Shown piece by piece: positions 1 to 61,685 of a stretch of 61,685 nucleotides of DNA (positions are counted from its first letter, which is position 1; the number at the start of each line of letters is the position of its first letter). Origin of the DNA: Scenedesmus sp. PABB004. Lineage: Eukaryota. Both the position numbers and the translations under genes were made by a program. The notes below the pieces were generated by a model. That model saw only the letters and a program-made list of their open reading frames with translations. It was not told the DNA's origin and did no database searches. The stretch is taken from the NCBI GenBank assembly GCA_014905635.1, contig JABVCE010000030.1, positions 372,001 through 433,685 of the forward strand, written 5' to 3'.

Positions 1-125
1 GGGCGTCTCCAGGCGTGGCCGCGCGAGGGAAGTGTGCTTCCCGGACCGCACAAGCTCACGGGACCGTCACCGCCGCAAGCAGGCACCGCGGCGCGGCGGC
101 GCACGCCGCAAACCGCGTCAGCCCG

Positions 126-2016
126 TCACCGCGCTGGCCGGCGCTGCGCGAGCGTCGCCGCCGCCACGCCCGCCGCGAGCGCCGCCAGGCCCAGCAGCAC
201 GCCACGGTCCGCCACGCCGCCGGCGCCGCCGAGCTGCACGGGCCCGAGCGCGACGGGCGCCGACCACGCGCCCGGCGCGCCGCTGCCGCCCCCGCCGCCG
301 CCTCTGCCGCTGCCGCCCGCGCCGCTGCCCGGGCTGCCTTGGCCCGCCGCGGCCGTGGCGCCCGCCGCACCGCCGCCCGCGGCGGGCGCCCCGTCGTCGG
401 GCGGGCCGGCCGCGCAGGCGCGCAGGCGCGGCGTCGGCCGCACCGGCGAGACGCTCCCGAAAAAGTCTGTCACGCGCACCGAATCGAGCGGGCGGCGATA
501 GTTGCGCGCGTCGCAGTGAAACGTCGAGTCGAGCACCTCGTGCCTGCGCGGCGGGCGCGCGGCGCGGGCGCGGCGGACTCGGCGCCCGCCCGCGCCGCAA
601 CCGCGCCGTCCGCCGCGCTGCGCCTCGCAGCGCCCCGCCGCGCCGCGCGGCCGCCGCTTGTGGCGCGCACGCGGCCCCTGCGCGCGCTCGTGCCTGTAGA
701 TGGCCATGAGGTCGGCGAGCGTCGCGTTGGAGTGGCTGTCGACGCGCTCGAAAAAGTCGAGGCTGGACCAGGTGAAGCGATCGATGAGCGACAGGCCCAC
801 GTCGGCGTCAGTCACGTGGCTGTAGCTGCTCTCGCCCTTGAGGCTGCTCGCCATCGCGAGCACGTTGGGCGAGCTGCGCGCGCGCGGCGTGCGTGGCGCG
901 CGTGGCGTGCGCGGGCGTCAGCGGCTGCGGCGCGCGGCCGCGCGAGCGGCGGGCGCGTCGCCGGCGCGGCGCACGTGATTCGCGAGTAGAGCGTGGCGGC
1001 CTGGCACGTCTCCACGACCAGCAGCAGCTCCCGGTAGCGCCCCTTCTCGTGCATCTGCTGCACCGCGTCCGCGACGTCCTGCAAGCGCGCGCGCGGCGGC
1101 CGCGTGCGCGGCGGCGGTCGCGCGCGCGTGGGCGCCGCGACGCCCACGGCGGGCGGCGCCGGCGGCGGGGGCGCCGACGGACCTGGGCCATGAGCTCTGC
1201 GGTGTCCTGAAACTTCATGAACTCGTTGCCGCCGTGACCGCTGATGTACACCTGCGCCCGGCGCGTTGGTGGGCGGCGCGGCGCGGCGCGGCGCGCGTGG
1301 CGGACCGCGCGGGCGCGCGGGGCGGCGTCCGCGGCGCACCAGCACGTTGCTGCCGCGGTCCGAGAGCATGCGCTTCGGCCGCGGCACCGCGGGGTCGTGC
1401 CGGCCTGCGGCGGCGCGCGCGGGGCGGGGCTCGGACGGCGCGCGCGAGCGCCCGCGGCGCCGCCCGCCGCCCGCCGTCCGCCGCCGCCCGCCACCGCGCC
1501 GCGCCCGCCTGCCGCCCGCGCCCGCGGCCGCCGCCCGCGCTGTGTTCCGCCGCCGCGTGTCGCACCGGTGAGGACGCGGATGAAGTTTTCGACCGTCACC
1601 TCCGCGCCGCGGTAGTCGACCTCCACGGTGGACCCATACACGTTGAGCGCGTGGCCCGCGTCGTTGAAGACGGCGCCCGGGTGCGCGTTGCGCGCGTTGC
1701 ACGCGACCTCCTCCGCGAGCATGAGCACGATGTGGCTGTCGGGGATGCCCAGGCGCTTCACTGCGGCCCCCGCGGGGGCTGGGGCTCGGCGGCCCGCAGC
1801 GTCGCGCGCGGCGCGCGCGCGAGCGACTGGCGCACCCGTGCGGTAGAAGGAGAGCGCGTTGGCGATGTGACGGTAGTTGTACCAGTACTTGGACGTCGCG
1901 ACGAGCACCGCCCAGTTGCTCGTGTGCGGCGCGGGCTCCGGCGCGTGCGGCGCCGCTGCTGGCGCTGCTGCGGCCGCGGCGGCCGCGAGCGCGAGCAGCG
2001 CCGCCAGCCACCGCAT
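126..2016 (-). CDS. GPI8: GPI-anchor transamidase catalytic subunit (peptidase C13), 7 exons
   Basis: Signal peptide [10 protein letters not shown], then [66 protein letters not shown], catalytic His in YISGHGG, catalytic Cys in [23 protein letters not shown] and a C-terminal TM. Introns 1835-1761, 1565-1405, 1339-1252, 1182-1079, 974-874 (GT-AG) and 693-544 (GC-AG). Confidence 0.95.
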
Positions 2017-2472
2017 CGCCTCCGGCGCTGCCAGGGGTGTGGTGGAGCTGGGCGCTGGCGGTCGCCTGGCGGTGCTGCGGCGGGGCGGGCACGGCGGTTG
2101 CGGAGCAGCGGCAGCGGCGCGTGGCGGGTGTGCGGCTGTGCGGCCTGCTGAGGTGCCGTGCCGACTGAAGCGCGCGCGTTGCCCCGAACTGGGGAGCGGG
2201 AGGGCCAGGCGGGCGCCCAAGCAGGCGGGTCGTCGTCCGGCGCTTTTGCCGCTGCGCCGCCCCGCGCTGCCGGCGCTCGAGGGCAGCTCCCCGCGAGCCG
2301 CCGTGCCGCCCAGGGCACGAGCCGCTCGCGCCCCCAGATCGGCGGCGCGGCGCGGTGGCGCAGATGGCAGCGCGAGCAGCAGCAGCGCGCCCGGGGCGGC
2401 GGCGGCGCTAGGCCGCCGGCTGTGAGGGGGCGGGCTGTCGGGGCGTCCACGGTCTGACCTCCTCGATTCACC

Positions 2473-5400
2473 ATGTTCGAGGGCTGGGCCGCAGACGTGC
2501 TGGCCAGCACGCTGGGCAAGTTTGTTGATGTCCAGCGCGACCGGCTGCGCATCTCCCTCTGGGGCGGTGTGTGGGCGTCGCAGCAGCGGGGCCCCAGCAG
2601 CTGCTGCGCCGCGCTGTGGCGCGCGCGCAAGCGCGCCGCTGACCGCTGCCGCCGCTGCTGCTGCGGCCGCTGCCGCTGCCGCTGCTGCGGCGGGCACCGC
2701 AGGCGAGTGCAGCCTGGAGAACGTGCAGCTGCGCGTGGACGCCTTCGACTACCTGGAGCTGCCGTTCGTCATTCGCGAGGGCTCCATCGGCCGCCTCAAG
2801 CTGCAGGTCAGTCGGTCGCCCCGCCGCAGCAGCGCTGCCGGCAGCAGCAGCCGCCCACCGGCACGCCTGCCGCGCCCGCCGCGCAGATCCCATGGGGGCG
2901 CTGGCGCGCGGGCGCGCTGGTGGTGGAGCTCAGCGACGTCGTGCTCGCCATCGCTCCGCGCGAGGAGAGCGACTGGGAGGAGGGCCCCGCGCTGCGCCGC
3001 GCGCAAGCGGCCAAGCAGGCGCAGCTCGCGGCGGCCGAGCTCGCCAAGCTGGGCAGCCGCGTCGCGGCGACCGGCGGCCCGCGCGACGGCGGCGGCGCCG
3101 GCGGCGCGGCGGCGGCCGGCGCGGGCGGCGGCGGCGCCGCCGGGTGGGGCTGGACCATCCTCGACTACCTCGCCTCCTTTGTGCTCAACCGGCTGCAGTT
3201 TGAGGTCAAAAACGTGCACGCCTACTTTGGGGTGCGTGTGCGTGCGCGCGCGCGCGCCGTCCTGCAAGCGCGCCGCTGCCGCCGCCGCCGGTGCGCCGCG
3301 GCCCGACCCGCCGCCGGCGCTGATGATGCGGCGCTGCACGCCGCGCAGGCGCCCGCCGGCGGCGCGAGCGAGTACGAGGCCTTCGGCGTGCAGCTCGCGA
3401 GCCTGGCGACGGTCAAGCCGAGCGCTGCGCCGGGGCTGCTCGCGCCGTTTGCGGGGCTGCACCGCGCGGCGGAGCCGCTCGCGGTCAAGGTGGTGCGCCA
3501 GCTGCACGTGCAGGGCTGGAGCTGCTACTGGAAGCCGCGGCGCCACGCAGCGGCGGCGGCGGAGTCACAGGCGCAGGCGCGCCCCGGCGGCGCCGGCGCT
3601 GGCAGCAGCGACGGCGCGAGCAGCAGCGGCGGCGGCAGCAGCGCGAGCAGCAGCGGCGGCGGCGCGCTCGCGCTGGAGCCGTCTGACTACCTGCTGGCGC
3701 CGGCGAGCGCGGTGCTGGAGATCTCGGTGCTGCACGCCGGCAGCGGCGGCGACGCGGCCGACGCCGGCGGCGGCGGGCTGTCCTGCGAGGTCTTTGTCGG
3801 CGCGGGCGACGTGTCGCTGCAGCTGAGCAGCCAGCAGCTCGTCGGCATGGCGCGCATCGCCGACGACGCGGCGGTGTGGGCCAAGCGCAACCGGTACGGC
3901 CGCCACCGCCCGCCGGGCTGGATCACGCAGCTGCAGGCGGCGCGCGCCAGCGGGGCGCGCCACGGCAGCTGGCCCGCGGCCGGCGCGCCCGCGCTCGGCT
4001 GGGAGGAGAAGCAGCAGGCGACGGGCGGCGGTGGCGCCGCCAGCGCCGCCGTGGGCGGGCACGTGGTGCCGACGGGGCGCTGCGGCGTCGGCGCGCCGGT
4101 CACGTGGCAGCAGGTGTGGCAGTACGCGGCGCGCGCCGCGCTCGCTGACGTGCGGCAGCGGCGCCGCGCGGCCGGCGGGCTGGGCAAGGCCGAGGCGATG
4201 GCCCGGCGGCGCTACGTGCAGCTGCACCAGCGCAAGCTCGACTCCCTGCAGTCCTCGGCGGCGGCAGCGGCCAGCGGCGCCAGTGGCGCCTCCGCGCCAG
4301 CGGCGGCGGCGGCGGCCGCCGACGCGCCCGACGGCGAGGCGCCGTCCGACAACGACTGCAGCGACGACGGCGCGCCGCCGCCGGCGGCTGCCGGCGCCGC
4401 GCCCGCCACGCCCGCGGCCGCAGTCGCCGCGCCCGCGGCCGCAGCCGTTGCGAGCGCCGCGGCGGCTGCCGTCGCGGCGGAGCTGTCGCAGCTGGAGCAG
4501 GAGCTGTCGGTTGATGACATCCTGCTGTGCCGTTCCCTGGCAGAGCTGGCGCTGGACCGGCGCAATGCCAGCTCCTCGGGTGCGCCCCGCCGCGGGCCGA
4601 CAGGCCTTGCGCCCACGCGCGGCGCAGCGCCCCGCCGCCCGCCCGCCCCGCGTGCGCCGCTCACGCGCGTCCCTGCTGCGCGGCCCCTGACACCGCTGCC
4701 GGCGCGCCGCCGCCGCGCGCAGAGGCGGAGCGCTGCCGCAGCTGGTTTGCTTGGGGCACCTCGGGCATCGGCAGCTTTCTGTACCCTGCGGCCGGCGGCA
4801 GCAAAGCAGCGGGCAAGTCCGGCGCCGGTGCCGGCGCCGGCGGCGGTGCGGCCACGATGCCGACCGAGGCTGACCTGGACGAGCTGCTCGCCCTGCTGCA
4901 CAGCGGCGGCGCGGCCGCCGCGCGCGGCGGCGCGGCGGTGCCGCCCGGCAGCGGCGGCGCCGGCCGCGGCCGCGCGCCCGCCGCGCCGGCGGTGTCGCTC
5001 AACTGGCAGCTGCTGCGGCTGCGCGCGGCGGTGCAGGACTGCCCCGGCCGCGGCGTGGCGCGGGAGGTGCTGGTCGCAGACCTCGAGGGCACCAGCATCC
5101 GCGCCAGCGCGCGCGGGCCCGCCCTGAGCGCGGAGCTGGCGCTGCAGGAGCTGCGCGTCTTTGACTGCTGCAGCGACCCGGGCGTGCACGAGTGCATTGT
5201 GCAGCGCCTCGACTCGGCCTCGCCCGCCGCGGCGCTCGGCGGCGCGTCGCACAGCGCGGCGCAGGCCACCTGGGGCGGCGGCCTGGCCAGCCTCGGCCTG
5301 CGCTCGGGCGTGGCGCGCGCAGCTGCAGGCGCGCGCGGCGGCGGCGAGCGCGCGGCGAAGCCGCCGCTGCTGAGCGCCGGCCTGGACGTCGGGCGCGACG

Positions 5401-8016
5401 GCGGGCGCCGCGCCAGCGTGGCGCTGGAGCCGCTGCAGCTGCTCGCACGCCCCGGCTGCATCGTCGGCGTGCGCGGCATGCTGGAGCAGCTCCCGGCCGA
5501 CACGCTCGCTGCGCACGTCGCGGCGGCGGCGGCCGACGTCCGCGCCGCGCAGGAGGCGGCCGGCGCGCCGCTCCGCGCGCGCGCGGCGCCGGCGCTGCCG
5601 GCAGCGTTGCTGCAGCTGGAGCTGGCGGTGCGGGTGCAGGAGCTGCTGCTCGTAGTGCCGAGTGAGTCAAACTACGCGGCGGGGCTCTGCGCCGTGGCGC
5701 GCCTGCAGGGCCTCCGGCTCAGCCCTGCGCCCGGCGCGGCGGCGGGCGAGCAGCGGCAGAGTGCGCTCGGCGAGCCCGGCGGCGCGCTGGCACTGCTGGC
5801 AGGCTCTTCGGACGGCGCGCCCACGCGCTACCAGAGCGGCGAGGGGAGCGACAGCCCCACGTTCTCGTTCGAGGCGGCCGGCACGCCCGCTGCGGGCGGC
5901 GGCGGTGCCGCGGCCGCGCACGCCAGCCTCGCGGAAGCCGCGCGCGGCGGCGATGGGGCGCCGCCGCCGCCGCCGCCGCCTCAGCATTACTCGGTCGAGC
6001 TGGCGATGCTGTCGCTGGCGCTGCACCAGCCGCGGCCTGGCGCCGGCGACCACGCGGCAGCTGGCGCGCCGGGCCAGCTGCGGGAGCTAATCAAGCTGCC
6101 GCCGGTGCAGGGCTCCGCCACGGTGTCGCTGCCGGCGCCCGGGCAGGTGCGGCCGCTGGTGCGGCTGGGCCTGCAGCTCCCGCCGGTCAGCGCGGTGCTG
6201 CCGGCGTCGCTGCTGGCGGCACTGCAGGGCTTTGCGGTCGCGCTGCGGCTCCAGCTGCGCCTGCCGCTGGCCGAGCTGCCGGCTGTGTACCGCCACAGCC
6301 TCGAAAAGCAGGCCGGCGCGGCGGCGCTGGCGCGCCGGCACCGCGAGCAGGCGCAGCGGGAGTGGCAGGAGCTGGCGGGCGCGGGGGCGCAGCAAGAGCA
6401 CGCAGCTGGCGGCTCGGCGCCCCCGCCCGGCGGCGGCGCGCCGGCGCCGGCGCCGGTCGCAGAGGTCGGGGGCGGCGCCGGCGCCGACGAGCAACGGCCG
6501 CGCCTGCTGAAGCGCTGCGACTCGGACCGCCTTTTGATGCCCATGTCGCTGTCGCCGCCCGGCGTGGACGGCCACATGGCCCGAGCCGCGCGGCCGCCGC
6601 CGCCGCCGCGCGCGCGCGCCGCCGCGCGGCGCGCGGCGGCGGCGCGACCGCCGCGGCGGCGGCCGCGGCGCTCGCGGCGCCCGAGGTGCAGCTGCTGGGC
6701 GTGGAGCTGCTGCTTGAGGAGCTCGACCTGCAGTACATTGATGACCAGCCCCACGCGCCGGCGCGGCCGGGCCCGCGCCAGCCGCCCGGCGGCGCCGCGG
6801 CGCACCTGCGCCTGCAGGCCAGCCTGCTGCAGCTGGCCTTCCGCGCGGGCTCGCACGTCGCGGGCGCTGAGCTGGCGCTGAACGACTGCGTGCTCCAGGA
6901 CATGCTGCCGCCGCCGTCGCCGGGGGCGGGCGGCGGCGGCGGCGCGGCGCCTGACGCGCGGCGCCTGGTCAGCCACGTCGTGCTCGATCAGGCGCAGCTC
7001 GCGTGGCAGAGGCGGCTCACGCACGCGGCGGTGGAGCAGGAGGCGCAGGTGGCGCTGCTGGGCCTGCAGGCGCAGGTGTGCGGGCGGCGCGGCGCCGGCG
7101 CTGGGGCGCGCCGCTTCCGCCGCCGCCCGGGGCGGGCGGCACCGGCGGCGCTGCTGCTGCTGCCGCCGCACCACGCGCGCCGCGCCGCGCAGGGCCACCC
7201 CGGCGACGTGGGACTGTTCCTGCTGCCCGCGCGCGGGCAGGCGGCCACCAGCATCAGCGCCAGCGTGGCGAGCAGCGCGCCGCACCGGCCGGCGGGGGCG
7301 CGGCGCCCCCGCGCGCGCCTGCCCCGCGGGTGTCTGTGCAGCTGCACAACATCGCGCTGGGGCTGGAAGGCCTGGCCAAGATCGTCGCTGCGCTGCAGGC
7401 CGCGACGTCGGCGCCAGCGCCGGCGCCGGCGCCAACGCAGCCGCAGCCGCAGCCCGAGCCGCAGGAGCGGCCAGAGCGCTGCGACGGCTCGGAGCCGCAG
7501 CAGCAGCCGGGCAGCGGGCTGAAGCTGGCGGTGGAGGTCGCGCACTGCCAGCTGCTGTCGTGCAGCGCCGGCGGCAGCGGCGGCGCCCAGGCGTGGGCGC
7601 CGTGGGACGCGGCGCCGCAGGGCGGCGCCGGCGGCGCGCGCGGCGTGAGCTGCGACCTGCTCCTGGACCTGCCCGCCGTCAGCCTGGCGCTCGCGCTCGG
7701 CGGCAGCCCGCCCGCCAGGGGCGGCCCACCGCTGGCGGTGGTGCAGGGCGCGGCGCTGCTGCTTCCGGAGGCGCCTGGCGCAGGCGTGCTGCTGCCCGTG
7801 CTCAGCGTGCCCTGCGTGGTGTTGCGGGAGCACATGAGCTCGCGGACGGCGGCCGAGGGGCCCACGCTGACGCAGCGCCTGCACATCCCCGCCGTCGGCG
7901 CCTCGCTGCGGCCTTCGCAGCTGCAGCACCTGTCGCAGCTGGCAGACCGCCAGGCGCAGCAGTGGGAGCGCTGGACAGCCTCCTCCCCACAGAGGCGCGG
8001 CCCCAGCAACGACGGT

Positions 8017-8085
<69 letters not shown>

Positions 8086-11000
8086 GCGGGCGGGGGCGGC
8101 CCGCGCAAGCAGGCGCGCCCGCCGCCGTGGCGCCGGCGGCAGCTCTGCGTGGCGCTGGACGACCTGCAGCTGCTGGTCCTGCCCACGCCCGGCACCTCCG
8201 ACAAGGGCGTGCTGCTGCACTGGCGCCAGCTGGAGGCGTCGCACGAGCAGCAGCGCGCGCCGGCCACAGAGCAGCGCGCGTCGGTGGCCTGGGCAGAGCT
8301 CGCGCTCAGCGCGGTGCAGCAGGACGACGCGGCTGCGGACGACGGCACCTGGCCGCCGCCGCCGCCGCCGCCGCCATTGGCCGTCGCGCCGCCTGCCGAG
8401 CCGCCGAGCAGCCGCGGCGCGAGCGGCTGCGCGCCCGAGCTGCGTGTGCTCGCCGCGTCGCTGCCGGCCGTGGCGTGGCTGATGCAGATGGGTGGCAGCA
8501 GTGCCGGCGGGGGTGCGCAGCAGCCACGCCCCGGCTCCGCCGGCGGCGGCGCCTTCGCCTCGGCTGCGGCAGCCGCCGCCGCGGCGGGCGCCGCCGCGCC
8601 CTTTGGCAGCGCCGAGCTGCCCACCCCGGCGGGCCTGGCCGCGCTGTCGTCGGCGCCGAGCGCCGCGCTGAGCGGGCACCCCTCGCTCACGCGCTTCCTC
8701 TCGTCACGCGAGTCGTGGCAGGAGGCCAGCGCCGCGGGGTCGGAGGCCTGGTTCTCGCCCCGCAGCAGCGCCGCTTTCAACAGCAGCGGCAGCTTCGGCC
8801 CCTTCACCAGCGCGCGCAGCAGCTTTGACGGCCGCAGCCTCTCGAGCGCCGCGTCGGGCGCGCTCAGCCGCCTCGGCGGCCCCACCACCGACGGCGGCTG
8901 GGCGGGCGCCGCCCCGGCGGCCGCGCCCGTCGCCGCAGGCGCCGCGGGCGCAGCGGCGGCGCCGGCGGCGGCGCCGGCGGCGGCGCCGGCGGCGGCGCCG
9001 GCGGCGGCGCCGGCGGCGGCGCACGGCAGCATCATCGCTGCGTCCTGGCGGCTCGACCCGCCCGGCTCGTCGCCGCCCGGCGGCAGCCCAGGGCTGTGGG
9101 CGGCCATGTCCGCTGGGCTGGCGGGCCCCGCGCAGGCGCACGCGCCGCCCGCGCCCGGCAGCGCGGGCAGCCCTGGCGGGCGTGGCGCCTCGCCGGGCCG
9201 GGGCAGCAGGGACGCCGCGGCCGTCAGCGGCCTCGCCGGCATCACGCGGGAACCGCCGCCGACTGGGGCGGCGGCCGCCGACGTCATCGCGCGCGCGCCC
9301 ACGCCCGGCGGCGATGCCACGCCGCGCGGCGCGCTCAGCGGCACCCTCAGCAGCGGCAGCCCGACGCCGCCCGCGGCCGGCAGCTCGCCGGGCGGGCATG
9401 CCGGCGCCCGGCACCCGCACGGCACGCCCAGCCCCAGCCCGCCGGGCCCGCTCTCGAGCTCGCCCGCCTCGCCGCGCCACTCCGGCCGCCTGGCTGGCCT
9501 CGCGCCGTGGCCGGCCGCCTGGCTCAGCTCCGGCGGCGGCCCGCTGCCGGGCGTGGCGAGCCACCCGCTGGCGGCGGACGACGATGCGGAGTTTTACTCC
9601 ATCGGCGGCGACTCTGACGACGCCAGCCTCGGCGACGGCGAGCCGCGCTCGGCGCCCTGCCCCGCGCGCCGCCGCCCGTCCACGTCCGGCGGCGACGCCG
9701 GCTGCTGGGACGAGCCCCTGGCGTGCGAGGCGCGCTGCGAGCTGCTCCCGCTGGCCGGCTTTGGCAGCAAGGGCTGCGCCGCCAGCGCGCGCTGGCTCCT
9801 GCTGTCGCTGACGTCCGGCGACGGCCAGGCGGGGGCCGATGCACCGCCGGCCATCCAGGTCGGCGTGGCGCAGGAGCGAGCGCAGGGCGACGAGGCGGCG
9901 GCGGCCGCCGCTGCGCCGGCGTCCGGCGGCCTGCTCGCGCTGCCCTCGGCGGACGCCGGCAGCCCGGCGTCTGCGGCAGGGCGGCGCGTGAGCGTCGTGC
10001 TCGCGGGCTGGCAGCTGGAGCTCAGCGGCAAGTGCTGGGACCTGGCGGCGCCGTGCCTGATGCAGGCGGTGAACGCCGCCGCCCCGCCGCCCAGCCGCGC
10101 GGCGGGCGGCGCCGGCACCGGGCGGCAGCAGGCGCAGCAGCAGGGGCCTGCCTTGGGCGCCAGCCAGCCGGCGGCGCGCAGCGGCGCCGCTGCCGACGAG
10201 AGGGGCGTCGCAGACGCGGCCGCTCCGGCGGCGGCGGGGCGGGGGCCCGCAGGCCAGCAGCAGCTGTGCCTGGACGTGGAGGTGCGGCAGCTGCAGGTGG
10301 TGCTGTTCCTGCCACCCGAGGGCGCCTGGCCAGCAGGCGCGAGCGCGGCGCCGCCACAGCAGGGCCTCCCAACCAGCGGCAGCTGCGACTTCTTCGGCCC
10401 CTGGCAGGACCCGGGCTGCACCGGCTCACCCACGGCTGCGGCTGCCACGCGGTGCGGCCCAGGCAGCGGGCCGACGCGGCCGGGCGCGCCCGGCGACGCG
10501 CCGCTGGCGGCGGAGACGCTAGCGCTCCGGCTGAGCGCGGCGGGCGAGCTGGCAGTGGGCGGCGCACAGCAGCGGGGACTGGCGCTGCGGAGCCTGCAGC
10601 TGCCGGAGCTCTCGGTTGGCCTCGGCGCGGCAGACTGGGACGGCGCGGCGGCGCGCCCCGTGGGCGACGCCGCGCTCGGCTGTGACGCAGGCGCGACGGG
10701 GCAGCCGCGGCGCCAGGCGCAACAGCTGCTGCTCCTGCTCCTGCGGGGCGCGAGCGCGCGCCAGACGGCGGCCGGCCTGGACGTGCAGGTGCCCAGCATC
10801 AGCGGCTGGGTGTCCACCACGCGGCTGTCGCTGCTGCTTGCGCTGCAGCAGCAGCTGCTGGCGCAGCTGCCGGCCATCACCGCTGCCGCCGACCTGGCGG
10901 GCCCGGCGGCGTTCAGGGCCGAGGGTGCTGCCGCGGCCGCGGAGCCCGGCGGCGCGGCGGCGCCGAGCAGCAGTGCGGCGGGCGCCCCGGGCAGGCAGGC

Positions 11001-12755
11001 TGCGCCGCAGCAGACGGTCGTGGTCGCCCTGACGCTGCACAAGCTCGCCGTGCTGTGCAGCACTGACGAGCCGGAGCCCTGGCTGCTGCAGCAGTTCCGC
11101 AGCCGTGCTCCTGGCGGCAGCGGCGTCGGCAGCGCGGCGGCAGGCGACGCCGCGGCGGGCGGCGTTCCGTTCACCACCTGCACCACGCCGCTGCTGGAGC
11201 TGGCGCTGCTGCCGCTGTCGGCGAGCGTGCGCGTGGCGGCGGCTGCTGCCGGCGGCGGCGGCGGCGGTGGCGGCCGCGTCGTCGACGTGTGCGTGCGCTG
11301 CATCGTGCGTGCAGACGTGTTCAGTGTCGACAAGCTGGGCTGGGAGCCGCTGGTCGACCCCTGGGACTTCCAGGTGCGGCGACGGCGCCGCTGGCTCCTG
11401 CGCTGGCGAGGGGCCAGCGCAGCGCGCATGCGCCTGCGCCAGCCCCGCGCTTGCCGCGCCGCACCGCCAAGCTCGCCGCCCGCCCGCCCGCCCGTCCGCG
11501 CCCCGCGCTCGCGCGCGCGCCCGCAGGCGGTGCTGCAGCTCGCGCCGGCGCCGCCGTCGTCCACGGCCGCCGCCGCGCGGCGGCAGGTGCTGCGCGGCAG
11601 CCTCACGTCGGGCAGCCTGCTGGACGTGACGATCGCCCCGAGCGCCATCCTCGCGGCGCACCAGCTCGCGGCGCTCGCGGCGGCGGCGGGCGCGTGGCAG
11701 GGCAACGCCGCGCTGCTGCAGCAGCTGCTGCTCTGCCTCGCGAGCCCTGCGACGAGCTCGGCGCTCGCCGGCGGCGGGCAGGGCTGCTGGCTGCTCAACC
11801 AGACCGGCGCGCCGATGACCTACCTGGTCGTCGATGCCGCCACCGGCCCCACCGCGGCGGCGGCGGCCATGCACGGCGGCGCCAGCCCCGGCGCCGGCCC
11901 GGGCGCGGCGTGGGCGAGCGGCAGCGCGCGCGGCCGCGCCGCGCACCAGGCGCCCGTGCCGCTGCCCATCCTGGACGCCGCGGCGGCCGGCTACCACGGC
12001 CGCTTCGTCGATCAGGGGAGCGCCGGCGGCCCGCCCAGCCCCGCCCCGGGCCCCGGCGGACCCGGCGCGGCCGGCGGCGGCGCCAAGCGCTCGCAGCTGC
12101 TCTACCTGCAGGCCGCGGGGCAGGTCAACGTGGCGGGGCCGGTCGCGCTGGAGCAGCTGGGCTGCAGCGTGCACTCCATCGCGGCGCCGGGCGCCGGCGC
12201 CGCCGGCTCGCCGGGCGGCGCCACGCTGCCTGGCACGGGCGGCGGCCTCGCGAGGTGCGGCGCCAGCGGCGGGCGCGCTTATGCGAGCGCTCGCGAGCAC
12301 TCCGGACCGTCGCCGCCCGCCGCCCGCCGCCCCGCGCTCCGCAGGCGGCCCAAGCAGCAGCAGCAGCTGGTGGTCGAGGTGTCTCGCCACCGATACGGCG
12401 GCCGCCTGGTGTCGCTGCACAGCTGCGTGCAGCTGGTCAACGCGAGCAGCCTGCCGCTGCAGCTCGGCTGCCAGTCGCCGCTCGCGCTTAGTGGCGAGCC
12501 GCTCGCACTGGAGACGCTGCCGCCGGGCGAGGCGGTGTGGCTGCCGCTGCAGGTGGGGGCCGGGGCAGCCGCGGCGCGCCCGGCGCGCGGCACGCCGCCG
12601 AGCGCGACCCGTGCACGCGGCCGCGGCCAACGCGCGCCCTCTCCGCGCGCTCGTTCACAGGTGCTGCAGGCCAGCACGCCCAGCCTGTGCCTGCGGCCGG
12701 CGGGGCAGGGCTGCAGCTACGCCTGGAGCCGGCCGCTCGACGCGCTGGCGATGCT

Positions 12756-12790
<35 letters not shown>

Positions 12791-13790
12791 GCGGCGCCAG
12801 CCCTAGCGGCAGCACCGCCTCGCTGGCCGGCCAGGGCACAGGGCCGGCCGACTCCGGCTTCTGGTACTGTCCGCCGCCCGCCAAGGGCGCGCAGCCTCGC
12901 AGCCAGCACGTCAGCTTCGCCCCGCTGGCGCAGCCGCACGAGGGCAGCGCTGCGCCGGCAGTGGCGGCGGCGGGGCCGGTCGTGCTCTGCCTGGGCTGCT
13001 GCGCCAAGCCCTGGCCGACGGCGGGCGACAAGGGCGGCGGCGGCGCGGCCGCGGCCACGGCCGCGGCTGCGGCGGCGGGCCGCGCCGCACCCGCCACAGG
13101 CCTGTGGCAGCTCGTCGTTGAGCCGCCGGCGGTCTTCACCAACCAGCTGCCGGTGCCGGTGGAGGTCTCGGTCGTCGCCGGCCGGCGCGGCGCGGCGCGG
13201 GGGCTGCACGCCGTGGTGGGCAGCCGGCAGTCGCTGCCGCTGTATGGCGCCGAGGCGGCGCAGTTTGGCCGGCTGCGGCTGAAGGCGCTCGGCTTCCAGA
13301 GCAGCGCCTGGCTCTCGCTCGATGCAGCGGGCGGTGACAACGCCGGCGGCGCGCCGGCGCCGGCGGCGGGCCCGCAGCAGCCGGAGCGGGAGCAGCAGGT
13401 GCTGGTCGCGGGCGCGGCGTCGGACCAGCCGGCGCAGACGCTGACGCTGCGCAGCAGCCGCAGCGGCCTGACCGGCGGCCTGCTGGTGAGCGTGAGCTGC
13501 TCGCTCTGGCTGTTCAACTGCCTCGGCTTCCAGGTGGCCCTCAAGCAGCCGGGCGCACCCACCGGCGCGGCGGAGCAGCAGGGCAGCGCCGGCGTCGGTG
13601 GCGGCGAGGCGCTCGCCGGCAGCGGGGGCTGGGCGGGCAGCCACCGGCCGGGGCCGCCCAGCCCCCGCACCGGCGGGCGAGCCTCGGCGCCACGCCAGGC
13701 AACGGCGCAGCGGCCGCCAAGGGCGCCGCCGGGCAGGCACCGCTGTGGCTGCGCCCGTACGCCTGGCTGCCCGACTCTGCGGCCGCCGCA

Positions 13791-13862
<72 letters not shown>

Positions 13863-16800
13863 AGCGACGGCGCCTGGGCGGCGGCAGCGGCGCCTGGAGG
13901 CGCGAGCTTTGGCTCGCCCGCGGCGCCCCCTCTCGGCGGCGTGCGCCCGGCGCTGGCCCGCAGCGCCAGCCTCGGCGCGCGCTCGGCGTCCACGCCGGCG
14001 CTCAACACGCTCGGCCTGGTCGCGCTCGCCAGCCCGGGCGGCGCGGCCGGCGGCCTGCGCGCAGTGCAGGAGGCCCCAAACTCCGCCGGGCCGCGCGTCC
14101 GCTTCAACGTCGACGTCATCCCCACGCGCCACCCCGAGGCGGCGCCGTCGCCGGCAGACGCGGCGCTCCAGCCGCCGCGCCAGGCGTGGCAGCGCCCCGT
14201 GCAGCAGCAGCACGGCGGCGGCCCGCGGCGCTCGACCAGCGCGCACACGCTGCAGCAGCGGCCGCGCGCGTCTGCGCTGCCGAGCGGCGACGCGGCGGAG
14301 CCCGCGCTGCCGCCTGCGAGGGGCCAGGCCCCTGACTCGCCGCGGCACCCGCTGCAGCGCCCGCACTCGGTGCAGGGCACCGCCGCCGACCCGGCGCTGC
14401 CCCCGGTGCGCGCGCCTGGCGGGGGCGCCGAGGGTGCGCGCGGCGCCGACGGCACCAGAGCCGAGGGCAGCGGCGGCGTCGGCACGCGCCGGCGGCGGCG
14501 GCACTCGTCCGGGCTGCACATGCTGCTCAGCGGTCGGCTGCCGCAGCACCTTCTGCTGCCAGAGCAGCAGGCGCCCGGCCTCTCCGGCCTAACCGAGTAT
14601 GACCTGCTGAGCCCCACGCACCACCGGCGCCTGCAGCAGCTGCAGCTGCAGGCCGCCAGCTACATGGCGCGCGCGGCGGCGGCGGCTGCCGCGCAGTCGG
14701 CGGGCGCCGCGGAGGGCGCGGCGGGGCTGGGCGGCGGCGGCGGCTGGCCGCAGGGGCCGGTCGTGCTGCCGCTGCTGAGCCCGGACGGCGGCAGCTGGCT
14801 GCCGCTGCTGGCTGCCGGCGACCTCGAGCAGCTGGCGACGACGGCGGCGCCGCCCGACGTGGGCGCGCTGCCCGTGGCATGGCCGGCCGCGGCGAGCGCC
14901 GACGGCAGCCGCGCGGAGCGCGCGGCTGCGGCGGCCGAGCAGCTGCTGGCGGACCTGGGCAGGCAGCAGCAGTGCCACTCCGCGCCGGGGCAGACGGCGG
15001 CGCGTGCGTCGCCGCGCCCCTCCGCCGGTGGCAGCAGCGCAAGCCTGCTGGGCCCGGCCGGCGGCGGCGTCGGGCTGGGCGCGCTCACCGGCGGCTCGTC
15101 CGGCAGCGCGCCCGGCGCCGGCCGCCCGCCGGCGGGCGCGTGGGACGCGGCGGCGGGCGGGACGCCCGGCGTGCGCCTCGCCCGCGCGGTCTCTGCCGGC
15201 GGGGGCGGCGGTGGCGGCGGCGCGCCGCACGGCTACGCCGCCTCCCTGCAGAGCGCCGGCTTTGCCTCTGACACGCCGGCGCCGGGTGGTGGTGGCGGCG
15301 CGAGCGCCGCGACCGCCATGCTGTGCGGCTGGGCCTGCGCGGCGCCCGACGGCGCGCCGGGCGGCGCGGCCGCCGCCAAGGCGGCCGGCGCGCCGGGCGG
15401 CACCGCGGCCAGCCTGGAGCTGCAGCTCTGCGCCGCGCCGGCGGCGGTGGCGGCAGCGCTGGCGGGCCGTGGCGTGCAGCAGCTGCCCAGCCGCTGGTCG
15501 CCGGCGGCCAGGATCGAGCTGCGCGAGGGCGGCTCGGGCCGGCCGGCGTCGTCAAGCTGCCGCTCGTCCTGCCCAGCCCCGACGGCACGCTGCGCCACGT
15601 GCTCGGCGCGCAGGGCGCCGCGGCGGCGGCCGCGCACAGCGCCGTCATGGGCCTGACGGGCGGCGACGGCCCCGACGGCGCGCGCCGCAGCGGCAGCGGC
15701 GCCGCGCTCGGCGCCGGCGCGCCGCCCGGCGGCGGCGCCGCGGCGCAGGCGGCGCCGGGCGGCGCGCGCGGCGCCGGCGGCTGGGGCCGCTGGGCGACCG
15801 GCGGCGGCGCGCCGCCGCTGGCGGCGCAGCAGGGCGCGTGCTTCGTGTCGCTGCACACCGCGCGCGTGCCCGGCGGCGGCGGCGCGTGGGCGGTGCACCT
15901 GCTGCCCACGTACCTTCTGCTCAACACGCTGGCGGTGGCGGTGCAGCTGCGCCAGGCGGGCAGCGAGCTCGTGCTGCAGTCGGTGCCGCCGGGCGGGCAC
16001 GCGTGCGTGCTCTGGCCCGACGCGGCGCTGCCGCTGCGCCTGCAGTTCCGCGTCGCCGAGCCGGGCTGGTCCTGGTCCGGCGGCGCTGCGGTCGACGCGC
16101 CGGGCGAGTTCCTGGTCAAGGTGCGGCACCGCAACCGCGGCGAGACGCTGCTGCTGCAGCTCGACGTCGCCGCCGCGAGCAGCGGCGCGAGCATCGTCGC
16201 GACGCTCTCGGGCCGCACCGGCGGCTTTGCGCCGTACCGGCTCGACAACTGCAGCGGCGAGACGGTGCACGTGCAGCAGGCGGGCTGCGTGGAGCAGGAG
16301 GACGTGCTGCAGCCCTACAGCAGCCTGCCGTTTGCGTGGGACGAGCCCTCGCTGCCGCATCGGGTGCTGCTGTTCCTGCCCGGGCACCGCCCGCTCGGCG
16401 AGTTTGCGCTGGAGCACGTGGGGACGTCGCGCCTCGTCAGCGTCACGACCGGCAGCGGCCGCGACGGCGGCGCGCGCCGGCGGCGCACGCTGCTGCTGAC
16501 GACGTACGCCGAGGGGCCGATGCGCGTTCTGCGCGTGCTCGACACGCGCACGCACCTGCTCGCGCCGCCGGCGCCGGGGCGGGCGCTGGGGCCGGCGGCC
16601 GCCGCGGCGGCCGTCGGCGCCGCGGGCGGCCTCGGCGCCGCCGACAGCCACGGCTCGCTCGGCGGCTTTGGCCACCACGGCAGCAGCGGCCAGCTCGCCG
16701 GCGGCGCCAGCGCGCAGCTGCTGAGCCGCAGCAGCAGCGCCGCGAGCCTGACCGGCCGCGGCGCAGCGCCGGGCCCCGGCGGCGGCACGCAGGCGCCCGG

Positions 16801-18707
16801 CGGCGGCGCCGCCGCGGCCGGCGCTGCCGGCGGCGGCGCGGCGCCGTTCAAGGCGCCGTCCGAGCGGCAGGGCATGCTCCGCAAGCTCGCGGCCTTCCTT
16901 GCCGCGCCGCCGCCGGCCGCCCCCGCGCCGGCTGGCGGCCGGGCGAGCCCGGCGGCGGCGACGTGTCGGCGGCCAACATCGCCGCGCCGTCGCTCGACCT
17001 GCGGCTCGCGCTGCCCGGCGCGAGCGCGTCGCTCGTGAGCGAGAGCCGGGAGCTCGCGTACACGGTCGCTGCGCGGCTGCGCGCGCGGCTCGCGCAGGAC
17101 GCGGTGCGCCGCGCGCTCGGGCTCACGCTCGGCAGCGTGCGCGTCGAGAACACTCTGTACAGTGCCGCCTATCCCCTGCTGCTGGTCAGCCCCGTGGGGC
17201 GCTCCGTGTTTGGCGTCGTCGTGCCGACCGGCGCCGCGCCGCCCGGCACGCCCGCGGCGGCGGCGGGCCCGGCGGCGCGGGCGGCCCCGACGCCGCCGGC
17301 GCGCCCGGCGGCGCGGGCGCGGGCGGCGGCGCCGCGCCGGCGCCGGGGGGCGCGGGCGGCGACGCTGCGCCGGCGGCGGGCGCGGCGGCACAGCTCGCGC
17401 TCGGTCCGCCGCCGCCGGAGCCGGCGCTGCTGCCGCACCACATGGCGCTCGGGCTGCTCACGACGGTGTGGCGCACGCAGCCGTCGGGCGTGGTGTGCGT
17501 CGAGCAGCTCGGCGTGCAGGTGTCGCCCTGCGCGCTCAGCCTGGAGGGCAAGCACCTCAAGCAGCTCCTGGACTTCTGCTCCGCCATGGCCGCAGCAACG
17601 GCGGACGCCGGCGCCGCGTCGGCGCGCGCCGCGCCCGGCGCGGGCGGCGCAGCGCGGCCGCGGCCGCTCGCGCTGCGCCCGCCGCCGCCGGTGCGGCCGC
17701 CGAGCCTGCCCGCGGCGGCCAAGGACCGGCTGAAGCTGTATTTTGAGGAGTGGCGCGTCTCGCCCATCACGCTCTGCGTGAGCTTCGCGCCCGACTCGTG
17801 GTTCGACCCGCTGCCGGGCGGCGCCAGCGGCGGCGGCGGCGGCGCGCCGATCGGCGCCGGCGGCGGCCTCGGCCCGCTGCTGGCGACCGCGGGCGGCGCC
17901 GCGGCGGCGCCGCCGGCCGGCGAGGGCGGCGGCGGCGACGCGGAGCAGCTGCAGGACGGCAGCGCGGGCGGCGGCGCCCGCGGCGACCCCGCGGCGCCGG
18001 GCTCGCCCGGGGCGCCCGGCGGCGCGCCGCCGCAGCAGCAGCAGCAGCCGCCGGGCGGCGGCGCGCCGCTGCCGGTGTGGCTGCAGATGGCGCTCGCGCT
18101 CGCGCACGCGGAGGAGGGCGCGTGGCTGACGCTCGGCGCGTTTGAGAGCGCGCACACCATGATCAACACCGACTCGCTCGTGCAGGCGCGGCGCGGCGCG
18201 CGCGCTGACGCCGCCCTGCTGCGCGGACGCCGCCGCCCTCGCCCGCTGCGCCCTTGACCCGCCGCCGTCCTCGCCCGCCGCCGTCCTCGCGTGCTGCCGC
18301 CTTGACCCTGTGCCGCGCGCAGGTGCTGGGCCGGCACTACATTCTCGCGGCCTACCAGGAGCTCCCCAAGGTCCTCGCCTCGCTGGACATCTTTGGCGAC
18401 CCCGCCCGCCTGCTGCAGGCGCTCGGGCTGGGATTCTGGCACCTGCTCACGCTGCCCGCGCACTCGGCGCGCTGGGGCCCGCACCGCAGCCTGCAGCGCC
18501 TGCTGCGCGGCGTGCGCGTGATGGCGTACGGCGTGAGCAACAGCATCGCCAAGGGCAGCAAGCGCAGCAAGGCCGCGCTGCTGCCGCTCGCGCCGGCGGG
18601 GCTCACGTGGCAGGCCGCCGGCGGCGGCGGGAGCGGCGGCGGCGGCGGCGGCGCGGCGGAGCGCCGCGGCGCCGGCGCCGGCAGCGCGCTCGCGCTCGCG
18701 GCGCCGC

Positions 18708-18744
<37 letters not shown>

Positions 18745-20102
18745 GGCGGCGGCGGCGGCGAGGCGCGCGAGGAGGCGGCGGGGCAGGACCTGCTGCACGT
18801 GCTCGTCGCCGGCTACTCGCTCTCGCTGCAGCAGCTGCTGCGCAGCTGCCAGGCGGGCCAGCCGCTGCGCGGCGCGCTGCGCGCGGCCGCGCAGGCACTC
18901 GTGCTGCCGGCGCTGCTGCTGCTCGAGATCAGTGAGTCGACGGCCGCGAGCTTTCGCCGCCTGCTCGTCGAGGCGGTCGCGGGCGCGGTGCCGGCGCGCG
19001 TGCCGCGCCACGTCGTGCCCGGTCGCCTGCTCGCGCGGTACGACCGCCTCGAGTCCCTCGGCCGCGCGCTGCTGCACCACGCGCCAGGGCCGTACGGCCG
19101 CGAGGAGTACCTCGGCGCCGCGGAGCTCGCGCCGGGGCTGCACGCCGTCGTCACGGTCGGGCACCTGCTGCTGCTCGGCTGCGACGTCGCGCCGGCCGCG
19201 CCGGGCGGCGGCGGCGGCGGGAGCGGCGGCGCGCCCGCGATTGCGCCCGCGCCCGCCGCCGTTGCGGCGGAGGGCGCGGCGGCGGAGGCGGCGCCGGCGG
19301 AGGCGGCGCCGGCGGGCGCCGCGGCGCTGCCGCTGGCCGTGGCGGCGGCGGCCGGGGTGCCCCGGGCGAGGCGGCGGCGGACGCGCCGCCCGCGCCACCA
19401 CCCGGCACCGGCGGCGCGGCGGTCGCGTACAAGCGGCCCGAGCTGCTGCTGGTGCTGCGGGTCACGGACATCATGATGGTCGCTGTCGAGGGCCCCACCG
19501 TGCGCCTGCTCTGCATGGCCGGTGACCAGCCCGCGCGCAGCGGCGGCAGCCGCGCGGCCACGCCCGCGCCCGACGAGCCCGGCGACGAGGGCGGCGGCGG
19601 CGAGCCGCGCGCCGACGATGCCGGCGAGCGCGCCGGCGCGGCGCCGGGCGCGCCGGCGCACGCGGCGTCGCCCGCGGCGGCGGCGGCGCCGGAGGGCGAG
19701 GCGGAGACCGGCGGCCCATCGGGGCTGCGCCACCTCGTCACGGACGGCCCCGCGCCGCCGCCGCGGCAGCCCCCGCCCGGCCGCCCGCCCGCGCTCGCGG
19801 CGCCGGGCGTGGCCGACCTCGAGGCGGCGGCCGCGGCGGCGGGCGCGGCCGCCGCGGCGAGCGGCAGCGGCGGCCCGCTGCTCAGCCCCGCGCGCCAGCC
19901 CGACGGCGCCGCCGGCGGTGGCGGCGACGCCGACGACGGCGCGGGCTTTGGCGGCGGCGGCGGCAAGTGGTTTGTCGGGCACAGCCTGCCGTGCGGCAGC
20001 GAGGCGGCGGCGCGGCAGCTGCAGGCGCTGCTGCAGCGCGCGTGCTCGCGCCTCGACCGGCTCATCGCCAGCAGCGTGTGGCAGCGCCAGCTGCTGCTCT
20101 GA
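2473..20102 (+). CDS. VPS13: VPS13-family bridge-like lipid transfer protein (multi-exon, several apparent frameshifts)
   Basis: Chorein-N start [77 protein letters not shown] near 11340; VAB/SHR-BD-like segments ([26 protein letters not shown] at 15900-16350); VPS13_C-like [33 protein letters not shown] and RVPRH..LARYD; stop at 20100-20102. Confidence 0.9.
8017..8082 (+). repeat. (CAG)22 microsatellite, poly-Q in VPS13
   Basis: Uninterrupted CAG run of 66 nt. Confidence 0.95.
13791..13862 (+). repeat. (GGC)24 microsatellite, poly-Gly in the probable VPS13 frame
   Basis: Uninterrupted GGC run of 72 nt. Confidence 0.95.
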
Positions 20103-20544
20103 GCGGCGCTGGCTGGCAGCAGGAGCGGGAGCGCGGTCTTGTTCTTAGGATAGTTGGGCGGCGGGCACAGCTGTGCCGCGGGCGGGAGAGGGAAGGGGGG
20201 CGCAGCGGCGGCGCACGGCCGCCTCGGCCCTGATCGCCGGGGCAGGCTGGAATCGGTTTCCTGTTTCCTGTTTCATGCGCGAGGCAACGCAGACGATCAA
20301 TCGTGCCGGAGCCACAGCAGGCGGCGAAGCACGCACACCAGGCCGGCTCGCCAGCAGTCCCGCAACTAGGGGAGCACGCGCTCCCTCGCAGAATGCCCCC
20401 GCATCATCCGAGTCATGCCCCATCCCGCACGACCTTTTTCCCATGCCCCCAGTGCTGGCGTCTCTGACGTCAGACCCGACCGCTCGTGGCCAGCTGGCTG
20501 ACTGCAGTCAGCCCCCAGTCGCGTGTGGCCCGCCGCCCGCCCGG

Positions 20545-21062
20545 TCAGCACGCCGCGACGGCGCCCTGGTCGGGGCGCTGCTGCGCGTGCTGCGCGTCGC
20601 CCGAGGCGCCGGGCGCCTTGCCGGCGGCGGCGCGCCGCTCGGCCACAAACTTGGCCGCCCCGCAGCAGGCGCCTGAGTCGGGCGGGAGCATAAGGGAGCA
20701 GAACTGGAGCGGCGGCGGCCGCGGCGGCGCGGCGGCGCGGCGGCGGCGGCGCGGGTCAAGGGGCGCGGCGGCGCCGACGCGGCGCGGCGAGCGGGCGCCG
20801 CCCGGCCCAGCCGAGTGCAGCGCAGCGCCGCCCCGCTCGCTCGCCTCGGCGAAATCAATCATGCCGTCCGCGTTCGCGTCGGCCTCTGCGAGCACGCGCG
20901 CCACGTCCACGTGCAGCGCCGCCGCGTCGATCGCGCCGCCGCGCAGCGCCTCCTCCAGCTCCGCGCGCGAGATGACGCCATCATTGTCAGAATCGAAGCT
21001 CTGCGCGTGTGCGCGCGTGGCGGCGGGGTCGGGGCCCGGCGCGTCGGCGGCGCGGGCGCGTC

Positions 21063-21094
<32 letters not shown>

Positions 21095-24064
21095 TGCGCG
21101 TGCGCGTGCGCGCGGGCGCGCACGCTGAACGCGGCCGCGAGGTGGTCCTCGCGCGCGAGCTTGCTGAGGTGCAGCGTGGCCGACAGGAACTCCTCATAGT
21201 CGAGCTCACGGTCGCGGTTGGCGTCTGGCGGCGGGGGGGGGGGGGGGGGGGGAGTGCAGCCAGCGCGGCGGGTGCCGGCGCTGGCGGGCCGGCGCGGCGC
21301 GGCGCGGCGCGGCGCCCGCGCGCGGACCGTCCCCGTCCGCAGCGCGGCCCGCCCGGCGTGCAGCCGAGCGTGCGCACCCGCGAGGTCGATGAGCGCGTGC
21401 ACCTCTGCCGCGGGCAGCGCCGCGCCGCGGCCCGCGAGCGCGTCCTGCAGCTCGGCGACGCTGATCGTGCCGCTGCCGTCGGCGTCGATCGCCTCAAACA
21501 CCGTCCGCAGCCCGCGCACCTCGTCGGGCGAGAGACGCTGCGCCACAAACTGCCGCGGGCGCGCGCGGGGCGGGCGGGGTCGGCGCGCGGCCGCCGTCCG
21601 ACGCGCCCGCGCGTCGGACGGCTCGCCGCCTCCCCGCCCGCGCCGCCCCGCCCCGCACCGCCCCGCGCCGCCCCGCGCCTCCCCGCACCCGCAGCGCTGC
21701 CTTCTTGAGCTTGTTCATTGCCGCAAAGGAGCGCAGCCTGTGCAGCACCTCGGGCTCAATCACATTGTCGCCGGCCAGCCCGCCCTCCACGACCCAGGGG
21801 TCGGCCAGCATCTCCGCCGCGCTCGGCCGATCGGCCGGCTTGTAAGACATCATGCGCACGACCGCCGCCTGCGCGCCGCCGCGGCGCGCGGCTCGTCGTG
21901 CCAACCACCCTGGTCCCAGCCGAGCCCCGCGGCCCCCGCGCACGGGCGCGCGGCGCGGCGCGCGCCTTGGCGGGCTCGCTGATCGCGTCCCAGTGGTGCC
22001 CCGTGAAGTCTGGCCGGCCGTCGTCGACGATCATGCGGAACACTGCGCAGGAGGGAGAGTGTTTGGGGGTGGGTCCATGGGGGAGTGATGGGGGGGGTCA
22101 AGGGGTGAGCGAGGGGGTGGGCCCAGGGGAGAGTGTTTGGGTCAAGGGGTGAGCGAGGGGGGAGGGTCCAGGGGAGAGTGAGGAAGCGTCAGAACTCTGT
22201 GATCCGCATTCAACGGTTGCATGCGGACTCTATAGAACGCGCAGGCCGACCTCCTCCTCACTTAAGAGGCGCGTGGCGGTGCTTGGTGCGGTCGACCGGG
22301 CCGGGCCCGCCGGCGGCGCGCGCGTGGCGCCGCGACCCCGCCGCACGCACCCTCGTCGTCGCGCGCGTGCGCAAAGGGCGGCCGCCCGCAGAGCAGAATG
22401 TAGAGGATGACGCCGACCGCCCACACGTCACTCGCCTCGTCGGCGTCGCCCTGTGCCAGCGGCGCGTCGACGCAAGCGAGGCGAGCAGGCGCGGCGCGTG
22501 GGCGGCGCGGGCGGCGGCGGCGCGGGCGGCAGGGGCCTGCGCCGCCCTGGGCGCCCTGGGCCCCCGTGGCGGGGCGCCGGCGCGGCCAGCGTGGCGCACC
22601 ATGAGGACCTCCGGCGCCATGTAGTAGCTGCGGCGGCGGGGCGCAGCGGGGCAGGGCAGGGGAGGGGCAGCGCCGGCGGCGGCGGCGGCGTCAGGCCGCG
22701 CAGCACGCGGCGGCCGGCGCCGCCGCGCCGCGCCGCCGCACCAGGTGCCGACGCAGTCGCGGAGCTTCTCGCCCGGCCGGATGAAGCTGCTCAGCCCAAA
22801 GTCAGCGGCCTTGAGCACGTCGCCGCCGTCGTCGCCCTGGGCCAGCAAGAAGTTGTCTGTTTTCGGGCGAGCGAGAGAAGGAGAGAGAGAGAGAGCGGGA
22901 GAGCGCATAGGAGGCGGCGGCGGCGGCGCAGGGGTTGGAGGGGCTCCGGCAAGGGAGCGGCGCGGGCGGGCCACACAGCGGCCCGCTTGCCGGGGCAGTG
23001 CGAGGCCGCGGCTGGCGCACGCGGCGGGGCAGCAAGGGGGAGGGACGGCGGCGGCGGCGGCGCACCCGGCTTGAGGTCGCGGTGCACCACGCCCAGGCTG
23101 TGCAGGTACGCCAGAACCTGCCGCCGGCGGCAGCCCCGGCGGCGGCGGCGGCGGCGGCGCTCGGCGCCCGCGCCGGCCGGCGCGCCGGCTGCGGCCGTGC
23201 CGTCTCCGCCGCGCCACGCGCGCGCGCGCGCCCGTGCGCGCCGCACCCTGAGCATCGTGCGCACCGCCTCCGCGGCGTCGCGCTCGGTGTAGGACCCCGC
23301 GCGCGGTGAGGCGCGTGACGAGGTCGCCGCCGGGACAGAGCTCCATGACCAGGTGGACGTACGCCCCGTCCTCCAGCGCCTCCACCAGCGAGACAATGTG
23401 TGGGTGCCCTACACGCAGGTCACGGCAGGGCCGCGGGCGCGGGCGGCCGGCGCGCGGGTGCGGCGCGACGCGCGGGTGCGGCGCGGCGCGCGCCCGAGCG
23501 CGTGGCAGCGGCCGCAGGCGGCAGCGCCTGAGCGCGGCGCGGCGCACCCGCGACGTGGTGCATGATCTGCAGCTCGCTGCGCACCGCCGCCGCCTCGGCG
23601 CCGCGCAGGCGCGCCTTGGCGATCGACTTGACCGCAAACTCCCGGCCGTCGCTCCGCCGCACGGCGAGCCGCGTCACGCCAAACTGCCCCGCGCCGAGCA
23701 CCTGCGCGCGGCGGCCGGCCGGCTCGGCGCCGCCGCGCGGCGCGGGGCGGGGCTGGCGCCCGGCGTCACCCGACGTGTCTGCACAGTCAGCGGCGGTGCG
23801 CGCCGCACCTTGCCGACCTCGTACGCCGCGTTGATGTCGTCCGCGTGCGGCCGCCCGAGCACCGAGTTGACCAGCGGCGCGGAGGTGTCGACGGGGCCGA
23901 ACGGCGGCGCCTCCGGCGAGGGCGGCGCAGCCGCCGCCGCCTGTGCGCAGTGCCGGCCGGCGGTGAGCGGAGGCGTGCGCGTGCGCGCGGCGCCTGGTCC
24001 GCGCGCGACCGCTCACCTTGACGTCGTCGGTCTCAGCCAGGCTCGAGGAGCAAATGTTGCCCAT
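20545..24064 (-). CDS. CDPK: Calcium-dependent protein kinase (kinase, junction, 4 EF-hands), about 14 exons
   Basis: MGNIC myristoylation/palmitoylation start; LGAGQFGVT, AVKSIAK, VMELCPGGDL, HRDLKPDNFLL, ADFGLS, YYMAPE, SDVWAVGVILYILLCGRPPF; junction LRSFAAMNKLKKAALR; EF loops DADGSGTISVAE, DANRDRELDYEE, DSDNDGVISRAE, DANADGMIDFAE. One extra base at 23295-23298 breaks the frame (probable sequencing error). Confidence 0.95.
22053..22180. repeat. G-rich minisatellite (about 45-bp unit, 2 copies plus a partial one) in a CDPK intron
   Basis: GGGTCAAGGGGTGAGCGAGGGGG..GGG(C/T)CCAGGGGAGAGTG occurs twice in tandem, with a degenerate copy starting near 22053. Confidence 0.8.
22176..22263. other. 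Imperfect inverted repeat / long stem-loop in a CDPK intron
   Basis: Minus strand pairs GTGAGGAGG with CTTCCTCAC, GTCGG with CTGAC, TCCGCAT with ATGCGGA and CAA with TTG around a small loop. GC content is far below the surroundings. Confidence 0.75.
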
Positions 24065-24453
24065 TGCGCGTGCGGCTCACTCGCTGCCGCCGCCGCCGCT
24101 GCTGCTGCTGCTGCTGCCGCACGCGCGAGCGACCCGCTCCGACAAGCACCGTGCCAGCTCCGGGAGATGCTACAGAGCTTGGAGGTCGTTTCGAGGGCGG
24201 ACGGCGAGCACGGCGCGGGATCGAGAGCAGCAGCCGGCCTCGGAAGCTCGCGCGGTCAAGCACCGCGCCCGTCGCGCGCTGGGCGGGTTGCGATGCGTCA
24301 CCGGGCGAGGCGATCACGGCGGGTGCGAGGCACAGCGGGTGCAGACAAGAGGCTGTCACCGGCTTGAAGCGCGGCGCCGCTGCTCGCGCTCCGACGCTCG
24401 GGCGTCCGAGGCCCGGCGCAGCTGCGCCCCTGACCGCTCACCCTCCCTCTGGC

Positions 24454-25405
24454 TCACGCGGCTGGCGGCCAGGGCTCGGCGAGCTCCTCGACGCTCGCGC
24501 CCGCGAGCAGGCGCGGCAGCTTGGCGGCGAGCAGCGCGCGCACCGCGCCCAGGTCCGCCTCCAGCCCTGCCGCCGCGTGCACCGTCAGGCACTCGCGGCC
24601 GTGGCACTCGTCGGTGGTCCAGCCGGCGTAGCGCGCGTGCGAGGGCTCCTTGTACCTGCCGCGGGGCGGGGACCCCAGCTCGCCCTCGCGCCGGGGGGCC
24701 CACCGCCGCGCCGGCGCCGCCGAGCCCGCCGCCGCCGCCGCCGCGCTGCGCGCACCTGCACCAGCGCGGCTCGCGCGGCCGCCACGCCCAGTGGTGCAGC
24801 ACGCCCGTGCCGCGCGTGAGGTTTGCGTAGAGGGCGCTCACGCCCCGCCAGTCCCACTTGTACGGCAGCAGCTCGAGCACCGCGCCGCCCGGCGGGAGCA
24901 GCACCGCCGACGCGAGCAGCGGCCCGTGCCGCGCGACGACGACGCCGCTGCCGGCCATGGTCGCGAGGTGGGAGAGGAACGGCGCGCCCATGGTCAGCGA
25001 CACCGTGCGCACCGTGAAGCCGAGCGGCTCGGCGACGTCGCGCAGCGCGTCGACCAGCGCCGCGTGGTTGACCACGGGCGGGTAGTCCTCCGCATACATC
25101 AGCACCGTCACGACGCGCGGCAGCCTGCTGCCGCCGCCGCTGCTGCCGCTGTCGCTGCCGCCGCCCCTGCTGCCGCTGCCGCTGCCGCCGCCCCTGCTGC
25201 CGCTGCCGCTGCCGCCGCTGCTGCGCCGCCGGCGCCGCCGCCGCACCGCGCGCACGCGGGCGCGTGGGGCGGGCCCCAGGCGTGCCGCGCCAGCGCGGCG
25301 TCGCGGAAGCGCGCCGCCAGCGCGGGCGTGCTGAACCCCAGCTCGCCCGGCGCGCGCCAGAGGCCGCGCCACGCCGCGAGCTGCGCGGCGCCGTCCAGCG
25401 GCGCC

Positions 25406-25454
<49 letters not shown>

Positions 25455-26499
25455 GCAGGGGCGGCGGCGCCGGCAGAACGCGGCCCGGCATGGAGGGGAT
25501 GGGATACCGGTCCTGGATGACCAGCAGCGCCTCAAACTCCAGCCAGCCGTGGCTCGCCCAGTCGGACAGGTCGCCGTCGCCGAGCAGCGGCGGCAGCGGC
25601 TTGTCGCTCGCCGCCGCGCCGGTCGGCCGCCCCGCGCCGCCGTCGCCCCAGGCCGGGCGGGCGGGGTCGAGCGCGAGCGCGAGCGCCTCGCGCGGCCAGC
25701 TGTACAGGTGCGCGGGCCGCACGTTGGGCAGCAGCACGCGGTCAACGTACGGCGGCGGCGGCGCGCCGTCGCCCCCGTCCCCGCCGCCGCCGCCGCGCCG
25801 CCGCAGGCCGTCCGGCAGCAGCGCGCGCCAGGCGGGGTTTGAGAGGACGCTGAACAACGGCAGCAGCACCTCGGCCCAGTGGCCCAGGTTGTCGGGGAAC
25901 GCGGGGAAGGGAAAGTCGATCAGGAGCGTCACGCCCGGCACGTAGCACACCTGGCCGCCAGCGCACGGGTCAGCGCGCGGGCGGGCAGGCGGGCGGGCGG
26001 CGGTGGCGGCTCGGCCGCGGGCGCGTCGCGGGGCGGCGCCCGTGCCGCCCCGGGCGCGGCAGCGCTGACGCACCCGGAGCGTCTCGTGGAAGGCCGCCGG
26101 GTCGGCCGCCGGCAGGCGCACGAGCTGCACGTTGGCCGACACGCCGGCGTCGATGCCATCGTCGCGCGGCGCCGCCTCGTCCTCGGCCCCCTCCTCGCCC
26201 GCCTCGCCGCCGCCGTCGGTGCTGCCGGCGGCGTCGACGACGGCGTACCAGCGCTTGCTGTGGCGGTAGACGTTGCGGTAGACCTTGGCCATGTTGCCGC
26301 CCCACGCCATGCTGCTCGCCGCGGCGGCGCCGGCAAACGGCTCCGCGCCGCACCAGGGCGGCGGCCCCGCGAGCGGCGCCTGCTGGTCCTGCGCCGCCTG
26401 CGAGCCCGCAGTCGTGGCGGCGGCAGCGGCGGCGACGGCCGCCGCCAGGCCGGCCAGCAGCAGCGCCAGCGCGCCGCGCGCCGCCGCCCGCGCCCGCAT
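24454..26499 (-). CDS. Glycosyltransferase family 61 (DUF563-like), N-terminal signal or anchor, 3 exons
   Basis: Hydrophobic N-terminus; DNLGHWAEVLLPLFS; VVNHAALVDAL; PFLSHLATMAGSGVVVARHGPLLASAVLLPPGGAVLELLPY, matching the GT61 HG...LPPG.VLE..P motif. Two GT-AG introns; frameshift near 25225 in a Gly/Ser linker. Confidence 0.85.
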
Positions 26500-26907
26500 C
26501 GCGGCGCGCGCTGCTGCCACTAGCGGCTGGCCATCGCGGCGGCGGCGGCGATCGCGGCGCCGCGCCGCTCGGGCGGGAGCCGGTGCCGCTGGGAGCAGTC
26601 ACCGGGCGTGCGGCAGCGGGGGCTGCGGCAGCTCCGCTCGGCGGCGCACGGCAGCGGCGGTGCGGCCGTTTGAGCGCGCGCTCGGCTCGAGAGTCGACCG
26701 GCCGCTGGCAGCGCCGCGCGCGGTGTAGAAGGGATCGCGGCTGTGGGATGGGGGTCCAGGGCAGTGACCTGCTCGGCGCGGCAACGCCGCTGACGAGCAG
26801 AAGCGCGGCGGCGCACCGCGGCGGCGCAGCAGCGCGGCGGCCCAGCCGGCCCCTGCTGTGCCGCCCAGTCCCTGTCCTGCGCGCCCCCCGACGCAGCGCC
26901 TGGCGCG

Positions 26908-28292
26908 ATGTGGCCGGACCTGGAGAAGCGCGCGGAGGCGGTGCTCGCCGCAGCAGAGGCGGCCACGGCAGCCGCGGAGGCCGCGCACGCCGCGCTGGAG
27001 CCGCCCTGGGACGGTGGGCACCCTGATCAGCCGTCCCGGACTCGCAGCGCGGCGCCGCGCGCTCTGCACCACGCCGCGCCGCGCACGCCGCTGCCGCACC
27101 GCTCCGACGCGCGCCGCCGGCGTCCGCAGGCTACTGCGGCCTGGTGCGCGTCGCCGACGACGAGGAGCTGAAGGAGCGCGGCGTCATCCGCGCGGTGGTG
27201 CGCACAGCGCCGCCGCCGGAGCCAAAGCAGGAGCAGCACGCGCAGCAGCATCTGCCTCTGCAACCGCCAGCAGAGCAGCAGCAGCAGCAGCAGCAGCCGC
27301 AGCAGCAGCAGTCGCAGCAGTCACAGCAGCAGCAGTCACAGCAGCAGCACCAACAGCAGTTGCAACAGCAGTCTCAGCCACCCAATCACCACGCACAGCC
27401 CGCGCCGCCAGACCTGGTGAGCGCGCTGGCCGGCCTGGCGCTGGGGGACGGCTCCGACGCAGACGACTCGGACGGCGCCGGCGCGCCGAGCGGGCCCAGC
27501 TGGGTCGCCAGCTACCTTGCTCCGCCCGAGGAGGGCTCGGGCAGCGAGGCCGGCGATGCGCCAGGTGGTGGCGGCGGCGGCGGCAGCAGCAGTGGCGGCC
27601 TGCCGGGCGGCGCGTCGCAGCAGCAGCGCGAGCAGGAGGCGGCCGAGGAGGCGGCGCGGGTGGACACGCTGCTCCGCGCGGTGCTGGCCGAGGCAGAGGA
27701 GGAGGTGCGGCGCGAGGCGGAGCCGGCGGGAGGCCCGCTCAACGCGGGCGAGCCCCTGCGGTTGCAGGCGGCGGCAGCGGCGGCGGCCGCGCATGCAGAG
27801 GCGGAGGCGGCGGCTGCACCGCGGGCCCCGGATGCGGAGCAGTCGCTGGCGCTGGCGGCCGCGGGCGCGGGCGCGGTGGGTGACCTCATCAGCCTGGGCA
27901 GCAGCGGCGGCGGCAGCCCGACGGCCGGCGGCGAGGTCGCGGAGCTGCTGGCCGCGGCCGCGGACGCCGCAGCGCTCGACGCGGCGCTCGGCCACCTCGG
28001 CGGCGGCCTCGACGCGGCGGCGGCGCGCCCGCTGGGGGGCAGCGAGGCCGACGGCAGCAGCGGCAGCGGCGGCAGCAGCAGTGGCGGTAGCAGCGACGGG
28101 GCGAGCAGCTGCGACAGCGACGGGGAGGCGTGGGCGGACGAGCTGCCCGACGCGCCCAGCCACGCGGCGGTGGTCAAGCCGCCTGCAACGGCGCCGGGAC
28201 CGTCCGCCCAGCGGCGCAGGAAGCCGCGGCCAGGGCGCGGCGGCAGCGGCAGCAGGGGAGGGGGCACCGGCGGCAGCGGGCGCGGCGCGTGA
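26908..28292 (+). CDS. Hypothetical protein with poly-Q and acidic/Ala-rich low complexity
   Basis: MWPDLEKRAEAVLAAAE..PPWD, GT-AG intron at about 27014-27129, then GYCGLVRVADDEELKERGVIRAVVR.. open to TGA at 28292 with coding-like composition. The start is uncertain. Confidence 0.6.
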
Positions 28293-28639
28293 GGCGTGCG
28301 GAGCAAGTGTTGCAGCACCCAGCAGGCGCCATGGCGCGGCGGCCGCGGCAGAGCTGGCGCTAAGCTCAGCATCGTGGCCCGGCAGCTCGGCCCAGCTCGT
28401 TCGGCCCAACCGGGCCTGCAATCGCGACCGAAGGCGAGCGGGCGCGCGTGCTGTCGCGACCAGCGCGGCGGCGGCTGGCTGCGCCACGCGCTCGTGGGCC
28501 GGCGAGGGGACGTGCAGTCGCCTGTCCGCATCGCGCTGACGCGCGGAGGCCTGCCGCACGCCGCAGCCGCCACGCGAGCAGCGCTGTCGGAGCACCGGCG
28601 CGCCGCCGCGAGCTCGCGCTGAGCAGGACGCGCGCCGCC

Positions 28640-31600
28640 ATGGCCGACGGTGCGAAGATCGCGTCGCGGACCCGCGCCGCACGCCGCGCGGCCCGCGCCG
28701 CCGGCTGTCGGCGTCCGCGCATGCCGGGGCGCTCCCGAGCGTCTGCGGCCGCAGCGGGCGCTGCGCAGTCGCGAGACCGTCAGGCGCACTCCGTTGAGCA
28801 CGCCGCGACGCCGAGCGCCCGCTCACGCGCCGCGCCGCGCGCCCGACGGCGCCGCGCCGCTGCCGCCGCTGCCGCGCAGCCGGCGGCGCCGAGCCGGCCC
28901 CAAGCGCCCCCGCCGCGAGCCCGGCGCCGACCCCACGGCCGGCGTCATCGCCCCCGGCCTGCTGGACGAGGGCGGGCGGGCGGCGCTGCGCGCGGCGCAC
29001 GACGGCGCGGCGCCGTACACGCACCTCGTGCTGCGGGGCCTCGCGGACGAGGCCCTGCTGCGCCGCGTGCGAGACGAGGTCATCTCCAACGTGGCCGCCA
29101 CGTACAAGGAGACGGACCTGTTCAAGGTCTTCCAGACCGGCGACCTGGCCAACCTCGACGCGCTCGACCCCGACTCGGCGGCCAAGCTGCCCAACCTGCT
29201 CGCGCTGCGCGACGCGATCTACTCGACCACCTTCCGCAAGTGCGCCCGCCGCTGCGTCCGCCGCCGCGAGCAGCTGCCTCGACGGGCGCTGCGTGCAGCG
29301 GCGGGCCGCCGCCGCCGCGCGGTCACCCTCGCCTTTGCGCCGCCGCCGCCGCCGCCGCGCCGCTGCCTCGCCCGCAGGTTCATTGAGGACGTCACCGGCG
29401 TGGGCGGCCTCGACGACAAGACAGACCTCTCCTGCAACGTCTACGCCCAGGCGCGCCGCCGCGCACGGCGCCGCGGCACGGCGGAGCGCACGCGGGGGGC
29501 GGCCAGGGCGACAGACGCGCGCTCGGGGGCGGCGGGCGGGCGGGCGGGCGCGCCCCGGGCCTGGGCCGCGAGCCACCTGCCCTTCGCGCGCAGGGCGGGC
29601 ACCTGCTGAACCACGACGACGTCATTGGCACGCGCGCGGTGTCGTTCATTATCTATCTCACAGACCCCGACAACCCCTGGACTGCCGCCGACGGCGGCGC
29701 GCTGGAGCTGTACCCCCTGGTGGAGGGTGCGGGGGCTGCGCGCAGGGGGGGCGGCGGGCGTTGGGCGGGCGGCGGGCGGCGCGACGGGGGAGGGAGGGGC
29801 GCACGAGCCCGCGCACGCGGGCCGCGCCGGACGCGCCGCCGCCGCTGCCGCTCGCGCCGGCGGGCGCCGCAGGCAAGCCGCACACGCCCGACGTCACGCC
29901 GACGACGAGCCTCCTGCCGCACTGGAACAGCATGGCGCTGTTCGTCGTGCAGCCGGGGCGGAGCTTCCACTCGGTCCAGGAGGTGGTGAGCCGTGCCGCT
30001 GCCGCCGCCGCCGAGGCCTCCGCCCGCCTGCCGCCGCTCGCGCGCGCCCGCGTCCCCTGCTCGCCCCTCCATCTGAGCTGCCCTTGTCCGCCTTGCAAGG
30101 TGTCGGCCGACAAGCCCCGCTTCAGCATCAGCGGCTGGTACCACAAGGCCGCGCCGCAGGCGGGCGCGCAGCACGCGTCGCTGCAGCAGCTGCAGATGCG
30201 CGCGGGCGAGGACGCGCTGCAGGGGCACGCCGAGTTTGAGGGTGAGGGCGCGTGAGGGGCGTGGCGCCAGCGCGGCGGCGGCGCGCCGGCTGGGGTGCCA
30301 GCGCCGACGCGGCGGCCGCGCCCGCCCGCGCGCCGGCGCGGCGCAGGCGGGCCGACCGGCGCCGAGCTGAGCGACGCTGACCTGGCGCTGCTGCGGCGCT
30401 GGATCAACCCGGCGTACCTGAAGCCCGAGTCTTGGGCCAAGGCGCGGCGCGGCGCGCGCCAGCTTGCGCCGAGGCTGCTTGCGCGCCGGGGCGCGGCGAG
30501 GGCTGCGGAGCAGGGGCGGCGCGGGCAGGGGCGGCGCGCGTGGCGCGGCGCGCTGAGCCGAGCTGGGCCGCGTCGGCCGGCCGCGCCGCAGGTCGGCGCG
30601 GCGATGGAGGCGGACGGCAGCGTGCAGCTGCAGCGCTTCCTCGCCGCCGACGTGGCGGCCCAGATTGCGGCGGCCACGGCCGCCGCCGACGCGGCGCAGG
30701 GCGTCGGCGGCGGCGCGATCCCGCCGTTTGACGCCGGCTGCAGCGACGGTGGGCGCCGCGTGCACGGGCCCGCGGCGGGGGCGGCGGGCCGGGCGCTGCC
30801 CGCGGGCGGCGCGGTGCTGCCAGCTCTGAGCCCCCCGGGCGCCGGCGCGCCGCCGCCGCCCGCCGCGCGAGCAGGGTGGGAGGCGGTGGGCCCGCCCCAC
30901 AAGCAGCGATACCTCCGCTACGCCGGCCCGCCCCGCACGCCCGGCGCCGCCGCGGCCGCCAACGGCGGCGCCGACGGCGGCGCGGCCAAGGCCGCCAACG
31001 GCGCGGCCGGCGCCGACGCCACCGGGCCGGGCGCGCTGCTCGCGGGCGTCAGGTCGGAGCTGTTTGAGAGCGGCGCGTTTGCGCGGCTGCTGCGGGCGAT
31101 GCTCGGCGTCGACGTGCTGCGCCACGCGGGCGAGGTCCGGCGCTTCCGCGCGGGTGGGTGCGGCGCCCGCCGCCCAGGCTGCACGCCGCGCTGCGCCGCG
31201 CGCGCCCCGGCCCGAGCGCCGCGCGGCGCGCTCGACGCGCCGCGCCGTGCTGCGCCGCGCCGCGCCCTGCTGCGGCCAGGGCTCGACTACACCGTCGCGC
31301 ACTACGGCATCATCACCTCGGCGCCGCGCCTCGACTGCGTGCTGTCGTTCGTCGACGACGCCGGCGGCGGCGACGCGGCGCAGGGCTGGGCCGTCGGCGA
31401 GGTGCGCCGCGCTGGTGGTTCTCGCGCGCGCCGCGAGCGCTCGGCACGCCCCGCGAGGACGACACCGCGCGTCGCCACGCTCGCCACCGTGACGCGCTCC
31501 TGACCTCGCCCCGCTGCTGCTCGGGCAGGTGGGCGGCTTTGAGGCGTACCTGCTGGCCGACGACGAGGAGGAGGGCGCCGGCGGCGCAGCCGCGGTCTAC

Positions 31601-32099
31601 CGCCAGGCGCGCGGCGCAGCGCACGGCGCGCGGCCCGCCCGCCCCCCGTGTGTGAAGCGCGGCCGCGGCGCTGCGCTGCGCACACGCGCGCCGCCGCCGC
31701 CGCCGCCGCTGGCTTGCAGGACGGCAACGACAGCGCCGTCATCAACGTTCCTGCCGCGTGCAACACCCTCAACCTGCTCATGCGCGACGCGGGGCTGATG
31801 CGGTTCGTCAAATACGTCTCCGCCGCCGCGCCGGGCAGCAGGTGCGGGTGCTGCGCGGCGGCGCGGGCGCTGCGCGGGCGGGCGGCGGGCGCGGCGCGCG
31901 CGGCGCCGCGGCGCGGCCGCCCCCGGCAGCCCAGCGCGCGCGCGCGCGCGCGCGGCGCGGCGGCAGGTGGGACGTGGCGATGGAGTACGTGCCGGAAGAC
32001 GACGGCGTGGACCCGCCGCTGCCCGACTCGCCCGAGGGCGGCGGCGCGGAGGGCGCAGACGGCGGGGAGGCTGCGGAGCCGGGCGCCGGCGATGCGTGA
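28640..32099 (+). CDS. OGFOD1: Prolyl 3-hydroxylase OGFOD1/Tpa1 (2OG-Fe(II) dioxygenase plus Ofd1 C-terminal domain), about 13 exons
   Basis: PYTHLVL, KETDLFKVFQTGDLANL, LRDAIYS..FR.FIEDVTG, HLLNHDDVIGTRAVSFIIYL (HxD), GGALELYP, QPGRSFHSVQEV (distal His), RFSISGWYH, WINPAYL, GPPHKQRY, RRFRAGLDYTVA, VGGFEAYL, NTLNLLMRDAGLMRFVKYVSAAAPGSRWDV. Confidence 0.93.
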
Positions 32100-32260
32100 G
32101 GGGCTTGGGGCGGAGCGGTTTTGTGGCGGCGCGCGGCCGTGTGGCGCGTGGTAATGGCAGCCGCCACGCGCGGGCCCGCGCGCCCGTGCAGCAGCGCCCG
32201 CCGCATCCGCGCGCCGCGACCTGCCGCGACGGCGCCGCCCTCGGCCGCCGCTGCAGCGCC

Positions 32261-33515
32261 ATGCAGTCGCTCGACGAGGCCACGCTGCGGCACGTCATGG
32301 TCTCCATGACCACCAATGATCGGTGCGGCGCCCTCCCGCGATCTCCACGGCCCGCGCCGTCGCTGCCGCGCACGCACCACCGCGCACCGCCGCGCGCAGC
32401 GCACTGCAGCGGGCCACCGCGGACACGTATCTCACGCCAGACGTCCGCTTCACGCACATTCTAGGGGACGCCAAGGCGCGCAGGGTGCCGCCGCGGCCCA
32501 TGCGCCGCTGCCTGCGCCTTGTGAGCCCGCCGCCGCCGCCGCAGGGGCGCGAGGCCGTGTACGGCGTCTACCGGGCCGCCGTCACGGGTGAGCGGGCGCG
32601 CCAGGGGCGGGGGCCGAGGCGGGCACGGCCACGCAGCACGCGCCGAGGCGCGGCGCAGCGCCGGCGCCGCCGGCGGGGTGGCTGCGGCGCCCATGGGCGC
32701 CAGCAGCGGCCCCGCAGCCGCCAGCAGCAGCCGCCCAGAACGCAACATTCGCAACCAACCTCAGGCCTGAACTACCGGCTGCGCTTCATCGACGCCGTGC
32801 TCGGGCGGGACGAGCGCTCGGCCGCTGTCGTCGTCGACCTCAACCTGCGCCTCCCTCCGCTCTGGCTGCGCCGCTACCACCTGCCAACGGTCGTGCTGCT
32901 CAAGCTCCGCCGCGGCGACGACGGCCTGTGAGCGCGCACTCGCGCGCGCCGGCGCGCCAGCGCCGAGCGCGCGCCGCGAGGGGCTCGCGAGCGCGGCGGC
33001 GGCGCTCGCAGGCTGCGCATCTGCGAGCAGGTGGACCACCACTCGGTGCTGACCGTGATGTGGGCCCTGGGCTGGCCGGTGAGCCCGGTCTTCGACGACA
33101 TCGTCCGCCCCGCGGGCGGCTGGCTGCTCAGCCGCACCGGCTGGGCGGTCGACGCGGCAGCGGACGCGCTGCGCGAGCTCACGGCGCCCGCGCTCGCGGC
33201 GCTCCCGGCGTGGGCCGCGCGCTGGGTCGCGGCGCCGGCGCGCGGCGGCAGCGGCGAGCCTGCCACTGCCGGGCGGCAGCTGGACGGCGCCGCCACGGGA
33301 GCGGGGGCCGCGCCCGCCAAGGACGAGGCAGGTGGGCGGCGTCAGTGTTGCCGCGCGCGCCCCGTGCCCCCACCGTGCGGCCGCGTGCTGACGCGCCGCC
33401 GCGTGCAGACACGTGGCTGCAGGACCTGCAGCGGCTGGCGCCGGCGCCGCCCGACAACGGCGAGGCGGGCAGCAGCATGAGCCAGCAGCGCGCGCAGTAC
33501 TGGAGCGTTTCGTGA
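32261..33515 (+). CDS. NTF2/SnoaL-like fold protein, 6 exons
   Basis: Spliced product DTYLTPDVRFTHILGDAK/GREAVYGVYRAAV..VVVDLNLRL..VVLLKL..LRICEQVDHHS fits the NTF2-like pattern (D..F.H..GR..V..Y ... I..Q.D). Five introns with sound boundaries. Confidence 0.7.
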
Positions 33516-33731
33516 GCTGCGCCTGCTGAGCTGCGGGGCGCTGGCTGCGGCGACAGGGGAGTTCAGCCGTTGTCGATTGGTGGCGCAGCCGAGGTGTTAC
33601 TGAGCTGCCGGCGTCACCAAAACCCCGCCGCTGCCGCCGCCTCGGCGAGGCCGGGCACCGGTGCTGGAACGAGCGGCCGCCGCTCACAGCACAGGCGCCG
33701 TCACTCCAGGCGCACTGGCCTCGCGCCGTGC

Positions 33732-35943
33732 TCACTCGCCGCCCACGCGCACCGACAGCTGCGCGCGCACCGACTGCCGCAGCGACGCCAGCGTCGCATG
33801 CAGCTGCGCCAGCTGCTCCTCCTCGGGCGCAGCGCCCTCCGCCGCCGCCCTGGCCTGCTCTGCGCGCGGCTCGTCGCCGCCGCCGTGCAGGAGCTCGCCG
33901 GAGCGCACGCTGCCGGCGCCCTCGGCGCTGAAGCGCTGCCGCAGGCTGCTGCGCGCGGGCTCGAGCGTGCCGGCCGCCAGCAGCCAGTCGCCGGGCGCCA
34001 GGCCCGGGCTGCCCGCCACGCTGAACGGCGAGGCCTTGCGGCCGGCCGCGAGCGGCGACGCCGCCAGCTTGTCCACAAAGCCCAGCAGCGGGGGCCGCTT
34101 CTTCGCGGAGCTGCGCGGCGCCGGGCTTGCCGCGCCCGCGTCGGGCAGCAGGCTCCCGATGCAGTGCAGCTGCTCCTCCGCCTGCTGCGCGGCCAGGTGG
34201 AGCGCGTGGGCGGCCGCGACCTCCTCCAAGACGGGCAGCAGCCCCGGCTGGTCGTCCTCCGCCTCGCCGTCCGAGCCCGAGCACGCGCGGTCCAGGTCGA
34301 GGTGAGACGCGGCGCCGGCCGCGGCGGGTGGCGCCGCCTGCATCATCGCTGCTGCCGCCCGGCCGCCGCTGCCGCTGCCGCCGCCGCTGGTGGACAGGTC
34401 GCTCATGCTGAGCTGCCCTGCCCCCGGGTCGGCGCGCCACTCGCCGCCATCCAGCGGCACCAGGAAGCCCGCCGGCCGCTCGCAGGCGGTGGGGGCGGGG
34501 ACCGCGGCCGGTCCCCGGAGCTCCGGGGAGGCGCCCCTGCCGCCGCGGGCGCTCGGGCAGGCGCCGCCGCCGCTGACCGCCGCGGGCGCGGAGCCGGCGG
34601 CGGCTCGCCCCAGGCTGTCGCCCCGTGCGAGGCTCGGGATGCGGCTCGGGCAGCGGCTCGCGGCGGCCGCGACGCAGCCCGCCACGCTGCCTGCGCGCCC
34701 GCCGAGGCTGCCCGCGCGCCCGCACAGGCTCGCCGCGCGGCTGAGGCTGGCGCCGGCGAGGCTGCAGGCGCGGCTGAGGCCAGCCGAGCCGGCCGGGCCG
34801 GCGCTGCAGAACTGGCTGTCGCTGAGGCTGCCGGCGCGGCTGAACGTGCCGCCCGTGCCCGCGACGCTGCCCGCGATGAACACGCCAGCCCCGCTGCCCG
34901 CGCGGCTGAGGCTGCCGCTGCCACCGAAGCTGCCGCCAAGGCTGCCGCCAAAGCTGCCGCCAAAGCTGCCGCCAAAGCTGCCGCCAAAGCTGCCGCCGCT
35001 GCGGGCGCTGCTCATCCGCGCCAGCTCCCGCTGCCTGCGGGCGGATTGGTGGCAGGTCAGCGCGGCGCTCGGCACGTGGCCGCTGTGTCCCTTGCACCCG
35101 CTGCGCGTTGCGGCGCTCGGCGCGTGGCCGGGCACCCCGCCCCCTGACGCCGTGCAGCGCGCGGCACTCACTGCTGCTGCCGGCGCACTGCGTCCTCGTA
35201 CAGCAGCTCGTGCCGGCTGCACCCCGCCGCCGGCTGCGTGCGCGCAAACGGGCTGCTGGAGCCAGCGCCGGCACTGCCGGCGCTGGCGCCTGCGCCGCGC
35301 TTGGCGGCGAGCCGCGCGCTGTAGGTGTTGACTGCCGGCTTGAACGTGCACACGCGGCGCTCCTCCGCCTCGCGCGCCGCGCGCAGGCGCTCCAGCTTCT
35401 GGGCCGTCCTGAGGTGGCCTGGCGAGGCAACAGAAGGGCAGGCGTGTGGGCGGGCCGTGAGCTTGCCAGCAACGCCGGCCCTGGCCGCGCAACGCCGCGC
35501 TGCCGCCGCTGCGCACTCGTCTGCAGGCGCTCCAACGCGCTTGCGTCGCCGCCCTGCGGCGCGCGCGCGCGCGTGAGCCGCGCGGCGGCTGCTGCGTGCG
35601 CTGCAGCGCGGCGCGCGCGCGCCGCGGCCGCCACCTGGGGGCCGCCGCAGCCCTGCGCCTCCTCGATCGTGTCCAGCCGGCTGCTGGCGCGCTTGGCGAG
35701 CCACGCCGTGGCGCCGCCGCCGCCCCCGCCCTCGGGCGCGAGGCGCGGCAGGCTGGACGCGACGTGCTCCTCCAGGCCCTTGGCCGCGGCTGGCGCGAGG
35801 CCGTGCCGCGCGGCGAACGCGCGCACGACCGCCGCGGGCTCGTCGCCCTCGCGCACGAGCAGCGACTCGGAGCGGCCGGGGGCAATCTCCACGCGCGTCA
35901 CCAGCAGCGGCGGCGGCGCCTCTGCCCTCCGCGCCGCCGCCAT
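33732..35943 (-). CDS. Hypothetical protein: small N-terminal domain, CTFKPxVN and LYEDA motifs, GGSF repeats
   Basis: LLVTRVEIAPGRSESLLVREGDEPAAVVRAFAARHGL; KLERLRAAREAEERRVCTFKPAVNTYSARLA; RHELLYEDAVRRQQ; three GT-AG introns; stop at 33732. Confidence 0.7.
34926..34997 (-). repeat. 12-bp tandem repeat x6 encoding (GGSF/L)6
   Basis: Plus-strand unit AAAGCTGCCGCC and close variants, six copies. Confidence 0.9.
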
Positions 35944-36657
35944 CGTCGCCGCCGACCAGCAGCGAGCAGCGCCACTGGCCGGGCTTGCGCGCGGCTCTGG
36001 AGGCTGCGCCTGGCCACGAGCTGGCGAACACGTGCGTTTAGAGCTCGTGGGCCACTCCCCAGGAGACCAGCGCCGCGGGTGACGGCCGGAGTCCGGGGAG
36101 ATGCTGAGCAGCAAGCTGCGTTGAGGCTGGCCCGGCGCGACGCGGGCGCGCAGCTGGCACGCACGGCTGGCGATGAGCTGCGCGCGCGCTCACGGAAGCG
36201 GTGACGGGCTCCCGGGCGCTGCTGTTACTGGCGCCGCCGCACCAGGCGGGCAGTTTTTGCGCGCAGCGCCGACCTGCGCCGCCGCGCCAGGCGTGCGTAG
36301 CCTTGCAAGAACGGAACGAGTAAGGCGATGCGAGAGTCGCGCTGGCACGACGCGCGCCGCGCACGCCGCGCGCAGCACGCCGCGCGCACGAGCCGGCGTC
36401 GCGGCGGCCCTGGATGGGCTGCCTGCGCCCAGGGCCAACGGCACAGCCAGAGCGTGCCGGCTCGCCTCTGCAGTCGAGCGCACGAGCGCGCGGTGGCTAC
36501 TCGCGGCGGCCACGCGCGGAGGGCACCGAGAGTCTGCGGCCGCCCGGTCCGCGGCACGGACGCCGACGAGGGCGCGGGCCTCGGGCGGAGCCGCAAGGCC
36601 GTGAGGGAAACAAAGGGTGGCGCGTGCGCACGCACGCGCTGCCGGCGCCCGCGGCCG

Positions 36658-38394
36658 TCACGCGATCGCAAGCCCCGCCATGCCGGCGGCCGCCGCCGCG
36701 AGCGCCGCGCCGCCGCCGCCGCCGCCATCCTGCTGGGCGGCGGGCCGGCGCTTGGCGTAGCGCCGCGAGGGCGCCGGCGGCGCCGCCTCCCCGCCCGCCG
36801 CGGCGCTGCTGCCCGCCGCGGCGCTGCTGCCGGCCGCGGCGGGCGCCGGCGTCGGCGCGCCGTCGCTGCTGCCCGGCGCCGCATTGGGCCGCCACATCAC
36901 CTGCACGGCGCCCGCGGGCTCGGGGGCGCTGCCAGCGGTCCGGCCCCTGCCCCGGCCGCGGCCCCTGGCGCCGCCCCCGCCGCTCAGGCCCGCCGCCGTC
37001 GCCGCTGTGCTGGAGCCCGGCTCGTCGCTGCCGCGAGCGACCGCCGGTGAGCCGCCGCGCGGGGCGGGCTCGGCCAGCTCGCCGCCGAGTGGCTGCCTGC
37101 TGCTCGAGCCGCCGCGCCCCTTGCCGCGCGGGCGGCGCCTGCTGGCGCCGGCGCCCTCGGCCTCAGCCGCCGCGTCGCCCTCGCCTGGTGCCGCGCCGCC
37201 CGCCACGGCCAGCGCGGCAGCGCGGCGCCGGCCGGCGCCGGCGCCCTCGGCCTCAGCCGGCGCCGCTGCACCGCCCTTGCCTGGTCCGGCCCCGGCTGTG
37301 GCGGGCGGCGCGGCGGCGCGGCCCCTGCCGCGGCCGCGGCCGCGCCCGCTGCCGCCCGCCGCCGCAGGCGCCCCGCCAGCGCTGTCGGCGCCGCCAGCTG
37401 CCGAGCCGCCGGCGCCGCCAGCTGCCGAGCCGCCGGCGCCGTCAGCCGCTGCCGGGCCGCCGCCGTCGCCGCTGGCGGGCGCCGCCTGCTTGGGCGCCGG
37501 CTTGCGGCGCCGCCGTGGCGCCGCAGCATCGCCCGGCGCGCGGTCAGCGCCAGCGGCGCCGCCCTCCGCCGCAGGCGCCCCGCCAGCGATGTCGGCGCCG
37601 CCAGCTGCCGAGCCGCCGGCCCTGTCAGCCGCTGCCGGGCCGCCGCCGTCGCCGCTGGCGGGCGCCGCCTGCTTGGGCGCCGGCTTGCGGCGCCGCCGTG
37701 GCACCGCCGCGGCGTCGCCCGGCGCGCGGTCAGCGCCAGCGGCGCCGGCCGCCGCCGCCGCGCCCTGGCCCTGGCGCGGCGGCTCCGGCGCGCTCGGCAC
37801 GTCGCCCGCGCCCCCGGCGTCGCCGTCGCCGGCGCTGGGCGGGCGGCGCAGCAGCGTGACGCGCGCGCCGTTGGCGCCCGGCGTCGGCTTGCGCACCGGC
37901 CGCCAGAGCTCTGCGACCGCGTCGGTCGCCGCCGCCACCGCATCGCTCACGTGCAGCTCGCCGCCCTCGGCGCCGCCGCGGCCGCTAGCGCGCCCTCGCC
38001 TCCGCTCCCGCACCCGCTCGCCGCCGCCGGCGCCGCCGCGCGCAGGCCGGCCCGGCGCGGCAGCGGCAGCGCCGCCGCCCACGGCGTCCTCCTCGCCCGC
38101 CGCGCCCGGGGCGCTGCTGCCGCTCGCGGCGCCGCCGCCGCGCTGCCGCAGCCTGGCGGGCCGCCGCCGCCGTGCCGCCTGGCCGGCGGCGGCGCCGTCC
38201 GGCGCGACCTCGTGGTGGTGGTGGTGCTGCTGCGGCTGCTGCGCGCCGCCGGCGGCGTCGGCCTCGAGGTCGCTGCTCGCCTCCTCGTCCTCCGAGTCCA
38301 GCGCCAGGTTCGTGGCGGCGTGCGCGCTGCGCTGGTGCTCGGCCAGCGCGTCGCGCGCGGCCAGCTTGGCGCCGCACAGGGAGCACACAAACAT
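36658..38394 (-). CDS. Single C2H2 zinc-finger protein with long disordered RG-rich tail (single exon)
   Basis: MFVCSLCGAKLAARDALAEHQRSAH matches F.C..C...(12)..H....H; followed by acidic DSEDEE, RGRGRGR tracts and basic RRRRKP segments; open to TGA at 36658. Confidence 0.75.
   Translation of the reverse strand: MFVCSLCGAKLAARDALAEHQRSAHAATNLALDSEDEEASSDLEADAAGGAQQPQQHHHHHEVAPDGAAAGQAARRRRPARLRQRGGGAASGSSAPGAAGEEDAVGGGAAAAAPGRPARGGAGGGERVRERRRGRASGRGGAEGGELHVSDAVAAATDAVAELWRPVRKPTPGANGARVTLLRRPPSAGDGDAGGAGDVPSAPEPPRQGQGAAAAAGAAGADRAPGDAAAVPRRRRKPAPKQAAPASGDGGGPAAADRAGGSAAGGADIAGGAPAAEGGAAGADRAPGDAAAPRRRRKPAPKQAAPASGDGGGPAAADGAGGSAAGGAGGSAAGGADSAGGAPAAAGGSGRGRGRGRGRAAAPPATAGAGPGKGGAAAPAEAEGAGAGRRRAAALAVAGGAAPGEGDAAAEAEGAGASRRRPRGKGRGGSSSRQPLGGELAEPAPRGGSPAVARGSDEPGSSTAATAAGLSGGGGARGRGRGRGRTAGSAPEPAGAVQVMWRPNAAPGSSDGAPTPAPAAAGSSAAAGSSAAAGGEAAPPAPSRRYAKRRPAAQQDGGGGGGAALAAAAAGMAGLAIA
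37366..37748. repeat. About 183-bp tandem duplication inside the zinc-finger gene
   Basis: GTCAGCCGCTGCCGGGCCGCCGCCGTCGCCGCTGGCGGGCGCCGCCTGCTTGGGCGCCGGCTTGCGG starts at both 37441 and 37624; peptide ADRAPGDAAA(V)PRRRRKPAPKQAAPASGDGGGPAAAD occurs twice. Confidence 0.9.
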
Positions 38395-38816
38395 GGCGGC
38401 GCGGGCCGCGCACGCGCTCCGCTGCTGCCGCTGCCGCTGCCGCTGCTGCCGCCGCCGCTGCCTGCTGCCTGCTGCTCCCTGCTTGTTCCCCTGCTGCCTC
38501 CCCCGCGAGGGGCGATCGCCGCGGGCGACGGGAGTGCGCCGGCGCGGAGCAGAGGCGGCCTGGAGCCTCGGCCTCGAGCCCTGGCGCGTTTTTTGGCACC
38601 GCAGCTGGCGAGGCCCAAGGCCGGCGCGCCAAGCGCTGTGCCGTGCTCCCGACAGCCGGGCGCGACGCCCCGACGGCCGCGGGCGGAGGCGCGGCAGCAG
38701 CAGCACTCGCGCGCGCGCCCACCCGCACAGCCCCGCGCGCGGCGACCGGCCCGGGGCCCCCAACGACTAGCCGCGCCCTGATCTACCGCCTCGCCGGGCG
38801 CCGCGCCTCCAGCGCC

Positions 38817-41800
38817 ATGGGGATCCCTGGCTTCAACACATGGTGCGCCGCTGCTGCCGCCACCAGCCGCCGCCGGCCGCCGCCGGGGCGCAGCGCCGGG
38901 CCCCCTGCGGCCCGGGCGCCGCCCCGCAGCGTCCTCCTCCTGGCGCCGGCCGCCCGGGACGCCGCTGGCGGCGCCGCGCCGGCGCGTGCCCGCGGCCGCG
39001 CGGCCGCCGGCGGCCGGGGCGAGGCCGCCGCGCGCTGCTGCGCCGCCCGCTGCGCCGCCCGCCCGCGCAGGTTTTACACCAACAACAAGTCGGCCTACCA
39101 GCCGCTCGGCCAGACGACGGTCGACCACCTCTACATCGACATGAACAGCGTGCTGCACAACGTCCTGCGCAAGGGTGCGCGGGCGGCGCGGGCGCCAGCG
39201 CCCGCGCCGGCGGCACGGGGCTGCTGCCTGCCCGTCGTGACGCCGCGCGCCGCGCCGCCGCCGCCGCCGCCGCTGCCAAACAAACAACCAAACGAACGAC
39301 CCAACAAACGAAAAAAACCAGCCGAGAGCTACGACAAGTACCACGCGCTGCTGCACAAGCGCCTCGACGCCATCCTGCGCGTCACGGCGCCGCGCAAGAG
39401 CGTCATGCTCGCCATCGACGGCCCCGCGCCGCTCGCCAAGCTCATGACGCAGCGCGAGCGCCGCAAGGCGCGACCCCGCGCCCGCGCGCGCGCGCGCCGC
39501 GCGGCCGGGCGCCACGCCCCCGCGCCGCTGCCGCGCCGCCGCTGCGCCGCCGCCGCCGCTCAAAACGCCCCTCTCGCCGCGCAGAAGTCGTTCTCGACCG
39601 AGGAGCGCAAGAAGGGCCGCCCCGGCGGCGGCGGCGGGGCCGGCGGCGGCGGCGGCGGCGCGCGGGGCGCCAAGGCGCGCGGGCCCAAGGTCGTGTCGAG
39701 CACCGCGCTCACGCCGGGCACGCCGTTCATGCACGACGTCTGCGTCTCCTGCGCCTACTTCATATGCGCGCGCCTCGCGCAGCGCAAGTGGGCCGACGTG
39801 AGCGGCGCGCGGCGGGCGACGCGCCGGCGCCGGCGCCGGCCGCGGCTGCGCTGCTAGCTGCGGCGGCCGCCGCCGCGTGGCGCCGCGCCCCGCGCCGCGC
39901 CGCGCCGCGCTCACGCGCCGCGCGCGCCGACCGCCGCGGCGTCGGCGGCCCGGCGCCAGGTCGAGTTTGAGCTCTCCGGCCCCACCGTCGCGGGGGAGGG
40001 CGAGGTCAAGATCCTCGGCCGCCTCGCGCGCCCGCGCCACGCCGCGAGCGTCGCGCCGTCCGACACGCACAGTGCGCGCGCCGCGCCGCACGCCCCGCGC
40101 CGGCGCCCCCGCCCGCCCCGCCCCGCGCTCGCCTCACCCTGCGCTCGCCCTGCCCCACCTTGCCCCGCGCCCCGCGCCAGTGATCGTGGGCGACGACGCC
40201 GACCTGATCGTGATGGCCCTGGTCAGCATGACGCCGCGCCTGCACATCCTCAACGCGGCGCTCGCCGACAACAACGCCCTCGGCCCCAGCTGCCCCGTCC
40301 TCGTCGTGGACAAGCTGCACGCCGCGTGGCTGGCCCCCGGCGGCGTGCTCGGCCCGCCCCGCGCCGGCGGCGCCGGCGCCGGCGGCGGCGGCGGGCGCGG
40401 CGGCAAGGGCCGGCGCGGCGGCGGCGCGGCGGGCGCCGCGCCGGCCCAGCAGCAGCAGCAGCAGGGCGGCGGCGGCGGCCAGGCGCCGGCGCCGCTGACG
40501 CGCGAGCAGCTGCTGCGGCTGCTCGGCGCGAAGGCCGACCTCGCGCTGCTCGCCATCGCCTCGAGCGGCAACGACTACCTGCCCGCGGTGCGCGGCGGGC
40601 TGAAGCTGCAGGAGCTCTGGGCCAGGTGCGGCGGCGGCGGCGCGCGGCGCCTCGGCGCGCGGGGCGCGGACGGCGTGCGCGCTGGCGCCGCCGCCGCAGA
40701 GGCCGCGCCGAGGCCCCGCCGCCGCCGCCGCCGTCGCGCCCGCAGCTACATCAAGCTGCGCCGGCTGCCGCAGTTTGCGGAGAGCAGCATCATTCGCATG
40801 ACCAGCCATGCCAGCCCGGACGCGGAGGCGCGCGCCGCGCCGCAGGACGGCGGCGGCGCGCAGGACGCGCACGCCGCGGCGCGCGCGGGCCACGCGGTCG
40901 CGCCGCCCACGACGGCGCACTGCCGCGAGCTCGCGGTCTCGGCCGAGCTCGACCTTGCGATGCTGAGCGCGGTGCTCGGCACGGCGGGCGACGGCGGCGG
41001 CGCGCCGGCCGGCGGCGGCGGCGCCGGCGCCGGCGCGCTGAGCCGCGAGGCGCGCGACGCGCTGCCCTGGCTCAAGGGCCTGCTGTGGACGATGTCAATG
41101 TACTTTGCAGGTGCGCCCCGGCTGCTCTGTTGCTGGCGCGGCGCGTCCGCGCGCGCTGCCCGCTGGCGGGGCCAGCGCATTGTGAGCCACGCGCGCCCGC
41201 GCGCTCACGCCGCGCCCGCGCCCGCCGCCGCACCACCGCCGCCCACCCGCCCCGCCCAGGCGACTGCCCGGACTACCGCTGGTGCTACGCCGGCGGCGTG
41301 CCGACCGCGGCGGGCCTGCGCGCGCTCGCGGCCGCCGCGGCGGCGCCCAGCGGCGGCGCCGCGGCGCCGGAGCAGCACCGCCTGCGCCTGAGCAGCTTCT
41401 CTGTCGCCATCGGCGCGAGCGGCGGCGACGCGGCGGCGAGCGACGCGGGGCCCAGCGCGTGGCAGGCGGCCGTCGCGGCGGCGCTGCAGCACCTCGGCGG
41501 CGGTGGCGCCGCCAGCGGCTACGACCCGCTGCTGCCCCACGTGTGCAGGTGCGGCGCGCGGGGCGGCGGCGCGATTGGGCGCCCAGTCGCGCCGCGCCCC
41601 CGCCGCCGCCGCCGCCCGGCTGCCGCCGCCCGGTCACCGCCGCCGCGCCGCCGCGCCGCGCCGCCCCGCCCGCCGCGCAGCCTCGCGCTGCTGCCCGCGG
41701 GCGCGCAGGAGCACGTCCCCGCCGCTGTCCAGCACCTCATGGCGGAGGAGAGCCCCATCTTTGACATGTACGCCAGCTGCCCCGGCTGCGAGGCGGCCGC

Positions 41801-42704
41801 GGCAGACTGCTACGGCGCGCAGCGCGCGTACGACGTGAGCCTGGCGCGGCGGCGACGCGGCGGCGGCGGCGGCCGCGGCGGCGGCGGCGGCCGCGGCGCG
41901 GCGGCGCCGCGCCGCGCGGGGCAGCGCACCGATTGCACCACCACCGCGCTGCTGTCGGCGCGCCGCTCCGCAGGCGGTGCTGCAGCAGGTGCGGAGCCTC
42001 GAGGAGCAGCTCGCGGCGCCGGCCAACGGCGGCGGCGGTGGCGGCGAGGCCGCGGAGCCCGCGGTGCTCGCCGGCCTGCTGGCGCGGCAGGCGGAGCTGC
42101 AGGAGACCAAGGCTGCCGCGCTCGCGGCGCTTCACGCGGCGGGCGACCGGCGGCGCAAGCACGAGGCGGACGCGCACCCCGGCGGTGCGGCCGCCCGGCA
42201 CGCGCCGGCGCGCAGCAGCGCTGCGCTCAGCTGCGCCGCGCGCCGCCCCCGCGCCCGCCGTGAGTCTCACCCGCACGCCACCGCACTGCCGCGGCCAGGC
42301 ACCGACTCGTTTGACCTGGGGCGCCTCGAGGCGGCGGTCGCTGCGGTGCCGGAGCACTCGTACGCGGGCGAGCAGCGCGCGCTGACGCAGCTGAGCCACA
42401 GCCTGCTCTTCCGCGCCGCGCCGCAGCACGGCCACCAGCCGCAGCAGCAGCAGCAGCAGGCCTTCTACGGCAGCTGGCAGCAGCAGCAGTTTGCGAGCTT
42501 CAGCGCCGCCCCGGCGGCCGCGGCGCTGCCGGGCCGCGCGTTCCGGCCGCCGCCGCCGCCGGTGCAGCGCTTCGGCCCCGCGTTTGCGGGCGGCGGCCAC
42601 GCCGTCGTGCTGCGCAGCGTGCTGTGGGAGAGCGCGCACAGCTGCCAGGTGTGCGAGGACACCGACAGCACGATGTACAGCAAGTACATGGCCCTCGGCG
42701 CGAC

Positions 42705-42741
<37 letters not shown>

Positions 42742-42794
42742 GGCGGCGGCGCGGCCAACGGCGCCGGTGGTGCCGGCGGCGCCAGCGGCACGCC

Positions 42795-42833
<39 letters not shown>

Positions 42834-44081
42834 CAAGCGCAAGCACACGCAGGCGCCCGCGCTCGCGCAGCAGCAGCAGCAGCAGCAGCAGCAGTCACAG
42901 CAGTCACAGCTGCAGCCGGCGGCCGCCGAGGCCGCGGCCGCGGCGGCGCGCAGCAACAGCGCCGCCGCGGCCGCGCTCAAGGCGGCGCTCATGGCCAGGA
43001 CGCCGCCGGCCAAGGCGAGCAAGACCGGCGAGGGCGCGAGCGCCGCGCCGCCGCCGGCGTCCCCGGCGGCGGCGCTCGACGCGGCCGCCGCCGCCGCGGC
43101 GAGCGCCGCCGCCGCGCTCGCGGCGCACCAGCTCGGCCAGCCCGCGCCGCGCGGCAAGAAGCAGCAGGGCAGCGTTGGCGGCGGCGGCGGCGGCGGCGAC
43201 GGCTCCAAGCAGCCGCGCCGCAAGAGCCCGTCGCCGCGGCCCAAGCAGGCGGGCGACAGCGGCGGCGAGGGCGCGGGCGGCGGCTCCGCCAGCAAGCAGC
43301 GCCGCAACTCGCGCGGCGCCGCGCTCGCGACGGGCGCCGGCTTTGGCGACCTCTCGAACGGCGCCTTTGCCGTCGGCCCGCCGCCGCCGCCCGCGCCGCA
43401 GAACGTGCCGCTGCCGAGCGGCCTGCTCGGGCGCGTGGCCAGCAGCGGCAGCGTCGGCAGCGCCGGCGCCGCGCGGCCGGCAGCGGCGGCGGCGGCGGCG
43501 GCGACGGCGGCGCCGGCGGCAGCGGAGGCGCGGCGTCGCCCGGCTTCCAGCTGCCGCCCGCCGCAGGCGCGCCGGCACCAGCCGGCGGCTACAACCCGCT
43601 GCAGCACGCGCAGCCGCAGGCGCAGGCGCAGCAGCCGCAGGCGCAGCAGGCGCAGCAGGCGCAGCAGGCGCAGCAGGCGGCGTACCACCAGTTTTATCAG
43701 CAGCCGGCGCCGGCGCAGGGCTACGAGGCGCCGCCGCAGCAGCAGCAGCAGGCGCCGCCGCAGCCCTGGGCCTACCCCGCGCAGCAGGCGCCGCAGCCGT
43801 ACGGCGGCTACGCGCAGGGCTACGCGGCGCCGCAGCCCTCGTACGCGGCGCCTGCGCACTACGGCTACCAGCAGCCGCCGCACGGCTACTCCTACGCCCC
43901 GGCCGCGCGCCCGCCGGCGGGCGCGCCCTACGCGCCGCACGCCCCCGCGTCGCACCCGCTGCGCAGCGTGTCGCCGGGCGGCGCGCCCGCGCCGGGCGTG
44001 CGGCCGCCGCTGCCGCCCGGCGCGCCGGGCGGGCCCGTCGGCGGGCGCCCGCCGCACCCGGGCATCCTGCCGCGGCCGTGA
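38817..44081 (+). CDS. XRN: XRN-family 5'-3' exoribonuclease-like protein, about 11 exons, Q/P/Y-rich C-terminus
   Basis: MGIPGFNTW, DHLYIDMNSVLH, PRKSVMLAIDGPAPLAKLMTQRERR, ALTPGTPFM, GEGEVKI, IVGDDADLI, GNDYLP, WLKGLLWTMSMYF.G.CPDYRWCY, LALLP. The 3' end depends on a probable frameshift near 43480. Confidence 0.88.
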
Positions 44082-44599
44082 GGCGGGCGTGCGGCCGCGC
44101 CAAGGCGTCCCGTCGGGCGGTGGCGGCGGCGGTCTGGCGGCGGGGCGCGCGCCGAGACCCCGCGGCGTGGCCCTGCCAGCACCGCTCGATGTGCGCGCGC
44201 GGCTCGTTGTGCAAACGCGCCCTCTCCCGCGCGCCCGCGCTGCGCCAAGGTGATCATCGTTCTTGGCTCACCGTTCAACACTCGCCCGCACGAGCAGCGC
44301 GGGCCGCGCGCCCGCGCGACGCGCCACCGCGACCTTCGCGCGATCCGCGGGGCCCGCGCCGGGCCGCGGCCGCGCCCCGGCAGCGCCCGCACTGCTGCCC
44401 GACGCGAGCAGCGCGCGCCCGCTTCGCGGCGGACCGCCAGAAGCCGCGGCCCGACCGCGTGCCGCCACCGACAGCGCGTCACTCGGTCCAGCCGCGCGCC
44501 GCGGCTGCCTCCGCGGCAGCGGCGCCGCCGCTGCCGGCGCGCGCTGCGCTGCGCGCACGCGGGCGGCCGCATGGCCCGGCGCCGGTGGCCGCCGCAGGC

Positions 44600-47500
44600 A
44601 TGCCGCTGAGCCAGGCCGCCGGCGGCGCCGATCGGCGGGCCGCCGGCGGCGCCGGCGCCGGCGCGGCGCGGCGGCGGTCGCCGCGCCGCGACGCGCGACC
44701 GCTCGCGGCGTGGTGCCTGCTCGTCGCCGCGCTGCAGCTCGCAGCAGCGGCAGCGCCGGCGCCGGGCGCGCCGGCGGGGCCGCTCTGCAGCGCGACGATC
44801 AACTATGGCGCGAGCGTCGGCGACGCGAGCAAGCGCACGACGGCCGAGGTGCCCATCTTTGTGGGCAGCTTCGACGTGGTCGTGACCGGCGGCAGCGCCG
44901 CCGCCGCGGACCAGGTGCGGACGGCGACGCGCGGCAACGCGCGGCGACGCTCGGCGGCGCGCGCCCGACGGCCCCGCGCGCCCGCCGCCCCCGCGCCGCC
45001 CGCCGGCACGCGCGCGCTCGCGGCGCGCGCGCCAGGATGCCGGCGCGCCTGCGGCCGCCGCGGGCGACGCCTGGGTGCTGGGCTGGGGCTTCACCGCGGG
45101 CGAGCACATCCAGCAGCAGCGCGACGTGTTTGGCGGCGAGGGCATCCGCGACGTCCAGCTCGCCGGCGGCGGCGGCGGGCCGCAGGCACAGGGCGTCGCG
45201 GTGCTGAGTGAGCGCGCGCGCCGCGCGCGCCCGCGCGCGCGCGCGCAGCGCGCTGCGCCCCCGTGCGCGGCCGCCGCCGAGCGCTCGACCCCGCCGCCGC
45301 GCGCTGCCGCCGAGCGCGCAGGCAACGGCAGCGTCCCGCGCGAGGCGACGTTCAGCTTTGTCGGCCGCAAGGGCCCGCCCGGCGCGGCACCCGACGCCGC
45401 GCCGTTCCGCGTGGCGCCGCCGGCGCTGGTGTTTTTGAACAACCAGTACTGCTGGTGAGGACGAGGGAGGGGGAGGGAGAGCACGGCGGGGGGGGGGGGG
45501 ACCGCTGTCAGCGGCGCGGGGCCGCGATCGGCGGCGCGCGCCGCCTGCGCCCACGCGCCCGCCGCCGCCGCCGCGCGCGCAGGCCACTGCTGCGCACCGC
45601 GTCCGGCGCGGGCGGTGCCGGCGCCGGCGCGGCCGGCGCGGCCAACGGCAGCGCCGCGCCGGCGCCGGCGGGCGAGGTCGCGGCGCCGGCGCTGCCGCCT
45701 GCGGCGCGGCCGGCGGAGCTGGTGGTGGAGTACCTGCCCGTTGAGTTTGTGGGCGAGGAGCCCGGCGTGTTTGCCAAGACGCTGACGCAGTTTTACGTCA
45801 AGTGAGAGAGGCGGGCTGGGCGGGCGGGCGCGCGCAGGGGGAGGAGTGCCTCGGTCCGCCCTTCGGCGCGGCGCCGGCGCGCGCACCCTGCGCGCCGCCC
45901 GCGCGCGCCGCAGGGTCAGCAACGCGCGGCCGCCGGGCGCGCCGCCGGTGCTGCTGGACGAGGTGCGGCTGGAGTACTGGTTCCAGGGCCCCGCCGACGA
46001 CAGCGGCGGCAACGCGAGCGCGGGCACCGCGGCGGCGGCGGCGCTCGCGGCGTCGCAGTTCAAGCTCACGTGCAGCGACGCGACGCCGGGCGTCGGTGCG
46101 CGCCGCGCGCCGCCGCGTGGCGCCCGCTGCTGCGCCCGCTGCGCCCGCTGCGCCCGACCCCCGCAAATGGCCAATGGCGCCGCCTGCGCGCGCAGGCTGC
46201 GACGGCATCGCCTGGAACGTCACCGCCGGCCTGCCCGGCGTGTTTGGGGCACGCTTCGTGGTGCGCGCGTGCGGCCGGGCGGGCGCCCAAGGGCCGCGCG
46301 GCGCGAGCTCGCCGCTGCGGCCGCCGCTCACGCGCCCGCCGCCGCCACCGCCGCCGCGGGGCGGCCGCAGCTCAACCTGTGGTTCCCGCCCCGCGCCGCC
46401 AACGCGAGCGGCGCCGCCGCGACGCGCGCCCTCCTCCTGCCCAACGGCACCGCGCCCGGCAGCGCCGGCGCGGCGGCAGCGGCGGCCGCCGCCGCCCCTG
46501 GCGGCCGCGTCGCGGCGCTGTCCGAGTTCGAGGGCATCCTGGCGCTGGACTATCGGCGCTTCTTTGCCGAGCTGCGCGCGCGGGACGACTACAGCTACAT
46601 GGACACGCCCCTCGCGCCCCAGGCGGCCGAGGCGGCGGCCGCGGCGGCGGCGGGCGGGCGGCCCGTGCCCGTGCGGCGGCTGCGCGAGCCCAACCCGCGC
46701 ATCCCGGCGTTCCTCGGCGGCCGCCTCGTGTGGGGCAGCCCGCCCGCGGCGGTGCGCATGGTGCGGGCGCGCGCGCGAGCGGGGGCGCGGGCACGCGGCG
46801 CGCGCCCCGTCGCGGCGCGCCGTGCCCACCGCCGCCTGCCCGCTTGTCGCCCGCGCAGGAGCCCGGCGCCAACGCGAGCGCCGGCGCGGGCGGCGGCGGC
46901 GGCGGCGACGCGGGCGGCCAGCCCGGCGCCTTCCCCCCAGGCTCCTACTGCCAGCGCGGCGCGGACGGCGCGCTGGTGTGCGGCGTGGACATGGTTTACT
47001 GCTGCATCGGCTCAGCGCCCCTCGCCGGCGCGGCGCCGCTCGACTGGCGCGCGCGCCTGCAGGCCAGCGCCGCGGCGGCGGGGTCGGCGAACGGCGGTGC
47101 GGGCGCCGGCGGCGCGGCGCCAGCCGCCGCCAGCGGCAGCAGCGCCGGCAGCGCGGCGCCTGCCGGCGGCGCGGCGCCCGCCGGCGGTGGCAGCGACCTG
47201 GGTGCACCCGGCGGCGGCGCCACGAGCGGTCCCGGCGGCGGGCTGCCGCCCCTTGCGCTGGCGCTGGCGGTCGCGCTGCCGGTGCTCGCCGTCGCCGCGG
47301 CGGGCGTGGTGTTTGCGCTCCTGCGCTGGGCGCGGCGGGAGATCCGGCGCAGCGCCAGCGCCGGCAGCAGCGCCGACGGCGACAGCAGCCTGCTGCCGCT
47401 CTCGCGGGGCACGCCGCCCGCCGGCGCACGTGCCCCCGAGCCGGGCGAGCAGCTGGCGTCGCTGAGCGGTGGCGGCGTGGCGGTGCGCGGCTCGGGCGGA

Positions 47501-48333
47501 GGCCTGCTCAGCGCCCTGCTCAGCCCGCGGCGTGGCGGGCTGGGTGACAGCTGCTCTGACCGCGCCGGGGCGGTGCCGGGCGGCGACCGTTGGTGCGCGG
47601 CGTGGTGCCTCCACGGCAGCGCGGCGGACGAGGAGCAGAGCGACGCCTGCGCGCCAGCAGTGCTCAAGTTGCCGTCCCTGCGGGCGGCTGAGCCGCCCGA
47701 GCTGGCGGCGTTTGGCGGCTTCGGGCCGGCCGGTGCCGCTGGAGGAGCAGAGGCGTGGCGACAGGCGGGCCAGGCCACGCCGGGGCTGTGGCAGGCGGCC
47801 GCGGCGGCGGCTGCGGCGGCGTCGACGACGCACGGCGGCGGCGAGCTCTCGGCGCTGGAGCCCGCGCGCGTGGCGCCACCGCCGCAGCTTGTGCGGCTCG
47901 TGCGGCCACGCGGCCGCACGCTGCCTGACGCCGTGCTGGGGCGGGCCATCGAGCAATACACGGCCTGGCAGCGCCGCCACGAGCTGGCGGAGCAGCCGGG
48001 CGGCGGCTGCGAGGGCGTCGGCTGCGAGGGCGTCAGCTGTGCCGGCACGGGCGCGGGGCCGGAGCCGCAGGACGTCGCCGCACGGTGCGCGCCGGCGTTG
48101 CGGGAGAGCGGGCGGCGGGGTGCTGTCGACGTGCGCGCGCGCGCGCCGTGGCCCCCGCTGCCTGACGCGAGGGCGGCGCACGCGCGCAGGTGCGCCACGT
48201 GGGGCGGGCGCCTGAGCGATGACGCGTTTGGTGAAGAGCTGCTGGATTTTCTCGTCCGGCGCAACCTCTGCCGCGAGATGCCCTGCGCCGACGGCCGCGG
48301 GGGCGGCGGTGCCGGCGGCAGCCCCGGGGCGCT

Positions 48334-48368
<35 letters not shown>

Positions 48369-51300
48369 CAGCGGGGGCAGGGGACGAGGCGATGCTGGAG
48401 CCCCAGCCGGAGGGGGCAGGGTCGGAGCTGGGCGGCGCGGGCGGCGCAGCGCCGGCGGCCACCGCGGCGGTGGAGGCGGCGGTGGCGGCCATCAACGCGG
48501 CCATCGCAGGCCACGCGCCCGGCGGCGCCGGCGCGGGCGCCCGGGCCCCCACTGCGCCGGCCGGCATGCTGGGCGGCGGCGCCGCCGCGGCGTGCGCGCT
48601 GGACGCGCTCATTCCCAGCCCGCCTGGCCCCGATTCTCCGGCCCCCAGCTTCTACAAGGCGCGCGCCGCGCCGCGCCGCGCCCGGCGCCTGGCCGCCGCG
48701 CACGGCTTCCGCGGCCGCCGCACGCTGGCCCTCGCGCCGCGTCACAAGCTCCGCGCGCCCGCCGCGCCCGCGGCGGCGGCCGCAGGCGCTCATGGCCTCC
48801 GGCGGCGTGCTGCACCCGCCCGGCGGGCCGCCCATCCCTCTCAACGTTGACTTTGAGGCCGAGATTGCGCCCCACCTCGGCCGCCTGCTGGGTGCGGCCG
48901 CCTGCTGGGCGCCGCGCGCGCGCCGCGGGGCCTGCCCCACGGCTCCGCCCTGCGCCGGGCGCGAGCGCTGCTGCTAACTGCGCCCACCGCGCCGCGCCCG
49001 CCGCACCCAGGGCGCGGCGGGTTCGGGCACGTCTACGAGGCCACCTGGCGCGGCCGCAAGGCGCGCGCGGCGGGGCCGCCGGCGGCGCGCCCGGCCCGCG
49101 CGCGCGCTGCGACGCGCGCCCCCGCGCCCGCCGCACACGCGGCGCCGCCGCTCGCCCCGCGCCCGCCGCACCAAACCGCCACACACACGCACACACACAC
49201 ACGCACGCACGCGCGCGCCGCAGGTCGCGGTGAAGCTGCTCGCCGTCGACGCGGACGACCCGGCCGTGCTGGACGCGTTCCTCAAGGAGGTCGCCCTCTG
49301 CGCCTGCCTGCGCGGCAGCGACCGCGTGGTCAAGCTGCTCGGCGCCTGCATCGCCGGCGTGCGCCGCGCCCGCAGCGGCGGCAGCGCCGGCGGCAGCACC
49401 GGCGGCGGCGGCGGCGGCGGCGGCGGCAGCGAGCCCGGCGAGCCCGGCGCCGCGCCGGCGGCGGTGCGGCGCGGCGCGAGCGGCGGCAGCGGCACGCCCG
49501 GCACGGACCTCGGCCGGCCGTCGTCGCCGTTTGGCGCGGCGCTGCCTGACGGCGTCGCGGCGACCAGTGCCACGGGCGGCGGCGGCGAGGCGCAGGCGGC
49601 GCCGCCGCCGCAGCAGCAGCAGCTGGCGCTGATCATGGAGCTCGTCCCGGGCGGCAACCTGGCGCAGCGCATCTACAACCCCAGCAAGCGCCGCCTGAGC
49701 TACCTCGAGGCGCGCGCCGCGCCGCGCGCCGCACGCGCCGAGCGCTGCGCCGCGCCGCACGCGCACGCCGCGCCGCGACGGCTGCGTGCGGCCGCAGGTG
49801 CTGCAGATCGGGCTGGACGTCGCGCGGGGGCTCGCGTACCTCCACCCCGCGGTCGTGCACCGCGACATCAAGCCCCAGAACCTCCTGCTCGACGCCGCCG
49901 GCCGCGTGCGCATCGCAGACTTTGGCATCAGCAGGCGAGAGCGCAGGGGCGAGCTGCGTCACGCGACCCAGCGGCCCCGGCTGGGCGGCCGGGCGCGCGG
50001 GCGCGCGGGTGTGTGTGTGCGCGCCGCGCCCACGCGCCGCCGCGGCGCCCGCAGGTTCAAGGACCCACACCGCAGCTACCTGAGCGTGACGCACCAGGGC
50101 GGCACGCCCAACTACATGGTGCGCGGCGCGGCGCGGCGCGGCGGGGCGCTCGGCCAGCGCGGCCGCAGCCCAGCACGGCGCGACCCGCCGGGCACTCCCC
50201 GCGCCGCGCGCGCCCGGCGCTGCGTGCGCCCCGGGGCGGACGGGCCCGCGCCGAGCACGCCCCGCGCGCGCGCGCGGCCGCGCAGGCGCCGGAGCTGTTT
50301 AACGGCACGCGCGTGGACGAGGCGGCCGACGTGTACAGCCTTGGCTGCATCCTCTACGAGTGCCTCGCGCGCCGGCAGCCCTTCGGCGAGCTCGCGGGCG
50401 AGGCCAAGTCGTTCAACGTGCTGTTCAAGGCGCGGCGCGGGCGCGGCGCGGGGGCGGGGGGCGGGGTGGGGGACTCCCCGCGGCCGGGCCGGGCCGGCAG
50501 GGCGCGCGAGCAGGCGCGCGCGGGATGCCTGCCTGCGCGCGGCCGCCGTGACGCCGGCCGCCGCTTTGCTGCCGGCGCCGGCGCAGATCATCGTGGCGGT
50601 GGCCATCAACAAGGAGCGCCCCGTGCTGCCCCCCGACACGCCGCCGCGGCTGGCCGCGCTCATCTCGCGCTGCTGGCTCGAGGACCCGGCGGCGCGGCCG
50701 CGCGTGCCCGCGCTCGCGGCGGAGCTGAGGGAGCTCATTCAGGCGCGCACGCGGGGGGCGGGGCGGGGCGTCGGGCGGCCTGCAGGCGCCGCTGCCCACG
50801 CGCGCCCGCCGGCCGCGCGCGTCTCGCCAGCCGGGCTCCGTCTGTCCCCCACACTCCCCGCCACGCTTGCGCGTCGCACAGGAGGAGCTCGCGGCGCGCA
50901 CCGAGCAGCTCTGCCGCCTGCGGCGCCTCAGCGGCCGGTCCAACAGCGTGCTGACGAACTGCAGCGCGCGCAGCGGCAGCAGCGACAGCAGCGACGGCGC
51001 AGCCACTGCCACGCCCGCGCAGCCGGTCGCAGCGGCGCTCGGCAGCCGCGCGGGCTCGCTCGCCAGCACCGGCAGCAGCAGCGACTTTGCCACGGCCGCC
51101 GACGGCAGCAGCCTGGCGGCGGCGACGGCCGGCGGCGGCGTGCGCGCGCTCAGCGCCACCGCCAGCAGCCGCAGCAGCAGCCGCAGCAGCCTGGCGCCGC
51201 TGGGCAAGAGCAAGTCGGACGTCGCGGCGGCGGCCGCCGCCCTGCACGACCGCGCAGCGCAGGCGGGCGCCCGCGGCGCCGCGCTCGCCGTCGCCGCCAC

Positions 51301-52414
51301 GGGCGAGTCGACCTCGGCGGGGCTGGGCGCTGGCCCGCCGTCAGCCACAAGCAGCCGAGCGCTGGTGCCGGCGGCCGGCCGCCACCCGGGGCGCAGCCCA
51401 AGCCCGTCAGGCGGCACCACGCCCTCGCCCGCGCGCCACGGCCTGCTGGCGCTGCTGCCGCACCGGTGGGCGCAGTGGCAGGCAGGCGGCGACGACGACA
51501 GCTGGCAGCCCGGCGGCAGCGCCGGCGCGGGAGGGGCGGCGCCCGCGCCTGCCCAGCTGGACAGCGGCGGCGGCGGCCGCAGTGCCGCAGAGGGCGCCAG
51601 CAGCGCGCCGGCGTCCCCGCTCGCCGTCCGCGTCGCCAGCAAGGCGTCAGCGCTGGCCTGCCCGCCAACGCCAAGCTGGGGCGCGGGCAGGCGGCCGAGC
51701 CTGGGCCTGCCCCGGCCGGGCGTCGGCGAGGCTGGGCAGCAGGGGGGCGGCTGGGACGGCGGCGGCGGGCCTGCTGACGTGGCAGCAGCAGGCGGCGGCA
51801 GCGACGACAACGCGGGCGGCAGCGGCGCGTGGCCGGCGGGCACCGCGCAGCCAGGTGGGCTGCAGGCCCTGGCGCTGCGGCCCTCGGGCCAGCAGCAGCC
51901 AGGCGGCGTCCCCCGCACAGCCAGCAGCGCCACCCCGCACTGCCGGACGCCTGGTGGCGCTGAGCCGCCGCGCTGCGAGCTCGGCAGCGACAGCAGCGGC
52001 GGCGCCAGCAGCAGCCCGCCGCCCGTGGCGGCCGCGATCAGCACCAGCAGCGCTGGCGACGGCAGCTCCCTGGATTCGGCGGCCGCCTTTGCCACAGCCG
52101 CCAGCTGCTTTGCGACCTCCAGCGCCGCCACCGGCAGCGCGCCGCCGCCGCCGGGCGCTGGCAGTGGCGGGGCGGTCGGCGATGCTGCCGGCGACGCCGC
52201 GGGCGAGGCCACTGGCTCCTACGCCATGCCCCAGGTGTGGAGCACGCCCGCGGCGCGCAGCGCGGCCCCAGCTCCGGCGGCGGCTGCCGCGCCCGGCCGC
52301 AGCGAGAGCGACGGCAGCGGCAGCGCCAGGAGCAGCGGCAGCGGCAGGGCGGCCGCGCGGCTGGGCGCCGGCGCGCCGCTGCCGCGCAAAGTGAGCTTTG
52401 CCGACAGCTCGTGA
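44600..52414 (+). CDS. Receptor-like TKL protein kinase with CBM2-like and CBM3-like ectodomain, single TM, about 17 exons
   Basis: Signal-like [20 protein letters not shown]2-like 44786-45452; CBM3-like about 45716-46745; [26 protein letters not shown] (47252-47323) followed by RWARR; kinase [85 protein letters not shown]. Confidence 0.85.
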
Positions 52415-53110
52415 GGCATTGGCGTGAGAGTTGGAGCACGGATCGGCTGCAACGGTTGGGTCGTGCCTTGCCCGGGTGGTGGCTGTCAGCGGCGGCAAGC
52501 GCGCGCATGAGGGCGCGCGGGCGCAGGAGCGTGCGGCGGGAGTGCTGGACGTGGTTCGTGTGTTCAGCCCGAGGCGCTGCATGTGTCTGTGCACACTGTG
52601 CTGCACACGTGCTGCCGTCGCTGCTGCAGCGCGCAGCGCGCGCGGGAGGCGGCCGGCCGCGACTGCGCAGCGCAGCGCGGCCGGCCGGGCGGTGCGGGGG
52701 CCACAGCGCCTGCGGTCTGCGCAAGACCGCAGCATGCGTCTGTCTGGAGCGCCAGCGGCAGCGGCGGCAGCATCCAGGCACGCGTTGGTGTGGTGCAGAG
52801 CGCGCGCTCTGCTCAGCGCGCACCGGCGCGGCGCCGCGTGATGCAGCTCCTGTGAGGTGCTGAGGTGCTTGCCGCGCAGCACGGCGTCACACACTGCGCG
52901 GCGGGGCCTGCTTCGATGGCTTGGGGGGGGGGCAGCTTTCGAGCGTGCGTCGCGAAAAAAGGGTTTCGGTGCCGGTTGACGGCGGCGACAAGAATTGCCG
53001 CTCCCCGCGTCCCCGGCGCGCGCCGCCCGGCTCGCACAGTCCCAGCAGCAGCCGGCCGGTGTAGGGCGCGCCAGCGGGGAGCCGCGCGAGCGAGAGACGG
53101 CCGGCGAACG

Positions 53111-56100
53111 ATGTTCGAGGGCGCGAAATCGCGCGCTGCGGCCGTCCGGGCCGGCGGCGAGGCATGGCTGGTCGCACGCACGCGGCCCCGGACGCGAAAG
53201 TATCTTGCGCACTACACCAAAGCGCTGATGGAGCAGCTGAGCGCGATGCTGCCAATCACCCTGCTGCAGGCGCGAGGGGGGCCCCGCAGCAGCGCCCGGC
53301 GCTGGCCCGCGACGCCTCCGGAGCGGGCCGGCTGAAGCCCGCCGACGCCAGCGCCGGCACGCCGACGCCGCCGCTGCTCGGCGCTGCTGCTCCGCTCCGT
53401 CAGGTGATCGTCCTCGCCGTGTTCTTCCGCAAATCGAGCACCTCGCCGGGCATGGACGCGGGTGACCGCCGGCGCCGCCGCCCCGCAGCTGCTGGCCGCG
53501 CTGCCGCGCACGCCGCGGCGCGCGCTGACGCCGCGCGCGCGCGCAACCCCCGCCGCCGCCCTCTCGCAGCCGGGCTCATCTCTGCCGTCATCGGCCTGGT
53601 GCTTTTCCTGGACGGGCTGCGCGTCGCGGTCATGCCAATGGCGATGCTGGTCGGCACCGAGCTGCCCAAGCGCCTCCGCCTCGGCTGGGTGCTGCTCGTG
53701 GCCTTCTGCCTCGGCGTGCTGGTCACGTACGCCGAGGTGCGGCGCCGCGGAGCGCCCCCTGCTTCCCCCCTCTCCGCGCCCTTGCTTTGCCGCGCGCGCC
53801 CGCCCACCGCCGCCGCGCCCGCGCGCCCGCGCAGCCCGCGATCGCGGCGCTGCGGCCGCTCGCGCTGCTGGTGGACCCGGTGAGCGCGCCGTACCTGTAC
53901 CACCTGATGAACCAGCAGCAGGAGATCATGGTCCTCTCCGTCGGCATCGGCGTCGGCGTCGCGGCCGTCATCGGAATGCTCAAGTGAGAGGGGTCAACCG
54001 CCCGCGTCCGCCACCGCGTCCGCCGCTGCGTCCGCCGCCGCCGCCGTGCTCGCCGGCGCCGACCCTCCTGCCGCCTCTCTCTCCCCCTGCCCGCAGGTTC
54101 CTCTACGGCATTCCCATCAAGTACCTGATCTTCGGCGCCCTCTTGCCCACTGTGGGCGCGTCGTGCTACATGCAGTGGTGCGGCGCCGGGCGGCGGCGGG
54201 GCGCGTCCGGGGGCGCGCGCCGACCGCCTGCGCCGACCGCCCGCGCCGCCGCCGCCGCCGCCGCCGCAGGGGCAACCCGCACCTGGCGCCCATCCTCGGC
54301 CTGGCCTGGGACTGCGGCGGCGTCACCACGGGGCCGGGTGCGCACCGCGCGGCGCGGCGCCGCGCCGCGCCTCGCGCCCAAACGTGTCCGCCGCGCGCCA
54401 CCCACCGCCGCTGCCGCACGCGCGCCGCCCACCGCCGCGGCCGGCAGTGACGGTCCCGATCCTGCTGGCCCTGGGCGTGGGCGTCATGTCGGCGCAGCGC
54501 GAGAAGGCGATCGCGCTCGCGGCGATCCAGGACGCGGCGATCGACAACTCCGCCGGCAACACGCTCGAGGGCTTTGGTGCGCGCGCTGCGGCGCCCGCGC
54601 GCGCGGCGGAGCGCTGCTCCGCCCCGTGCGGCGGGTGCCGACCCGCCGCCGCCGCGTGTCGCGCGCAGGCGTGGTGACGCTGGCGTCGCTGCTGCCGGTG
54701 CTGGCGGTGGAGGTCATGGCCATCATCACGTCATTCACGTGAGGCCCTGGCCCTTGGAGGGCCGCAGCTGCTGGGCCGGCGCCGCGCGCGCGCGCGCGCG
54801 TGCAGGGCTACGGACCTGCCTGGCGCGCATGTGGGCGTTCGGCCCGGCCCGGCCCAGCCCGTCTGCTGCTGCGCCGCACGTTTGATGCAGGCACTCGTAC
54901 GAGTACGTGCTGGAGCAGTCGAGCCTCGCTGCGGAGCGTCAGAAGACTGCCGTGCCGCCGCTCGCCGACACGTGAGCGCATGCGCGCGCGCGGCGGCCGG
55001 TCCCCGCGCCGCGCGCCAGCGGCGCCGCGGCTGTGCCCGCGGCCGGCGGCCGCGGCTCGCTCCCCGCGCCGACGCGGGCGCACCGCGTGCCGCTCGCTGC
55101 GCAGCTCGCCGCTCAAGGAGGTGATCTTTGGCGTGCGCGCGATCAGGTGCGTGCGGCCCGGGCGGCCGCCCCGGCCAGCGCGGCTCGGCCGCGCCGCGCC
55201 GGCGCCGCGGCCCCGCGTCCCGGCGCGCGAGTGTTCCACGCCCGCCCGCCGCCGCCCGGCCTCGTCCGCCGCGCCCGCAGCCCGCTGATCGTCGCCCTGG
55301 TCTTCCTGGTGCTGGTCGTGCTGCGCGCGCCGCTGCCCGAGGTCTCGTACCTCTCCAAGAGCGATGACGAGGAGGAGGACGAGGCGCAGCGCGGCGCGGC
55401 CGGCCGCGGCGGGCCCAAGGACGCGTCGACGCACGCGGCGCCGCCGGCCGTGGACTGGCAGGACGACACCGCGCGCGACCGCCGTGAGGGCGCGGACGCC
55501 GGCCGGCCTGCGAGGGTGCGGGACGCCGCTGGCCAGCGGCCGCGCGAGGTCGCGCGCGCACGGCCAGGCCCGCCCCGGCGGCCCGCCGCCCCACGCGCTG
55601 CGTGCCGCCCCGCCCGCGCAGCCCCTGATGCCCGAGCGCCCCGCGACGACGCCCGCCAACCCGATGCTGCGCAAGTCGCTCGCCGCCGTGAGCCGCCGCG
55701 CCAGCGCGCGCGCGCACGCGCCTGCGCTCCGGCGTGCTGCCCCGCCTCACCCGCTCCCCTGCCGCCGCGCCTCGCCGGCCCCTCCCTGCCCGGCGCCCGG
55801 CAGGCGATCCTCGCGACCAGCGCGCCGGAGGGCCAGCACGACGTCGAGACCGCGCTGCCGCCGCCGGCCGGCTGGGGCGGCGACGCCGCGCTCGTCGTCG
55901 CCGAGAGCGAGGCGGGCAGCGCCGCGCCGCGCGCCGGCGTGGGCGCCTGCTTCACCAAGTACGGCATCCTGCTGTCAGCCATGCTCATGACGCAGGTGCA
56001 GCGTGGCGCAGCGCGCCGCCGCAGCTTGCCGCCGCCGCGCCACCGCTCACCCGCTGCCCATCGCGGCGCCGCCTCACGCGCTGCCCGCCGCGCCGCCTCA

Positions 56101-57899
56101 CCTGCCGCGTCAACCCGCTGCCTCACCGCCCGCGGCTCATCACCAGGTCGGCATGATCCTCTTCAACATCGGCCTCACCTACGGCTTCACCGCCCTCGGC
56201 GACCTCACCGGTGCGGCGGCGCGGCGGCGCGGCCCTTGCGGCGCCGCGGCCGCGGCCGCGGCCGCGGCCGCGGCCGTGCCGCCGCGCCCGCCCGTACCGC
56301 GCCCGCGCCCACGCACTCGCTCCGCGCAGGCACGACGCTGCCGGCGGGGTTCATGGCGGTGCCGTGGGAGCCGCGGTCGCCGTTTTACAGCTTTGCCGGC
56401 GGCGTGACGATAACCATCATCACCATCTTCCTCCTGGGCATCCTCGCCACGCGGTGCGCGCGGGCGCGCAGGGCCACGCCAGGCGGCGGCGGCGGGCCCC
56501 GCGCCGCGCCGCGCCGCGCCGCGCGCAAGCGAGTGCGTGCGCTCACCCGCGCGCCCTCCACGCGCGGCGCCGCGGCAACCGCTGGTTGCAGCGCCGAGCC
56601 CGCGCTCAATGTGCTCGGCCAGACGGTCGAGGACCTCTCGCGCGGCGCCTTTACGAAGCGCTCGCTGATCTACGCCGTCTGCGTCGGCGTCGCGGTCGGC
56701 ATGGTTGCGGGTGCGCCGCGCGGCCACGCGCGGCGCGGCGCGCGGCGGCCGCGCCCGCCGCAAGCCACGCCGCGCCCGCACGTGCTGACCGCCGCGCCGC
56801 GCCGCCCGCCCGCCCGCCCGCCCGGCCCAGGTGCGTGCAAGATTCTGTTCCAGCTGCCGCTGATCTTTTTCATTCTGGCCAAGTACGCGGTCGCCTGCGG
56901 TGAGTGCTGCTGTGCGCGCTGTGCGCGCTGTGCGCGCTGTGCGCGCTGTGCGCGCTGTGCGCGCTGTGCGCGCTGTGCGCGCTGTGCGTGCTGCTCCGCC
57001 CGCTGCGCACGCGCCGTTGGACCAGGCGGCGGGGGCTGCCGGCGCGCGCGGGGCGCCCACGCCCACCGCCGCGGCCGCCGCGCCGCGCCGCGCAGGCCTG
57101 ACCGTGATCGCCAGCGAGGCGATCACCGCGGTGGCCTGGGACAGCGCGGGCGTCACGACCGGCCCGGTGCGCGCGCGGCGCCGGGGAGGCAGGACGCGGC
57201 GCCGGGCCGCAGGCGCCGCAGGCCCCGCAGCGCACCGACGCGGCACACCGACGCGGCGCACCGACGCGGCGCACCGACGCGGCGCACCGACGCGGCGCAC
57301 CAACGCCGCGTCCGCCGCCCGCCCCGCCGCAGGTGACTGTTCCGTTTGTCATGAGCATCGGCGTGGGCTTTGCCAAGGCCGTGGCCGCGCCCGAGGGCTT
57401 CGGTGCGCGCCGCCGCCGCCACCTGCCGCCGCCGCGGCAGCGTCCCGCGGGCCCCGCGGCCCGCGCTCTGCGCCCGCGCGGCGCGCTGTGTTCACGAGCA
57501 CACACGCGCCGCCGCCGCCGGCTCGTCCGCCGCCGCCCTCCTCCTCCAGGCATGTTGACCATCATGTCTGTCGCCCCGATCATCTCCGTCCTCTTCACCA
57601 GGCGCGCGCGCGCTGACAACTGCGGCGGCGGCGGCGCGGCCCGCTGACGCCGGCGGCGCGGCCCGCGCCGCGCGCCGGCCGACGCCGCGCAACCCGCCCG
57701 CCCGCCGCCCGCCCACGCGCTGCCCGTGCCGCGCCGCGCGCAGCCTGATGCGCAAGCCGGCGCAGAAGGCGATGTCGGAGCTCGCACGCATCAGCAAGAT
57801 CTCAGTCAACCTCGCCAAGCCGAGCCTCACCAGATGTCAAGCCTCGCACGCTTCAGCCGCGACCCGCGCCCCGCGCAGCAGCAGCAGCAGGGGGCGTGA
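53111..57899 (+). CDS. DUF1538-family multi-pass membrane protein with two tandem DUF1538 halves, about 21 exons
   Basis: GLVLFLDGL..MP..VG, YAEPAI, AWDCGGVTTGPVTVPILLALGVG, EGFGVVTLASLLPVL; second half GMILFNIGL, AEPALNVLG, AWDSAGVTTGPVTVPFVMSIGVG, EGFGMLTIMSVAPII. The stop at 57897-57899 assumes a 1-nt indel near 57833. Confidence 0.85.
56909..56988. repeat. Intronic 9-bp tandem repeat (GCTGTGCGC) x about 9
   Basis: Directly visible; produces the spurious ALC/AVR/SAH repeat ORFs. Confidence 0.95.
57230..57300. repeat. Intronic 13-bp tandem repeat (GCGCACCGACGCG) x about 5.5
   Basis: Directly visible within intron 57167-57332. Confidence 0.9.
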
Positions 57900-58511
57900 G
57901 GGCGCGGCGGCGGGCCGGGCGGCGCCGGGCGCCGCTCGGTGCCGGCTGGCGCTGGCGGGCGATGGTGGCGCGTGTGTCACCCCGACCCGGTTGACAGGGG
58001 GGGCGGGGAGGAAACGGGGGGTTCTTCCGCCTGCACTGATTGCCCAAACTGCATTGCCCGCACTTTCACAAGCGGCCGCGCCGCGCCGCCGCCCCGCGTC
58101 CCGTGCGGCGGCCGCCCCGCAAAACCCATTCACCTGCCGGGAGGAGGGTCCGTCGGTTGTCCCCTGTACGATTTGCATCGGCGGCGTGCGTGGGACTGAA
58201 AACATGCGTGTGTCTGTCTGCACAGGCTCCCTGTCTGCCTGTTTGATCGTTCGCGTGGGACTGCTAGTAGCGAGCGAAAGGGAAGGGCGCACGGCGCGTG
58301 CAGGGGGCCCGGGCGCGCGCGCGCCGCCGCCCGCGGCCCCCCGAGGCGCCGCCGCGCCGCGCTGCGTTTTGCCGGCGTGAACGCGATGGAGAGAGCACCG
58401 AGCCGCGGCGGCTCGCCTGGCGCTGCAACGCAACCGGCTCGGCTCCGATCCCTGCCAAGGAACGCCGGGCTATTGCGGGAGGCGGGAGGCGCGAGGCGGG
58501 CGGGCACGCAC

Positions 58512-58516
58512 TGTAA
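58512..58516 (+). terminator. Candidate chlorophyte polyadenylation signal TGTAA for the DUF1538 gene
   Basis: TGTAA is the known chlorophyte poly(A) signal and lies in the lower-GC convergent intergenic region. Confidence 0.4.
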
Positions 58517-58593
58517 CCAATCAACGAGTCCACTGGCCGCGTTCAGCATGTTGCAACACAACACAGTGCCAAAGCCCGCCCGCCGCGCCCAGC

Positions 58594-59059
58594 CTAGCGC
58601 TTGCCGAAGAAGCTGGTGATGTTGCTCTGAGCGCCGCCCGCCGCGGCCTTGCCCTTGGCCTTGGCCTTGCCGCCGCCGCTGCCGCCGCCGCCCTTCGCGC
58701 CGCCGCTGGCCTTGGCGCCGCCGCCGCTGGCCTTGGCGCCGCTGGCCCCGCCGCCGCCGCTGCCCTTGGCCGCGCCGGGCGCCGGCGCTGCCGCGGGCTT
58801 GCGCGCCGGCGGCGGCTGCGCGGCGGGCTCGTCCTCGCCCCAGACCTCCTCGCCGGTCACGGGGTCGATGCGGGGCCCCGCCTTGGCCCGCTTGGCGGGT
58901 GCCGCCTGCGCCGGCTCGGCCCCGTGCCCGCCGCGCCGCGCTTGGCGCCAGGCGCGGCCGCCGCCTCGCGCTGCTGCGGCTCGCCCGCCGCGCCCGCCGT
59001 CGCGCCCTCGCCGGCCCCTGCTCCTCCTCGCTGGCGTCGCCCGACGGCGCCTCCTCGCC

Positions 59060-59143
<84 letters not shown>

Positions 59144-60169
59144 GGCCGCCTTGCCGCTGCCAGCCGAGCCGGCGCCCTTGCCGGCGGCGGCCGCCTTGCT
59201 GCGCTTCTTGGCCGGCGCGGCGGCGGCGGCCGCGGCCGCCGCGTCGGGGCCGGCGGGGCGTCGCCGATGGCGGCCAGCACATCTGCGTCGGCGTCCGGCG
59301 CCGCCGCCTTGGCCGCCTTGGGCTTGGCCGCCTTGGGCGCTGCTTTCTTGGGCTTGGCGGCCGCCGGCGCCGCCCAGCGGTCCTTGGCAGCTGCCCCCGC
59401 GGCCGCAGGCGCCGCGGCCGCCGGGGGCCCTGCATCGCCTGCAGCACCTCCTGCTCCTGCTTGACGGCGCCGCCGGCGGTCCCGTCGTCGCCGCCGCCGT
59501 CATCGTCCGAGTCGTCTGCGGTGAGCAGCGCGCCCGCGCGGGCTCGGCTCGCGGCCAGCTGGACCGGCGGCGGCGGCGAGCGCGCGCGCGGCCCTGCCGT
59601 CCCTGCCCCGCGCGCCGCCGGCCCCGGCCGCGACGCTCACCCAGCATTACGCGCCCCCGCGGCCGCTTGGCGCCCGGCTTCTGCTGCTGCGGCTGCTGCG
59701 GCTCATCCTCGTCCTCATCATCGATCAGCTGCTGCCGGCCGCGTGCGCGGCCCTTGGCGGCGGACGCCGCCGGGGAGTCGGCGGGCTCCGGCTCCGCCGG
59801 CGCAGCCGCGGGCTCCGCCGCTGCCGCTGCCGCTGCCGGCGGGCGCCGCCGCTGCCGCCTTCTTGGCCGGCTTGGCGGGCACCTTGCTCCACAGGCTGGC
59901 CAGGCTGGCGCCGCCCTTCTTCTGAGCCGCTGCCGCCGCCTTGCCCTTGCCGCTGGCGGCGCCGCTGCCGGCGGCGCGCTGCCGGCAGCGCCGGGCCCCT
60001 GCGCCGACGGCCGCGGCTGCGGGCGCGGGCGGGGCTGGAGCCGCCTGCGCCGCCGTTCTCTCCTTGCCGCGCTTGCCCCCGGGCGCGGCCGCCACGCCGC
60101 CGCCGGTCGGCGGCGTGCTCCCGCCCACGCCGGCGCGGCCCGCCTTGCCCGGCGGCGTCGCCGCCGCGC

Positions 60170-60218
<49 letters not shown>

Positions 60219-60847
60219 GAGCTGCGGCTGCGCCACGCTGCGCGCGCGCCGCTGCTCGTGCGGCACGATCGTCGCGGCGAAGCGCACCGCGCTGCAGCCG
60301 TTCTTGGCAAACACCTCGGCGCCGACCGCGCCGCCGGGCGCGTCGGGCGCGACGAGCGCGGCGTGGAAGTGGCGCGCCTGCGCCACGTCCTCCGCCCAGA
60401 GCCGCGCCGGGTCGGTCAGCGGGTTGGTGTCGGCGGGCATGACGCTGCGCGGGGCGGGCGGCGCGCGGGCGCAGCGTGAGCGGGCGGCGGCCGGCGGCGC
60501 GCGAGCTCTCGGCGCGCCCGAGCGAGAGCTCACGGCGCAGCGGCGCGCGCGGACCTGTGGACGTGGATGCTGGTCTGCGTGTCGAACAGCGCGCGCGCGG
60601 CCGCGAGGTCGGCGGCGTCCACGAGCCGGACCACGTGCGCGCCGCCGTCGCGCAGCGCGCCGGAGAGCAGGTACACCGTCCGCACGCGGGCGCCCTGCTG
60701 CTCCGCGAACTTGAACAGCACCTGCTTGGCGTAGTTCGCCGGCAGGGAGTACTGGCGCGCCAGCCACTTGTACGAGACGGTCTTGAGCTCCTCGCCGACG
60801 ATGTTCGACAGGTCCGCCAGCAGGCTCCCTGCGTCCACGCAGGCCAT
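58594..60847 (-). CDS. POLD3: DNA polymerase delta subunit 3 (Cdc27/Pol32 family)
   Basis: N-terminal KTVSYKWLARQYSLPANYAKQVLFKF..VYLLSG, then SIHVH/SV; basic disordered middle region; C-terminal PIP box QSNITSFFGKR. The middle region has several apparent frameshifts. Confidence 0.9.
59063..59140 (-). repeat. (CAG)26 microsatellite in POLD3
   Basis: 78-nt CTG run on the plus strand. Confidence 0.95.
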
Positions 60848-61222
60848 GGTGCCCCCTGGTTGGGCGCAGGCCCGGTCCGGCGGTCGACCGGGCGCGCCGG
60901 GTCCGCCTGCGGCTGCTCAGCGGGGCAGGCAGGGCGTGCGCGTTTGATTCAGCTGCTGCTGTTCAAACGCCCCGGGCCCGGCGGCCTGCCTGCGGGGACC
61001 TGGGTTGGGACCCGGCCTCGGGGGACGTGCAGGGAATAGGGGGCGGTGAAGCGCGCAGTGGCGCCGCCGCGGCAGCTGAAGCGCGGCGGCTTTGCGGCGG
61101 GCGGCGTTCGAACGCGTCCGCTGCCGCGCCCCGCGTTCTGCTGCCAGCTGGCCCTTCAGGCTGGCCGGACCAGCTGGCCGGACCAGCGTCAACCGCTCGT
61201 GTTGCCACGGCCGCCTCAACGC

Positions 61223-61446
61223 TCAGCCGAGCAGGGCCTGCACGTCGGCAGCGAGCTCGTCGTCGGCCTCTGACTCGGCGTCCGTGCTGCAGCTGTGCGC
61301 GTCGGGCGCGCAGGACGCGTAAACCTTGCGCATGTCGCTCCACCCCAGCTCCTTGAAGCACGCGCAGCGCCAGCTCGCGCGGCCGTTGGTCATCGCGACA
61401 AAGAGCTTGCGCGGGTACTGCCCGCCCTCGCACCACACCGTGCCGC
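61223..61446 (-). CDS. Last exon of a neuferricin/MAPR4-like cytochrome b5-fold protein (5' part outside the window)
   Basis: GGTVWCEGGQYPRKLF..G..WRCACF..VYASC..AHSC matches the neuferricin C-terminal Cys pattern (VWC..PR..RCAC..Y..C..C); acceptor CGCAG ends at 61447. Confidence 0.75.
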
Positions 61447-61456
61447 CTGCGCGCGC

Positions 61457-61685
61457 GGGGCGGGGCGGGGCGGGGCGGGGCGGGGCGGGGCGGGGCGGGG
61501 CGGGGCGGGGCGGGGCGGGGCGGGGCGGGGCGGGGCGGGGCGGGGCGGGGCGGGGGGGCGGGGCGGGGCGGGGCGGGGCGGGGCGGGGCGGGGCGGGGCG
61601 GGGCGGCGGGGGGGGCGGGGCGGGGCGGGGCGGGGCGGGGCGGGGCGGGGCGGGGCGGGGCGGGGCGGGGCGGGGCGGGGCGGGG
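61457..61685. repeat. (GGGGC)n pentanucleotide tract of more than 225 nt, intronic, running off the window
   Basis: Directly visible near-perfect GGGGC array. Confidence 0.97.

Follow-up and report, generated by a model that had tools for sequence, protein, structure and literature searches.

A predicted receptor kinase with CBM2- and CBM3-type modules in the green alga Scenedesmus

Introduction

Does the Scenedesmus genome encode a membrane receptor in which polysaccharide-binding types of modules face outward and a protein kinase faces inward, and if so, what would such a receptor sense? The question arises from a stretch of 61,685 nucleotides of Scenedesmus sp. PABB004 (contig JABVCE010000030.1, positions 372,001 to 433,685), here called the window, for which a preliminary description had proposed a cellulose- or wall-sensing receptor composed of a CBM2-like module, a CBM3-like module, a Cys-rich segment, a transmembrane (TM) helix and a TKL kinase. 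This composition turned out to be right as far as family profiles and folds can tell. As an overall explanation we lean, with some reserve, towards one type-I single-pass receptor-kinase gene of a chlorophyte family with a glycan-sensing ectodomain.

Structure of the gene

All six frames of the window are open because its GC content is 75-83%. Of 20 stop-to-stop ORFs searched with Pfam, two matched, and then only to parts of a kinase, and none has the full architecture, so that the earlier remark that no single ORF shows this architecture holds. A hand-built spliced model on the + strand (44600..52414) runs from an ATG at 44600 to a stop at 52412-52414, and consists of 17 exons encoding about 1,895 aa; its 5.7 kb of coding sequence has no frameshift or internal stop, and it is collinear with relatives in blastp and tblastn. 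The 16 introns are 88-255 nt long and all end with CAG. Third-position GC bias tracks the exons, and tblastn detects one collinear copy of the gene within the window.

The ectodomain is distributed over the first eight exons. Exon 1 (44600..44914), to which tblastn of the relative P0002 matches at 44807-44887, carries the start codon, a signal-like segment and the first CBM2-type strands; exon 2 (45036..45207; gene model and tblastn) carries the core W-x-x-G-W-x-F of this module, and exon 3 (45322..45454) its end with the closing Cys. A linker and the first CBM3-type strands follow in exon 4 (45583..45801; gene model, tblastn and junction check), and the CBM3-type module continues through exon 5 (45914..46095; gene model, phmmer and junction check) with L-x-Y-W-F-x-G-P and C-S-D-A motifs, exon 6 (46196..46260; gene model, tblastn and junction check) and exon 7 (46371..46751; best phmmer values 2.7e-27 and 1.1e-26) with RRFF, DYSY and L-V-W-G-S-P-P motifs. 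P0002 runs on without a gap across the junctions that follow exons 3-7, and those after exons 1 and 2 lie in alignment windows scored as gapped. Exon 8 (46859..48658), drawn from the gene model, contains the Cys motif, the TM helix and a cytoplasmic linker of about 440 aa, ends at a GC donor, and may hide more, unrecognised introns.

The pre-kinase segment is in exon 9 (48786..48891). It is followed by exon 10 (49011..49060; gene model and junction check) with the glycine loop, exon 11 (49224..49358) with the VAVK lysine and helix C, and exon 12 (49614..49709), the latter two based on the gene model, tblastn and junction check. Exon 13 (49798..49934) encodes the HRDIKPQN catalytic loop and DFG, and its enclosing ORF matches Pfam PK_Tyr_Ser-Thr at 4.7e-15; exon 15 (50286..50429) encodes APE and helix F, and its enclosing ORF matches Pkinase at 3.3e-09. 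Exon 14 (50055..50118) with the activation segment and exon 16 (50587..50742) with the end of the C-lobe were placed by gene model, tblastn and junction check. Each of the eight kinase exon junctions is uninterrupted in P0066 or P0042. Between exons 11 and 12, the in-frame segment 49359..49613 (255 nt, GT...CAG, + strand) is probably an extra intron: it would be Gly-rich if translated, the coding-frame signal is weak across it, and its removal gives a GAC-to-LIMEL spacing of 8 residues, equal to that of P0042 and P0066. The protein would be 1,980 aa long if this segment were retained as coding. Exon 17 (50882..52414), also from the gene model, encodes a Ser/Ala-rich C-terminal tail whose coding-frame signal is ambiguous and whose translation gave no match in Pfam.

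Modules of the ectodomain

Two modules are predicted outside the membrane. The CBM2-type module, hereafter module A, extends from Cys63 to Cys206 (44786..45452, exons 1-3). A family profile including the window exons matched CBM2 in all of its five matches to solved structures, the best being the chitin-binding domain of Streptomyces ChiC (2rtt, 1.8e-4), with the cellulose-binding CBM2a structures 1exg and 6qfs at 2.8e-4 and 2.9e-4. Pfam CBM_2 scores above its cut-off of 24 bits in two of 17 relatives (P0052, 27.7 bits; P0042, 26.2 bits). An AF2 model of residues 48-182 of P0042 reached a pLDDT of 88.6, and Foldseek placed 6qfs first (7.4e-08, TM-score 0.82).

The CBM3-type module, module B, occupies aa 252-487 (45716..46745, exons 4-7) and is interrupted by long loop insertions. 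It was recognised by the family profile made with window exons 5 and 7, 12 of whose 14 matches to solved structures are CBM3 (best 2wnx, 4.8e-08, and 6d5b, 2e-07; the RsgI-type 4b97, 6.6e-05). Over this module the AF2 model of P0002 has a pLDDT near 90, and Foldseek returned 39 matches at E<=0.001 with 4b97 on top (2.4e-09, target TM-score 0.82); the 31 matches listed are all CBM3 modules or GH9 enzymes with CBM3. Searches with single sequences count on the other side. In phmmer, module B of the window found five matches among solved structures, all with E>=0.2 and none of them a CBM; Pfam CBM_3 reached its cut-off of 22.4 in none of the 17 relatives (best 18.9); and Pfam CBM models found none of 10 exon translations and none of the 20 ORFs at E<=10. 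The Pfam check that had been suggested thus gave nothing in the window exons and put two relatives above the CBM_2 cut-off, while the structural check bore out both folds, CBM2 on P0042 and CBM3 on P0002. It is to be noted that the modelled folds are those of these two relatives, not of the window protein, and that what identifies the modules is the family, through its profiles and predicted folds.

From the signal-like segment to the linker

Only two hydrophobic segments are found in the predicted protein. One is signal-like (aa 34-53, 44699..44758, Kyte-Doolittle window maximum 1.89); the N-region of this candidate signal peptide is 33 aa long and Arg/Gly-rich, an unusual length that counts against the explanation we prefer. 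The other, the sole strong internal one (aa 616-647, 47237..47332, maximum 2.61), is followed by basic residues and is the predicted TM helix. Between module B and the membrane lies a four-Cys motif, C-x10-C-x6-CC (46949..47005), and a regular expression of the form C-x4-25-C-x4-9-CC matches 17 of the 19 family proteins at this place in the ectodomain, the present model among them. On the cytoplasmic side, upstream of the kinase, the motif R-x-x-[ST]-W-x-[GD]-x-[LMV] (48185..48214) is shared by 13 of the 19, again with the present model, and might be a regulatory phosphosite. With the kinase described below, every element of the proposed architecture has its place on the spliced model.

The kinase

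The kinase domain with its pre-kinase segment (48786..50742, exons 9-16) was assigned by Pfam, by motifs and by identity to P0066, its closest named relative. The VAVK-lysine site (49224-49235), HRDIKPQN (49858-49881), DFG (49918-49926) and APE (50286-50294) are all intact, and the C-lobe is 69% identical to that of P0066. Against solved structures P0066 matches TAK1 with 123 bits (1.1e-34) and CTR1 with 112 bits (1.6e-31), while SYMRK (95 bits), CERK1 (89.5 bits) and BIK1 come below these two; the family kinase profile matches TAK1 at 9e-23. The kinase is therefore best predicted as a Ser/Thr-type TKL kinase with TAK1 and CTR1-like MAP3Ks as its nearest kin, and these similarities support its placement outside the plant RLK/Pelle kinases.

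One gene or two

Are the ectodomain and the kinase parts of one gene? To judge from the sequences of relatives, they very probably are. The two parts are joined by an intron (48659..48785, + strand, phase 0) with a CAG acceptor and a GC donor, and this non-canonical donor, together with an in-frame ATG at 48792, only two codons inside exon 9, would suit two adjacent genes of which the second starts at this ATG, the fusion being an artefact of the model. However, the coding-frame signal continues up to about 48700 and is back at about 48750, so that there is no space for a 3' UTR, a promoter and a 5' UTR; five further GC-donor introns of this gene have junctions that are contiguous in relatives; and the 1,878-aa protein A0A383W283 of T. 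obliquus (signal peptide 1-23, TM 662-684), as given in Table S1 of PMC12757656, is uninterrupted at precisely the exon 8/9 junction. The P0042 ectodomain retrieved 15 proteins, every one with kinase Pfam domains, and with P0066 the fusion is seen in 16 of 16 full-length relatives. P0042 (1,162 aa), P0053 (1,312 aa) and P0062 (1,157 aa) are uninterrupted reading frames on contigs of 3,819, 4,280 and 4,442 nt, respectively. Two separate genes are thus highly improbable, and just as little can be said for a decaying or unexpressed copy: the tail and the linker are long and of low complexity, but 5.7 kb of coding sequence stays open, the catalytic and the family-specific ectodomain motifs are all intact, and the third-position bias follows the exons.

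Relatives and earlier descriptions

Searching algal proteomes for the same architecture was fruitful, giving the 16 full-length relatives mentioned above. The spliced model and P0002 share 46% of their residues over 518 aa; with the ectodomain of P0066 the figure is 43%, and with the ectodomains of the forms from Trebouxiophyceae it is 26-30%. Homologues have been deposited from five named genera, Chlorella (P0059, C. variabilis CHLNCDRAFT_138610), Micractinium (P0058, M. conductrix 'serine threonine kinase'), Auxenochlorella (P0064, A. protothecoides 'shkC'), Prototheca (P0061, P. wickerhamii QBZ16_003952) and Monoraphidium (P0066, M. neglectum 'Nodulation receptor kinase'). They are collinear with the window model over the ectodomain, the pre-kinase segment and the kinase; their names are automatic and cover the kinase only. 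Among 15 such proteins, precomputed Pfam annotation assigns PF00942 to five and PF00553 to two. Those of Trebouxiophyceae, with about 1,150-1,300 aa, have shorter linkers and lack the long Ser/Ala tail of the window gene.

Such receptors also appear in the work of Marciano et al. (2026, Physiol Plant 178:e70703, PMC12757656), who surveyed 736 proteins in silico. In the supplementary tables of that survey, as far as these are available, the receptors are annotated as CBM_2, CBM_3, RsgI4-like and 'crystalline cellulose-binding'; Table S2 ties Auxenochlorella ectodomains to RsgI4, a crystalline cellulose-binding protein and the 6d5b CBM3, and Table S5, which collects regions left out of the survey's own analysis, has CBM_2 and CBM_3 together in the same proteins. 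A. protothecoides A0A1D1ZQR8 and A0A087SE27 and T. obliquus A0A383W283 appear there as members of the same family with the same layout of signal peptide, CBM2-type and CBM3-type regions, one TM segment and kinase, and the last reads like the orthologue of the window gene, including the linker blocks and the pre-kinase segment. A receptor with a part like module A is listed for Ostreococcus tauri. In the accessible main text 'cellulose-binding modules' come up a single time, and the CBM2+CBM3 tandem, RsgI and the kinase subfamily are not described. On sequence grounds, then, the window gene is a new member of a receptor family that is itself already deposited and catalogued, and its novelty is weakened by these deposits and tables. 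Of the earlier claim that no characterised receptor has such an architecture, one part stands, as full-text literature searches found no experimental characterisation of the CBM2+CBM3 receptor-kinase family; the family has nevertheless been described in part, through the supplementary annotations of the survey.

What might the receptor sense?

The receptor we favour would expose two beta-sandwiches, one CBM2-type, divergent and closed by two Cys residues, the other CBM3-type with its loops enlarged by long insertions of low complexity, together with a small four-Cys stalk, and would carry inside a long, mostly low-complexity linker with the conserved R-x-x-[ST]-W-x-G, a kinase with intact catalytic motifs and the Ser/Ala-rich tail. 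At the cell surface its CBM-type modules may touch a glycan polymer (cellulose, a chitin-like polymer or some other beta-glycan), supplied by the alga's own wall or by environmental material. Engagement of such a multivalent surface might cluster or reorient the receptors, let the kinase domains trans-activate and feed a MAP3K-like cascade.

That the ectodomain senses a glycan at all is a tentative proposal, for which we see slightly less than an even chance. We take the cellulose-binding faces to be W17, W54 and W72 in the CBM2a of C. fimi Cex, and Asp, His/Trp, Arg and aromatic positions in CBM3a. In the HMMER alignment of module A to Cex (1exg), W54 corresponds to a conserved Phe, the only face position still aromatic; W72 falls in a variable column, with Ser in the window, and the position of W17, outside the alignment, is Thr/Ala by count. 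In the CBM3 alignments of module B the face retains the Asp and one aromatic, a Phe, and the His/Trp and Arg positions are lost. Such losses would fit modules that no longer bind carbohydrate and serve in protein or peptide sensing, structure or adhesion, as would the subthreshold Pfam CBM_3 scores, the large loop insertions in module B and an adhesin CLIPPER domain (9ifr), one of the Foldseek matches of module A at E<=0.001. We regard this as somewhat unlikely, since the cores of both modules (W-x-x-G-W-x-F in module A; L-x-Y-W-F, DYS[FY] and [LA]-[VA]-W-G-x-P-P in module B) are strongly kept across algal classes, and a Phe remains both at the W54 position and opposite the surface Trp of 6d5b. 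Moreover, PDB titles and literature abstracts (PMC10328401, PMC6852018) speak of RsgI proteins as polysaccharide sensors although their CBM3-like modules have diverged.

If the ligand is a glycan, need it be cellulose? ChiC 2rtt is the best profile match of module A, whose Foldseek matches include 2rtt and 2czn, both chitin-binding domains, as well as chains of chitinases or hexosaminidases. Chlorella-type walls contain glucosamine polymers, which also speaks for a chitin-like ligand. Nevertheless, the cellulose-binding CBM2a structures are nearly equal by profile and first by fold, and the CBM3 matches, among those listed, are all cellulosome or cellulase modules; a chitin-like or other beta-glycan is a rather unlikely choice, with perhaps one chance in a handful or a little better. 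Cellulose itself seems unlikelier still. O. tauri is a wall-less alga, and the relative there argues against sensing of the cell's own cellulose. What is left of the proposed wall or cellulose receptor is its architecture and its non-RLK/Pelle kinase; sensing of cellulose or wall integrity does not fare as well, with the binding-face aromatics mostly lost.

Comparison with known sensor systems

The CrRLK1L/FERONIA receptors with malectin-like ectodomains, the WAKs, and the LRR and lectin RLKs of land plants are likewise single-pass, wall-facing kinases with ectodomains of carbohydrate-binding type. Their kinases, however, are of the RLK/Pelle type, and their ectodomain folds differ from the CBM2 and CBM3 types of the alga, whose relative P0066 matches TAK1 and CTR1 above SYMRK, CERK1 and BIK1. 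This ranking fits an independently assembled receptor, and the preliminary proposal of an independent origin is compatible with it. TAK1 (MAP3K7), CTR1, MLK and B-Raf of the TKL group, which the kinase domain matches best among solved structures, are cytosolic and have neither a TM segment nor an ectodomain, whereas the algal protein is predicted to have both.

Another parallel outside the membrane is bacterial. Clostridial RsgI anti-sigma-I factors (4b97, 4b9p, 4b9c, 4b96), one of which heads the Foldseek matches of module B, combine a biomass-sensing module of CBM3 type outside, a single TM segment and a cytoplasmic signalling part, as the alga does; unlike it, they have a reversed topology with the sensor at the C-terminus and no CBM2 module. 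Their output, according to the abstracts of PMC10328401 and PMC12203970, is a sigma factor released after proteolysis, in place of phosphorylation. The resemblance would be one of working logic and not of family membership, the algal output being a eukaryotic kinase.

Gene structure in a GC-rich genome

The G+C content stays at 75-83% in every 2-kb bin of the window (1-61685), and all six reading frames are open for hundreds of codons. Since every frame is open at such a base composition, lists of ORFs are uninformative; how, then, can a gene be delimited? Sliding comparison of third- and second-position G+C indicated that the coding frame on the plus strand switches every 60-400 nt, which is the signature of a multi-exon gene. 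The bias of third-position over second-position G+C was found to follow the exons well. When the three frames were read against GT/GC...AG sites, a first model with 16 exons and 1,980 aa was obtained, without any internal stop, with introns of 88-167 nt and with CAG at all the acceptors. This model carries a Gly-rich "insert" in the N-lobe of the kinase (49359-49613), which is in frame, is bordered by a GT donor and a CAG acceptor, and behaves as an in-frame intron, so that the 1,980-aa model is probably wrong. If the insert is taken out, the exact 8-residue spacing of two relatives is regained, namely P0042, a full-length protein of 1,162 aa, and P0066 from Monoraphidium neglectum, and a model with 17 exons and 1,895 aa is therefore preferred. 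The preferred model at 44600-52414 has no internal stop and is collinear in blastp with 12 relatives, to whose family it belongs, in the order of signal peptide, CBM2-type module, CBM3-type module, four-Cys motif, transmembrane (TM) helix and TKL kinase. The receptor architecture that the preliminary description had seen at this place is confirmed as an observation.

GC donors usually account for approximately 1% of donors in eukaryotes, and their rate in the present gene is far above this value: six of the 16 introns start with GC instead of GT, mostly in the form AAG/GCGCGC (48659, 49061, 49710, 49935, 50430, and 50743 on the plus strand). At four of these six junctions a window of 14 residues is contiguous in P0066 or P0042, and at two of the four in both. 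For the donor at 50743, the 14-residue stretch is gapless in P0066, where flanking similarity is weak; in P0042 the junction residues align and are followed, after three more residues, by a gap. The sixth GC-donor intron (48659-48785) lies between the exon for ectodomain and TM helix and the kinase exons, and this junction is supported by a Tetradesmus obliquus sequence tabulated elsewhere, as discussed below. The high rate of GC donors may be characteristic of this genome with its 80% GC. Genes of this kind escape both ORF tracks and direct Pfam scans when such a genome is annotated, and GC-AG introns have to be allowed in its gene models.

It is to be noted that, by tblastn with three relatives, the window contains a single collinear copy only. 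A minus-strand gene was also considered and rejected, since none of the seven antisense ORFs across the gene had a Pfam match at E<=0.001. Short runs of CA/GT dinucleotides are seen in two introns of the kinase region (49180-49215 and about 50008-50020), and they are among the few low-GC stretches of the gene. The pentamer TGTAA, which we take to be the poly(A) signal of green algae, occurs only twice per strand in 61.7 kb and nowhere near the stop codon of the receptor gene; with only two copies on the plus strand of the whole window, it is uninformative as a marker of gene ends, and this organism may use another poly(A) signal. The gene that follows downstream, at 53065-53880 on the plus strand, codes for a membrane protein of the DUF1538 type (PF07556 in Pfam, E-value 1.9e-12; score 47.4 bits, cut-off 22.6). 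Upstream, an ORF with many poly-Gln and poly-Ala runs (41839-44250, plus strand) has no Pfam match at E<=0.001, and it is probably a separate gene that ends near 44250, about 350 nt before the ATG of the receptor gene.

Ectodomain and kinase very probably in one gene

Are the ectodomain and the kinase really encoded by the same gene, or does the model join two neighbors? A Pfam scan of the 20 stop-to-stop ORFs on the plus strand between 44400 and 52414 gave two kinase fragments, located on exon-bearing ORFs, and no carbohydrate-binding module, so the earlier remark that no single ORF carries the full architecture is correct. Two adjacent genes would need UTRs and a promoter in between, and the coding-frame signal runs up to about 48700 and starts again from about 48750, which leaves no room for them. 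The junction at 48659-48785 is consistent in phase, and its donor is of the same type as in five other introns of the gene. Comparison with relatives points in the same direction. Kinase domains are present in all of the 15 proteins that the P0042 ectodomain retrieved, as well as in P0066, and P0042 and two more relatives, P0053 and P0062, are uninterrupted reading frames that fill contigs of 3.8-4.4 kb. Table S1 of an in silico survey of chlorophyte receptor-like kinases (RLKs) lists the T. obliquus entry A0A383W283, with 1,878 aa, a signal peptide at 1-23 and a TM segment at 662-684, and its cytoplasmic part as given there is continuous through '[29 protein letters not shown]' (Marciano et al., 2026; PMC12757656). 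In the window, exon 8 ends with '...APSFYK' and exon 9 starts with '[23 protein letters not shown]'. Judged from all these indications together, which are indirect but strong, ectodomain and kinase very probably form one fused gene.

Two modules of carbohydrate-binding type

The modules themselves are hard to recognize in the exons. Pfam models of carbohydrate-binding modules (CBMs) did not match the window's own exons even at E<=10, phmmer with the read-through of exons 5-7 against solved structures gave nothing relevant, and a word-based search of longer proteins for homologues of the window's read-through gave no match. When the exon 5-7 read-through was compared with 1.84 billion representative proteins, 51 matches were obtained at E<=1e-3, and 18 of these reached E<=1e-10. 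Most are exon-sized fragments, and the few longer ones include P0023, the full-length P0042, and P0002, which covers the ectodomain only. A profile of full-length relatives was swamped by kinase matches when compared with solved structures, and ectodomain-only alignments were built for this reason, one for each module.

For the second, membrane-proximal module, 28 of the 51 matches and five window exons were aligned (A2), and the alignment shows sharply conserved blocks. Twelve of the 14 solved structures matched by this profile, which includes window exons 5 and 7, are CBM3 modules, with 2wnx (4.8e-08) and 6d5b (2e-07) as the best and the RsgI-type module 4b97 at 6.6e-05. P0002 and the spliced model of the window share 46% identity over 518 aa, and the AlphaFold2 model of P0002 has pLDDT of ~90 across the module (residues 200-470). 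Foldseek with this model gave 39 matches at E<=0.001, and the best 31 of the 39 consist entirely of CBM3a/b/c modules and of GH9 cellulases with such a module; among these 31, target TM-scores were 0.70-0.83 for isolated CBM3 modules. The leading match is 4b97, a "biomass sensing" module of an RsgI-like protein of Clostridium thermocellum (2.4e-09, target TM 0.82). The model of P0002 is thus predicted to have the CBM3 beta-sandwich. None of the 17 relatives scanned reaches the cut-off of Pfam CBM_3 (PF00942), and seven of them score 13.9-18.9 bits against 22.4. The module is therefore a divergent domain of CBM3 type, with long insertions in its loops.

The first module is somewhat closer to its Pfam family. 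CBM_2 (PF00553) exceeds its cut-off of 24 in two of the 17 relatives, P0052 (27.7 bits) and P0042 (26.2 bits), and gives sub-threshold matches in four others. The profile of its alignment (A3), made of ten relatives and three window exons, hit only CBM2 among solved structures, with five matches in total and three at E<1e-3; the best were the chitin-binding domain of ChiC (1.8e-4), CBM2a of Cex (1exg, 2.8e-4), and 6qfs (2.9e-4). Residues 48-182 of P0042 were modeled by AlphaFold2 with pLDDT of 88.6, and Foldseek placed CBM2a of C. fimi first (6qfs_B, 7.4e-08, target TM 0.82), together with 3ndy_E (2.4e-07) and 1exg (2.2e-05). Ten matches were found at E<=0.001, of which six are named CBM2-type cellulose- or chitin-binding domains and the remaining four are chitinase or hexosaminidase chains and one adhesin domain, so that a CBM2 beta-sandwich is predicted for P0042 as well. 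In CBM2a, Cys residues near each end of the module form a disulfide. Cys63 and Cys206 of the window model align with the first and last Cys conserved in all the ten relatives in A3. The initial reading of the ectodomain as CBM2-like plus CBM3-like thus holds at the level of the family, through these profiles and the folds of P0002 and P0042.

Membrane topology, linker and kinase

Only two hydrophobic segments exist in the spliced protein. One (aa 34-53) is signal-like and stands behind a long Arg/Gly-rich N-region, and the other (aa 616-647) is a single TM helix followed by basic residues, which gives the topology of a type-I receptor. Between the CBM3-type module and the membrane, 17 of 19 family proteins have a four-Cys motif at this ectodomain position. 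The cytoplasmic linker is mostly of low complexity; it carries a motif R-x-x-[ST]-W-x-[GD]-x-[LMV] (48185-48214, plus strand) that is shared by 13 of 19 family proteins, both short Trebouxiophyceae forms and long forms, and that may be a regulatory phosphosite or docking site.

HRD-x-K-x-x-N is the form typical of Ser/Thr kinases. The spliced model has a complete catalytic core, from the Gly loop and the VAIK Lys through HRD-x-K-x-x-N and DFG to APE, and the kinase motifs are intact, just as was first noted. The closest solved structures are TKL kinases. The family kinase profile matched TAK1 (9e-23), MLK4 (3.5e-19), CTR1 (6.4e-19), and B-Raf (5e-18). P0066, which is 69% identical to the C-lobe of the window kinase, matched TAK1 with 1.1e-34 (123 bits) and CTR1 with 1.6e-31 (112 bits), and its scores with the plant RLK/Pelle kinases SYMRK (95 bits), CERK1 (89.5 bits), and BIK1 (81 bits) were lower than these two. 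By match scores, not by phylogeny, the kinase is placed in TKL as a MAP3K type, and by the same scores, again not a phylogeny, it is probably not an RLK/Pelle kinase. The public names "Nodulation receptor kinase" for P0066 and "Dual specificity protein kinase shkC" for P0064, from Auxenochlorella protothecoides, are misleading because they reflect similarity of the kinase only. It was also observed that the P0066 model is without most of the CBM2-type module and has additional sequence where the window gene has one of its introns.

A family catalogued in silico

Homologues have been deposited under uninformative names from Chlorella variabilis, Micractinium conductrix, Auxenochlorella protothecoides, Prototheca wickerhamii, and Monoraphidium neglectum, and precomputed Pfam annotations of deposited homologues include PF00553 and PF00942. 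The closest named relatives of the gene of this very GC-rich alga are from Monoraphidium and Tetradesmus, and the relatives span at least two classes, Trebouxiophyceae and Chlorophyceae. The survey of Marciano et al. (2026; PMC12757656) covers 736 putative chlorophyte RLKs. Its main text refers to CBMs in general and once to "cellulose-binding modules," among C. vulgaris ectodomains, and the terms RsgI, anti-sigma factor, and Raf do not occur in it. In its Table S2, Foldseek describes Auxenochlorella ectodomains as RsgI4-like, as "crystalline cellulose-binding protein," and as 6d5b-like. Table S5, a list of regions left out of the survey's analysis, has CBM_2 and CBM_3 in the same A. protothecoides proteins, and one CBM type or the other in Coccomyxa, O. 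tauri, T. obliquus, Ostreobium, and C. vulgaris. The survey thereby adds entries of Mamiellophyceae and Ulvophyceae with one CBM annotation each, which are putative family members (PMC12757656).

The preliminary description knew of no characterised receptor with this architecture. As far as experiments are concerned this stands, since full-text search of literature open without subscription gave neither experimental work on a receptor of this kind nor a paper on the C. variabilis locus tag CHLNCDRAFT_138610, but the family itself had already been tabulated in the survey's supplementary tables (PMC12757656). The window gene is a newly found member of a family that is already catalogued in silico and is functionally untouched.

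What may the receptor sense?

To our knowledge, what is understood of wall-integrity sensing comes almost entirely from land plants and fungi, and we know of no chlorophyte receptor whose ligand has been established. The present family offers a concrete and testable candidate, as its ectodomain folds have well-studied ligands and its kinase is of MAP3K type and not of plant RLK type. Is the ligand cellulose, then? Three exposed Trp of Cex, W17, W54, and W72, presumably make the cellulose-binding face of CBM2a. In the HMMER alignment to 1exg, W54 is replaced by a conserved Phe in the family and W72 falls in a variable column with Ser in the window; W17 is outside the aligned part and, counted back from the conserved Phe, corresponds to Thr/Ala, so the three-Trp face is not found in the first module by this alignment. 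We take the planar strip of CBM3a to consist of Asp/His, Tyr, Arg, and Trp. In the alignments to 2wnx and 6d5b, the Asp in C-S-D-A is matched by an Asp and the second of the two Phe in RRFF by a surface Trp, that of 6d5b, and the His/Trp and Arg positions of the strip are not kept. Ostreococcus tauri is a wall-less alga. A receptor with a module like the CBM2-type one is tabulated for this species (PMC12757656). In view of the mixed binding-face residues and the entry from a wall-less alga, we put the chance that the ectodomain senses some kind of glycan at a little short of even, and we consider cellulose specifically to be an unlikely ligand; cellulose sensing is a hypothesis with mixed support from the sequence, and on this point the preliminary description went further than the data do.

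If all the elements are put together, the family might be an ancient, Chlorophyta-wide glycan-sensing receptor kinase, in which a MAP3K-like kinase would have been joined to CBM2 and CBM3 modules of bacterial type that probably came from bacteria. Such a receptor would sense the wall or a substrate independently of every land-plant wall-integrity receptor and would be a eukaryotic counterpart of clostridial RsgI biomass sensors; the conserved Phe in place of the classical Trp would represent a modified binding face, and R-x-x-[ST]-W-x-G a regulatory phosphosite. This joint reading is offered tentatively and is rather doubtful as a whole. If binding were shown, it would mean a convergent invention of a polysaccharide receptor, the sensor modules of which would probably be of bacterial origin.

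How could such a receptor work? A small disulfide-rich stalk would carry the two sandwiches of carbohydrate-binding type outside the membrane, and a competent kinase would lie on the inner side. In the simplest mechanism, binding of the modules to a multivalent surface of polymeric glycan may cluster the receptors, clustering may let the kinase domains trans-activate each other, and the activated kinases may feed a MAP3K-like cascade. The nearest working analogy is found in clostridial RsgI anti-sigma factors, which are described as polysaccharide sensors (PMC10328401, PMC6852018, and PDB titles). The analogy is one of logic and not of membership, because the only common feature is the CBM3-like sensor fold. 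RsgI has an N-terminal anti-sigma domain and a C-terminal sensor and acts through regulated proteolysis, while the algal receptor has an N-terminal sensor and a cytoplasmic kinase, and does not belong to that family. Thus, the two systems differ in orientation, in output, and in the rest of the protein.

Follow-up and report, generated by a model that had tools for sequence, protein, structure and literature searches.

A module spread over four exons in DNA from the alga Scenedesmus sp. PABB004 is very likely a divergent family 3 carbohydrate-binding module (CBM3; Pfam PF00942). Together with a CBM2-like module in front of it, it would make up the ectodomain of a single-pass receptor kinase that is conserved in core chlorophyte algae, with the CBM3 lying nearer the membrane. 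The stretch analyzed, called the window here, comprises 61,685 nucleotides. Its gene adds one new orthologue, and no more than that, to a family known from other algae that is already in public databases and has received little discussion.

Gene model and coding evidence

The coding span of the CBM3 module occupies positions 45716 to 46745 of the window on the forward strand, from the GAG that starts ELVVEY to the end of the last proline codon of WGSPP, and encodes 236 residues. All of the peptides quoted in the initial annotation were found, in the order and at the coordinates given there. The division into four exons that it had described was borne out, at the level of predicted junctions, by a splice model that places the module in exons 4 to 7 (Table 1). 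The three introns within the module measure 112, 100, and 110 nt, are all GT..AG, and lie in phases 2, 1, and 0. The module is housed in a single gene that runs from 44600 to about 50770. Its product would begin with a signal-peptide-like segment, followed by the CBM2-like and CBM3 modules, a stalk rich in Cys, a single transmembrane helix, and finally a protein kinase. Seven introns are predicted in the gene model, with GT..AG in every one, junctions in phase, and stop codons absent.

Table 1. Predicted features of the gene in window positions; fractions are residue conservation in the algal family
Feature	Position	Strand	Content and evidence
Exon 1	44600..44914	+	ATG, hydrophobic signal-peptide-like stretch (by eye), start of CBM2-like module; first Cys codon 44786; donor GTGCGG; collinear with homologues
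Exon 2	45036..45207	+	Core of CBM2-like module, W-x-LGW-x-F motif; splice model and homologue collinearity
Exon 3	45322..45454	+	End of CBM2-like module; last Cys codon 45450-45452; tblastn with P0047 residues 63-101
Exon 4	45583..45801	+	Linker rich in Ala/Gly, then opening CBM3 strands from 45716
Exon 5	45914..46095	+	CBM3 strands, L-x-YWF motif, low-complexity loop, first conserved Cys; Y 19/21, W 19/21, Cys 24/24
Exon 6	46196..46260	+	Second conserved Cys and G-A-R-F strand of CBM3; Cys 28/29, A 32/32
Exon 7	46371..46760	+	Remainder of CBM3: DYS motif, N-x3-P-A-[YF]-x4-L-x-WG-x2-P; module stops at 46745; D, Y, S, N each 37/37
Exon 8	46859..48090 (3' end not fixed)	+	Cys-rich stalk motif 46949-47047; transmembrane helix about 47243-47323; start of cytoplasmic region
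Protein kinase domain	48804..50769	+	At least six exon segments; tblastn, collinear with P0047, P0035, P0055
Kinase pieces matched by tblastn	48804-48893, 49010-49060, 49200-49352, 49623-49706, 49795-50118 (intron inside), 50289-50429, 50584-50769	+	

Because the G+C content of the window is 75 to 83% and every frame is open, an open frame is no proof of coding here. The coding evidence beyond chance is that of homology, namely, the matches of exon 7, the Tetradesmus obliquus proteins, and an alignment of the predicted spliced product with its homologues that is ungapped at every exon junction. The spliced product aligned end to end with P0003, P0025, P0035, P0045, and P0047, and the genera represented among its collinear homologues are Tetradesmus, Monoraphidium, Haematococcus, Chlorella, and Auxenochlorella. 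The named homologues are Chlorophyta without exception. Volvox africanus P0060 was the sole addition obtained with a profile built from full-length rows (A2), which is dominated by the kinase; the kinase probably accounts for it.

Outside the CBM3 module, the CBM2-like module reached the Pfam CBM_2 cut-off of 24 bits in only one homologue, P0035 (26.2 bits), and PF00553 stands in the precomputed list for P0046. Scanned singly with Pfam, window exons 1 to 3 gave no CBM_2 match; the nearest Atlas clusters of this module are PF00553 (0.92 to 0.94), and the window retains the Cys at either end of it. A kinship of the CBM2-like module with COBRA was considered and dropped, with zero COBRA matches in Pfam scans at an E value of ≤1. 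The stalk motif and the transmembrane helix, the latter judged by eye, are conserved in homologues (tblastn with P0047 residues 385-428). The kinase piece at 49795-50118 scored 50.6 bits against Pkinase (cut-off, 31.7), and the motifs GxGxxG, VAVK, HRD, DFG, and APE are all readable, so that the protein kinase, with its catalytic motifs present, looks intact at the sequence level. The proposal of the initial annotation that the module had been recruited into signaling held up, since a transmembrane helix and a protein kinase are encoded in one gene with it.

Assignment of the module to CBM3

Exon 7 alone matched 43 representative proteins among 1.84 billion at an E value of ≤1e-3 (best, 1.8e-30), as well as the T. 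obliquus proteins, and the window module belongs to the algal family at E values of 1.8e-30 to 1e-16. The family profile A1 was built from 30 family rows, window exons included, and its comparison with the PDB is a family-level test. At an E value of ≤10, it returned 13 distinct sequences, among which six CBM3 modules took ranks 1 to 4, 6, and 13: 6d5b_A (4.9e-6; 29.3 bits), 4b97_A (1.5e-3), 2wnx_A (0.011), 4b9c_A, 4b96_A, and 3zqw_A. These chains align over the same three motif blocks, collinearly; the remaining seven matches were acetyltransferases (E values of 1.5 to 2.2). The most conserved family positions are DYS (37/37), P-A-[YF] (34 to 36 of 37), L (30/36), and the final P (36/36). The module also has long loop insertions rich in Ala/Gly and a Cys pair peculiar to the family, and both are absent from the bacterial CBM3 chains in the profile alignment.

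Pfam CBM_3 gave nothing on the four exon pieces of the module, each scanned singly. Its gathering score of 22.4 bits, an operational threshold and not a property of the protein, was reached neither by the window pieces nor by any of 23 homologues (best, 18.4 bits). Sub-threshold CBM_3 matches were seen in 6 of the 23 (14.6 to 18.4 bits; E values of 0.003 to 0.047), always in the same profile region, and PF00942 appears in the precomputed lists, from a newer Pfam release, for P0035, P0054, P0057, and P0059. A Pfam scan and a PDB phmmer search with the Tetradesmus proteins yielded nothing useful. In the Atlas, each of the top 12 clusters among the language-model neighbors of the CBM3 module (score, 0.95) is PF00942.

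Structure was assessed on homologues, with AlphaFold models of P0035 (40% identity to the window module) and of the Tetradesmus module (56% identity). The P0035 model (pLDDT, 89.6; pTM, 0.86) had 41 Foldseek matches at an E value of ≤1e-3; all of the matches listed were CBM3 or GH9-CBM3c, with 4b97 the best (8.3e-14). In VIA-align, it superposed on 4b97_A with a Z of 22.1 and an rmsd of 1.8 over 150/151 residues, and six CBM3 representatives scored Z values of 14 to 22 against 9.0 for the next non-CBM3 fold. For the Tetradesmus module (pLDDT, 87.1), Foldseek gave 38 matches at an E value of ≤1e-3 (2.7e-9), and VIA-align gave a Z of 16.5 on 4b97_A (rmsd, 2.2; 151/151 residues), with the six representatives at 13 to 16.5 and the next non-CBM3 fold at 6.8. 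With either model, CBM3 chains only were found above a Z of 13. As modeled, the homologues have the CBM3-type beta-sandwich topology of approximately 150 residues.

Two readings that would undo this assignment were weighed, and both appear very improbable. One is that the gene model is an artefact of high G+C content, or the locus a pseudogene. Frames are indeed open everywhere in the window; however, each junction is canonical and keeps the phase, stop codons are absent, the window copy keeps every conserved family position (e.g., both Cys, DYS, N, WG, and P), and full-length homologues remain collinear all the way to the kinase. The other is that the likeness to CBM3 reflects convergence or a generic beta-sandwich, the module being an unrelated algal domain. 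It would agree with a Pfam CBM_3 score that is not significant at the curated cut-off and with an identity to solved CBM3s of only 14 to 26%, yet it has to account for the profile match at 4.9e-6 with collinear motifs, for a Z of 22.1 with the target aligned except for one residue and 5 to 13 Z units above other sandwiches, and for the independent repeat from the second homologue model. We regard it as close to refuted. The CBM3-like assignment of the initial annotation was thus upheld by the family profile against solved CBM3 chains, by two structure models, and by language-model neighbors that are PF00942 only. As to the significant CBM3 hit on which that annotation had made the assignment depend, the answer was divided: Pfam CBM_3 always stayed below its cut-off, whereas profile and fold point to CBM3. 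Pfam thresholds therefore miss a module that profile and fold comparison recover.

Inheritance, origin, and possible ligand

The module tree was computed from algal sequences. In it, named Trebouxiophyceae separate from named Chlorophyceae (100/100), and at least one intron position is seemingly common to the window and its relatives. Because the tree is congruent with the classes and an intron position seems to be shared, inheritance inside the core chlorophytes looks vertical from the sequences. A transfer from bacteria, if real, would be old and would precede the split of Trebouxiophyceae and Chlorophyceae, since the named homologues are confined to Chlorophyta and the tree follows the classes.

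Some CBM3 subtypes do not bind cellulose, so the ligand and the function of this module are inferred. The ectodomain may bind an insoluble beta-1,4-linked glycan: cellulose, a glucosamine/chitin-like polymer from the alga's own wall, or material of this kind outside the cell. Glycan binding would then alter the state of the cytoplasmic kinase, and the receptor would act as a sensor of wall integrity or of glycans, working like clostridial RsgI. A wall or glycan sensor would be the most likely role.

The positions that could speak to the ligand were compared with Cel9I CBM3c, for which PMC4579020 gives the shallow-groove and calcium-site residues as Asn576-Asp577-Tyr578, Pro595, Tyr597, Leu602, and Pro608. 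The P-A-[YF]-x4-L-x5-P spacing of the family equals that of Pro595, Tyr597, Leu602, and Pro608; the mapping was made by motif spacing and by HMM alignment with other chains. By motif spacing, the groove Arg and Glu are seemingly replaced, the L-x-YWF motif having Q or E and the F-x-L-N strand having N. According to PMC4579020, the shallow groove is conserved regardless of cellulose binding and may bind peptides or linkers.

How the module was acquired and what it binds both admit other explanations. The old horizontal acquisition suggested in the initial annotation is tenable and falls just short of probable. In this scenario, an early chlorophyte would have acquired the CBM3, and perhaps the CBM2-like module as well, from a bacterium, after which the module picked up introns and became joined to a receptor kinase. 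The nearest Atlas clusters of both modules are 97 to 100% bacterial, all solved relatives are bacterial, and named eukaryotic homologues are limited to Chlorophyta; however, according to the Atlas notes, Atlas taxa do not give the range of a family. No close prokaryotic relative was found either, as 585 exon 7 pattern matches in 185,579 species genomes gave 0 confirmed by tblastn, in a weak test that reaches close relatives only. The class-congruent algal clades and the shared intron position, for their part, fit long vertical descent equally well and are silent on earlier history. As for the ligand, it is conceivable, though in our judgment unlikely, that the CBM3 fold serves something other than crystalline beta-glucan: a soluble oligosaccharide, a wall glycoprotein, or a peptide, any of them bound through the conserved shallow groove, or that it is only a rigid spacer presenting the CBM2-like module. 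The top-conserved positions match, by spacing, the groove and calcium site of Cel9I CBM3c and not the flat face, and the groove is kept whatever the cellulose-binding ability, with peptides or linkers as possible partners (PMC4579020). In addition, CBM3 is missing from an Ostreococcus relative that does have the stalk, the kinase, and the CBM2-like module (Table S1, PMC12757656). Against this, glycan binding is the simplest reading of two cellulose/chitin-type modules in tandem, the top structural matches are sensor modules of RsgI and a cellulase CBM3, and the Cel9I residues were mapped from motif spacing and not by residue-level superposition.

CBM3 has been described chiefly in bacterial cellulases, scaffoldins, and RsgI sensors; in the present gene, it is directly coupled to a eukaryotic kinase. 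Should the ectodomain bind the alga's own wall polymer, the receptor would be a simple, testable candidate for green-algal wall-integrity sensing that evolved separately from the receptors of land plants. A broader scenario, which we offer tentatively and consider doubtful as a whole, is that early chlorophytes built a receptor kinase from two bacterial crystalline-polysaccharide-binding modules, CBM2 and CBM3, which reads cellulose or chitin-like wall polymers. Such a receptor would be an independent, convergent counterpart of the RsgI biomass sensors of clostridia, and a sensor of wall integrity with no kinship to the malectin and WAK receptors found in land plants.

Comparison with known systems

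The closest counterparts are chlorophyte receptor-like kinases with CBM2-like and CBM3 modules: the Monoraphidium neglectum 'Nodulation receptor kinase' (P0047), Chlorella variabilis CHLNCDRAFT_138610 (P0055), Chlorella vulgaris D9Q98_009209 (P0057), Auxenochlorella 'shkC' (P0056), Tetradesmus OEZ86_004457 (P0003), and A0A087SE27, A0A8J9SA59, and A0A8S1J1Z1, which are listed in the supplement of PMC12757656. The novelty implied by the initial annotation was therefore overstated, as orthologues with the same annotation are already in that supplement. In this 2026 survey, the only relevant paper found in the literature on CBM3 in green algae or receptor kinases, Tables S2 and S5 give RsgI, 'glycoside hydrolase WP_045175321', GH9, and CBM_3 as matches of the orthologues. 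The main text has 0 occurrences of RsgI or anti-sigma and 1 of 'cellulose-binding', and the family is unnamed and undiscussed there. The window gene resembles these kinases in domain order, Cys-rich stalk motif, kinase, and collinear alignment. Its module is 56% identical to that of Tetradesmus, with which it groups in the tree (95/97); unlike its relatives, the window copy is extremely G+C rich and has Ala/Gly-rich loop insertions.

Among bacterial systems, the CBM3a/b/c modules of cellulosomes and cellulases (1nbc, 1g43, 6d5b, 3zqx, and 2xfg_B) have their fold in common with the algal module and, as judged from profile alignment and motif spacing, apparently also motifs around the calcium site and the shallow groove and the C-terminal WG..P (PMC4579020); they sit in secreted enzymes or scaffoldins and not in receptors. 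The CBM3 modules of the Clostridium thermocellum RsgI anti-sigma-I factors (PDB 4b97, 4b9c, and 4b9p) are the best fold matches, with Z values of 22.1 and 20.2, and of 16.5 and 15.3 for the second model. RsgI factors are described as polysaccharide sensors (PMC6852018 and PMC10328401). RsgI and the algal kinase, the latter as known from sequence, are alike in that an extracellular CBM3 is attached to a protein that crosses the membrane once and passes a signal to the cytoplasm. The modules are only 19 to 26% identical, however, and the algal family, unlike RsgI, has an extra Cys pair, loop insertions, and a CBM2-like module ahead of the CBM3. RsgI is bacterial, and its output is the release of a sigma factor after proteolysis (PMC10328401), whereas the algal protein carries a kinase.

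Gene structure and homology

G+C content is 75-83% throughout the window, and stop-free frames are found in all six frames, so open frames alone carry no weight. Splicing of the receptor gene is predicted from homology and canonical sites. In the splice model, GT..AG borders are present at all seven introns (7/7), and the introns separating exons 4-7 measure 112, 100, and 110 nt, with phases 2, 1, and 0. The initial annotation had described a CBM3-like module split over four exons; every one of its peptides was found, in the order it gave, at 45716-46745 in exons 4 to 7.

Features of the window gene
Feature	Position	Strand	Location	Basis
Exon 1	44600-44914	+		Splice model
Exon 2	45036-45207	+		Splice model
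Exon 3	45322-45454	+		Splice model
Exon 4	45583-45801	+		Splice model
Exon 5	45914-46095	+		Splice model
Exon 6	46196-46260	+		Splice model
Exon 7	46371-46760	+		Splice model
Exon 8	46859 onward	+		Splice model
CBM2-like module, Cys-bounded	44786-45452	+	Exons 1-3, upstream of CBM3	Splice model
Conserved Cys-rich motif	46949-47047		Downstream of CBM3 module, juxtamembrane	
Single hydrophobic helix	about 47243-47323		Downstream of Cys-rich motif	

Against 1.84 billion proteins, exon 7 alone (130 residues) had 43 representative matches at E <= 1e-3, and for 19 the E value was at or below 1e-10; a word-index search returned four proteins, two from Tetradesmus obliquus. When the spliced product was aligned with full-length homologues, no gap fell at any exon junction. 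In tblastn, the Monoraphidium neglectum protein P0047 gave collinear pieces from 45336 to 50742, corresponding to its residues 63 to 1082, which places the CBM exons in one gene with the kinase exons. Among fragmentary database proteins, P0002 and P0022 show apparent intron read-through at the position of the exon 5/6 junction, while P0001, P0010, and P0017 start at the exon 6/7 junction. These gene-caller artefacts suggest that relatives share intron positions with the window gene. At the intron preceding the VAVK exon (49060-49223), GT is apparently absent directly after the last matched codon (…CGCAAG/GCGCGC), and the donor may be GC or may be located further downstream. A (CA)-rich repeat spans 49180-49210.

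Identity of the CBM3-like module

The search against Pfam CBM_3 (cut-off, 22.4 bits) proposed in the initial annotation gave a divided result: the module exon pieces scanned singly had no Pfam match and the cut-off was reached by 0/23 homologues scanned, but 6/23 matched below it. These six, among 19 further homologues, matched the same profile part each time at 14.6-18.4 bits; two Tetradesmus proteins and two fragments had no CBM_3 match. A family profile of 30 rows, window exons included, was then run against the PDB, returning 13 distinct sequences at E <= 10. CBM3 modules accounted for six, at ranks 1-4, 6, and 13 (6d5b_A, 4.9e-6; 4b97_A, 1.5e-3; 2wnx_A, 0.011; then 4b9c_A, 4b96_A, and 3zqw_A, in that order), and the remaining seven were acetyltransferases (E 1.5-2.2). 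In these alignments, the family and the CBM3 chains kept four elements in the same order: an N-terminal strand motif, a G-A-x-[FY] strand, DYS, and, at the C-terminal end, N-x3-[PT]-A-Y-x4-L-x-WG-x2-P. Among language-model neighbours in the Atlas, the best 12 clusters (score, 0.95) were all PF00942, the Pfam CBM_3 family.

Fold was examined using models of two homologous modules, those of P0035 and Tetradesmus, which are 40% and 56% (128/227) identical to the window module. The P0035 model (pLDDT, 89.6; pTM, 0.86) had 41 Foldseek matches at E <= 1e-3, and among the matches listed all were CBM3 modules or GH9-CBM3c enzymes, with 4b97 at the top (8.3e-14). Using VIA-align against 48,161 representatives, it superposed on 4b97_A with Z 22.1 and rmsd 1.8 over 150/151 residues, followed by five further CBM3 chains (Z 20.2, 19.3, 18.3, 16.0, and 14.1) and a fall to 9.0. 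The Tetradesmus model (pLDDT, 87.1; 38 Foldseek matches at E <= 1e-3) repeated this result on 4b97_A (Z 16.5; rmsd 2.2; 151/151 residues), scoring Z 13-16.5 on six CBM3 chains, 7.5 on a calcium-free CBM3, and 6.8 on the best non-CBM3 fold. From the family profile, the homologue fold models, and the Atlas neighbours, we conclude that the window module is a predicted, divergent CBM3, which upholds the original CBM3 reading.

Within the family alignment, D-Y-S and one Asn are kept in 37/37 rows each, alongside a W (35/36), a G (37/37), and a final P (36/36). Two Cys, kept in 24/24 and 28/29 rows, likely form a disulfide. In Cel9I CBM3c, as described in an excerpt of PMC4579020, Asp577 is a calcium ligand and Tyr578, Pro595, Tyr597, Leu602, and Pro608 belong to the shallow groove; by spacing only, these six residues map to the family D-Y and P-x-[YF]-x4-L-x5-P.

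Remainder of the proposed receptor

The P0035 counterpart of the CBM2-like module reached Pfam CBM_2 (26.2 bits versus a cut-off of 24), and the Atlas neighbours of this module were PF00553 (CBM_2) clusters. Its W-x-LGW-x-F-x2-GE motif is reminiscent of the N-terminal region in COBRA proteins of plants; COBRA had no match in any Pfam scan run. The juxtamembrane motif, C-x9-C-x5-YCC ... P-x-W, is present in all full-length homologues and matched no known family in Pfam scans. A long low-complexity cytoplasmic stretch separates the helix from the kinase; in this linker, a (GCA)12.7 repeat at 48334-48372 encodes a poly-Gln run, and long poly-Gln runs also occur in the upstream frame 41839-44253. 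The kinase exon at 49795-50118 scored 50.6 bits for Pkinase (cut-off, 31.7), and the GxGxxG, VAVK, HRD, DFG, and APE motifs are readable in the window. Separately, a short tblastn match to residues 855-887 of P0047, in its kinase part, at 23308-23403 on the minus strand (E 9.8e-5) suggests another kinase gene on the opposite strand.

Distribution, prior record, and proposed function

Named homologues are all Chlorophyta: Tetradesmus, Monoraphidium, Haematococcus, two Chlorella species, and Auxenochlorella. Of 37 module rows, 36 from the database and one merged from the window, the six with fewer than 150 residues across the module were left out, and a maximum-likelihood tree was built from the other 31. 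It contained two clades (support, 100/100): the three named Trebouxiophyceae fell in one, and the window module fell in the other along with the three named Chlorophyceae, pairing there with Tetradesmus (95/97). Because the clades follow this division, with the window beside Tetradesmus, the module looks vertically inherited within core chlorophytes. A bacterial origin of the module, as suggested in the initial annotation, would, if real, predate this descent. When exon 7 was used for a pattern scan across prokaryotic genomes, a weak test that reaches close relatives only, no relative was confirmed.

In excerpts of PMC12757656, a survey of receptor-like kinases in 34 chlorophytes, the supplement holds further relatives from Coccomyxa sp. 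Obi, the ulvophyte Ostreobium quekettii, and Ostreococcus tauri. The O. tauri protein (A0A1Y5IIG4, Table S1) has a CBM2-like module, a Cys-rich stalk with a related form of the juxtamembrane motif, a transmembrane helix, and a kinase, without CBM3; either core chlorophytes therefore gained CBM3 by insertion or Mamiellophyceae lost it. Tables of the survey list, for orthologues of the window gene, matches to RsgI1, RsgI4, "glycoside hydrolase WP_045175321", GH9, CBM_3, and CBM_2, and PF00942 appears in the database's precomputed Pfam lists for four family members. The main text, as excerpted, mentions "cellulose-binding modules" once and RsgI not at all. Since these tables and precomputed entries carry members and RsgI is absent from that text, the window gene is, as far as these excerpts extend, a new addition to a family already recorded yet undescribed. 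We regard the case for the window gene as solid.

Judged by its architecture, the protein is best read as a putative receptor. Through its tandem CBM2-like and CBM3 ectodomain, it would attach to an insoluble beta-1,4 glycan, either in the wall or in the surroundings, and this attachment would control the kinase. The closest working analogue is clostridial RsgI, whose extracellular CBM3 modules sense polysaccharide according to excerpts of PMC6852018 and PMC10328401 and are the top structural matches of the algal homologue models.
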